Positions 1-32,000 of a stretch of 32,000 nucleotides of DNA are shown here, piece by piece. Location of the stretch: assembly GCA_947169155.1 (NCBI GenBank), contig CAMVON010000004.1, forward strand, positions 81,012-113,011. The letters are read 5' to 3'. Made by a program: the position numbers and the translations under genes. The DNA is from an uncultured Clostridiaceae bacterium. Its GTDB lineage: Bacteria; Bacillota; Clostridia; TANB77; CAG-465. The notes below the pieces were generated by a model. The model saw nothing but the letters and a program-made list of their open reading frames with translations, had not been told where the DNA came from and did no database searches. How positions within the stretch are numbered: position 1 is the first letter of the stretch; each line of letters starts with the position of its first letter.

Positions 1-554
1 CTATAATAGTCATCAAACATTAATTCATTTAATGCAAGTTCAACAGAAGTTGAAAACACTTTATGAGGGACAATAAACTCATTATCTATAATTTTATCTT
101 TCATAAGCATATCTCTACACACATAATGTTGGCATTGATGGTAACACTCATGAAATATAGTTGAAGACAAGTTTAAACAAGTTATAATTGTTTCTTCTTG
201 TGACTTGCTATCAATTACATCTTTCATAAAATCACTAAAATTAATGTCAATAATAGATTTAGATTTGTCATAAGAAGTAGAACCGTATATTTCATTTGCA
301 TAGTTTTCAGGATTAATACTGTTAATAACAACTTCTTTTTTTATTCCATATTTTTTATTCTCTAATTTACTCATAGATTTAGCATACTCATATGCACTAT
401 TGTAAAGCTCATTTACGATACTTTGATCGTTTGCCATATAACCATCATTATATATTTTTGCTTTTGTGCTTTTTATATTAGAAATGAACTTCTCTGTGAG
501 TTCTTTTTCTTTAGAAATATAACGTTCATTAATCATTTTTTGTATTTGATTCAT
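1..554 (-). CDS. hypothetical protein, partial (C-terminus runs off window start), with HExxH-like motif
   Basis: The minus-strand frame is open from ATG at 554 to the window edge; I checked every codon and found no stop. An AAGGAGA SD lies about 9 nt upstream. Translation begins MNQIQKMINERYISKEKELTEKF. HECYHQCQH is encoded at 126-152. It is not in the ORF track because there is no stop in the window. No family recognised. Confidence 0.55.
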   Translation of the reverse strand, partial: MNQIQKMINERYISKEKELTEKFISNIKSTKAKIYNDGYMANDQSIVNELYNSAYEYAKSMSKLENKKYGIKKEVVINSINPENYANEIYGSTSYDKSKSIIDINFSDFMKDVIDSKSQEETIITCLNLSSTIFHECYHQCQHYVCRDMLMKDKIIDNEFIVPHKVFSTSVELALNELMFDDYY

Positions 555-831
555 TATTAATTGTCTCCTTTATATATTCTTCTGGAATAATATCTAGTAC
601 AGAAGAGTTTTCTATATGGTCAATTAAGTTATCTACTTTTTCTATTTCTTTTGCTTGTTTTTTATCTCTAAAATATTTAGTTATCCTGTTAAAAAAGCCT
701 TTTCCTTCAATTTTTTTTAACTCTTTTTCACTTAATAATTCTTTTAATTGTTCATCTGTAGTTTCTTCATACTCAAGGTATGGTCTGTTTTCCACTTCTT
801 CTACAAATTTATCTAATTCCTCACGTGTCAT
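529..831 (-). CDS. hypothetical small acidic protein (100 aa)
   Basis: ORF track entry. An AGGTGA SD precedes the ATG. Its 3' end overlaps the start of the downstream minus-strand ORF by 26 nt (529-554), suggesting co-translation. No family recognised. Confidence 0.55.
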   Translation of the reverse strand: MTREELDKFVEEVENRPYLEYEETTDEQLKELLSEKELKKIEGKGFFNRITKYFRDKKQAKEIEKVDNLIDHIENSSVLDIIPEEYIKETINNESNTKND

Positions 832-897
832 ATTATCACCTAAAAAAATTATATAACAAATGCTTTAAATTATGCAACATAAAGTATGATGAATAAC

Positions 898-926
898 TTG
901 TAAATACTACAAAAATTTAGTATAAT
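898..926 (+). promoter_or_regulatory. sigma-70-type promoter upstream of mutL
   Basis: TTGTAA (898-903), 17-nt spacer, TATAAT (921-926), 27 nt before the mutL start. Confidence 0.5.
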
Positions 927-952
927 ATTGGAGTAAAAAGGTAGGGAAAACT

Positions 953-2920
953 ATGGGAGATATTGTATTATTAGACGAACAAACAATAAATAAGATTGCA
1001 GCAGGTGAAGTTGTAGACAGACCCGCATCTATTGTTAAGGAATTAGTAGAAAACTCAATTGATGCTAAAGCTACAGCAATTACTGTTGAAATAAAAAAAG
1101 GTGGAATAAGCTATATTAAAATAACAGATAATGGAACAGGCTTCCATTCAGATGATATTGAGATGGCTTTTGAACGTCACGCAACAAGTAAAATACGTAA
1201 AGAAGAAGATCTTCAAAAGATAACTTCTATGGGATTTAGAGGTGAAGCTTTAGCATCCGTTGCAGCAATTGCCAAAGTAGTACTAACTACTAAAAATGTA
1301 AATGAAGAAATAGGTTCAAAAGTTAGAGTAGAAGCTGGAAACATTGTATCTCGTAAAGAAGTGCCATGTAACACTGGTACTACAATTGAGATATATGATG
1401 TTTTCTATAACGTCCCAGCTCGTTTCAAATTCTTAAAGAAAGATTACACTGAAGCTGGATATATTGAAGATGCAGTAACAAGAATTGCACTAGCATATCC
1501 ACATATTTCATTTAGATATGTTAATAATGGAAAAACTATAATTCAAACATCTGGTACTGGAAATCTTCATGATACTATTTATGATATTTTTGGAAAAGAA
1601 GTATATAATGCAGTTCTTCCAATAGATTATGAGTCTGGAGATATGAAAGTATTCGGTATGATTGGAAAACCAGTTATATCTCGTTCAACAAGAATGCATC
1701 AATTTATATACATCAACAATAGATACATAAAAGATAAAACAATATCTTCTGCAATAGATAGAGCATGTGAAGAAAAATTTGCAATTAGCAAACATGCTTT
1801 TATTGTATGTAATATATATATGAATCCAAGTTTAATAGACGTAAACGTACACCCTGCAAAACTTGAAGTAAAATTTGCAGATGAATCTAAGATCTTTGAT
1901 GTCGTTTACCATGCAGTAAGAGGAGCAATAGAAAATGATAACAGAAATAATTCACCATTTACTATTGCAAGAGCAGAACTCGAAGCATCAAAAGAAACAC
2001 TAGATAATCCAAGTGTTGTAGTAGAAGATAAAGTTACAAAAGATACAAAAAAACAAATTGAACAAATTTCTAAAGATCTAATGAACAATGGTGTAATTCC
2101 AAATCCTCAAAAAGAGAAAAAGTATAACTTTGAAACTGCTACATCAAGATTATATAAACAACAAGAGCCAGAACCTGTAAATGTTAATAGCCTACTTGAT
2201 TCATTAAATGAAAAAATGGGTGGAGATATTAATACAGATACAACTGAGGAAGAAAAAGTTGAAGAAGAGACAATAGAAGAGACACCATTTGAACAAGCAA
2301 AATTTGATGTTGAATCATATGAAGAAACATCTATAGATAAAGTGGATACATTATATGAATATATTGGACATGTTTTTGATACATATATAATTATTCGTAT
2401 GAAAGATAAAATTTATTTTGTTGATCAACATGCAGCACATGAAAGATACTTATTTGAACAAATAAAAGAAGCATATTACAAGAAAGACCAAGAAACTCAA
2501 ATGCTTCTTATTCCACTATTAATCGGATTAAGCAACAAAGAAATGGGAATAGTAAGAGACAATATTGATATGTTTGAAAACGCAGGATTTATCCTTGATG
2601 AGTTTGATGATAACACATACAAAGTTTCAGGTGTACCAAATGTAGGATATAATATTGACCATAAATCTATGTTTAAGGATATGATAACAGAGTTATCTAC
2701 AACAGAAAAGACAGAACGTCAAACAAAAGAGCATAGATTCTTAGCTACACTTGCATGTAAAGCAGCTGTAAAAGGTGGAATGAAACTAGATATTGAAGAA
2801 CAAAAACGTTTAGTAGATAATATGATTGTTCTAGACAATCCATTTACTTGTCCACATGGAAGACCTACAGCAGTACCAATGACAAGATATGAAATAGAAA
2901 GAAAATTTATGAGAAAATAA
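953..2920 (+). CDS. mutL: DNA mismatch repair protein MutL (endonuclease-type)
   Basis: 655 aa. N-terminal GHKL ATPase signature INKIAAGEVVDRPASIVKELVENSIDA. C-terminal endonuclease motif DQHAAHERYLFE and CPHGRP. Confidence 0.97.
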   Translation: MGDIVLLDEQTINKIAAGEVVDRPASIVKELVENSIDAKATAITVEIKKGGISYIKITDNGTGFHSDDIEMAFERHATSKIRKEEDLQKITSMGFRGEALASVAAIAKVVLTTKNVNEEIGSKVRVEAGNIVSRKEVPCNTGTTIEIYDVFYNVPARFKFLKKDYTEAGYIEDAVTRIALAYPHISFRYVNNGKTIIQTSGTGNLHDTIYDIFGKEVYNAVLPIDYESGDMKVFGMIGKPVISRSTRMHQFIYINNRYIKDKTISSAIDRACEEKFAISKHAFIVCNIYMNPSLIDVNVHPAKLEVKFADESKIFDVVYHAVRGAIENDNRNNSPFTIARAELEASKETLDNPSVVVEDKVTKDTKKQIEQISKDLMNNGVIPNPQKEKKYNFETATSRLYKQQEPEPVNVNSLLDSLNEKMGGDINTDTTEEEKVEEETIEETPFEQAKFDVESYEETSIDKVDTLYEYIGHVFDTYIIIRMKDKIYFVDQHAAHERYLFEQIKEAYYKKDQETQMLLIPLLIGLSNKEMGIVRDNIDMFENAGFILDEFDDNTYKVSGVPNVGYNIDHKSMFKDMITELSTTEKTERQTKEHRFLATLACKAAVKGGMKLDIEEQKRLVDNMIVLDNPFTCPHGRPTAVPMTRYEIERKFMRK

Positions 2921-2930
2921 AGGAGAATAC

Positions 2931-3854
2931 ATGAATAAAGTAATATGTATTGTTGGACCAACAGCATCAGGTAAGACAGGACTAGCTATTGAGCTAGCTA
3001 AGAAAATAGATGCAGAAGTTATTAGTGCAGATTCAATGCAAATATATAAAGACTTGGATGTAGGAACAGCAAAAGTAACCAAAGAAGAAGCACAAGGAAT
3101 ACCACATCATATGATAAATATATGTAATGTTGAAGATAAATTCTCCGTTGCAGATTTTAAAACTATGTGCTATGATAAAATAGAAGAGATACAAAAACGT
3201 GGCAAAAACGTAATAATAGCTGGCGGTACAGGATTATATGTTAATGCAGTAGTATATAATATGAATTTTACTGAAGAAGAAACAGATACAGCATTAAGAC
3301 AAGAATTAGAAAAAATTGCAAAAGAAAAAGGCAATGAATATCTTCATAATATGTTAAAAGAACTTGACCCTGTAACAGCAGAAGAAATTCATATGAATAA
3401 CGTAAAACGTGTAATTCGTGCAATTGAAATGGCAAAAAATGTTGGACTTAAGTCTAAGCATATGGAAGAAGAAAAGACAAGAATTGCAAATGAAAAAAGT
3501 CCATATGAATTTATAGTATTTTGTATTGAACAAGAAAGAGAATACTTATATAAAAGAATTAATCTAAGAGTAGATTTAATGATAAAAGACGGAATATTAG
3601 AAGAAGCAAGAAAAGTTTATGATATGAAATTGCCATCAAACAACACTTGTATGCAAGCAATTGGATATAAAGAATTCTTTCCATACTTTGAAGGAAACGC
3701 AACTTTAGAAGAGTGCGTTGAAACATTAAAGAAAGAAACAAGACATTATGCAAAACGTCAAATGACATGGTTTAACAACAAGCTAGATTGTATAATGCTA
3801 GATGGAAGCAAGCCAAAAGATGAACTAGTAAATGAAATTATAAGTAAATTATAA
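2931..3854 (+). CDS. miaA: tRNA dimethylallyltransferase MiaA
   Basis: 307 aa. P-loop GPTASGKT and SADSMQIYKDLDVGTAK. AAGGAGA SD. 10-nt gap after mutL, the classic mutL-miaA linkage. Confidence 0.95.
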   Translation: MNKVICIVGPTASGKTGLAIELAKKIDAEVISADSMQIYKDLDVGTAKVTKEEAQGIPHHMINICNVEDKFSVADFKTMCYDKIEEIQKRGKNVIIAGGTGLYVNAVVYNMNFTEEETDTALRQELEKIAKEKGNEYLHNMLKELDPVTAEEIHMNNVKRVIRAIEMAKNVGLKSKHMEEEKTRIANEKSPYEFIVFCIEQEREYLYKRINLRVDLMIKDGILEEARKVYDMKLPSNNTCMQAIGYKEFFPYFEGNATLEECVETLKKETRHYAKRQMTWFNNKLDCIMLDGSKPKDELVNEIISKL

Positions 3855-3871
3855 TGAAATAGGAGAGGTAT

Positions 3872-5089
3872 ATGAGAAAGGTTTTAGACTTTTTAAAAGC
3901 TAATATTAGAATAGTTGTTATAGCAGTTATATTATTAGTATTTATTATTGTATATAAGTCTAAAGATGTATTTACACATAAGACAATTTACACAGTTGTT
4001 AATGGTGACCTTGAAAGCATTACAGAAACAAATCTATATTTGCTAAAATCTGAAAATATAGTAGATTATAACAAAGAAGAAGCAATTACAGCTATAGTAG
4101 ATCAAGGAAAACGTGCATCAAAATATGAAGCAATAGCTACATACCAAAATGAAAGCTATGCAGATTACCAAAATCAAATTGCACAAATAGACAAACAAAT
4201 ACAATCATTAATAAAAGATATGCCAGAAACTCATTCTGCAGATATAACTAGTATAGAAAACAAAATTTTAAAATATGCATCAGAACTACAAGGGACTAAT
4301 TCATATTCTAAAATCCAAGAATATAAAGCTAAACTAGATGAACTTGCATATAAAAAGATTACAATCCTTGCAAATAGCTCACCAGAAAATTCTGCAATAA
4401 GAGATTTATTATCACAAAGAGAAGAATTAGTTAGACTTAGTAAAACGTCAGAAAATACAATTTGGACAGATAGAGCAGGAATTGTTACATATAAAATTGA
4501 TGGCTTAGAGGGAATATTAGATTATGGAAATGTTACTAACTATTCTGCTCAAGAATTAGATAATATAATTGAAAAATATAACACAAATGGAAATAATGAA
4601 TTTGGAATAAAAATAGTAAATAATTTTAACGCATATTTGTTAGTGAAAACACCAAAAGGAGAAAACGACGAATATATAAAAGAAGGAAGAACATACAACA
4701 TAAGAGTAGCAGATTTAGAAAATACAACACTAAAAGTAAGACTTACTAAAAATATAGCTGAAGGAGATTATAACTATTCAATATTTGAAATTCAAAACGA
4801 AATTGATAGCTTAGTAGATTATAGAAAATTATCTTGTGAAGTGATTTGGAATACAATAAGCGGGATGGCTGTACCACTTAATGCTATATACCATGATGAT
4901 GAACAAAATTACGATTATGTTTTAATGGTATATGGAACAGATTATAAAAGAGTAGCGGTAAACATTAAAAGAAAAAGTGATAGTATAGCAATTGTTGAAA
5001 ATGTGGATAAAAGCACAGCAGAAAGCTATGGACTTGACACATCATTCGTACTTGAAATGTATGATGAACTTGTAATAGAAGATAGATAA
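3872..5089 (+). CDS. membrane-anchored coiled-coil protein, HlyD/membrane-fusion-protein-like
   Basis: 405 aa. One N-terminal TM helix (IVVIAVILLVFIIVY), a long Q/K/E-rich coiled-coil region, then a beta-rich C-terminal part ending in a GMAVPLNAI-type motif typical of periplasmic adaptor proteins. AGGAGAGG SD. The family call is from architecture only. Confidence 0.5.
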   Translation: MRKVLDFLKANIRIVVIAVILLVFIIVYKSKDVFTHKTIYTVVNGDLESITETNLYLLKSENIVDYNKEEAITAIVDQGKRASKYEAIATYQNESYADYQNQIAQIDKQIQSLIKDMPETHSADITSIENKILKYASELQGTNSYSKIQEYKAKLDELAYKKITILANSSPENSAIRDLLSQREELVRLSKTSENTIWTDRAGIVTYKIDGLEGILDYGNVTNYSAQELDNIIEKYNTNGNNEFGIKIVNNFNAYLLVKTPKGENDEYIKEGRTYNIRVADLENTTLKVRLTKNIAEGDYNYSIFEIQNEIDSLVDYRKLSCEVIWNTISGMAVPLNAIYHDDEQNYDYVLMVYGTDYKRVAVNIKRKSDSIAIVENVDKSTAESYGLDTSFVLEMYDELVIEDR

Positions 5090-5094
5090 AAATA

Positions 5095-5122
5095 AGAAGC
5101 AACTTTTTTAGGAGTTGCTTCT
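5095..5122. terminator. bidirectional rho-independent terminator between convergent genes
   Basis: Perfect 10-bp stem AGAAGCAACT / AGTTGCTTCT with an 8-nt loop, A-run upstream and T-run downstream. It overlaps the last codons of the minus-strand ORF. Confidence 0.75.
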
Positions 5123-5689
5123 TTTTGTGTATTTTTTACCGCTAATTTGATCTGTATAGACCTTAACGTTTTGGTGTTTTTCAGTGTTTAATACCTTCTT
5201 TTGGTCTCCAAGTATAAGTAGTGTTTGATACAACTCATACTTAGAAAACATATCTGTTTCCATTATTTCATTTATGCACTTTTCATAGTAGTACTCTCTA
5301 GAATTTTGCACAAGTAGTGGCTTGTCTAATATCTTATTATAATGGCTTAAATTATCTGAAAGAATAGAAGACGTTATAATAGCTTCAGGGCTTTCATAGT
5401 CCCCAGCTTTGTAATCTTCTATACTCTTAGTATAATTTCCAATTAAATCTGTATTTTCACATACCTTATTATATACAATAGCACTAAGTCCAGTTGTATT
5501 TACTCTGATGCATTCATAATTATCATCACTGTATAATGGAGAGTCTTTTGGCGCTAAATATGCCAAAATTCCAGACTTTTCTCCATCATTAAGAGTAAGT
5601 ACTTTGTTACCAAACTCAGATAACTTAATTCCATATTTTAGACAATCACTAGCAACATTTTTATCTAGATAGATATACAAATCTTGCAT
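5108..5689 (-). CDS. hypothetical protein
   Basis: ORF track 5108..5698. I prefer ATG at 5689 (MQDLYIYL...) because GAGGTG lies 6 nt upstream; the track start at 5698 is the GTG inside that SD. No family recognised. Confidence 0.65.
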   Translation of the reverse strand: MQDLYIYLDKNVASDCLKYGIKLSEFGNKVLTLNDGEKSGILAYLAPKDSPLYSDDNYECIRVNTTGLSAIVYNKVCENTDLIGNYTKSIEDYKAGDYESPEAIITSSILSDNLSHYNKILDKPLLVQNSREYYYEKCINEIMETDMFSKYELYQTLLILGDQKKVLNTEKHQNVKVYTDQISGKKYTKRSNS

Positions 5690-5753
5690 GATTATCACCT
5701 CAAGTGACTATATTATAGCATAGCTAAGGTAAAATGTTAAGAAAAAAATAAAA

Positions 5754-5775
5754 AAGCTACCAAATTAATGGTAGC
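5754..5775 (-). terminator. rho-independent terminator of dut
   Basis: 8-bp stem AGCTACCA / TGGTAGCT with a 6-nt loop, followed on the minus strand by a T-run (plus-strand aaaaaataaaaaa at 5741-5753). Confidence 0.7.
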
Positions 5776-5788
5776 TAAACTCTTAAAA

Positions 5789-6244
5789 CTATTTATCTGT
5801 AGAACCAAATCCACCCATACGTGTACCAGTAGCATTATCATCATCAACTGTTAAGTATTTTTGGAATACTACTTGTCCAATAACATCACCTTTTTTAACT
5901 TCAATATCATGGTCTGAACAATTAAAGTATGCAAAAAAGAAATGTCCATCGTTGTCTGGATTTCCATAGTAGTCTGAATCTATTAATCCAACGCTATTTG
6001 CCATTAAAAATCCTTTTTTAGGACCAGAACTTCTGTTAAGTAGAAGATAGCACTCATCTTCCATACAATATGCTTTAAGCCCTGTTGGTATTAATGTTGG
6101 TTTTATTCCTGGATAATATTTTGGAATAATAATATCTTCTGCAGCTTCAACATCATATCCTGCTGAATGAGCAGTTTTTCTAACTGGCATATGAATATCT
6201 TTATCTTCATATCCTTTAGCAATTTCAAATCCTCTTTGTCTCAT
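5789..6244 (-). CDS. dut: dUTP diphosphatase (trimeric dUTPase)
   Basis: 151 aa with all five dUTPase motifs: SAGYDV, IPTGLK, GLIDSDYYG, GDVIGQVV, RMGGFGSTDK. AAGGGGGA SD. Confidence 0.93.
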   Translation of the reverse strand: MRQRGFEIAKGYEDKDIHMPVRKTAHSAGYDVEAAEDIIIPKYYPGIKPTLIPTGLKAYCMEDECYLLLNRSSGPKKGFLMANSVGLIDSDYYGNPDNDGHFFFAYFNCSDHDIEVKKGDVIGQVVFQKYLTVDDDNATGTRMGGFGSTDK

Positions 6245-6389
6245 TTTTAAGTCCCCCTTAATTCCATATGTATTATATCATAATGAGTAATAAAAACAAT
6301 AAAATTATAATAAAAAATATAATAATAAAGAAAATGAAATATAATAAAAATATTTAAAAAATAATTAAAAAAATTAGCCTCAAAAGAGA

Positions 6390-7283
6390 CTAATTAATAT
6401 GTTCAAGTCTTGCTATACGTTCATCTATTGATGGGTGTGTAGAAAATATAGAACTTTTCTTTTTCTTTCTTGTTTTACCATTTGGATCATTAATATACAT
6501 ATGAGCAGTTGCATTACTATAATTTTTCATTGTAGAGTTATCTGCATCAAGTTTTCTTAAAGCAGAAATAAGTCCTTTTGGATTTCTAGTAAATTCAACT
6601 GAAGTTGCATCTGCAAGATATTCTCTTTTACGAGACACTGCAAGTTGAATTATCTTAGAAACAATTGGAGAAAGAAGTAAGAAAACAAATCCAATTATAT
6701 ATAATATTACAGTATATTTTCCAAAATCATCATTATCTGAGCGTCTTCTTCTAAAACCAAATCTTAATACTAAATCTGAAATCATTACTATAAAACCAGC
6801 AAATACTGATACTACAGTAGAAAGTAAAATATCATAGTTTTTTACATGAGATAGCTCGTGAGCTAAAACTCCTTCAAGTTCATACTTGTCCATTATATCT
6901 AGAAGTCCAGTTGTAACGCATATTACAGCGTTTTGTGGATTTCTTCCTGTTGCAAATGCATTAGGTGAAGGATTGTCTACTACATATAGTTTAGGTCTTG
7001 GTAAACCAGATGCAATAACAAGCCCATCCATAACAGTTGTAAGTAATTGATCTTCTTGAGGATTAGCAGGTCTTGCATTATTCATTGCAAGTACTATCTT
7101 ATCACAATTATAGTAACTAATAAAACTAGTAATAATAGAAAAGGCCATAGCAATGATAACAGAGTATGGCCCTAAGTTCATGTAATAACATACAAAGTAT
7201 ATAAGTAGTGTTACTATTAATACGAATCCTAAAACTATAAAAAATGATTCAATTTTGTTATTTCTTACAGCTTTTAATATCAT
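6390..7283 (-). CDS. htpX: M48-family zinc metalloprotease HtpX
   Basis: 297 aa, N-terminal and central TM helices, HELSHVKNYD zinc motif. 9-nt gap after lemA, the common lemA-htpX pair. Confidence 0.9.
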   Translation of the reverse strand: MILKAVRNNKIESFFIVLGFVLIVTLLIYFVCYYMNLGPYSVIIAMAFSIITSFISYYNCDKIVLAMNNARPANPQEDQLLTTVMDGLVIASGLPRPKLYVVDNPSPNAFATGRNPQNAVICVTTGLLDIMDKYELEGVLAHELSHVKNYDILLSTVVSVFAGFIVMISDLVLRFGFRRRRSDNDDFGKYTVILYIIGFVFLLLSPIVSKIIQLAVSRKREYLADATSVEFTRNPKGLISALRKLDADNSTMKNYSNATAHMYINDPNGKTRKKKKSSIFSTHPSIDERIARLEHIN

Positions 7284-7292
7284 AAAATCACC

Positions 7293-7838
7293 TTAAAATT
7301 GTACTTTTACAGGTTCTTTTTGAGCTTCATCAATAGTAAAGAATGGTTCTTCTTTGTATCCAAACATTCCAGCTAGAATATTGCTTGGAAATTTCATTAT
7401 AGCAGTGTTATACATTTGAACTGTATCGTTATAAAATTGTCTAGAATATGCAACTTTATCTTCAGTTCCAGCAAGTTCAGTTTGTAGTGCTAAGAAGTTT
7501 TCGTTTGCTTTTAATTCTGGATAAGCTTCACCTAAAGCAAAGATACTTTTTAAAGTAGATGTTAATTCGTTGTTTGCTTTAGCTTTGTCTTCAACAGATG
7601 AAGCACTTGCATATGTATTTCTAGCAGCAATAACTTTTTCTAAAGTTCCTTGCTCATGAGCAGCATATCCTTTAACTGTTTCAACAAGATTTGGAATTAA
7701 ATCAAATCTTCTTTTAAGTTGTGTATCGATTTGTGCCCAAGCATTTTTAACTCTCATTTTTAATGATACTAAATGGTTATATACACTTATAGCCCAAACT
7801 ATAAGTAATACAACAATAACTAATAGAGCAATCCACAT
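7293..7838 (-). CDS. lemA: LemA family membrane protein
   Basis: 181 aa, a single N-terminal TM, and LemA-typical stretches QIDTQLKRRFDLIPNLVETVKGYAAHE and YNDTVQMYNTAIMKFPSN. GGAGG SD. Confidence 0.9.
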   Translation of the reverse strand: MWIALLVIVVLLIVWAISVYNHLVSLKMRVKNAWAQIDTQLKRRFDLIPNLVETVKGYAAHEQGTLEKVIAARNTYASASSVEDKAKANNELTSTLKSIFALGEAYPELKANENFLALQTELAGTEDKVAYSRQFYNDTVQMYNTAIMKFPSNILAGMFGYKEEPFFTIDEAQKEPVKVQF

Positions 7839-7973
7839 AGTTTATACCTCCCTTTATATTACTATATTATTTTATCATTAATTATTATCAAATGCAATAT
7901 AATGAAGTAATACAAATGTGTATATTTGAATGAAAACATGTTATTTAGTTTTTTATCTAAATAGACATAAAAT

Positions 7974-8002
7974 TTGACATTAAAATTATTATATAGTATA
8001 AT
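7974..8002 (+). promoter_or_regulatory. consensus sigma-70 promoter for the G5/SLT gene
   Basis: TTGACA (7974-7979), 17-nt spacer, TATAAT (7997-8002). Confidence 0.65.
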
Positions 8003-8035
8003 ATCTGTGTTAAATATTCTTTAGGAGGAATTTTT

Positions 8036-9031
8036 GTGAAAGAAGACAAAGCATATATATTAAGAAAAGTGCTTACTGTGTTAAGCCTTGTACTAATATT
8101 TGCTACTGCTGGATTACTAGCAATTACAACCCAACTTAAGACAATTACATTTAACTACTATGGTAATGTTAAATCTATTAAAACATTAGCAAGTTCTGTA
8201 GATGCATTTTTATTACAAAACAATATCTCATTAAACGAGAATGCTCTAATAGAACCTCAAGCTGGAGCAAGAATAACAAACGGAATGACAATCACTGTTT
8301 CAACTACAAGAGCAGATGCTATTGATATTGAAAAAATAAGAGAGTCATATGCACCAGTTGTTGCTAGTGTAAAAGAAGAAATACAAGCAATACCATTTGA
8401 AGAAGAAAAGGTTGATAACGCAGATAGAGAATCTGGAGAAACTGAGGTGTTACAAGAAGGTGTTGAAGGCTCAAAATCTATTAGTTATATAGTTAAAACT
8501 TCAAACAACCAAGTAATACAAAAAAATGAAATTAAAGCTGAAGTAATACAAGAAGCACAAAATAGAGTAGTAGAAGTAGGAACTAAGGTTTCTAGAAGTA
8601 GCTTAGTATCATCTATATATACTACACCGGTTGATGGTGGATTTATAAGTTATAATATAGATTTTCCAGAAGAGTACCAACATTATGCATATAATCTATG
8701 CCAAAGATATGGAATAGACTATTCATTGTTCATTGCAATTATGTTTGTTGAAAGTAGATTTCAACCAAATGCAAGTAATGGAGGAATGTATATTGGTCTA
8801 TGCCAAGTTGCTGCAGCACACTTACCAAACTTAAGTTCAAAACTTGGTATTTCAGATTTATATGATCCTTATGATAATATGACTGCAGGTGCTTATCTTC
8901 TATCATATTATATAAATGCAAATGGTAGCATTGAATCAGGTCTTGCCTCATATGGTGGTGGTGCATCATATGTTAATTTAGCGTTAAGCACTAGAGAAAG
9001 ACTGATTGCAAATGGCGGATTATCTGATTAA
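8036..9031 (+). CDS. YabE-like cell-wall protein: N-terminal TM, DUF348-like region, G5 domain, C-terminal lytic transglycosylase (SLT) domain
   Basis: 331 aa, GTG start 7 nt after AGGAGG. G5-like segment EETEVLQEGVEGSKSISYIV...VVEVGTK. SLT-like FVESRFQPNASN...GLCQV. Sits directly upstream of rsmA, as yabE does in Bacillus. Confidence 0.75.
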   Translation: MKEDKAYILRKVLTVLSLVLIFATAGLLAITTQLKTITFNYYGNVKSIKTLASSVDAFLLQNNISLNENALIEPQAGARITNGMTITVSTTRADAIDIEKIRESYAPVVASVKEEIQAIPFEEEKVDNADRESGETEVLQEGVEGSKSISYIVKTSNNQVIQKNEIKAEVIQEAQNRVVEVGTKVSRSSLVSSIYTTPVDGGFISYNIDFPEEYQHYAYNLCQRYGIDYSLFIAIMFVESRFQPNASNGGMYIGLCQVAAAHLPNLSSKLGISDLYDPYDNMTAGAYLLSYYINANGSIESGLASYGGGASYVNLALSTRERLIANGGLSD

Positions 9032-9044
9032 AATAATTAATTGA

Positions 9045-9074
9045 GAATAGCTACTAAAATAGCTATTCTTTTTA
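9045..9074 (+). terminator. rho-independent terminator
   Basis: Stem GAATAGCT / AGCTATTC with an 8-nt loop, followed by TTTTT. Confidence 0.7.
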
Positions 9075-9095
9075 TTTCTAAATAAAGGAGAAAAT

Positions 9096-9953
9096 ATGAA
9101 CACATTATCTAAGACAAGAAGTATAATGAACAAATTTAATATTGTTGCAAATAAAAGATACGGTCAAAACTTTCTTATAGATGATAATATTCTTCAAGGA
9201 ATTATATCTTCAGCAGATATAACAGATGAAGACTTAGTAATCGAAATCGGACCTGGTCTTGGAAATCTTACAGAATATATATTAAATACAGCAAAATATG
9301 GATTACTAGTAGAAATAGATCCTAAAATGATTGCAGTTTTAGAAGATAGATTTAGTAATAGAAATAATTACACATTATTAAATGAAGATATACTAAAAGT
9401 AGATATAGATAATCTTGTAAAAAAGATTAAAGCAGAAAATAATATGGAATTTAAAAGCGTTAAAGTAGTTGCAAATCTTCCATACTATATTACAACACCT
9501 ATTATTTTCCAATTATTAGAAGATAGTAATTGTATTGAGTCAATAACAGTAATGGTACAAAAGGAAGTAGCAGAAAGAATGACTGCAGACTCACATTCAA
9601 AAGAATATGGAATATTAACTATAATGGTAGACTATTTTTCAAATGCTAATATAGATATAATTGTTCCAAATTCAAGTTTTATTCCAGAACCTGGAGTAAC
9701 ATCTGCTGTAATTACTTTAAAGAAAAATAGAAAATACAAAGTAAACAATGAAAAAGTTTTCTTTGAACTTGTACATAAAGCTTTTGCTCAAAGAAGAAAG
9801 AAAATGACTAATTCATTAGCTAGTAATAATTTTAATAATATGTCTAAACAAGAAATTGAAGACTTATTTACAAATTGTAACCTAAAGCTAACAACAAGAG
9901 CAGAAGAATTAGAAACAACAGATTTTGTAAAAATTGCAAATAGCATAAAATAA
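9096..9953 (+). CDS. rsmA: 16S rRNA (adenine1518/1519-N6)-dimethyltransferase RsmA/KsgA
   Basis: 285 aa. RYGQNFLIDDNIL, EIGPGLGNLT SAM motif, ANLPYYITTPI. Confidence 0.95.
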   Translation: MNTLSKTRSIMNKFNIVANKRYGQNFLIDDNILQGIISSADITDEDLVIEIGPGLGNLTEYILNTAKYGLLVEIDPKMIAVLEDRFSNRNNYTLLNEDILKVDIDNLVKKIKAENNMEFKSVKVVANLPYYITTPIIFQLLEDSNCIESITVMVQKEVAERMTADSHSKEYGILTIMVDYFSNANIDIIVPNSSFIPEPGVTSAVITLKKNRKYKVNNEKVFFELVHKAFAQRRKKMTNSLASNNFNNMSKQEIEDLFTNCNLKLTTRAEELETTDFVKIANSIK

Positions 9954-9965
9954 GGGGATGAAAAT

Positions 9966-10688
9966 ATGAATTTAGATAGCTATAAATTTACAGCACATAG
10001 AGGATTATTCAATAATAAAGACATTCCAGAAAATTCAATGAAAGCATTTGAAGCAGCAATGCAAAAAGGTTTTGCAATAGAACTAGATATTCAAATGACA
10101 AAAGATGGTTATCTAGTTGTGTTTCACGATAAATCATTAAAACGTGTCTGTGGTATAAAGAATGAAATACCTATGTTAACATTAAATGAAGTAAAGCAAG
10201 CACGTCTTTGTGGAACAGATTCAATGATACCAACATTTGAAGATGTATTAATGCTAGTAGGTGGAAGAGTACCACTTTTAATAGAAGTAAAAGAAGATGA
10301 AAATTATGAAGAATTAATGCCAAAACTTATGTCATTATTAGAAAGATATGAAGGCGAATACATGATTGAATCTTTCGATCCAAGAATAGTACTATGGTTA
10401 AAAAAGAATCATCCAAGTGTAATTCGTGGACAACTATCATCTAAAAACATACGTGAAGTAAAGAACAGACTTTTAAAGTTCATACTTGGTAATATGTTTT
10501 TAAACGTAATAACAAAACCACATTTTATAGCTTATCTTTATACAGAAGTTACACCTAAGTTTTATAAAAAGCATCATAAAAAAGGCAGAAAAGTTGCAGT
10601 ATGGACAGTAAAGAGTAAAGAAGAATATGAAAAAATTAAAGATATGATAGATATCTGCATATTTGAAAATGAGGAGACTACTAAGTAG
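9966..10688 (+). CDS. glycerophosphodiester phosphodiesterase family protein
   Basis: 240 aa. AHRGL...PENSMKAFEAA, IELDIQMTKDG, VVFHD are GDPD-type motifs. AAGGGGA SD. Confidence 0.8.
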   Translation: MNLDSYKFTAHRGLFNNKDIPENSMKAFEAAMQKGFAIELDIQMTKDGYLVVFHDKSLKRVCGIKNEIPMLTLNEVKQARLCGTDSMIPTFEDVLMLVGGRVPLLIEVKEDENYEELMPKLMSLLERYEGEYMIESFDPRIVLWLKKNHPSVIRGQLSSKNIREVKNRLLKFILGNMFLNVITKPHFIAYLYTEVTPKFYKKHHKKGRKVAVWTVKSKEEYEKIKDMIDICIFENEETTK

Positions 10689-10717
10689 CCTCCTTATTTT
10701 TGTAATTAAAATAGTTA

Positions 10718-11305
10718 TTATTCCTCAATTCCTGGAACATGATGAGTCAAACGTTTATAACATTTTCTGCATACTGCTTTATATGAATCATTTCCACCAA
10801 TTAATATATCTGGTCCTGATGTAACAGGAACCCCATTTATCATACGCATATTAACTGTAGCTTTTGCCCCACAATCACAAATTGTTTTAATTTCCTCAAT
10901 TTTATCTGCCATTTCCATTAGTGGAAGTGAACCTTCAAAAAATTTCATTTTAAAATTTGTTCTAAGACCATAGCAAATAACAGGAATATCTAATATATCA
11001 ACAATATCAGTTAGTTGTAGTACTTGTCTTCTTGTTAAAAATTGTGCTTCATCAATTAAAACACAAGCAGGTTTAGGCTCAATACTTTTTACTTCACGGT
11101 AAATGTTAGTATCTCCGTTAAATGTTTTAGCATCAGCTTGTAATCCTATTCTTGTTGTAATTTTTCCTACTTCATATCTGTTATCTATTTCTGCTGTATA
11201 AAGTACTACGTCTTGTCCACGTTCTTTGTAATTATATGCAACTTTAAGCAAATCTATTGTTTTTCCACTACCCATTGCACCAAATCTAAAGTATAATTTT
11301 GCCAT
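10718..11305 (-). CDS. tdk: thymidine kinase
   Basis: The track ORF starts at a TTG inside the SD. ATG at 11305 (MAKLYFRFGAMGSGKT) lies 8 nt after GGAGG. P-loop GAMGSGKT, VLIDEAQF, and C-terminal zinc-ribbon cysteines CDCG...CRKC. Confidence 0.93.
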   Translation of the reverse strand: MAKLYFRFGAMGSGKTIDLLKVAYNYKERGQDVVLYTAEIDNRYEVGKITTRIGLQADAKTFNGDTNIYREVKSIEPKPACVLIDEAQFLTRRQVLQLTDIVDILDIPVICYGLRTNFKMKFFEGSLPLMEMADKIEEIKTICDCGAKATVNMRMINGVPVTSGPDILIGGNDSYKAVCRKCYKRLTHHVPGIEE

Positions 11306-11396
11306 AAAAACAACCTCCAAATTTCACAAAAATTATAGCACAAAGAAACCATTTTGTTAAGTAAAAAATATATGAATATTTATTCACATTTTTTTA

Positions 11397-11425
11397 TTGA
11401 CAACGTATAAATAATTAGATATAAT
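11397..11425 (+). promoter_or_regulatory. perfect consensus sigma-70 promoter of the phosphoesterase pair
   Basis: TTGACA (11397-11402), exactly 17 nt, TATAAT (11420-11425). This leaves an ~80-nt leader before the ATG at 11511. Confidence 0.7.
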
Positions 11426-11510
11426 GAAGTCGGTTGGAGAATGATGATGAGCGCAAATAATTTTTTGGCTTGGTTTTTTAAATTAATATTTAAAAAAGGA
11501 GGGAGTTTAT

Positions 11511-12470
11511 ATGAAAAATTATAGCAAAGTAGTCGAAAAGATGAAAAGTAAGCAGCTCACTCTTAAACAACTCAAATTAACCATGGAGGATATCAACTAT
11601 CTAAGAGACAATGGATACAACGTGAAAGAACAATACGATCCTCGTGTAGAGGACTATGTATATTATATTGTCACATCTGGAGATACTGCATATATAAAAA
11701 TTTCTGATCCTTTAAAACAAGGACAAGAAGTAAAATTAAAACTTCTTGAAATATCCGATCTGCATTGCGGATGTCGAAATTTTGATAAGCAAGGCTTAGA
11801 TAGAACCCTTCAAGAAGCACAGTCAAGAGGAGTAGAGTATGTTCACATTTCAGGAGACTTGATTGACGGATTTGGAGTTTATAGGGGACAAGAGAATAAC
11901 CTTAAACACAATAAAGCAATTGAGCAAATTAATGAACTGATGGCAGTTCTAGAAAAGTACGATTTTTGGTATATAGCCAGCATGGGTAACCATGACCAAT
12001 CATTTTGTATGAAAGGTGGGCTAGATCCAATTAAGTACTTGGAGGCTAAAATGGCAAAAAAAGGTAAAAGATTTACCTACTTAAGCGCCTACGAAGCAAA
12101 TATAATTCATGCAGGAATTGTATTTAGGTTGATCCACTTGTCTGGTGGTGCAGCTAGAGCAGCTTCATATAAAGTTCAAGTGTATCTTTCTAGAGTATTT
12201 GAAAGTAACCTTAATGATGTAGAAATAGGAGGCAAAATATACAACCTACGAAGCATTCAAGCAGGACACTTTCATACATTCTATTCACTATCGATGAGTG
12301 GTATAAGAATAATTATGCCAGGCAATTTCCAACACGATGGTGATCTTGAAAAAAGAATGGGTATTTCTGGAAAAACAGGGGGAATCTTCACTGAACTTAC
12401 TATTATTGGAGACAAAATAGCAAGGGAAAAGATAGAGTTCTTTGATCCTTGGGAAAGGAAGGAGGGATAA
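11511..12470 (+). CDS. calcineurin-like metallophosphoesterase with an ~80-aa N-terminal module; all catalytic motifs intact (copy 1)
   Basis: 319 aa. Motifs SDLH (D83/H85), GDLID (115-119), GNHD (159-162), H209, GHFH (252-255). GGAGGGAG SD. Confidence 0.85.
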   Translation: MKNYSKVVEKMKSKQLTLKQLKLTMEDINYLRDNGYNVKEQYDPRVEDYVYYIVTSGDTAYIKISDPLKQGQEVKLKLLEISDLHCGCRNFDKQGLDRTLQEAQSRGVEYVHISGDLIDGFGVYRGQENNLKHNKAIEQINELMAVLEKYDFWYIASMGNHDQSFCMKGGLDPIKYLEAKMAKKGKRFTYLSAYEANIIHAGIVFRLIHLSGGAARAASYKVQVYLSRVFESNLNDVEIGGKIYNLRSIQAGHFHTFYSLSMSGIRIIMPGNFQHDGDLEKRMGISGKTGGIFTELTIIGDKIAREKIEFFDPWERKEG

Positions 12471-12473
12471 TCT

Positions 12474-13436
12474 ATGAACGAAGATTTTTTAACCTCACAA
12501 AAAGCATCTAATGCTCTTTCAAAAATGCGTGCAACAGCATGTACTTTAGAAGAATTAGAACTTACACAAGAACAGATGGACGAGTTGATAGCAGCAACAG
12601 GAAATATTAACTATAACAACAGGAATAAGACGTACTATATAACAAAGTTTAACGAGAACAATTATGAGATAATTTCTTTCACAAACAGCGAAGAAATTAC
12701 TGAAAGATGGCTAGAAATAAGTGACTTGTACCTTGGTAGTGTTTTCTGTGATATGGAAATGCTTGAATATATTTTAAATCTTGCAAAAGAAGAAGGTATA
12801 ACAAACGTTCATATTGCTGGAGATTTATGCGCAGGACATCCTTCGTATAAAAAACAAGACTTGTATCTTACAGCAAAAACTGCACAAGAGCAAGCTGATA
12901 TTGCTATTGAGCTTTTCTCTAAATTCCCAGAATTTAAATATTACTGTATTAATGGAGAAAGGGATCTATCATTTGAAAAAGGTGATTCTATTAACCCTAT
13001 TGTTTTAGTTCAAAGAGCTTTAAACGAAAAAGGTATAGATTTCCACCACATCAATGAAATGGTAGCAAACTTAGTCATAGACGGTGTAGTTAAGAGAATC
13101 CAGCACGGGACAGGAAGACTAGCATACACAAAGTCATATAAAATCGAGAAAGAAATGTGGCAGCAATTTGAAAATATGAGTGACAATGTCATCATAAAGA
13201 ATCGCAACTACAATATATGCTTTGTTCAATTCGGACATTATCATGTTAACTGTTTACAAAGATTGGGCGGAATAATGATTACATCAACTGCAGGTATGGT
13301 ATTTGATGATAAAGGCGTTTTAAACGAGAATACATCATATCCATCTGCCAAATTCTCTACAGCTGTTATCAAGAATGGTAAAGTTGTAAGATTTGTGACT
13401 GAAAGCATTACCAATCCTAAAAACGTTACCATGTAA
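12474..13436 (+). CDS. paralogous metallophosphoesterase-fold protein with degenerate active site (copy 2, probable pseudo-enzyme)
   Basis: 320 aa, colinear with copy 1. Equivalent positions read SDLY, GDLCA, GERD, H211, GHYH. 3-nt gap after copy 1, with its GGAGGG SD inside copy 1's last codons. Confidence 0.8.
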   Translation: MNEDFLTSQKASNALSKMRATACTLEELELTQEQMDELIAATGNINYNNRNKTYYITKFNENNYEIISFTNSEEITERWLEISDLYLGSVFCDMEMLEYILNLAKEEGITNVHIAGDLCAGHPSYKKQDLYLTAKTAQEQADIAIELFSKFPEFKYYCINGERDLSFEKGDSINPIVLVQRALNEKGIDFHHINEMVANLVIDGVVKRIQHGTGRLAYTKSYKIEKEMWQQFENMSDNVIIKNRNYNICFVQFGHYHVNCLQRLGGIMITSTAGMVFDDKGVLNENTSYPSAKFSTAVIKNGKVVRFVTESITNPKNVTM

Positions 13437-13446
13437 CTATAAAAAA

Positions 13447-13479
13447 AGAGAGTACCAATTATTTGGTATTCTCTTTTTG
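13447..13479. terminator. bidirectional rho-independent terminator between convergent genes
   Basis: Stem AGAGAGTACCAA / TTGGTATTCTCT (one mismatch), TTAT loop, A-run before and T-run after. Confidence 0.75.
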
Positions 13480-13486
13480 TGTTAAA

Positions 13487-14098
13487 TTATTCTTTAGAAA
13501 TTACTTTCCTTTGCCAACTTTTCTTTCCACATTCTGGGCATTTCATATATCTTGTTCTACCAAAATGCATAGACCACAATACACTTGAAAATGTTGGAAC
13601 ATATTTATGATGACAGTTATTACATTCATAGTATCCAGCTGTTTGTTCAATTCTTATTGCAAATGGTATGGCAATTGCAAATTGTGCAAAACCAATAAGT
13701 ATAAGTAATACTCTTAGCCAATCTACCATTTCAATAAATGATGCTACAAATACTAAAGCTAAAAATGTAATTGAAGCACCAAATCCAATAACATATTCTA
13801 GTGCAAGCATTCTTTTTGCTGTTTCTTCTTGCTCTTTTTTCATAGCAAGTATAATTTCATCATATTTTTTATTTGTTTCGTTCATATTAATCATCTCCCC
13901 ATAAAATAATTCATTAATTCCTATACCAAGTATTTCACAAAGTTCTATCATAATAGAAGCATCTGGTAAGCTTTTACCATTTTCCCATTTAGATATTGCT
14001 CTATCTGAAATATTTAGTTTTTCTGCAAGTTCTAGTTGTGTAAGACCAACTTCTTTTCTACGAGTAGCAATAAATCTTCCAATTTTGATTTGATCCAT
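13487..14098 (-). CDS. membrane-tethered XRE-family HTH regulator with C-terminal zinc ribbon
   Basis: ATG at 14098 (MDQIKIGRF...) lies 8 nt after GAAGGAGG; the track start is a TTG in the SD. Cro/C1-type HTH (RKEVGLTQLELAEKLNISDRAISKWENGKSLP), two TM helices, then CNNCHH...CPECGKK. Confidence 0.85.
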   Translation of the reverse strand: MDQIKIGRFIATRRKEVGLTQLELAEKLNISDRAISKWENGKSLPDASIMIELCEILGIGINELFYGEMINMNETNKKYDEIILAMKKEQEETAKRMLALEYVIGFGASITFLALVFVASFIEMVDWLRVLLILIGFAQFAIAIPFAIRIEQTAGYYECNNCHHKYVPTFSSVLWSMHFGRTRYMKCPECGKKSWQRKVISKE

Positions 14099-14191
14099 AA
14101 TATTTTCCTCCTTCAATTATATTTTAATGAATTATTATATAAATTAACACGAACTGTTGGTTGAGTTTCTTCAATTATACCATTTTAAGCC

Positions 14192-14223
14192 AAAAAAAGA
14201 TATATAGAAAAATCTATATATCT
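14192..14223 (-). terminator. rho-independent terminator of the Fic gene
   Basis: Perfect 10-bp stem AGATATATAG / CTATATATCT (14198-14207 / 14214-14223) with a 6-nt loop. The minus-strand T7 run is at 14192-14198. It overlaps the Fic stop codon. Confidence 0.8.
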
Positions 14224-15215
14224 AAATGTGTTTTATAGTATCTTTGGTTTTTACTCTTAGGTTTGTCTGGAATTGTCATCTGGACATATCCATCTCTAAT
14301 AGCACAATTTAAATATTTATTTCTAAGAGTATCTTTATGTTTTATATCCAATTTAAACATTATTTCGTTAGCAGTCATTGGTTCCTCGTCCATGTTATCT
14401 AATAGTCTTTTTACATTGACACTTGCTTCGGTTTTTATCATGTTTGCAACCATATCAAGTTCGTCTAAAGCTTTGTTAATCATATCTAGCATAAATTCCA
14501 CAAACACAGTAGATTCACCATCAACATGAGCTTTAGCTATTGCATCATAATACTCTTTTTGATGTTTTTTTATCTGATTTTCAATAGGTACATATTCAAA
14601 TATATCTCTATAATTGCATAAAATAGCGTTTTGCCAAAATCTAGCTGTACGGCCATTACCATCTTGAAAAGGATGTATAAAAACAAATTCATAGTGAAAA
14701 ATACAAGACATTATAATAGGATTAATATTATTTTTTTCTCTTTTCATCCAATCAAATAAATCTGAAATTAAATATGGTACTTGTTGTGGTGGAGGACAAA
14801 TAAATATACATTTATCTCCAGCAAAAACACCTTCGTTTCCTGTTCTATACTTTCCAGCAAGTGGAACTAAATCCTTTTCTATGATTCCATGAATCTTTAA
14901 TAAATCTTTTTCTGAATATGGTTTTACTTTTGTTAATTGCTCATATGCAAGTTTAATATTTTGAACCTCTTTAATTTCATTGGCAGGACCAACAACTTCT
15001 TTACCATCAATAATATCTCTAACTTGCCCTTTAGAAAGCGTATTTCCTTCTATTGCAAGTGAAGCATGAATTGAAGTTATTTGAGTATTTCTTCTAAGTT
15101 TAGGTTCTTTATCTAATCTAGTATAATGTTTGTATTCTCCAACTTTTTCCATAATTGAAGATAAAGTTTCTAACATTTTATTTGTAATTGTAAATGGTGG
15201 AGTATAATTATCCAT
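14214..15215 (-). CDS. Fic family protein (AMPylase-type) with N-terminal inhibitory helix motif
   Basis: Canonical Fic motif HPFQDGNGRTAR. Upstream inhibitory motif S-LAI-E-G-N, matching (S/T)xxxE(G/N). ATG at 15215 (MDNYTPPF) lies 6 nt after GAGGTG; the track start is the GTG inside the SD. Confidence 0.9.
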   Translation of the reverse strand: MDNYTPPFTITNKMLETLSSIMEKVGEYKHYTRLDKEPKLRRNTQITSIHASLAIEGNTLSKGQVRDIIDGKEVVGPANEIKEVQNIKLAYEQLTKVKPYSEKDLLKIHGIIEKDLVPLAGKYRTGNEGVFAGDKCIFICPPPQQVPYLISDLFDWMKREKNNINPIIMSCIFHYEFVFIHPFQDGNGRTARFWQNAILCNYRDIFEYVPIENQIKKHQKEYYDAIAKAHVDGESTVFVEFMLDMINKALDELDMVANMIKTEASVNVKRLLDNMDEEPMTANEIMFKLDIKHKDTLRNKYLNCAIRDGYVQMTIPDKPKSKNQRYYKTHLDI

Positions 15216-15339
15216 AGTTGTCACCTCACTATTCTAATTATACCATGCTTAAAGATAAAATACAATATCTTACCTATATCTTACCTAAAACATACATAAA
15301 CAAAATGTTACAATTGTAGAATAAAGTAAAAAAGAAAAT

Positions 15340-15367
15340 AAAAAAAAGACGACTATTTCTAGTCGTC
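15340..15367 (-). terminator. rho-independent terminator of the tRNA operon
   Basis: Stem GACGACTA / TAGTCGTC within 15348-15367, followed on the minus strand by a T8 run (15340-15347). Confidence 0.8.
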
Positions 15368-15382
15368 AAACCATTGTTTAGA

Positions 15383-15458
15383 TGGAGCTGAAACTCAGAT
15401 TCGAACTGAGGACCTACGGTTTACAAGACCGTTGCTCTACCAACTGAGCTATTCCAGC
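15383..15458 (-). tRNA. tRNA-Thr (anticodon UGU), CCA encoded
   Basis: Reverse complement GCTGGAATAGCTCAGTTGGTAGAGCAACGGTCTTGTAAACCGTAGGTCCTCAGTTCGAATCTGAGTTTCAGCTCCA folds as a 76-nt cloverleaf with anticodon loop CTTGTAA. Confidence 0.95.
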
Positions 15459-15472
15459 ATATATACTTTTTA

Positions 15473-15547
15473 TGGTGACCCGTAGGAGAGTCGAACTCCT
15501 CACTCCGCCGTGAAAGGGCGATGTCTTAACCGATTGACCAACGGGCC
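15473..15547 (-). tRNA. tRNA-Glu (anticodon UUC), CCA encoded
   Basis: Reverse complement GGCCCGTTGGTCAATCGGTTAAGACATCGCCCTTTCACGGCGGAGTGAGGAGTTCGACTCTCCTACGGGTCACCA. 75 nt, anticodon loop CTTTCAC, acceptor stem pairs with one G-U. Confidence 0.95.
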
Positions 15548-15553
15548 CCATGA

Positions 15554-15629
15554 TGGTGAGCCATCGCAGATTCGAACTGCGGACAACTTGATTAAAAGTC
15601 AAGTGCTCTGCCAACTGAGCTAATGGCCC
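15554..15629 (-). tRNA. tRNA-Lys (anticodon UUU), CCA encoded
   Basis: Reverse complement GGGCCATTAGCTCAGTTGGCAGAGCACTTGACTTTTAATCAAGTTGTCCGCAGTTCGAATCTGCGATGGCTCACCA. 76 nt, anticodon loop CTTTTAA. Confidence 0.95.
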
Positions 15630-15672
15630 ATCAAAGTATATAGCAATCAGTTTTACAACTGACTGCGCATAT

Positions 15673-15701
15673 ATAATACTACAATTTGAGCCTCTTGTCA
15701 A
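15673..15701 (-). promoter_or_regulatory. near-consensus sigma-70 promoter of the tRNA operon
   Basis: On the minus strand: TTGACA (15701-15696), 17-nt spacer, TATTAT (15678-15673), about 45 nt upstream of tRNA-Lys. Confidence 0.7.
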
Positions 15702-16067
15702 TAGATTTTATTTAAAAAAACGAAAAAAATTGAAATTTGCAAAATGATTCTTAAATTCTACAAATAATTATTTCCAAAAGTTCTAGTTTTAAAACATATT
15801 AACAAAAGTATTGCAAGCCAAAAGCAAGGGTGCTACTATATTTTCGTGATTCAAATATTATTCACTCTAATTATTTTTTATCTAAATATTTCAATCAAAA
15901 TTTTTTATCTTTTATTTAAATTCTTAAACGCATTATCATATAATCTTAATTTATTTTTTAGTGAGGAAGGAAAAATAGAGTAACATTAATAGGTGCGTTT
16001 GCAACTTTGTTTTAGCTATATGATTTAAAATATTTGAATCACATTACTATATATAAGGAGGAGGTAT

Positions 16068-16409
16068 ATGAAATTAAATAAAATATTGTGCATAATGTGT
16101 ATAACCATGTGCCTTTTTATAACGTCATGTGTTTTTGCGGCAAACAATAATACTACAACAGGATCCACTCCTAGTTTAGTAACTAAAATTAATTCTGCAT
16201 TTACTAGAATTCAAAGCTACCTTAAAAAGATTTCAACTCCAATTGCAGGTGTATGTATAGCTAGTGGAATTATAATTAGGAAATTAAGTTTTGGTGATGA
16301 AAAGAAGATGATTACTGGAAAAAGGATAATAACTAATTCTGTGGTAGGTTATGCAGCAATTCAAATGTTAGACTTAATAATTAAATTTATAGAAGCAGTA
16401 ATTAAATAA
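16068..16409 (+). CDS. small secreted or membrane protein with VirB2/TrbC-pilin-like architecture
   Basis: 113 aa. Signal peptide ending VFA/A, then two hydrophobic helices (ISTPIAGVCIASGIII; IITNSVVGYAAIQMLDLII) separated by a basic loop (RKLSFGDEKKMITGKR). AAGGAGGAGG SD. The call is from architecture only. Confidence 0.45.
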   Translation: MKLNKILCIMCITMCLFITSCVFAANNNTTTGSTPSLVTKINSAFTRIQSYLKKISTPIAGVCIASGIIIRKLSFGDEKKMITGKRIITNSVVGYAAIQMLDLIIKFIEAVIK

Positions 16410-16410
16410 T

Positions 16411-17205
16411 ATGGATGAATATGTAAAAAATTTAAACGAAGTTTTAAATAGATTAAGTATATCACTTAGAAGTACGGTATATGATTTAATAGATAAAATA
16501 GCTACCATAGATAACACTATGTTTGAAAAAGAACCATTAAAAACTATATGTTCAACAAATCTTATATTTATAGTTCTAACTATAATATGGGCTATTATAA
16601 TTGCTATTTCATTTAAATACGTCTTAAATCTATATAGTAATCTAGCTATAAATAGAATTTATTTTTATATCTTAAAATGCGTTATTGTAGGTATAATAAG
16701 CTTAAATAGTTATAGCATTTGTAAAGAAATTATTAGTTTTAATGCTGATTTTACCAAACTATTAGAATTATCTTTAGAAGAGACAATAGATTCAAAAATT
16801 GAATATAAATTTATAGATGATAACATAGATTCAATAAATGACTTAATATCTTCAAAAGATAAACTAAGTTTAAATGGAGTAAAAGATGGTATAGTTTGCT
16901 TTTATATGATATCCCTTTTAATACTATTATCTCTAAGATATGTAATAGTAATATCATGCATAATTATCTCACCAATAATGTGTATATTATTACTTGTGCC
17001 AAAGCTAAATAATTATTTTTATACATATATAAAGGTATTCATATACAATTTATTACTTCAAAATATAAACATATTTATACTATATATTCCAATATCATCA
17101 AAAAATGAAAAGAGTATTTTCTTACCTATTATAATAGGTAGTGTTATACTTATATATAATGTAAATAAAAAAGCAGGAAGTATTATTTATGAGAAAAAGG
17201 ATTAA
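16411..17205 (+). CDS. polytopic membrane protein, VirB6/PrgH-like by architecture and position
   Basis: 264 aa with at least 5 predicted TM helices. Its ATG is 1 nt after the stop of the previous gene. Extremely AT-rich coding sequence. Family assignment is tentative. Confidence 0.35.
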   Translation: MDEYVKNLNEVLNRLSISLRSTVYDLIDKIATIDNTMFEKEPLKTICSTNLIFIVLTIIWAIIIAISFKYVLNLYSNLAINRIYFYILKCVIVGIISLNSYSICKEIISFNADFTKLLELSLEETIDSKIEYKFIDDNIDSINDLISSKDKLSLNGVKDGIVCFYMISLLILLSLRYVIVISCIIISPIMCILLLVPKLNNYFYTYIKVFIYNLLLQNINIFILYIPISSKNEKSIFLPIIIGSVILIYNVNKKAGSIIYEKKD

Positions 17206-17545
17206 TAAACAGCAAATCTTTAGCTTCTATAATAAAGTTCATAAATGGCATGGCTTAATAGATTACAAATCTTTAAGTGCTATAGTTGCGTACATATTTA
17301 TAACAAGCTATTTAGTGCTTAATTTAAATATTACAAATACGCTAAAGTTATATGTAATTATCATATTAGTTTTACCAGTGATTATCTTTACTCTTTTAAA
17401 TATTAATGAAGATTCAGTACTTGAAAAATTGGTTACAATTATAAAGTATATTTTTACAAAAAGGGTGTATACTAAAACGCTAGAATTCAAAGAAAAAGCA
17501 ACTATATATAAAAAGAATGCAGAAAATAGTCGTATTGAAAAATAG
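17189..17545 (+). CDS. PrgI/VirB3-like small membrane protein
   Basis: 118 aa. N-terminal Y-NK....GL..YKSL segment followed by two adjacent TM helices and a basic ...IFTKRVY tail, resembling PrgI-family proteins as I remember them. 17-nt overlap with the upstream gene. Confidence 0.45.
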   Translation: MRKRINKQQIFSFYNKVHKWHGLIDYKSLSAIVAYIFITSYLVLNLNITNTLKLYVIIILVLPVIIFTLLNINEDSVLEKLVTIIKYIFTKRVYTKTLEFKEKATIYKKNAENSRIEK

Positions 17546-17590
17546 TAGAATTAGTGATATAATGACATCCAATCAAGAAGGAGTATATAT

Positions 17591-18562
17591 ATGAAATTTG
17601 ATAGCCAAAAGAAAAAGTTAGAACTAGGCGATACACTTGTTCCAGATCTATTCATATTAAACAATATGAAAGCTCTTGGAAAAAACGATATGCATGTGTA
17701 TCTATACCTATTATATTTACTAAAGAATAATGTAGAAATAGATTCAGAGTTACTAATGAAAAATTTGGAGCTTAGTGCAGATGAACTTAAAATAAGTCTA
17801 GATGTACTTACAGCAGAAGGATTGATTCAAAAAACAACAAGAAGTGCTGTAGTAATAGATTTAAAAGAAGCAGAAATAAACAAACAATATACTCCTAAAT
17901 TTGATAGTAAAGTTAGCAGATATGAAAATGTAATAGATGAAAAAAGAAAAGCATGTGTTGATGCTATTTGTGAAAGTTTCTTTAATGGATATATGTCATT
18001 TAGTTGGCATACTGATATAGGAAATCTATTTAATATGTATGGATTTGCAGAAGAAGTAATGATAGCCCTATTTCAATATTGTCAAGAACGTAAAGCACTA
18101 AACAGAAAATATCTATTTGCTGTAGCTGAAACTTGGCATAATGGTGGAGTACATACTTTTGAAGAACTTGAAGCATTCTTAGATAACTATGAAAAGTTTA
18201 ATAAGATTAAGCAAAGAATATGCAAAGCTTTAGGTATTGTTGGAAGAAGCCTTTCAAAATATGAAGAAGAATTTGTAAAAAAATGGATTGAAGAATATAA
18301 CTATGATTTTGATATTATAGAAGAAGGATTAAAAAGAAGTACATCTACAACTAATCCAACTATAAAGTACATTGATGCAATAATATCAAGTTGGTATAAA
18401 AAAGGATACAAAACAGTAGATGAAATACTTGAGGCAGAAAGTCCAAAAACTATTGAAGATAAACCAATAAGAAAAATCCCATCTGCTATAGCTAAAAAGA
18501 AAAGTTATCAAAATTATACACAAAGAGATTATGATGATTATAACGAATTCTATGATGAATAA
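17591..18562 (+). CDS. DnaD-domain replication initiation / helicase-loading protein (Bacillus DnaB/DnaD-type)
   Basis: 323 aa. N-terminal wHTH-like region and two DnaD-type C-terminal repeats (FAVAETWHNGGVHTFEELEAF; IDAIISSWYKKGYKTVDEILE). GAAGGAG SD. Confidence 0.8.
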   Translation: MKFDSQKKKLELGDTLVPDLFILNNMKALGKNDMHVYLYLLYLLKNNVEIDSELLMKNLELSADELKISLDVLTAEGLIQKTTRSAVVIDLKEAEINKQYTPKFDSKVSRYENVIDEKRKACVDAICESFFNGYMSFSWHTDIGNLFNMYGFAEEVMIALFQYCQERKALNRKYLFAVAETWHNGGVHTFEELEAFLDNYEKFNKIKQRICKALGIVGRSLSKYEEEFVKKWIEEYNYDFDIIEEGLKRSTSTTNPTIKYIDAIISSWYKKGYKTVDEILEAESPKTIEDKPIRKIPSAIAKKKSYQNYTQRDYDDYNEFYDE

Positions 18563-18579
18563 TTGAGAGGAGTGGTTAT

Positions 18580-19587
18580 ATGCAAAGCGAAGCGTATAGA
18601 AAAATTGAAGCAGAGTACGATTACAAAAGACAACAAGCACAAAAAGATGCAAAAATGTTTAAAGAAAACGTATACGACGAACACCCACAACTTGCTCAAA
18701 TAGAAGCAGATATAGCAAAAGTTGCAATTGAATCTATGAAAGCTAGAATTAATTCAGACGACAGTAAAAGAGCAAAAGAACAAGAAAAGCTAGAAGAAAG
18801 AATAGAAGAACTTCAAGAAGAATATGATAAAGTTTTAAAAAGAATAGGTATGACACTTGAAGATTTTGAGCCAAAATATGAATGTGAAAAATGCAAAGAT
18901 ACAGGAATGTATAAAAATGCTATGTGCAGCTGCTTTAAACAAGCATTAATTAATGAATCATTCAAACAATCAAATATGCTTAAAATTAAAGATGAAAATT
19001 TTGAAACTTTTGATTTTGGATACTATTCATCTAATCCAGATAAAGAAAAATATGGAATAGATAAGTCCCCACTTGAAAAAATGGATGCAATTAGAAAACA
19101 AGCCTATGAGTTTTCTCATAGTCTAGATAATCCAGAGCAAAAAAATCTACTATTTAGTGGAACAACAGGACTTGGAAAAACATTCCTTGCTAACTGCATT
19201 GCAAATGAAGCAATAAAACAAGGAAAATCTGTTATATATCAAACAGCTCCAATTCTTCTAGATAAAATGGTAGATTATCAATTCAAATATAATAAAACAG
19301 AAGGTGACAGAGAAGAATATCAAAAAATATTTGAAGTAGACCTACTTATCATAGATGACTTGGGAACTGAAACAATGAATGCTGCAAAATTTAGTGAGCT
19401 ATTTAATATAATTAATACTAGACTTTTAAAAGGTAAAAAGATGGTTATATCTACAAATCTAACAACACAAGAAATTAAAAATCTATATGAAGAAAGAATA
19501 TTTTCTAGACTTGTAGGAGATTTTTCAATATTAAGATTTATAGGTGAAGATATTAGAGTGTTAAAAAAGAAAATAAATAAAGCATAA
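18580..19587 (+). CDS. AAA+ helicase loader, DnaC/DnaI-type
   Basis: 335 aa. Cys cluster CEKCKDTGMYKNAMCSC, Walker A GTTGLGKT, Walker B LLIIDDLGTE. Directly follows the DnaD-domain gene. Confidence 0.88.
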   Translation: MQSEAYRKIEAEYDYKRQQAQKDAKMFKENVYDEHPQLAQIEADIAKVAIESMKARINSDDSKRAKEQEKLEERIEELQEEYDKVLKRIGMTLEDFEPKYECEKCKDTGMYKNAMCSCFKQALINESFKQSNMLKIKDENFETFDFGYYSSNPDKEKYGIDKSPLEKMDAIRKQAYEFSHSLDNPEQKNLLFSGTTGLGKTFLANCIANEAIKQGKSVIYQTAPILLDKMVDYQFKYNKTEGDREEYQKIFEVDLLIIDDLGTETMNAAKFSELFNIINTRLLKGKKMVISTNLTTQEIKNLYEERIFSRLVGDFSILRFIGEDIRVLKKKINKA

Positions 19588-19592
19588 AAGAA

Positions 19593-19619
19593 AGAGTACC
19601 ACATAAGGTACTCTTTTTT
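19593..19619. terminator. bidirectional terminator between convergent genes
   Basis: Stem AGAGTACC / GGTACTCT (19593-19600 / 19607-19614) with A-run upstream and T-run downstream. Confidence 0.75.
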
Positions 19620-20535
19620 ATCCATTAAATTCTTCTCTTTTTCTTTCAATTTTAAGTAATTGTTCATATAGTTTTTCTTCTCTTTCAGAAATATCTTCTG
19701 GAAGATCAATATGAACTTTAAGATTTAAATCTCCACGATTTCCATCTTCAGTAACATATCCTTTATTTGGTACTGTTACTATTTCGCCATCTCTTAGACG
19801 TTTTGGAAGAGAAACAAATAGTTTTTCATCCATTACTTGAAGCTTGTACTTTCCACCAAGAGCAGCTACTGCTGGAGTTATATTTATATCTTTGTTAAAA
19901 TCTGTTCCCTCAATTTTAAATTCAGGGTCATCCAATAATTTAACATGTATAATTAAATCTCCATTTTTACCGCCATTTTTTCCTGGGTTTCCAAGTGCAG
20001 CAAGTCTAATCTTATCTCCGTTTTTTATTCCAACAGGAACTTTAACAGAGAAAGTCTTCATGCCAGTTTTATGTGCACGTATTGCAATTTTCTTTTCAGC
20101 CCCAAAGAAACCTTCTTCAAGTGTTACATCTAAATGAGTAACTATATCTGTACCTTTAATAGGTTTTTTCTTATCATCTATATTTTCATTATTCGAATTA
20201 TTGTCGCCTTTTCTAAATCCTAAAATTTGGTTTAGTATGTCATTAAATACATTTGCACCAGATTTGAATTCGTATTTTACATCTTGTAGTCCTGATTCAA
20301 TATTTGCAAAACCATAACCATATCTTGCAACTTGTCTATCGTATTTTCTTTTTTTCTCAGGATCCATAAGGATCGCATAAGCTTCATTTATATCTTTAAA
20401 CTTTTCTTCAGCATCTTTGCTTTTATTTTTATCCGGATGATACTCTTTAGCAAGTCTTCTAAAGTTAAGTTTTATATCTTGATCAGAACTTTTTCTGTTG
20501 ACTTCCAATATTGCGTAATAGTTTTTTTGTTTCAT
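19618..20535 (-). CDS. DnaJ-class co-chaperone lacking the zinc-finger domain (CbpA-like)
   Basis: 305 aa. J domain NYYAILEVNRKSSDQDIKLNFRRLAKEYHPDKNK and DnaJ C-terminal beta-domains. No CxxCxGxG repeats. Confidence 0.85.
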   Translation of the reverse strand: MKQKNYYAILEVNRKSSDQDIKLNFRRLAKEYHPDKNKSKDAEEKFKDINEAYAILMDPEKKRKYDRQVARYGYGFANIESGLQDVKYEFKSGANVFNDILNQILGFRKGDNNSNNENIDDKKKPIKGTDIVTHLDVTLEEGFFGAEKKIAIRAHKTGMKTFSVKVPVGIKNGDKIRLAALGNPGKNGGKNGDLIIHVKLLDDPEFKIEGTDFNKDINITPAVAALGGKYKLQVMDEKLFVSLPKRLRDGEIVTVPNKGYVTEDGNRGDLNLKVHIDLPEDISEREEKLYEQLLKIERKREEFNG

Positions 20536-20674
20536 ATAATACCCCTTTAAAAACTAATTCTAACTTGATTTTTATTATATCATAGATAATCGAAAATTCA
20601 AGGATATTCGCTTGATTTTTTAATTTTTTTATAATATAATGAGGGAGTAAAAAGCAAATGGAGGTATGTATATA

Positions 20675-23152
20675 ATGGACATTAATGATGAAAACTTTTT
20701 ATCGGCGCAAAAAATTGTTCCTGTAAAAATCGAAGATGAAATGCAAAAATCATATATAGACTATGCAATGAGCGTTATTATCTCCCGTGCCTTACCAGAT
20801 GTAAGAGATGGTTTAAAACCAGTTCATAGAAGAATTCTTTATACTATGTATGAAGATAAGCTATGGCCAAACGTTCCTTACAGAAAATGTGCAAATGTTG
20901 TTGGTGACGCAATGGGTAGATACCATCCACATGGTGACTCATCAATATATGATGCATTAGTACGTTTAGCACAAAATTTTTCACTAAGGTATCCTCTAGT
21001 TGACGGACATGGTAACTTTGGATCTATGGATAATGATCCTCCAGCCGCAATGAGATATACTGAGTGTAAACTTGAAAAAGTTGCACTCGAAATGCTTGAG
21101 GATTTAGACAAAGAGACAGTAGACTTTATGCCAAACTATGATGACAGATTAAAAGAACCTACTGTTTTACCAGCAAAACTACCATATCTATTAGTAAATG
21201 GTGCATATGGTATTGCCGTTGGTATGGCATCTAATATTCCACCACATAATTTAGGTGAAGTAGTAGATGGCACAATTGCTCAATTAGATAATCCAGAGAT
21301 TACTAATGAAGAATTAATGAAATATATCAAAGGACCAGACTTTCCAACAGCAGGTATTATTGTTGGAAAAGAAGGTATAAAAGATGCATATACAACTGGT
21401 CGTGGTAAAGTAACTATAAGAGCCAAAACTGAAATTGAAGAAGACTCACGTGGTAGATTTAAAATTATAGTTACTGAAATACCATACCAAGTAAACAAAG
21501 CAGCACTTGTTGAAAGTATTGCAAAACTAGTTCAAGCTAAGACTATTGAAGGAATCTCAGACTTAAGAGATGAAACAGATAGAGAAACAGGTTTAAGCTG
21601 TGGAGTAAGAATTGTTATAGAACTTAAAAGAGATGCAAATCCAAATGTAGTTCTAAATCAACTATTCAAACACACACAACTACAAAATTCACAATCTATG
21701 TTAATGCTTGCAATTGTAGATGGTGTACCTAAAGTATTACAACTTAGAGAAATACTAGGAGAATACATCAAACATAGAGAAAATGTTGTAATAAGAAGAA
21801 CTGAGTTCGACTTAAAACAAGCAGAAGCAAGAATTCATATCTTAGAAGGATTAAAAATTGCAATAGATAACATTGACAGAGTAATTCAAGTAATTAGAAA
21901 TTCATATGATGATGCTAAAGAAAACTTAATGAAAGAATTCAATCTTTCAGAAATTCAAGCTCAAGCTATCCTAGACATGCAATTAAGACGTCTACAAGGA
22001 TTACAAAGAGAGAAAATTGAAGAAGAATTAAATGAACTTCTAGCATTAGCTAAACACTTAAGAGAAATCTTAGGCTCTATGGAACTTGTAAAAGGAATCA
22101 TTAGAGATGAACTTCTAGAATTAAAACAAAAATTCGGAGATGAAAGAAAAACAGCTATCACTCATGGTGAAGGTGAAATAGATGTTGAAGACTTAATTAA
22201 AGAAGAAAACAATGTTGTTACACTAACACACTTTGGATATATCAAGAGAATTTCTCTAGATACATATAGATCTCAAAGACGTGGTGGTAAAGGACTAACA
22301 GGAATGAACACTCGTGAAGACGACTTTGTTGAACAAATCTTTGTTACTTCAACTCATAATAGCTTAATGTTCTTTACTAATACTGGTAAAGTATTTAGAC
22401 TTAAAACATATGAACTACCAGAAGCAGGAAGAACTGCAAAAGGAACAGCTATCGTTAACCTATTACAACTTAACCAAGGTGAAAAAGTTACTGCAGTTAT
22501 GCCAGTAGAAGACTTTAACGACGATACTAAATATGTACTTATGGCTACAGCAAATGGTCTTATTAAGAAGACTGCACTTTCTGAATATGGAAATATTAGA
22601 AAGACAGGTATCCAAGCTATTACTCTTAAAGATGATGATGAGTTAATAGATGTAAGACTTACTGATGGATCAAATGATGTAATCATGGTAACACATGGTG
22701 GACAATCTATTAGATTCAAAGAAGAAGAAGTAAGACCAGTTGGAAGAACTGCAATGGGTGTTAAAGGTATCGAACTTGCAAAAGACGATAAAGTAGTTGG
22801 AATGGAACCATTAAAAGAAGATAATGGATATGTTCTAGCAATTACTGAAAACGGATTTGGTAAGAGATCTGAAATGGATGACTATAGATGCCAAGGTAGA
22901 GCAGGAAAAGGTGTTCTAACATATAAAATAACATCTAAGACTGGTAATATTGTTGGAGTTAAACTTGTAAATGATGATGACGAAGTAATGCTTGTAACAG
23001 ATACAGGAGTAATCATTAGATTAAATGTAAATGATATTAGCATACTTGGAAGAAACACTCAAGGTGTAACTCTTATGAGAACATCTGATGGAGGAAAAGT
23101 AGTAAATATTGCTAAAGTTCCAAATGAAGATGAAGAAGTTGCAGATGAATAA
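20675..23152 (+). CDS. gyrA: DNA gyrase subunit A
   Basis: [26 protein letters not shown], active-site AAMRYTE, and GyrA-box QRRGGKG, which argues for gyrase rather than ParC. I prefer ATG at 20675, 10 nt after GGAGG, over the track start 20666. Confidence 0.95.
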
Positions 23153-23176
23153 TCTAAAATAAAAAGAAAATAATAA

Positions 23177-23207
23177 AGAGTATAGAATTTCTATACTCTT
23201 TTATTTT
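23177..23207 (+). terminator. rho-independent terminator of gyrA
   Basis: Stem AGAGTATAG / CTATACTCT with a 5-nt loop, then a T-rich run. Confidence 0.8.
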
Positions 23208-23212
23208 TACTC

Positions 23213-23241
23213 TTTACAATTTACATAAAATATAGTATAAT
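23213..23241 (+). promoter_or_regulatory. sigma-70-type promoter of the AI-2E transporter gene
   Basis: TTTACA (23213-23218), 17-nt spacer, TATAAT (23236-23241). Confidence 0.55.
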
Positions 23242-23266
23242 ATCACGCGAAAAGGAGGAATTGTTT

Positions 23267-24457
23267 ATGTTTGAATTAAATAATAAAAATGTAAAAAAGA
23301 TTCTTTTAATAATTACGTATGCAGCAGTGCTAATATTTGCATTGTTTAATATAAAATTTGTAGGATATATCCTAAACTTACTTAAACCATTTATTATTGG
23401 TTTTGCAATCGCGTTTATATTAAACATACCACTTAGTAAATTTGAATCTTTTTGGAAAGAAAAAACTGCCAGAAAAATTAAAGACAAAAAAGGTAGAGTT
23501 ACAAAAACTATACCAAAAGATTCAAAGCTTATGAGACCGCTTGCAATAGTATTTTCACTAGTTGTATTCATAGCAATTATAGCTGGAGTATTACTTTTAG
23601 TAATTCCTCAAGTTGGAAATACCGTTGGAATATTAAAAGAAAACATACCTACTGCATTTAATAATGTTAAAGACTGGGCAGTAGAAAAAGCCCACAATTA
23701 TCCACAAGTACTAGAAAAAATTAATGAATTTTCTCCTAACTGGAAAGAAGTAGATGCAAATGTTACCGAATGGGTAAAAAATGCAGCAACTGGTATAATT
23801 GGTGCAGGATTTACATTAATTAAAGGAGTAGTAAGTGGAGTAGTAAACTTCATTATGGGTATAATATTTGCTGTATATATGTTAGCTCAAAAAGAAAAAT
23901 TAACTCAACAATTCAAAAAGTTAATTAGGTCATTTTTAAGTGAAGAAAAAGCAAATAAGTTATTCCATGTGGGAAGTGTTACTAACGAAACATTTAAAAG
24001 TTTTATTGGTGGACAATTTATTGAAGCAATAATTCTTGGCGTTTTATGTTTTATTACAATGACTATATTTAGAATGCCTTATGCATTAAGCATATCAGTT
24101 GTTGTAGGACTAAGTAATATTATTCCTGTATTTGGTCCATGGTTTGGTGGTGCAATTGGTGCTATCATTATTCTTGGAACTAATCCAATGCAAGCTTTAT
24201 GGTTCATTGTCATGGCAATAGTACTACAACAAATAGATGGAAATCTAATTTATCCAAAAGTTGTAGGAGATAGAGTTGGACTTCCAGCAATATGGGTAAT
24301 GCTTGCAGTACTTGTTGGTGGAAATGGCTTTGGAATCATTGGTATGTTTGTTGGTGTTCCTGTGGCATCAGTAATCTACAAATTACTAAGAGAAAGAATT
24401 GAAAAGCAAAAAGAAGAAGCAAAATTAAAAGAAAAAACAGTAACAATAGAAGAATAA
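23267..24457 (+). CDS. AI-2E family transporter (PerM/UPF0118)
   Basis: About 396 aa, polytopic. C-terminal conserved stretch PVFGPWFGGAIGAIIILG...LQQIDGNLIYPKVVGDRVGLP. ATG at 23267 lies 8 nt after AGGAGG; the track start is a TTG. Confidence 0.85.
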   Translation: MFELNNKNVKKILLIITYAAVLIFALFNIKFVGYILNLLKPFIIGFAIAFILNIPLSKFESFWKEKTARKIKDKKGRVTKTIPKDSKLMRPLAIVFSLVVFIAIIAGVLLLVIPQVGNTVGILKENIPTAFNNVKDWAVEKAHNYPQVLEKINEFSPNWKEVDANVTEWVKNAATGIIGAGFTLIKGVVSGVVNFIMGIIFAVYMLAQKEKLTQQFKKLIRSFLSEEKANKLFHVGSVTNETFKSFIGGQFIEAIILGVLCFITMTIFRMPYALSISVVVGLSNIIPVFGPWFGGAIGAIIILGTNPMQALWFIVMAIVLQQIDGNLIYPKVVGDRVGLPAIWVMLAVLVGGNGFGIIGMFVGVPVASVIYKLLRERIEKQKEEAKLKEKTVTIEE

Positions 24458-24460
24458 ATG

Positions 24461-24492
24461 AAGTGAGAAAATAATTCTCACTTTATTTTTTT
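24461..24492 (+). terminator. rho-independent terminator
   Basis: Stem AAGTGAGAA / TTCTCACTT (24461-24469 / 24475-24483) followed by a T-run. Confidence 0.8.
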
Positions 24493-24519
24493 CATAATTT
24501 GTGATATAATAATTATGTA

Positions 24520-24843
24520 GTATTTCAGATGATTGCTTGCCTTTATGGCCAGAGGAAAGTCCGGACACTATAGAGCAGGGTGCTAGATAACGTCTAGTGG
24601 GAGTGATCCTAAGGAAAGTGCAACAGAAAATTACCGCTACTTTTGTAGTAAGGGTGAAAACGCGAGGTAAGAGCTCACGACAATCTATGGAGACACAGAT
24701 TGGGTGTAAACCCCACCTAGTGCAACACCAGAATGAAACGATATTAGGTTGCTCGCCAAGTTTCAAGTTGGTGGCTTGAGATGCATAGTAATATGCATTC
24801 TAGATAAATAATCATCTAATACAGAATCCGGCTTACGAAATGC
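24520..24843 (+). ncRNA. rnpB: RNase P RNA, type-A-like, compact (~324 nt)
   Basis: Universal P4 strands GAGGAAAGTCCGG (5') and ACAGAATCCGGCTTA (3'). Blocks CAGGGTGCTAGATAACGTCTAG, GTAAGGGTGAAAACGCGAGGTAAGAGCTCAC and GTGTAAACCCCACC parallel E. coli M1 RNA. P1 and P2 pairing of the ends (GTATTTC/GAAATGC; AGATGATT/AATCATCT). Extended -10 TGATATAAT at 24502-24510. Ends are approximate, within a few nt. Confidence 0.92.
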
Positions 24844-24859
24844 TCATATTTTATTTTTT

Positions 24860-24888
24860 AAAAGTCCTTTTGGGGCTTTTATTTTTTT
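24860..24888 (+). terminator. rho-independent terminator after rnpB
   Basis: 8-bp stem AAAAGTCC / GGGCTTTT (one G-U) with a 5-nt loop, then ATTTTTTT. Confidence 0.65.
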
Positions 24889-24934
24889 GCCAAAAAATAA
24901 TATGTAAATTAATTGTCGTTAAGCCTTAAAATCA

Positions 24935-24963
24935 TTGACAATTATTTTATTTTAATATAAAAT
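24935..24963 (+). promoter_or_regulatory. sigma-70 promoter of the CofE-like/T4CP operon
   Basis: TTGACA (24935-24940), 17-nt spacer, TAAAAT (24958-24963). Confidence 0.6.
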
Positions 24964-24999
24964 TTAAATAGTTAAATTCACAAGATTGGAGGTATTATT

Positions 25000-25698
25000 A
25001 TGGAGTTTAAAGCTTTAGAAGGAAAAAATGTAGAAATACAAGTAGGAGACAACAAATACATGAGACATGCAATTGAGACTCACTACATTCAACTTGGTGA
25101 AAGTTATATTGACATTGTTAAACAATATGTTTCTCCTATTTACGAAGAGGGAGATATTGTATCGTTTAGTGAAAAAATAATTTCTTTATGCCAAAAGAAT
25201 ATTGTATATAAAAAGGACGTAAAAGTATCCGGTCTTGCTAAGTTCTTATCTAAATTTGCTATGAGAACAGATGCAGGTATCGGTGTAGATAGTCCATATA
25301 AAATGCAATTTGCTATAGATATTAATGGACCTTGGAAAGTTTTATGGGCTGCTATTGCAGGAGGATTTTGCAAAATATTTGGAAAACATGGTGTTTTCTA
25401 TGAAATCGTAGGTAAAGAAGTTAGTGGACTTGATGGATTCTATGGAGATGTATTCTCAGATTATTCAGAATTTGGTATCAAAATTCCACAAAACCCAAAT
25501 GGAGTATGTAATGAAATATATGAAAAAACTGGAGTTAAATCTATGATTGTTGACGCAAATGACTTTAACCAAGAAATACTAGGTAAAGCAGACGCAATTA
25601 CTGAAAGCGAAGAAGAACTTATTGGTATGATCAAAGATAACCCTTGTGGTCAAGCTAAAACATTAACACCAATGGTATTAATTAGAAAAGTTAAATAG
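25000..25698 (+). CDS. CofE-like (F420-0:gamma-glutamyl ligase fold) family protein, function unknown here
   Basis: 232 aa. EGDIVSFSEKIISLCQ, IVDANDF and a C-terminal GQAKTLTPMVLIR resemble the CofE family as I remember it. GGAGG SD. The product call is tentative. Confidence 0.4.
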   Translation: MEFKALEGKNVEIQVGDNKYMRHAIETHYIQLGESYIDIVKQYVSPIYEEGDIVSFSEKIISLCQKNIVYKKDVKVSGLAKFLSKFAMRTDAGIGVDSPYKMQFAIDINGPWKVLWAAIAGGFCKIFGKHGVFYEIVGKEVSGLDGFYGDVFSDYSEFGIKIPQNPNGVCNEIYEKTGVKSMIVDANDFNQEILGKADAITESEEELIGMIKDNPCGQAKTLTPMVLIRKVK

Positions 25699-25724
25699 AT
25701 ATAATTTAGAAGAGGGGTTGAATT

Positions 25725-26294
25725 ATGGATAGTTTATTTAAAATGAACAAGTTTGAGGTTATTGACTTGCCAGGTATGAACACATTAGCTTTTTTAGTTG
25801 AAAGAGATTATGATGCATATTCTCAAGGTTATGCATATTTGTCTCTAGAAAAGTTAAGAAGTGTTGAGGTAAGAGAAGAAAACCAAGTAAAAAAAGTATT
25901 TAACGTGCTTGTAGATGACCCAGAAGATGAAGACGATATAGTTCTTCTAACACTTACAGATAGCAAAGCATTCTTAAGTACAGGAATTTTAGACAAAAAT
26001 GGATTCACAGTAGAAAATAGTAATGTTTCTTTAACATATGGCTCAATATATAACACTGAAGGAATTGAATATAGAGACGTTGCTTATACACCAGACTTAA
26101 GAAGAAACTTCTCAATTATTGATTCTCAAACAGGAGAAGAGGTAAAACCTTCTCTTTACAGAGACGATAATGGTGAGGTCAGAGGTAGATGCAAAATTAT
26201 GCCTAATAGACCATACATAGTATTAGAAGTATCAATGGATGATGAAGATATAAAAAAATTAAAGCTTGACGAAGAAGCAGATGAAATGATTTAG
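25725..26294 (+). CDS. hypothetical acidic protein (189 aa)
   Basis: ORF track entry, GAGGGG SD, 26-nt gap after the previous gene. No family recognised. Confidence 0.65.
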   Translation: MDSLFKMNKFEVIDLPGMNTLAFLVERDYDAYSQGYAYLSLEKLRSVEVREENQVKKVFNVLVDDPEDEDDIVLLTLTDSKAFLSTGILDKNGFTVENSNVSLTYGSIYNTEGIEYRDVAYTPDLRRNFSIIDSQTGEEVKPSLYRDDNGEVRGRCKIMPNRPYIVLEVSMDDEDIKKLKLDEEADEMI

Positions 26295-26305
26295 GAGGTA
26301 TAATA

Positions 26306-26488
26306 ATGAGTAAAAAAAGCATTCACGATAAAATTAAAGTAGATATGGTTGAAGGACTTATTACTGAAAAAGGTGAATTTATTCCAGAAAAAGGAATAAG
26401 TGTAAAAAATAAAGAGGTAAGAAATCTTTCTCCAGAACAAATCAAGAAGGCCAAAGAAAGAGGAGAATACGACGAAAGAGAAAGATAA
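26306..26488 (+). CDS. hypothetical small charged protein (60 aa)
   Basis: Strong SD TAGGAGG 7 nt before the ATG, 11-nt gap upstream and 20-nt gap downstream within a same-strand operon. No family recognised. Confidence 0.55.
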   Translation: MSKKSIHDKIKVDMVEGLITEKGEFIPEKGISVKNKEVRNLSPEQIKKAKERGEYDERER

Positions 26489-26508
26489 TATAAAAAGGAG
26501 TATATGAA

Positions 26509-28617
26509 ATGAGAGATTTTTTCGAAGATTTAAAACAAAAAGCTCCATTACTATTAATTGTATCGCTTATATTATCTATCGTTCTAGGTGGAGCAATATG
26601 TAAATCTGTTGCCGATGCAAAAGCAGCAGGTGATACAAAACTTCTTGCTGCTGTTATAACTAATTCTTTTGGAAACATTACTAATTTTTCATTTTTCTCA
26701 GGTATTTTTGCAGAGTTTGTATTATTCCTAAAAATAACAGGAGTAATAATTGTTATAGCATTTGCAATGTATGCATATGCTAAGTACAAAGCCAGTCAAA
26801 AAGGTGAATATGAAGGAAAAGAAAATGGTTCCAGCCAATGGGGAAAAGGAGCTGAAGATTATAAACATGCATCTGATGGTAAAGAAATTTTAAACAGAAA
26901 AGAAGGATTTATCCTAAGTAAAACACATTATTTAGGAACAGACTTAAGAAAAGTTGGTATCAACAAAAACATACTTGTTGTCGGTGGATCTGGTTCTGGT
27001 AAAACAGCATGTTATATCAAACCTAATATAATGCAATGTTTAGGATCATATATTATAACTGACCCTAAAGGAGAATTATATAAAGAAACATCACAATTTT
27101 TAAAATCTGAAGGATATGATGTTAAAGCATTTAACCTTGTAAATCCAACATATAGTGATTTCTATAACCCAATATACAATATTTGTTCAGACCAAGACGT
27201 AGATACATTAGCTCACATCTTAGTAACAGGAGCAAATAAAGAAGGTGGCGGCGGAGATGACCCATTCTGGGATAACACTGCAAAAATGTTAATTTCTGCT
27301 ACTATCTACTATGTTTTATCTGTTCTACCATTAGAGCAACAAAACATAGGAAGCTGTCTAAATATCATTCGTCAAGGTGGTGCAGATAGCTCAATATTTG
27401 AAAAATTATTTATAGATGATTTAATGCCAGAACATCCTGGTAGAATTCAATATGAATCATTTAAAACTGCTGCAGACAAAACAATGCAATCAATAGTAAT
27501 TTCATCTATTTCTAAAATGCGTGTTTTTGATATGCCAGCAATTCAAAGAATTACATCATCTAATAGTATTAACTTTAGAGATGTCGCAAAAAAGAAAACA
27601 GTTATATATGTTATTACATCAGCTGCTGAAAGTACATATGATTTCGTATCAACAATGTTCTTTAGCCAAATGTTCTCAATACTATATAAACAAGCAGATG
27701 ATTATGGCTCAAGATTACCAAATCAAGTATATTTCTTACTAGATGAGTTTGCAAATATTGGTCAAATACCAGACTTCCAAAAGAAGTTATCTACAACTCG
27801 TAGTTTAGGTATTTCTATCTCAATTATTGTACAATCACTAGACCAATTAGAAGCATTATATAAAGACTCATATGAAAATATTCTTGGTAACTGTGATACT
27901 CAATTATTACTTGGTACTAACTCACAAAAAACAGCTGAGTACTTTTCAAAATCTTTAGGACAAACAACAATTAAGATTGAACAAAAATCTATAAATAAAG
28001 ATAAAGATGAAAACAAAAAACAAGGTGTATCTATTAGTACACAAAGACAAGCAAGAGATCTTATGACTGTTGATGAAATTAGACGTATGGATAATAACAA
28101 AGAAATTCTTATGGTTAGAGGTCTAAAACCAATTATGGCAGAAAAAGCTTGGTACTTTAAAGTTCATCCAAAAAGAGATATTATTGAATCTATGAAACTT
28201 GGAAGTATTAAAGACATGCCAATACCAGAAGAACTTCCATATTCATATTTTGATGTTCAAAAATATTTACAAGACAGAAAAAGACGTGCTCAAGAAATTC
28301 TTAAAAACAGATCAAAAGATGTTCAAGTGGATACAGGATTCTCATCTGCAACTCAAGATAAAAGCAGACCATATGGTAGCGTAGATAAAAATAGAGAAGC
28401 AGAAATTGATACAAGACCACTTGCAAATGGAATGGATTCAAATTCATATAATGATTTATATGAAAACAATGACTATAATCCAATTACTGATGCTCAAACA
28501 AGCGAAAGCAAAGCACCAAATGAAATAACTCAAGAAGATTATGATTTACAATCTGAACTTGAATCTAAATTTGATAAACTATTCGGTTCAAGCAGCTCTG
28601 CTGTTAATGACGATTAA
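26509..28617 (+). CDS. type IV secretion coupling protein, VirD4/TraG family ATPase
   Basis: 702 aa. Two N-terminal TM helices, Walker A GGSGSGKT (159-166) followed by YIKPNIMQ...ITDPKGELY, then LLDEFANIG and RSLGISISIIVQSLDQLEALY, all hallmarks of TraG/VirD4. Acidic, low-complexity C-terminal tail. AAGGAG SD 8 nt upstream. Confidence 0.9.
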   Translation: MRDFFEDLKQKAPLLLIVSLILSIVLGGAICKSVADAKAAGDTKLLAAVITNSFGNITNFSFFSGIFAEFVLFLKITGVIIVIAFAMYAYAKYKASQKGEYEGKENGSSQWGKGAEDYKHASDGKEILNRKEGFILSKTHYLGTDLRKVGINKNILVVGGSGSGKTACYIKPNIMQCLGSYIITDPKGELYKETSQFLKSEGYDVKAFNLVNPTYSDFYNPIYNICSDQDVDTLAHILVTGANKEGGGGDDPFWDNTAKMLISATIYYVLSVLPLEQQNIGSCLNIIRQGGADSSIFEKLFIDDLMPEHPGRIQYESFKTAADKTMQSIVISSISKMRVFDMPAIQRITSSNSINFRDVAKKKTVIYVITSAAESTYDFVSTMFFSQMFSILYKQADDYGSRLPNQVYFLLDEFANIGQIPDFQKKLSTTRSLGISISIIVQSLDQLEALYKDSYENILGNCDTQLLLGTNSQKTAEYFSKSLGQTTIKIEQKSINKDKDENKKQGVSISTQRQARDLMTVDEIRRMDNNKEILMVRGLKPIMAEKAWYFKVHPKRDIIESMKLGSIKDMPIPEELPYSYFDVQKYLQDRKRRAQEILKNRSKDVQVDTGFSSATQDKSRPYGSVDKNREAEIDTRPLANGMDSNSYNDLYENNDYNPITDAQTSESKAPNEITQEDYDLQSELESKFDKLFGSSSSAVNDD

Positions 28618-28626
28618 TAAACAAAA

Positions 28627-28652
28627 AAGGCTCTCAAAAAGAGTCTTTTTTT
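28627..28652 (+). terminator. rho-independent terminator of the T4CP operon
   Basis: Stem AGGCTCT / AGAGTCT (one G-U) with loop CAAAA, followed by T7. Confidence 0.7.
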
Positions 28653-28728
28653 ATGTCCATTTTAACCAGTTTTTTACTTGAAAAACATTATTATATATAG
28701 TATAATCTAGATATATGTGGAGGGGTAT

Positions 28729-29421
28729 ATGAACAAGGAAAAAGGATTAATTGCTATAATAGTAATTATAGTATCTATTGTATTAACAACTTTTATTGCA
28801 ATGTGGCTTTTAGATACTACCGGAAAAGTTAATCAAGGAAACTTTAGAGTAAGTGATATTATTATTCAATCTGGTGCAAACGTAACTGAAGTACAAGATA
28901 ATAGTGTTAAAATAGAAAAATTATCTGGTCTCTTTTTTGATGTTTCACAAACTAATGAAATAACCATTTTTATAGAAGCAAATACAAAAATTGCATCTAT
29001 GATGCTAGATAATATCAAAATATCTGATCCAGTTTTAAAAGGACAAATGAGCCTTGCTCAAAAAGATTACGAAAAATATGAAATTACTCAAGATTTAAAA
29101 TCATTACCATTATACTTAGAAGAAAAAGATGGTCAATACAAGATTTGTCTTGTTATTAACAATGACAAAGTAATTACAGATAAAAACGTAAGTGATGATA
29201 AAGAAAGCATTCCTTACTCAGGAGAAATATTTAAATTATGGGATATACCTGCAAGTGATTTAGCTTTTGATATTTCTTTTGATCTATACATTACAGACGA
29301 AACAGGAACAAAAGTTAAAACAGAAATTAAACTAAAGATGCCTGCAGAAGAGATGTTAGAGTCAGGAATGTCTATTCTAAAACAAGACACAAGTAAATAT
29401 TTATTTACTATACAAAAATAA
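28729..29421 (+). CDS. bitopic membrane protein (N-terminal TM anchor plus ~200-aa extracytoplasmic domain), unknown function
   Basis: ATG at 28729 (MNKEKGLIAIIVIIVSIVLTTFIAMWLL...) follows GGAGGGG; the track start 28717 is the GTG within that SD. No family recognised. Confidence 0.65.
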   Translation: MNKEKGLIAIIVIIVSIVLTTFIAMWLLDTTGKVNQGNFRVSDIIIQSGANVTEVQDNSVKIEKLSGLFFDVSQTNEITIFIEANTKIASMMLDNIKISDPVLKGQMSLAQKDYEKYEITQDLKSLPLYLEEKDGQYKICLVINNDKVITDKNVSDDKESIPYSGEIFKLWDIPASDLAFDISFDLYITDETGTKVKTEIKLKMPAEEMLESGMSILKQDTSKYLFTIQK

Positions 29422-29432
29422 TATAATTGGTA

Positions 29433-29461
29433 TTGAAAATCTAAAGAATATATTGTATAAT
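29433..29461 (+). promoter_or_regulatory. sigma-70 promoter of the SRP RNA gene
   Basis: TTGAAA (29433-29438), 17-nt spacer, TATAAT (29456-29461). Confidence 0.65.
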
Positions 29462-29469
29462 ATCACTAT

Positions 29470-29546
29470 GCCAAGCGATAGAGTACTGTGAACCTTGTCA
29501 GGTCCGGAAGGAAGCAGCAATAAGCAATATACTCTATGTGCCTGGC
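29470..29546 (+). ncRNA. ffs: signal recognition particle RNA, minimal 4.5S-like hairpin (~77 nt)
   Basis: Conserved domain IV sequence GTCAGGTCCGGAAGGAAGCAGC. Terminal helix GCCAAGCGATAGAGTA / TACTCTATGTGCCTGGC, followed by T7. Located immediately upstream of dnaX, the classic ffs-dnaX-ybaB-recR order. Ends are approximate. Confidence 0.85.
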
Positions 29547-29568
29547 TTTTTTTGTTATAGGAGGGAAT

Positions 29569-31107
29569 ATGGGATATATAGCACTATACAGAAAATATAG
29601 ACCAACTACATTTAGTAGTATTATCGGTCAAGAAAATGTAACAAAAATACTTAGAAATCAAATAAAAAATAATAAAATTTCTCATGCATATTTGTTTAGT
29701 GGTACACGTGGAACAGGTAAAACAAGTGCTGCAAAAGTATTTGCAAGAGCAATAAATTGTTTGAACCCACAAGATGGTGAACCATGTAATGAATGTGAAG
29801 TATGTAAAGGAATTTTAAACGGAACTATAACAGATGTAATTGAGATGGATGCTGCCTCAAACAATAGTGTTGAAAACATTCGTCAAATACGTCAAGAAGT
29901 TGTATATGCAACTGTAGATGTAAAATACAGAGTATATATTATAGATGAGGTTCACATGTTAACAACAAGTGCATTTAATGCATTACTTAAAACACTAGAA
30001 GAGCCACCAGAAAATGTTGTATTTATTCTAGCTACTACAGAACAACATAAGATTCCTGTAACAATTCTTTCTCGTTGTCTTAAGTTCGATTTCAACAGAC
30101 TAAGCGAGGAAGATTTATATAATAGAGTAAAATATGTTTTAGACTCAGAGGGCGTAAAATATGAGGATGAAGCATGTAGATATATTGCCACTCTTGCAGA
30201 CGGTGCTGCACGTGATGCACTAAGTATACTAGATAGATGTATATCTGAATCAGACGATATTTTAAAATATGCAGATGTACAAAATATAGTTGGTGCAATA
30301 GATAAAAATATAATAGATAAAGTTGTAGAAGATATATTAAACTACAACTCATTAGACGCAATTGCACAAGTAGATGAAGTAATCAAAAAAGGAAAAGACT
30401 TAAGACAATTTACTTTTGAAATAACAAATGAATTTTTAAATAGACTTGTAAATGCAAAAGAGGGTACAGATAGACTTGTAGGGATAATAGACAGATTATC
30501 TAGTTTAGATAATGATTTAAAATCTACAACAAGAAAAGAAATAGTTTTAAAAGCTTGCATTGTCCAACTTTGTAATTTAAAACAACCAGCCCAAATAGAA
30601 GGTAGCACTCAAGGAGTTGTTCAACCAATGAATGACATTTATACTAAAAAGATTGAACAACTAGAAAAAGAAGTAATAGAATTAAAAGATAAAATAGCTA
30701 AGGGAGTACAAGTTCAGTCAGCTCCTGCTCAGACAGTTGAAGCTCCAAAAGTAAATATTGTAAAAGAAACAAGAGAAAAAGTAGACACGCAAGGACTAAC
30801 TGAGTTTCCAAGTACTGAAGAACTAAAAAAAGAAATGATAGAAAGAGGCAAAGTTAAAGTTTACTCTGCATTAGTTAAAGCAAAAGTATATGTAGATGAT
30901 GTTGTAAGAATTATTACTACAAACTCATTTGGATATAAAATACTAACTCAAGAAGATACTGCAGAAACAATTTCTCAAGTACTTTTTGAAAAGTACAAAA
31001 TAAATAAAAACATAGTATTAGAATTAGTAACAGAAAACGGAGAATCTATATCTAAGATAGAAAAAATATTTAAAGACAATAATATAGAATATACTCCAAT
31101 AGATTAA
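29569..31107 (+). CDS. dnaX: DNA polymerase III subunit gamma/tau
   Basis: ATG at 29569 (MGYIALYRKYRP) follows AGGAGGGA; the track start 29536 lies inside the SRP RNA. Motifs HAYLFSGTRGTGKT, zinc module CNECEVC, IIDEVHMLT, SRC (ILSRC). Confidence 0.95.
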   Translation: MGYIALYRKYRPTTFSSIIGQENVTKILRNQIKNNKISHAYLFSGTRGTGKTSAAKVFARAINCLNPQDGEPCNECEVCKGILNGTITDVIEMDAASNNSVENIRQIRQEVVYATVDVKYRVYIIDEVHMLTTSAFNALLKTLEEPPENVVFILATTEQHKIPVTILSRCLKFDFNRLSEEDLYNRVKYVLDSEGVKYEDEACRYIATLADGAARDALSILDRCISESDDILKYADVQNIVGAIDKNIIDKVVEDILNYNSLDAIAQVDEVIKKGKDLRQFTFEITNEFLNRLVNAKEGTDRLVGIIDRLSSLDNDLKSTTRKEIVLKACIVQLCNLKQPAQIEGSTQGVVQPMNDIYTKKIEQLEKEVIELKDKIAKGVQVQSAPAQTVEAPKVNIVKETREKVDTQGLTEFPSTEELKKEMIERGKVKVYSALVKAKVYVDDVVRIITTNSFGYKILTQEDTAETISQVLFEKYKINKNIVLELVTENGESISKIEKIFKDNNIEYTPID

Positions 31108-31163
31108 CTTGAAAAATAGAAATATATATAATATAATTAGTTTTGTTGAAAGGATGATTAAAT

Positions 31164-31499
31164 ATGGGAAATAAATACGGTGGATTTCCAGGCGGAGGCT
31201 TTGGAAATATGCAAAATATACTAAAACAAGCACAAAAAATGCAAGCAGATATGGAGAAAAAACAAGCAGAACTTGCAAACAAAGAAATTGAAACATCTGC
31301 AGGTGGCGGAGCTGTAGTAGTTAAAGCTACAGGAGATAAAGTAATAAAAGAAATAATAATTCAAAAAGATGTAGTAGATCCAGAAGATGTAGAAATGTTA
31401 CAAGACTTAATTTTAACTGCTGTAAATGAAGCTCTAAAACAAGCAGATTCTATGGCACAACAAGAAATGGGACAATTTAGCATGCCAGGTCTTTTCTAG
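31164..31499 (+). CDS. ybaB: YbaB/EbfC family nucleoid-associated protein
   Basis: 111 aa. [23 protein letters not shown]...[12 protein letters not shown]...[16 protein letters not shown] is typical of YbaB. Sits between dnaX and recR. Confidence 0.93.
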
Positions 31500-31509
31500 G
31501 AGATAAATA

Positions 31510-32000
31510 TGTATTCAGATACAGTTAATAAACTAATTAACCAATTTGAAAAACTACCTGGAATTGGTCATAAGAGTGCTGTAAGACTTGCTTTTTATAT
31601 ATTAGAAGCAAACAAAGAAGTAGCAGAGGAAATGGCTAAAACATTGGTTGAAGCTAAAGAAAATGTTAAATTCTGTTCTATATGTTATAACTTAACAGAA
31701 AAAGATCCTTGCTCAATTTGCTCAGATAATAAAAGAGATGAGTCAACAATATGCGTTGTTGAAAACGTAAAAGATGTAGTTGCAATGGAAAAAACACATG
31801 AATACAGAGGAAAATATCATGTACTTCATGGTTCAATTTCTCCAATGAACAACATCTCAGCAGGAGATATAAAAATTAAGGAACTATTACAAAGATTAAG
31901 CGATGATAAGATAAAAGAAGTAATACTTGCTACAAACCCAACAGTTGAAGGTGAAGCAACAGCAATGTATATTTCAAGACTAATTAAACCACTTGGAATA
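31510..32000 (+). CDS. recR: recombination protein RecR (partial, runs off window end)
   Basis: My translation MYSDTVNKLINQFEKLPGIGHKSAVRLAFYILE...CSICYNLTEKDPCSICSD...Toprim-like ILATNPTVEGEATAMYI. TAGGAG SD. No stop before the window end. Confidence 0.93.

Follow-up and report, generated by a model that had tools for sequence, protein, structure and literature searches.

Why would a bacterium retain, side by side, one gene for an intact metallophosphoesterase and another for a paralog whose active site has been lost, and what would such a pair do? The question is raised by a locus of an uncultured gut Clostridium, within the 32,000-nt stretch of DNA analysed here as a whole (the window). 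An earlier sequence-only reading saw in it an obligate enzyme-pseudoenzyme heteromer lodged in an accessory islet. Judging from homology, the pair probably represents an undescribed bacterial and phage branch of a known enzyme family and not a defence system.

The operon and its expression signals

The two genes, referred to as copy 1 and copy 2, constitute a bicistronic operon with its own consensus promoter and a strong terminator. The layout first described (two same-strand genes of 319 and 320 aa, a 3-nt gap, and a Shine-Dalgarno (SD) sequence for the second gene inside the first) agrees with both the open reading frames and the sequence:

11397..11425, + strand: sigma-A type promoter (TTGACA 11397-11402, 17-nt spacer, TATAAT 11420-11425)
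11432..11510, + strand: 5' leader (about 80 nt), which carries the copy 1 SD, GGAGGG (11498-11503)
11511..12470, + strand: copy 1 ORF, 319 aa
11511-11705, + strand: predicted winged-helix domain of copy 1, residues ~1-65 (AF2 model)
11727-12443, + strand: predicted DP1/Mre11-like phosphodiesterase (PDE) domain of copy 1, residues ~73-311 (AF2 model, DP1 matches)
12461..12466, + strand: SD of copy 2 (GGAGGG), inside the final codons of copy 1, read from the sequence
12474..13436, + strand: copy 2 ORF, 320 aa
13443..13481, no strand assigned: intrinsic terminator, a hairpin of 16 bp closed by a 4-nt loop and trailed by a U-run

The promoter had been called perfect, and it indeed matches the consensus at 12/12 positions, with both the TTGACA and TATAAT hexamers unchanged in 10 related species. 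Gene 1 ends with the stop codon TAA (12468-12470), and only the trinucleotide TCT separates it from the gene 2 ATG at 12474. Because the copy 2 SD is embedded in the end codons of copy 1, both copies are probably translationally coupled. The strength attributed to the terminator is confirmed by the folding of the hairpin (13443-13478) at a dG of -21.7 kcal/mol (z -7.8), none of 200 shuffles being as stable; a simple terminator scan does not include this hairpin among its calls. Since an A-run lies upstream of the hairpin, the terminator is probably bidirectional, also ending the convergent HTH gene (13487-14116, minus strand).

Two candidates in the leader were rejected. The Rfam search of the leader gave no match, and a riboswitch was dropped because the consensus fold reaches only -2.8 kcal/mol, with a single compensatory double change (n=1). 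Anti-SD pairing is weak and merely possible (TTCCT/AGGAG in relatives, TTTTT/AAAAA here). A 27-codon upstream ORF (ATG 11441) is not kept by relatives. No SOS/LexA box occurs in the promoter region or leader, and matches across the whole window are at chance expectation.

An intact enzyme and its degenerate paralog

Copy 1 carries all five calcineurin-like metallophosphoesterase motifs (D-x-H / G-D / G-N-H-[DE] / H / G-H-x-H), which bind two metal ions. A set of 15 copy-1 homologs shows no variation at its ligands D83, H85, D116, D119, N160, H161, H209, H253, and H255. In copy 2, four aligned ligand positions are substituted, namely H to Y86, D to A120, N to E162, and the catalytic H to R163. 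The initial description of an active enzyme next to a degenerate paralog thus stands, with all residue numbers given for both copies being correct. Indeed, copy 2 fails motifs I, II', and III yet keeps the fold, and is therefore a degenerate member of the superfamily. The same reading had raised the possibility that an alignment shift would restore the copy 2 ligands; none does so in the family alignments.

Similarity between both copies is far beyond chance, with 31% identity over 264 columns by BLASTP (E 2e-32) and an E-value of 4e-50 over 304 columns when the two families are compared by hhalign, and on these sequence comparisons they are paralogs. Their alignment, previously described as apparently gapless, contains 7 gap positions, most of them in the N-terminal module, in addition to a single 1-residue indel in the core.

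In the AF2 model of copy 1 (pLDDT 87, pTM 0.89), the N-terminal module (residues 5-63) is predicted to form three helices and three strands (H-H-H-E-E-E) directly before the PDE domain, and faint HTH_5, TrmB, and HTH_11 matches on one family member are in line with a winged helix. Each protein accordingly consists of a predicted winged-helix domain followed by a phosphodiesterase domain, copy 2 having the same architecture as copy 1. Neither window protein reaches the Pfam gathering thresholds of PF00149 or PF12850: copy 1 scores 15.4 bits on PF12850, below the cut-off of 27, and copy 2 matches neither family. Many orthologs have precomputed PF00149 matches.

No locus has a truncated copy 2, which presents 61 invariant columns outside the active site (e.g. 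W79, P123, YTKSY). Omega is 0.04-0.06 (about 0.05) for each gene, purifying selection being equally strong on both, as expected if both are functional. A structural or DNA-binding role of copy 2 seems at least as likely as the sensing or regulating one.

Co-occurrence, fusions, and genomic neighbourhood

The pair is found in 22/22 GTDB species loci, copy 1 being frameshifted in one of them (L025) and split in another (L026). All related Clostridia loci recovered have copy 1 ahead of copy 2, and searches started from copy 2 retrieved copy 1 alongside in all loci found. The co-occurrence that the sequence-only reading proposed to check therefore holds from either side in every related locus examined.

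Among the best 147 representatives, about 24 are two-domain fusions, each combining one active or near-active domain with one degenerate domain. One further fusion in this set has an active and a near-active domain (6/9 ligands kept), and none includes two fully active domains. Clear two-domain fusions occur in either domain order. In active-first fusions, from Firmicutes, the N-half is copy-1-like and the C-half copy-2-like; in dead-first fusions, from a Patescibacteria MAG and other metagenomic sequences, the degenerate half is not copy-2-like. The natural fusion P0093 models with a pTM of 0.78, as expected of halves set in a constant orientation to each other, and this speaks for an obligate heteromer. 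Taken with the co-occurrence, the fusions make it very likely that copy 1 and copy 2 pair physically as a heterodimer. As most homologs are single genes, a homodimer or a monomer would also be viable for this fold.

If copy 2 were a decaying, functionless duplicate, its pairing with copy 1 would be incidental. Its ligand positions do diverge further among distant orthologs (D117N, H211S, and GHYH changed to GNLM or GNVL), as decay would have it. Nevertheless, this reading is extremely improbable, and selection and fusions in effect already refute it: copy 2 remains full length with its invariant columns, its omega equals that of copy 1, and related genomes carry it fused to copy 1.

Of the obligate heteromer in an accessory islet, the heteromer is thus favoured by the retention of the pair as a unit, by selection, and by the fusions, whereas the islet has to be given up. 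Indeed, the position of the pair, next to tdk, rsmA, and GDPD, is conserved between species (76-99% identity), whereas the Fic and HTH genes downstream are swapped for other genes in loci L001-L004, and none is called there in L009. The pair itself lies outside the variable islet, variability being confined to the HTH and Fic genes downstream. More distant species have other, unrelated housekeeping genes around the pair. Among the contexts examined, no neighbour is conserved that would point to a pathway.

These observations weigh on the possibility of an anti-phage defence or abortive-infection module, in which the active phosphoesterase would degrade invading or host DNA and the dead paralog would act as sensor or regulator. 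Such a module could be suspected from the variable region that starts directly downstream and includes Fic and an XRE-type HTH gene, from the many phage relatives of the family, and from a very weak match to the NCBIfam anti-phage phosphoesterase DS9_1 (E 0.0086, 15 bits for a cut-off of 420). It is nonetheless distinctly improbable, and the defence framing is, like the islet, unsupported because only the Fic and HTH genes vary. The pair stays in place while its downstream genes change, its distant orthologs sit among unrelated housekeeping genes, it is present in every related species found, and both genes are under strong purifying selection. Moreover, a PLSDB search gave no plasmid match, no mobile-element genes were seen adjoining the pair, and PADLOC returned no families for either protein, in agreement with the earlier failure to match a named defence system.

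Relatives, proposed function, and comparison with known systems

By sequence and modelled fold, the nearest known relative is DP1, the small subunit and 3'-5' proofreading exonuclease of archaeal PolD, which ranks first in each of the sequence and structure searches, well ahead of Mre11/SbcD. In the family-profile searches, NCBIfam PRK04036 (DP1) matches copy 1 with an E-value of 5e-18, although partially and with 65.4 bits for a cut-off of 445, whereas the Pfam thresholds are missed and a PF04042 search of the window proteins gave no match at E<=1. DP1 is the sole match in a single-protein sequence search of the PDB, and the family profile hits DP1 at 8e-17, Mre11 at 3e-6, and SbcD at 3e-3. 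In the PDB, the copy-2 family profile matches DP1 alone, weakly. With the copy 1 model, the 10 best Foldseek matches are all DP1 (E 4e-13 to 2e-11), followed by Mre11, Rv0805, and SbcD (E about 1e-8), and the ranking is identical with a fused homolog. The DP1 reference structures were PDB 5IHE, 6T8H, and 8PPT. Through alignments to 5IHE, 6KNB, and 6T8H and the residue list of PMC10721889, copy 1 D83/H85, D116, N160, H161, H209, and H253/H255 were mapped onto D360/H362, D404, N450, H451, H497, and H560/H562 of Pyrococcus abyssi DP1, in which H451A abolishes the exonuclease activity (PMC10721889).

A profile search assigns over 3,000 cluster representatives to the wider family at E<=0.001, although archaeal DP1 may be among the weaker ones; at E<=1e-30, the number is 573. 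The family consists mostly of single active genes, several of them in phage contexts. Both window proteins match phrog_7339, "DNA repair exonuclease" (E 6e-12 and 9e-9), homologs lie on 20 viral contigs, P0095 and P0097 sit on phage-like contigs, and BFVD fold matches reach an E-value of 4e-15. A GenBank phage search retrieved a single archaeal virus, annotated only as hypothetical protein. Since single active homologs sit in phage contigs, the family looks phage-derived. The JGI label for relatives is "predicted phosphodiesterase".

Given the catalytic promiscuity of metallophosphoesterases, the fold by itself is no proof of a DNA substrate. A small-molecule phosphodiesterase (for cyclic nucleotides, 2',3'-cNMP, or nucleotide polyphosphates), regulated by the winged helices or the dead subunit, could be read from the Rv0805 and GpdQ structural matches (E about 1e-8), from the JGI label, and from the nucleotide-salvage gene adjoining the pair in 2 of about 7 contexts (tdk in the window, deoC in L007). 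This alternative is rather improbable, as the DP1 and Mre11 nucleases are nearer by 4-10 orders of magnitude in sequence and fold searches, as the sequence following motif II is common to the window protein (GDLIDGFGVYRGQ) and DP1 (GDVVDGVGIYPGQ), and as a nucleic-acid substrate agrees with the winged helices and with the phage replication modules in which homologs occur.

The affinity to DP1 also evokes a polymerase accessory factor, that is, a trans-acting proofreading or 3'-end-cleaning exonuclease docking on a DNA polymerase, in parallel with DP1-DP2 and the inactivated eukaryotic B-subunits. PolD proofreading subunits are the closest known relatives, the automatic annotation of some viral homologs reads "DNA polymerase II small subunit", and some viral homologs lie within replication modules, with a PolB-like polymerase within 8 kb in 5/18 viral loci. 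This viral co-location, however, stems from one phage lineage and one jumbo contig, a winged helix replaces the OB domain of DP1, and no polymerase gene (such as DP2 or a PolB with a CTD) stands beside the pair in any Clostridia locus examined, which leaves such a factor with a low probability. A broader and still unlikely proposal is that of an unrecognised bacterial and phage branch of DP1/polymerase B-subunits, in which enzyme-pseudoenzyme heterodimers would have arisen at least 2 times, the Clostridia pair being a trans-acting exonuclease that proofreads 3' ends or cleans ends alongside the machinery of replication or repair. If true, it would offer a bacterial parallel to PolD proofreading and to eukaryotic B-subunit inactivation.

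The preferred explanation, to which a probability of about 0.6 is given, is that the operon encodes the two subunits of a pseudo-symmetric heterodimeric DNA nuclease with one active site, of phage origin. Copy 1 would supply the complete two-metal site and the catalytic H161, and copy 2, its site lost, would give the dimer structure or bind the DNA. By analogy with DP1 and Mre11/SbcD, the complex would most likely cut DNA as a 3'->5' exonuclease or a single-strand endonuclease on DNA ends. In this gut Clostridia lineage, a phage-derived gene would have been duplicated, one copy inactivated, and the pair fixed on the chromosome. Counting against this explanation are the missed Pfam thresholds, the missing OB domain of DP1, the lack of a polymerase or Rad50-like partner nearby, and the lack of a conserved neighbour indicating a pathway.

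The affinity to PolD DP1, the winged-helix N-terminal module, and the phage relatives are additions to the sequence-only reading. In the PolD literature, DP1-type exonucleases are described as confined to Archaea, with the polymerase B-subunits of eukaryotes as their dead descendants. The occurrence of this catalytic core in a sizeable family of bacteria and phages bears on the origin of DP1. The repeated pairing of live and dead domains provides a tractable bacterial model for enzyme-pseudoenzyme evolution, and the pair adds a conserved DNA-metabolism candidate in abundant, uncultured gut Clostridia. Practical consequences are limited until substrate and phenotype are established.

Searches of the literature for bacterial DP1-like proteins or metallophosphoesterase (MPE) enzyme-pseudoenzyme pairs found nothing relevant. 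Phage metallophosphoesterases (phrog_7339; Herelleviridae metallophosphatases) found here are mostly single active genes, and a chromosomal enzyme and pseudoenzyme pair is not described for them. Mycobacteriophage Gp48 is an example of a phage MPE able to act as a DNase (PMC12287305).

Copy 1 and DP1 share a PDE domain of Mre11-like fold whose ligands are the same throughout (D-x-H, GD, GNH(D), H, GHxH), the sequence GD(L/V)(I/V)DGxG(V/I)YxGQ following motif II, and a C-terminal GHxH...FQ segment. DP1 is nevertheless an archaeal protein of 500-650 aa with an OB-fold domain before the PDE domain, whereas the window proteins, of about 320 aa, belong to a bacterial or phage family and carry, according to the AF2 model, an N-terminal winged helix instead. 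Moreover, DP1 is partnered by DP2, whereas copy 1 is partnered by its own dead paralog, with no DP2 beside the pair in any Clostridia locus examined. In the B-subunits of eukaryotic Pol alpha/delta/epsilon, a DP1-type PDE has lost its metal ligands and is kept as a structural subunit (PMC7281927), and copy 2 shows the same kind of inactivation. However, these B-subunits pair with a polymerase catalytic subunit, whereas copy 2 pairs with an active PDE paralog, and copy 2 represents an independent bacterial inactivation and not an ortholog.

Resemblance to the Rv0805/CpdA class III phosphodiesterases is at the level of fold only, below DP1 and Mre11. Mre11/SbcD are less similar than DP1 in sequence and fold, have no winged-helix domain, and require Rad50/SbcC, whereas no SMC or ABC ATPase gene flanks the pair in the window or any related locus. 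Their PDE fold and nuclease chemistry are nonetheless in common with the role proposed for the window family. Their PDE domains form dimers jointly binding DNA; these are homodimers, but one active site acting on DNA at a time would suit a heterodimer with a single live site.

The operon and its two paralogous genes

The pair is organized as a compact operon, of which the parts are located in the window as follows.

11397-11425: promoter TTGACA-17-TATAAT, 12/12 match to the consensus
11511..12470, + strand: copy 1 ORF, phosphoesterase with intact ligands, 319 aa
12461-12466: Shine-Dalgarno sequence of copy 2, GGAGGG, within the final codons of copy 1
12474..13436, + strand: copy 2 ORF, degenerate paralog, 320 aa
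13443-13481: terminator, 16-bp hairpin followed by a U-run, -21.7 kcal/mol, z -7.8

Both ORF positions, the 3-nt intergenic gap, the Shine-Dalgarno inside the end of the first gene, the perfect promoter and the strong terminator are as an earlier sequence-only reading had described them, and the two promoter hexamers are unchanged across ten related species. As an A-run precedes the terminator hairpin, the latter probably also stops the convergent HTH gene. A conserved leader (11428-11510) carries in relatives a possible anti-Shine-Dalgarno pairing, TTCCT...AGGAG, replaced in the window by TTTTT...AAAAA through a double compensatory change, with a very weak predicted energy.

Judged from their sequences, copies 1 and 2 are clearly paralogs, with 31% identity by BLASTP (E 2e-32) and a profile-profile alignment at E 4e-50 over 304 columns, N-terminal module included. 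The colinear alignment proposed earlier stands as to paralogy but not as to the absence of gaps, a few short ones being present. The residue numbers initially quoted are all correct. The ligands D83, H85, D116, D119, N160, H161, H209, H253 and H255 are constant in all 15 copy-1 homologs compared (26-84% identity), whereas copy 2 displays D84, Y86, D117, A120, E162, R163, H211, H255 and H257 at the aligned positions, which bears out the contrast between an intact and a degenerate copy. Distant copy-2 orthologs have lost further ligands (D117 to N, H211 to S, GHYH to GNLM or GNVL), D84 itself being missing in two species; the site is thus not rescued by an alignment shift, and none restores it.

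Copy 2 might be considered a non-functional, decaying duplicate. This is refuted by 61 invariant columns outside the ligands, among them W79, P123 and a YTKSY motif, and by a dN/dS equal to that of copy 1. Between two related loci, L019 and L023, dS is 0.39 and 0.37 and omega 0.060 and 0.051 for copies 1 and 2, respectively, and omega ranges from 0.035 to 0.064 across the less saturated pairs.

Distribution and genomic setting

Close homologs are restricted to uncultured Clostridia of the gut, represented by sheep, deer, rabbit, mouse and human MAGs. Copy 2 directly follows copy 1 in 22/22 GTDB species, and a search started from copy 2 retrieved the same arrangement (6/6 loci), so that the co-occurrence of the paralogs, which had been proposed as a check, is observed from both sides. 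Inside the genus to which the window belongs, the pair shares synteny with genes for LemA, an M48 peptidase, dUTPase, a G5/SLT protein, rsmA, a GDPD gene and tdk, while in distant species it lies amid unrelated housekeeping genes (ackA/VanW, deoC/lexA, corA/YibE, RelA_SpoT, Vut_1/GerA/CarD). Since no partner gene is conserved across related loci, the pair is a self-contained unit, as first supposed.

Downstream genes vary (Fic and HTH in the window, others in loci L001-L004), and in L009 the interval from the pair to the next conserved gene is without any called gene. With upstream synteny kept, the variable spot therefore begins past the terminator, beside the tRNA cluster, and the pair stands outside it; its placement in an accessory islet is not retained. 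A role as a defence module, which such an islet had evoked, is improbable: PADLOC found nothing on the pair, in line with the lack of match to any named defence system noted at the outset, and no plasmid copy was found.

The region downstream of the cassette is a variable insertion spot. Between the cassette and a tRNA cluster bordering this region (Thr(TGT)-Glu(TTC)-Lys(TTT), 15383-15629, -) lie two genes (13487-15224, -): one (13487-14116, -) encodes an XRE-type HTH protein whose C-terminal region is Cys-rich/transmembrane, the other (14214-15224, -) a Fic/DOC protein carrying a Fic-like_C domain; the same space holds DUF3800, ECF sigma and M10 peptidase genes in L001-L004. Further on lies a three-gene cluster (16068-17545, +; 113, 264 and 118 aa) whose proteins in the window match no Pfam family; its first gene gives weak T4SS_pilin/TrbC matches in relatives, and several species keep the cluster, with DnaD/DnaB_2-like and DnaI/IstB-like replication genes immediately downstream of it. 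The window, which also carries a class A RNase P RNA (24517-24850, +, 263 bits) and a small SRP RNA (29467-29552, +, 68 bits), is ordinary core chromosome.

In one sub-lineage (L025:6001-6963, L082:3044-4000), the A-run of copy 1 is one base longer, CGGAAAAATATA, causing a +1 frameshift right before motif V (homologous window site 12236-12247), also carried by the truncated proteins P0026, P0027, P0030 and P0039. Read in the new frame, the 72 codons past the shift are still subject to purifying selection (dN 0.054, dS 0.55), just as the upstream part is, which points to either a programmed +1 frameshift on A-AAA-A or a gene split in two that restarts at ATGATG 20 nt upstream.

Fusions and phage relatives

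A profile search over 1.8 billion representatives yielded 3,412 proteins at E<=1e-3, 573 of them reaching E<=1e-30, and the best 147 of these representatives were sorted by the nine ligand positions. These include 112 single active domains and about 24 two-domain fusions, each combining one active or near-active and one degenerate domain, with the active domain first in four and the dead one first in about 20. In one more fusion, P0114, an active domain is paired with a near-active one (6/9 ligands); none among the 147 has two fully active domains. The active-first fusions are, by their profile scores, joined versions of the same two genes as the window pair, because the copy-1 profile gives the N-half its best score and the copy-2 profile does so for the C-half, which carries copy-2 motifs (in P0093, 253 vs 91 and 104 vs 207, respectively). 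P0093, a stand-alone gene of a sporulating Firmicute MAG with twenty homologous fusions, gives a model (pLDDT 79, pTM 0.78, 699 residues) that fits a fixed arrangement of both halves. In dead-first fusions, one of them annotated as Patescibacteria, the dead half is unlike copy 2, suggesting independent inactivation.

Phage-like contigs hold single active homologs, such as P0097, amid small ORFs close to tail-fibre-like genes, and P0095, with a DUF5906 primase, ParB and RNase_T. A homolog is present in 20 IMG/VR contigs, adjoining a terminase in some. In one viral lineage of ~125-kb phages (L059, L060, L061:3786-9669, L062), a PolB-like polymerase gene is followed after ~1.3 kb by the family's PDE gene, and this in turn by a second, weaker-scoring family member in 3/4 contigs (L059, L061, L062). 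By fold, the matches in BFVD comprise, among others, Herelleviridae metallophosphatases and phage proteins that bear the automatic annotation "DNA polymerase II small subunit"; among GenBank phages, Halorubrum tailed virus BLv36 is the sole match.

Proposed mechanism and relation to DP1

Copy 1 matches Pfam Metallophos_2 at E 0.019 and copy 2 has no Pfam match, while NCBIfam PRK04036 models of DP1, the small subunit of archaeal polymerase D, match at E 5e-18. DP1 chains are the sole PDB matches of the copy 1 sequence; the copy-1 family profile retrieves DP1 (8e-17), Mre11 (3e-6) and SbcD (3e-3), and the copy-2 profile weakly retrieves DP1 only. In the AlphaFold2 model of copy 1 (pLDDT 87, pTM 0.89), a predicted three-helix, three-strand winged-helix module (residues 5-63) precedes the phosphodiesterase domain, and the best ten Foldseek matches in the PDB are all DP1 (E 4e-13 to 2e-11), followed by Mre11, Rv0805 and SbcD (~1e-8).

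What the evidence best supports is a heterodimeric nuclease in which a single site is live. The two PDE domains, both bearing a winged helix, would assemble in the manner of Mre11-type domains; copy 1 alone would cleave, and copy 2 would contribute its half of the surface that binds the substrate. Formation of a heteromer is likely (roughly three chances in four). DNA is the somewhat favoured substrate of such a nuclease, since the proteins have an affinity to DP1/Mre11 and bear winged helices, and since some phage homologs lie in replication modules; the cellular role might be repair, recombination or end cleaning. Databases name these proteins "metallophosphoesterase" or "predicted phosphodiesterase", and the latter name would also suit a phosphodiesterase acting on small molecules, an unlikely option, if slightly less so than the defence module, in view of the same DNA-related features.

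The fold and chemistry are already known. A literature search found no paper on bacterial DP1-like proteins or on a metallophosphoesterase enzyme-pseudoenzyme pair; the winged-helix plus DP1-like architecture, the bacterial and phage distribution of this family and its recurrent live/dead pairing are new.

DP1 being a proofreading exonuclease, a polymerase-associated proofreader may be envisaged; it is as improbable as a defence role, neither DP2 nor another polymerase being found near the pair. The window proteins are not DP1 orthologs, because they lack the OB domain, score far under family cut-offs, have no PF04042 match and have no polymerase nearby. The DP1 site consists of D360, H362, D404, N450, the catalytic and essential H451, H497, H560 and H562 (PMC10721889); from this list and the PDB alignments, the ligands of copy 1 match it one-to-one, whereas H362, N450 and the essential H451 are without counterparts in copy 2.

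Follow-up and report, generated by a model that had tools for sequence, protein, structure and literature searches.

The analysis supports the view that a 702-aa protein of an uncultured Clostridiaceae bacterium is a complete VirD4/TraG-type coupling protein (T4CP) that belongs to the core genome and lies outside any ICE or prophage. Its gene is the last of three, p189, a small ORF (here p60) and the T4CP gene, that make up the conserved unit of the locus. By "the window" we mean the whole stretch of 32,000 nucleotides that was analyzed.

The coupling protein and its locus

Several family profiles matched the protein: PF02534 (T4SS-DNA_transf) scored 284.8 bits (1.7e-84), TraG-D_C 132 bits, and TrwB_AAD_bind 106 bits. 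With 432.5 bits it also far exceeded the cut-off of 250 set for the NCBIfam model NF045973 ("VirD4-like conjugal transfer protein, CD1115 family"). All of the motifs that a sequence-only reading had quoted as T4CP hallmarks were present. The protein starts with two N-terminal TM helices (hydrophobic segments spanning residues 8-37 and 62-92), and its nucleotide-binding domain is combined with an all-alpha domain. The C-terminal helix is conserved, whereas the low-complexity linker is variable. Walker A is intact, and alignment showed its residues G159, G160, G162, and K165, together with D412 and E413 of Walker B, to be conserved order-wide. It should be noted that in 22 of 83 related loci GGA-CGG-N occurred exactly at the Walker A site, where reading needs a +1 shift, and that the P-loop of one family (f3) carried a G-to-R change (GGAGSRKS), which one would not expect of an obligatory ATPase.

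Coordinates of the four tightly spaced ORFs, and the gaps of 26, 11, and 20 nt between them in the ORF list, were exactly as first described (Table 1). The proposed promoter, which follows an rnpB terminator at 24859-24881, fits the consensus at 11 of 12 positions, a consensus match only, since the promoter scan overall was not enriched over shuffles. Regarding the proposed terminator, GGCTCT-CAAAA-AGAGTC followed by T7 could be read in the sequence but was not called by the terminator scan. Both RNA flanks were recovered, with dnaX, ybaB, and recR after the SRP RNA, and the remainder of the window was housekeeping in content (mutL, miaA, dut, ksgA, dnaD/dnaI-like genes, and gyrA). As the sequence-only reading had stated, no integrase, relaxase, or VirB4 gene was present in the window; neither were transposases or repeats found there, and no oriT-like repeat was noted at the locus.

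A gene overlooked in that reading, p234, lies between the T4CP gene and ffs and has its own promoter (28678-28706). Its product has one TM segment (residues 5-36) and no Pfam or NCBIfam family match. Although kept downstream of the T4CP gene within the family, it evolves fast (29-56% identity across syntenic loci, near-identical L034 excluded; 31% to the G001 homologue), and its tie to the module is unproven.

Table 1. Coordinates of the T4CP locus, its flanks, and a T4SS-like gene trio in the window
Feature	Position	Strand	Remarks
VirB2-like/VirB6-like/PrgI-VirB3-like trio	16068..17545	+	family matches below threshold
RNase P RNA (class A)	24517..24850	+	263 bits; upstream flank
Sigma-70-like promoter TTGACA-17-TAAAAT	24935..24963	+	upstream of CofE-like gene
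CofE-like gene	25000..25698	+	232 aa; distant F420-0:gamma-glutamyl ligase fold member
p189 gene	25725..26294	+	189 aa; constant partner of the T4CP
p60 gene	26306..26488	+	60 aa; small charged protein
T4CP gene (VirD4/TraG-type, CD1115 family)	26509..28617	+	702 aa
Walker A / P-loop G159-GSGSGK-T166 of T4CP	26983..27006	+	
Walker B LLDEFAN of T4CP	27736..27756	+	D412, E413 invariant
T4CP C-terminal tail motif YDLQSELESKFDKLFG	28540..28587	+	predicted amphipathic helix
Probable intrinsic terminator	28624..28652	+	6-bp stem GGCTCT/AGAGTC, A/T extension, then T7
p234 gene	28717..29421	+	234 aa; single-pass membrane protein
SRP RNA	29467..29552	+	68 bits; downstream flank

Conservation of a three-gene module

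The T4CP was found in 40 of 41 genomes, covering five families of the order, which consists of uncultured, small-genome gut Clostridia. The gene order gyrA-rnpB-(CofE)-p189-small-T4CP-p234-ffs-dnaX-ybaB-recR was kept in about 50 species, with the exact position between rnpB and dnaX retained. The conserved unit comprises three genes, not four. Within syntenic loci T4CP identity (~50-59%) was similar to that of DnaX (53-65%); in other families the T4CP neighbors were J-protein and SbcD/SbcC-like genes. The T4CP tree followed taxonomy, with all five families monophyletic and strongly supported, and six plasmid T4CPs grouped as a single clade whose branch had a length of 2.18. Computed against one relative, 93.7% identical, dN/dS was 0.059 for the CofE-like gene, 0.025 for p189, 0.076 for p60, and 0.124 for the T4CP gene, indicating purifying selection in all four (reference values: gyrA, 0.025; dnaX, 0.052). 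Composition and codon use of the locus are host-like. The locus is thus neither part of an ICE or prophage nor strain specific with mobile flanks, and its motifs are not degenerate, in agreement with the core-genome placement first proposed.

The constant partner of the T4CP is p189. Of the 41 genomes of the order, 40 encode it, always upstream of and adjacent to the T4CP gene, and a sample of 300 Clostridia genomes showed it in none of the 289 from outside the order. The protein is soluble and acidic (pI 4.3) and, apart from a C-terminal helix, all-beta; its acidic tail ends in DEEADEMI. The AlphaFold2 model (pLDDT 84, pTM 0.80) has 14 strands. Searches yielded no Pfam or NCBIfam family, no fold match in the PDB or among viral structures, no homologue on 72,556 plasmids, and no phage homologue; p189 is a new all-beta domain. 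The suggestion that the small acidic proteins could be substrates appears unlikely because p189 is as constrained as gyrA, and an adaptor or subunit fits better than cargo. Of p60 (pI 9.0), the position is conserved and the sequence evolves fast: a search of 40 relatives gave one weak match only, and an ORF of 41-123 aa occupies the p60 gap in nearly all related loci, being fused to p189 in some genera (loci L088, L090-L093, and L097).

The C terminus of the T4CP provides a further signature of the clade. Each of the 83 related loci that were compared retains the tail motif YDLQxELExKFDxLFG, which occurs once in this genome. Plasmid homologues align over residues 55-598 only, their alignments stopping at 598, and lack both the additional linker of ~100 aa and the invariant C-terminal helix. 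This tail, a predicted amphipathic helix, is a candidate clade-specific docking peptide.

A four-gene operon, as proposed initially, did not hold as a unit. Only 24 of the 41 genomes had the CofE-like gene (its own genus, plus one copy at a different site). It is limited to part of one family; of the five module-bearing families, four lack it, as do five syntenic loci. In roughly a dozen species, the nearest relatives, it lies beside p189, and in many species a VanW-like gene stands between the two. At 71-90% identity versus ~50-82% for its neighbors in syntenic loci (near-identical L034 excluded), its conservation resembles that of an independent housekeeping enzyme; it is probably cotranscribed here but outside the conserved module. 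The protein matched PF01996 marginally (25.7 bits against a cut-off of 25.0, residues 25-85 only) and had no sequence-level match in the PDB, profile search included. With an AlphaFold2 model of medium confidence (pLDDT 66), the top five Foldseek matches were all A. fulgidus CofE (2G9I, 2PHN, 7ULD; probability 1.0, TM 0.37-0.40); they spanned the full length and were the only significant ones. Judging from this model, it is a real CofE-fold protein, very distant from CofE itself, and its linkage to the T4CP module does not extend beyond one family.

T4SS genes in the genome and comparison with known systems

The initial description of the T4CP as an orphan is true locally and false genome-wide. 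A chromosomal T4SS cluster, which the T4CP gene of the module never adjoins, encodes four VirB2-like pilins, PrgI, and VirB4 (TrbC pilin, 34.4 bits versus 27.9; PrgI, 33.2 versus 27), and its VirB4 retains 63-68% identity across the order. A second VirB4-like ATPase is encoded on the same contig. About 9 kb upstream of the module, beside dnaD/dnaI-like genes, lies a trio encoding VirB2-like (113 aa), polytopic VirB6-like (264 aa), and PrgI/VirB3-like (118 aa) proteins, which may be a dispersed part of the T4SS; its matches to TrbC, T4SS_pilin, and PrgI were all subthreshold. Of the 41 genomes, 38 conserve the 264-aa protein; in the two families in which it and the T4CP are encoded on one contig, the two genes are ~10-25 kb apart. 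Also present in the genome is a separate canonical ICE, which carries a T4CP and a relaxase of its own. An order-wide relaxase screen covering one family, PF03432, detected members in 12 of 41 genomes, mostly next to a second, ICE-type T4CP where positions were comparable; some relaxase of an unrecognized type could be present.

T4CPs of the CD1115 family from conjugative plasmids and ICEs of Firmicutes (e.g., on Enterococcus, C. perfringens, C. botulinum, Brevibacillus, and Paenibacillus plasmids) share the two-TM, Walker A/B, all-alpha architecture, the plasmid members at 34-39% identity over the alignable region. Six plasmid contexts were inspected. In most of them a gene of ~160-350 aa lies directly upstream, with a further small gene in one case, and in five the upstream product was a PcfB/DUF3801 protein. 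Here p189, unrelated to PcfB/DUF3801, sits in that slot. Unlike its plasmid relatives, the T4CP described here is chromosomal, vertically inherited, and order-wide, with no relaxase, MobC, VirB4, or VirB6 alongside.

A chromosomal, relaxase-less T4SS with a distantly encoded VirD4 homologue has been described in Patescibacteria (Quinonero-Coronel et al. 2025, PMC12102498; also Wang et al. 2023, cited therein). In Southlakia epibionticum the T4CP is not essential and other T4SS genes are (PMC12102498). Both lineages are monoderm with small genomes and have a chromosomal T4SS of Firmicute conjugative type with VirB2-like pilins, relaxases that are mostly absent, a T4CP far from virB4, and T4SS parts near replication genes. 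The comparison is drawn at the family level; the present lineage belongs to another phylum (Clostridia), and its T4CP has dedicated conserved partners and a signature tail. Adaptors acting at T4CP C-terminal tails are known from F-plasmid TraD-TraM, R388 TrwB-TrwA, and Legionella DotL with IcmS/W, DotM, and DotN (PMC12857230). Shared with these is a long flexible C-terminal extension ending in a short conserved peptide, and by analogy the small, acidic, co-encoded proteins would be candidate adaptors, although family and fold searches found no kinship of p189 or p60 to TraM, TrwA, IcmS/W, or DotM/N.

Alternative explanations and a proposed role

We consider it moderately probable that the module is the substrate-recruiting ATPase, with its adaptors, of the lineage's relaxase-less chromosomal T4SS, vertically inherited. 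One rival, which has a modest chance of being right, is that the T4CP, p189, and p60 alone form a membrane translocase or segregation ATPase independent of a T4SS. It could pump DNA when cells sporulate or divide, take up or release DNA, or export a peptide or protein. T4CPs are related to the FtsK/SpoIIIE DNA pumps, and this one is never beside VirB4/VirB6 genes but sits among replication genes or, in other families, J-protein and SbcD/SbcC-like genes. Such a motor would also agree with a genome (G036) in which the T4SS VirB4 is present and T4CP and p189 were not detected, and with the dispensability of the T4CP for epibiotic growth in a Patescibacterium (PMC12102498). On the other hand, the module and a T4SS are each found almost throughout the order, T4SS-like membrane genes lie ~10-25 kb from the T4CP in the two families having both on one contig, and the absence in G036 may be an assembly gap because the sbcD-like neighbor gene is also missing. 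No VirD4-family protein is known to work without a channel. It is rather unlikely that the module is a host-encoded conjugation helper, in which the chromosomal T4CP and T4SS would conjugate the chromosome or T4CP-less mobilizable elements, an unrecognized relaxase would nick, and p189 or p60 would be relaxosome accessory factors in the PcfB/DUF3801 slot. The T4CP is from a conjugative family (NF045973), its partners stand where plasmids have PcfB and a small ORF, and p189 or the small ORF bears acidic-hydrophobic C-terminal tails, which loosely recall docking tails of DNA-processing proteins. However, PF03432 relaxases are patchy and mostly accompanied by ICE-type T4CPs, a tblastn search of this genome with the ICE relaxase as query recovered nothing but the query, p189 has no homologue among 72,556 plasmids, and no oriT-like repeat was noted.

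The 26-nt gap and single promoter in this genome, the supported CofE fold, the adjacency in closest relatives, and the acidic C-terminal tails of the module would suit a functional four-gene operon, in which the CofE-like ligase would modify p189, p60, or the T4CP tail (e.g., by attaching glutamates to an acidic C terminus) or make a small-molecule cargo. We regard this as improbable given the families and syntenic loci that lack the gene, the intervening VanW-like gene, and an identity well above that of its neighbors. A decaying remnant of an integrated conjugative element or plasmid is effectively refuted by conservation and selection: the closest named family is conjugative and the genome does carry a real ICE at another site, but ORF and motifs are intact, dN/dS is 0.02-0.12, presence is order-wide at fixed positions, composition and codon use are host-like, and the window has no integrase, transposase, or repeats.

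Under the preferred T4SS-linked reading, the order's ancestor would have taken the module from a Firmicute conjugation system, after which it would have been inherited vertically as a core chromosomal operon. The T4CP, with its intact Walker A and B, would act as an ATPase anchored in the membrane by the two TM helices and would carry the lineage-specific amphipathic helix on its flexible linker; solved T4CPs suggest that it is a hexamer. We infer that p189 and the small protein may bind either this tail or the nucleotide-binding domain as an adaptor complex, comparable to TraM on TraD or to IcmS/W and DotM/N on DotL, and that the complex would bring cargo, more likely protein than relaxase-bound DNA, to the pilin-bearing chromosomal T4SS encoded elsewhere. 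The CofE-like gene would be a separate, highly conserved enzyme gene that shares the promoter by chance in part of one family. What serves plasmids as the DNA motor of a mating channel is here a core chromosomal gene, vertically inherited in an order of uncultured Clostridia.

The coupling protein and its locus

Judged by its domain matches and motifs, the 702-aa protein encoded between the RNase P and SRP RNA genes is unambiguously a VirD4-type coupling protein (T4CP). It scored above the cut-off of NF045973, the NCBIfam family "VirD4-like conjugal transfer protein, CD1115 family" (432.5 bits versus 250), and matched PF02534 (284.8 bits versus 20.1; 1.7e-84) as well as TraG-D_C. The TrwB_AAD_bind model PF10412, representing the TrwB-type all-alpha and nucleotide-binding domains, matched residues 152-538 with 106 bits. 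Two hydrophobic segments, residues 8-37 and 62-92, make up the N-terminal anchor. Both Walker A (GGSGSGKT, 159-166) and Walker B (LLDEFAN) are intact, and D412 and E413 are invariant across the order.

The four ORFs proposed by the sequence-only reading were confirmed at their exact sites, with intergenic gaps of 26, 11, and 20 nt. The remaining genes of the window are housekeeping genes (mutL, miaA, dut, ksgA, dnaD/dnaI-like genes, a J-protein gene, and gyrA). The T4CP gene has no adjacent relaxase or mating-pair-formation genes of a mobile element, as seen from reading the window genes, and no integrase/recombinase, relaxase, VirB4, or T4SS gene set was found within the window. Membership of the locus in an integrative conjugative element (ICE) or prophage, which would have undone the earlier interpretation, was rejected on this gene content and on the fixed position of the locus in approximately 50 species. 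An ICE on contig C3 of the same genome, in contrast, has integrase/recombinase, relaxase, and T4SS genes and is variably present among relatives.

Features of the locus and T4SS-related genes elsewhere in the genome (window positions unless preceded by a contig; C2, C3, and C4 are contigs of the same genome, and C4 carries the window)
Feature	Position	Strand	Remarks
VirB2-like (113 aa), VirB6-like polytopic (264 aa), and PrgI-like (118 aa) trio	16068-17545		sub-threshold Pfam matches
CbpA-like J-protein	19618-20535	-	DnaJ and DnaJ_C domains, no zinc finger
RNase P RNA (rnpB)	24517-24850		upstream flank of the four genes
Promoter TTGACA-17-TAAAAT	24935-24963		downstream of the rnpB terminator
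CofE-like gene (232 aa)	25000-25698
p189 (189 aa)	25725-26294
Small ORF, p60 (60 aa)	26306-26488
T4CP (702 aa)	26509-28617
Hairpin and T7	~28624-28652		readable in the sequence; terminator scan made no call
p234 (234 aa)	28717-29421		single-pass membrane protein, own promoter, between T4CP and ffs
SRP RNA (ffs)	29467-29552		downstream flank; then dnaX, ybaB, recR
Chromosomal T4SS cluster	C2:34728-51000	one strand	pilins, PrgI, VirB4, VirB6-like
Second VirB4-like ATPase	C4:59268-60935		555 aa; P-loop_TraG and AAA_10
ICE	C3:600-20000		complete

The C-terminal end of the protein sets it apart. All 83 chromosomal T4CPs compared end in [YF]D[LIV]Q.ELE.KF[DN][EK][LI]F[GN] plus a few residues, behind a variable low-complexity linker, and this motif was found in no other protein of the genome. 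In one locus (L016), the T4CP ORF is 1,036 aa long, and an extreme linker of approximately 640 residues separates Walker B from the tail motif. The best matches among 72,556 plasmids, by contrast, are 34 to 39% identical, with alignment confined to residues 55-598 of the T4CP. Five of the six contexts checked of plasmid CD1115-family T4CPs have a PcfB/DUF3801 protein directly upstream, and relaxase, VirB6, PrgI, or VirB4 genes lie nearby in most of the six. For the chromosomal T4CP, the upstream slot is filled by the acidic protein p189, which is unrelated to DUF3801; its classification as a diverged PcfB/DUF3801 protein was rejected (hhalign probability, 0.4%; no Pfam match).

Several neighboring features were recorded in addition. 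The membrane protein p234 evolves fast (~30 to 56% identity) and is retained at its site downstream of the T4CP across the window's family. Proximity of the CbpA-like J-protein to the module is recurrent: its gene lies directly upstream of p189 in two other families of the order, f2 and f5 (loci L014, L015, L018, L020, L022, and L025), and 5 kb away on the opposite strand in the window's family. On the minus strand at 13487-15224, an HTH protein of the XRE type, whose C terminus has a zinc-ribbon-like region, adjoins a Fic/DOC-family protein, with a tRNA cluster (15386-15629) beside them.

Conservation and inheritance of the module

The genome was compared with its 40 nearest relatives, which represent 11 genera in five families of a single order and have genome sizes of 0.9 to 2.1 Mb. 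According to their source records, the related genomes come from gut and rumen Clostridia that have not been cultured; Clostridium sp. CAG:465, CAG:921, and CAG:1219 are among the names given. The T4CP is present in 40 of the 41 genomes, with identities of 54 to 85% within the genus and ~39 to 49% in other families, and p189 is likewise present in 40, always immediately upstream of it. Among 300 Clostridia genomes sampled across the class, p189 was confined to the 11 genomes of this order. The exception among the 41, G036, was considered as a natural knockout, since the T4SS VirB4 was detected in it but the module was not; its sbcD-like neighbor gene is absent too, so that an assembly gap is possible.

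Gene order was read directly in 84 fetched loci. In approximately 50 species it is dnaJ-like (minus strand), gyrA, optionally an AI-2E gene, rnpB, the CofE-like gene, p189, the small ORF, T4CP, p234, ffs, dnaX, ybaB, and recR, with p189-small ORF-T4CP lying between rnpB and ffs-dnaX. The CofE-like gene is missing in five of these loci, and a VanW-like gene intervenes between it and p189 in many species. In other families, the module is flanked by J-protein and SbcD/SbcC-like genes or adjoins spoIVA. The flanks thus change among families, while p189, the small ORF, and T4CP remain side by side. Of what had been read from the window alone, a complete, core-genome T4CP was upheld, whereas the four-gene unit was not: the CofE-like gene occurs in only 24 of the 41 genomes, namely, the own genus plus one copy at a different site, and the conserved unit comprises three genes.

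Where present, the CofE-like gene is 71 to 90% identical, and its distribution is uncoupled from the module. PF01996 matched it marginally (25.7 bits versus 25.0), covering just 61 residues of the 218-position model, TIGR04132 gave 29 bits versus 350, and searches of PDB by sequence, alone or as a profile, returned no match. The label "CofE-like" was justified by fold: the top five Foldseek matches, the only significant ones, were all A. fulgidus CofE with a probability of 1.0 (next match, E = 0.5), although the TM scores were only 0.37 to 0.40 and the model was of medium confidence (pLDDT 66). In our reading, it is the gene of an independent enzyme and, within this sub-clade, uses the same promoter as the module.

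Comparison with one relative of 93.7% nucleotide identity yielded dN/dS values of 0.025, 0.076, 0.124, and 0.059 for p189, p60, T4CP, and the CofE-like gene, respectively, next to 0.025 for gyrA and 0.052 for dnaX. These ratios indicate that the module genes are under selection. Within syntenic loci, T4CP and DnaX diverge at roughly equal rates. A maximum-likelihood tree was built from the 83 chromosomal T4CPs, six plasmid T4CPs, and the T4CP of the ICE in the same genome. Each of the five families formed a well-supported clade, and the plasmid proteins grouped together on a long branch (2.18). The tree did not firmly place family f3 with respect to the plasmid clade and so allows, without proving, a single origin of the chromosomal T4CP. 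GC content and codon use of the module match those of the host. Taken from these comparisons, inheritance of the module is vertical.

Two P-loop variants were observed among the relatives. Throughout family f3 (L023, L024, and L026), the P-loop is GGAGSRKS, with Arg replacing Gly before the catalytic lysine, and a 166- to 202-aa protein takes the place of the small ORF. Reading of the T4CP requires a +1 shift exactly inside the P-loop, at the site homologous to window positions 26983-26991, in 22 of 83 related loci; among these are L022, L025, L027, L051, L054, L060 to L062, L064, L065, L070 to L073, L076, L079, L080, L087, and L096. The shift site reads GGA CGG N TCN GG, and its equivalent in the window is GGT GGA TCT. 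CGG is nearly unused in the genome studied here (5 of 322,849 codons in long ORFs), and the shifted and unshifted states flip repeatedly along the T4CP tree. The pattern resembles recoding or throttling at an unassigned codon rather than decay.

The partner proteins p189 and the small ORF

p189 is acidic (pI 4.3) and soluble. Its AlphaFold2 model is confidently all-beta, with 14 strands and a C-terminal helix (pLDDT 84, pTM 0.80). Foldseek searches of PDB and BFVD gave only generic two-sandwich or Ig-like noise (TM ≤ 0.3), a profile search of PDB sequences gave no match, and no Pfam or NCBIfam family was assigned. Homologues were found neither in the collection of 72,556 plasmids nor in the phage collection.

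A profile search of 1.84 billion representatives retrieved 123 relatives of p189. Besides stand-alone proteins, these include TIR-X-Sel1 and Ser/Thr-kinase-X-Sel1 proteins of ~800 to 1,000 aa in which the p189 domain is embedded; hhalign of p189 against one Sel1-type relative gave a probability of 95.7% over 169 columns. In the metagenomic carriers P0220, P0232, P0211, P0226, P0238, and P0203, the p189 domain follows a TIR or Ser/Thr kinase domain at the N terminus and precedes Sel1 repeats at the C terminus, though some of the carriers have Sel1 repeats only. By these architectures, p189 represents an undescribed domain common to signaling or conflict-type proteins, and its embedding in TIR/kinase-Sel1 proteins suggests a binding or sensor module. 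A tail motif like that of the T4CP was not present in the TIR/kinase-Sel1 proteins carrying it.

The small ORF, compared as the positional ORF between p189 and T4CP, keeps its position, at a length of 41 to 123 aa (in family f3, 166 to 202 aa), whereas its sequence is not conserved. Searches for p60 homologues by sequence found essentially none, and its dN/dS given above points to purifying selection at short range. Most modules of the window's family contain an acidic stretch with two or three terminal hydrophobic residues, e.g., GEDDMII, EEDEPII, or QDGMIV. This tail is borne by the small ORF where p189 is ~173 aa long and by p189 itself where it is 189 to 193 aa long; the p189 of the window ends in DEEADEMI. 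In six loci (L088, L090 to L093, and L097), p189 and the small ORF make up one fused protein of 211 to 218 aa, which ends in, e.g., DDDLIV. Such fusions speak for joint action of p189 and the small protein. Only two of 2,463 ORFs other than p189 were candidate clients by an acidic-hydrophobic C terminus. One, a 576-aa acidic protein, was dropped as a T4CP client: it belongs to no family, and its tail is not kept in its homologues.

T4SS genes of the genome and the proposed role of the module

The T4CP had been called an orphan. Locally, this description holds. Genome-wide it does not, given the T4SS cluster on C2, the VirB4-like ATPase on C4, and the ICE on C3. The C2 cluster encodes four VirB2/TrbC-like pilins (TrbC, 34.4 bits versus 27.9), PrgI (33.2 versus 27), a 668-aa VirB4 at C2:39088-41094 with P-loop_TraG, AAA_10, and DUF87 domains, two VirB6-like paralogues, and a 1,256-aa protein. 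Matches to its VirB4 occur in 39 of 41 genomes; the cluster-type orthologue is 63 to 68% identical outside the family and better conserved than the T4CP. In gene content, the cluster corresponds to a chromosomal pilus-type T4SS resembling that of Patescibacteria and a candidate partner of the T4CP, combining VirB4, VirB3/PrgI, VirB2-like pilins, and vertical conservation with the absence of a relaxase. According to a 2025 review, VirB2 pilins are otherwise not known from Gram-positive T4SSs except those of Patescibacteria.

The second VirB4-like ATPase lies ~20 kb upstream of the window start, in a gene group (C4:58876-62701) that also includes a ParA/MinD-like ATPase and two genes of unknown kind. 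Proteins comparable to this VirB4-like ATPase in size, and just as weakly similar to the C2 VirB4, occur in many relatives and may be orthologues of the second ATPase. The VirB2/VirB6/PrgI-like trio of the window sits directly upstream of the dnaD/dnaI-like genes; its fast-diverging 264-aa protein (43% identity in the nearest species) is present in 38 of 41 genomes, and the gene lies ~10 to 25 kb from T4CP in the two families with both on one contig.

Genes of the C3 ICE were assigned by reading the sequences, relaxase excepted: ArdA-like, ParB-like, MobC, relaxase, T4CP, pilin-like, VirB6-like, PrgI, VirB4, M23 peptidase, MT-A70 methylase, sortase, and a Cna-B-type adhesin. Its T4CP is 27 to 30% identical to that of the module, and near-identical T4CP/relaxase pairs occur in G009, G012, G028, and G037. 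A screen for the PF03432 family alone found relaxases in only 12 of 41 genomes, mostly beside ICE-type second T4CPs where positions were comparable.

Together, the genome comparisons establish that the T4CP is complete and conserved, that its tail is specific to the clade, and that it has two dedicated, co-inherited partners, in genomes with a chromosomal, relaxase-poor T4SS. The module is a domesticated T4CP with novel partners. We propose an adaptor role for p189 and the small protein because of the analogy with the adaptor-on-T4CP systems TraD-TraM, TrwB-TrwA, and DotL-IcmSW (PMC12857230). Together they would dock on the T4CP as an adaptor, with the invariant tail helix as the most plausible site, and the complex would then feed cargo, probably protein, to the chromosomal T4SS. 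The closest described situation is the chromosomal T4SS of Patescibacteria, a pilin-bearing system of monoderm conjugative origin in which relaxases are mostly missing and T4CP homologues are encoded apart from virB4 (PMC12102498). The same system keeps in play a serious rival, a T4SS-independent role of the T4CP, because the T4CP of Southlakia epibionticum was reported to be nonessential though other T4SS genes were essential (PMC12102498).

A more far-reaching reading, which we consider improbable, is that the module and the pilin-bearing chromosomal T4SS form a core cell-contact organelle of these genome-reduced Clostridia, in which p189, with its beta-domain also found in TIR-Sel1 and kinase-Sel1 proteins, would be a cargo or signal adaptor on the tail helix. 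The analogue invoked is again Patescibacteria, which need their T4SS for epibiotic growth. If true, this would add a new class to the T4CP adaptors and would mean that these Clostridia live in a host-dependent, possibly episymbiotic, way. The searchable literature yielded no account of the T4CP module of this lineage and nothing relevant on TANB77 or CAG-465 with T4SS.

T4CPs are textbook components of mobile elements or pathogen effector systems. The T4CP described here is a core, vertically inherited gene across an order of abundant uncultured gut Clostridia, and the distinctive parts of its module are a signature tail of its own and a partner protein without a known fold. It should be noted that such T4CP genes in these MAGs should not be counted as evidence of an ICE or plasmid in annotation. 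Handles of the module that could be tested in E. coli or B. subtilis, with no need to culture the source organism, are p189, the tail peptide, and the small ORF with its tail. Combined with the conserved relaxase-less, pilin-bearing T4SS of the same genomes, the module carries past Patescibacteria the notion that monoderms with small genomes made a permanent cell organelle out of conjugation machinery.
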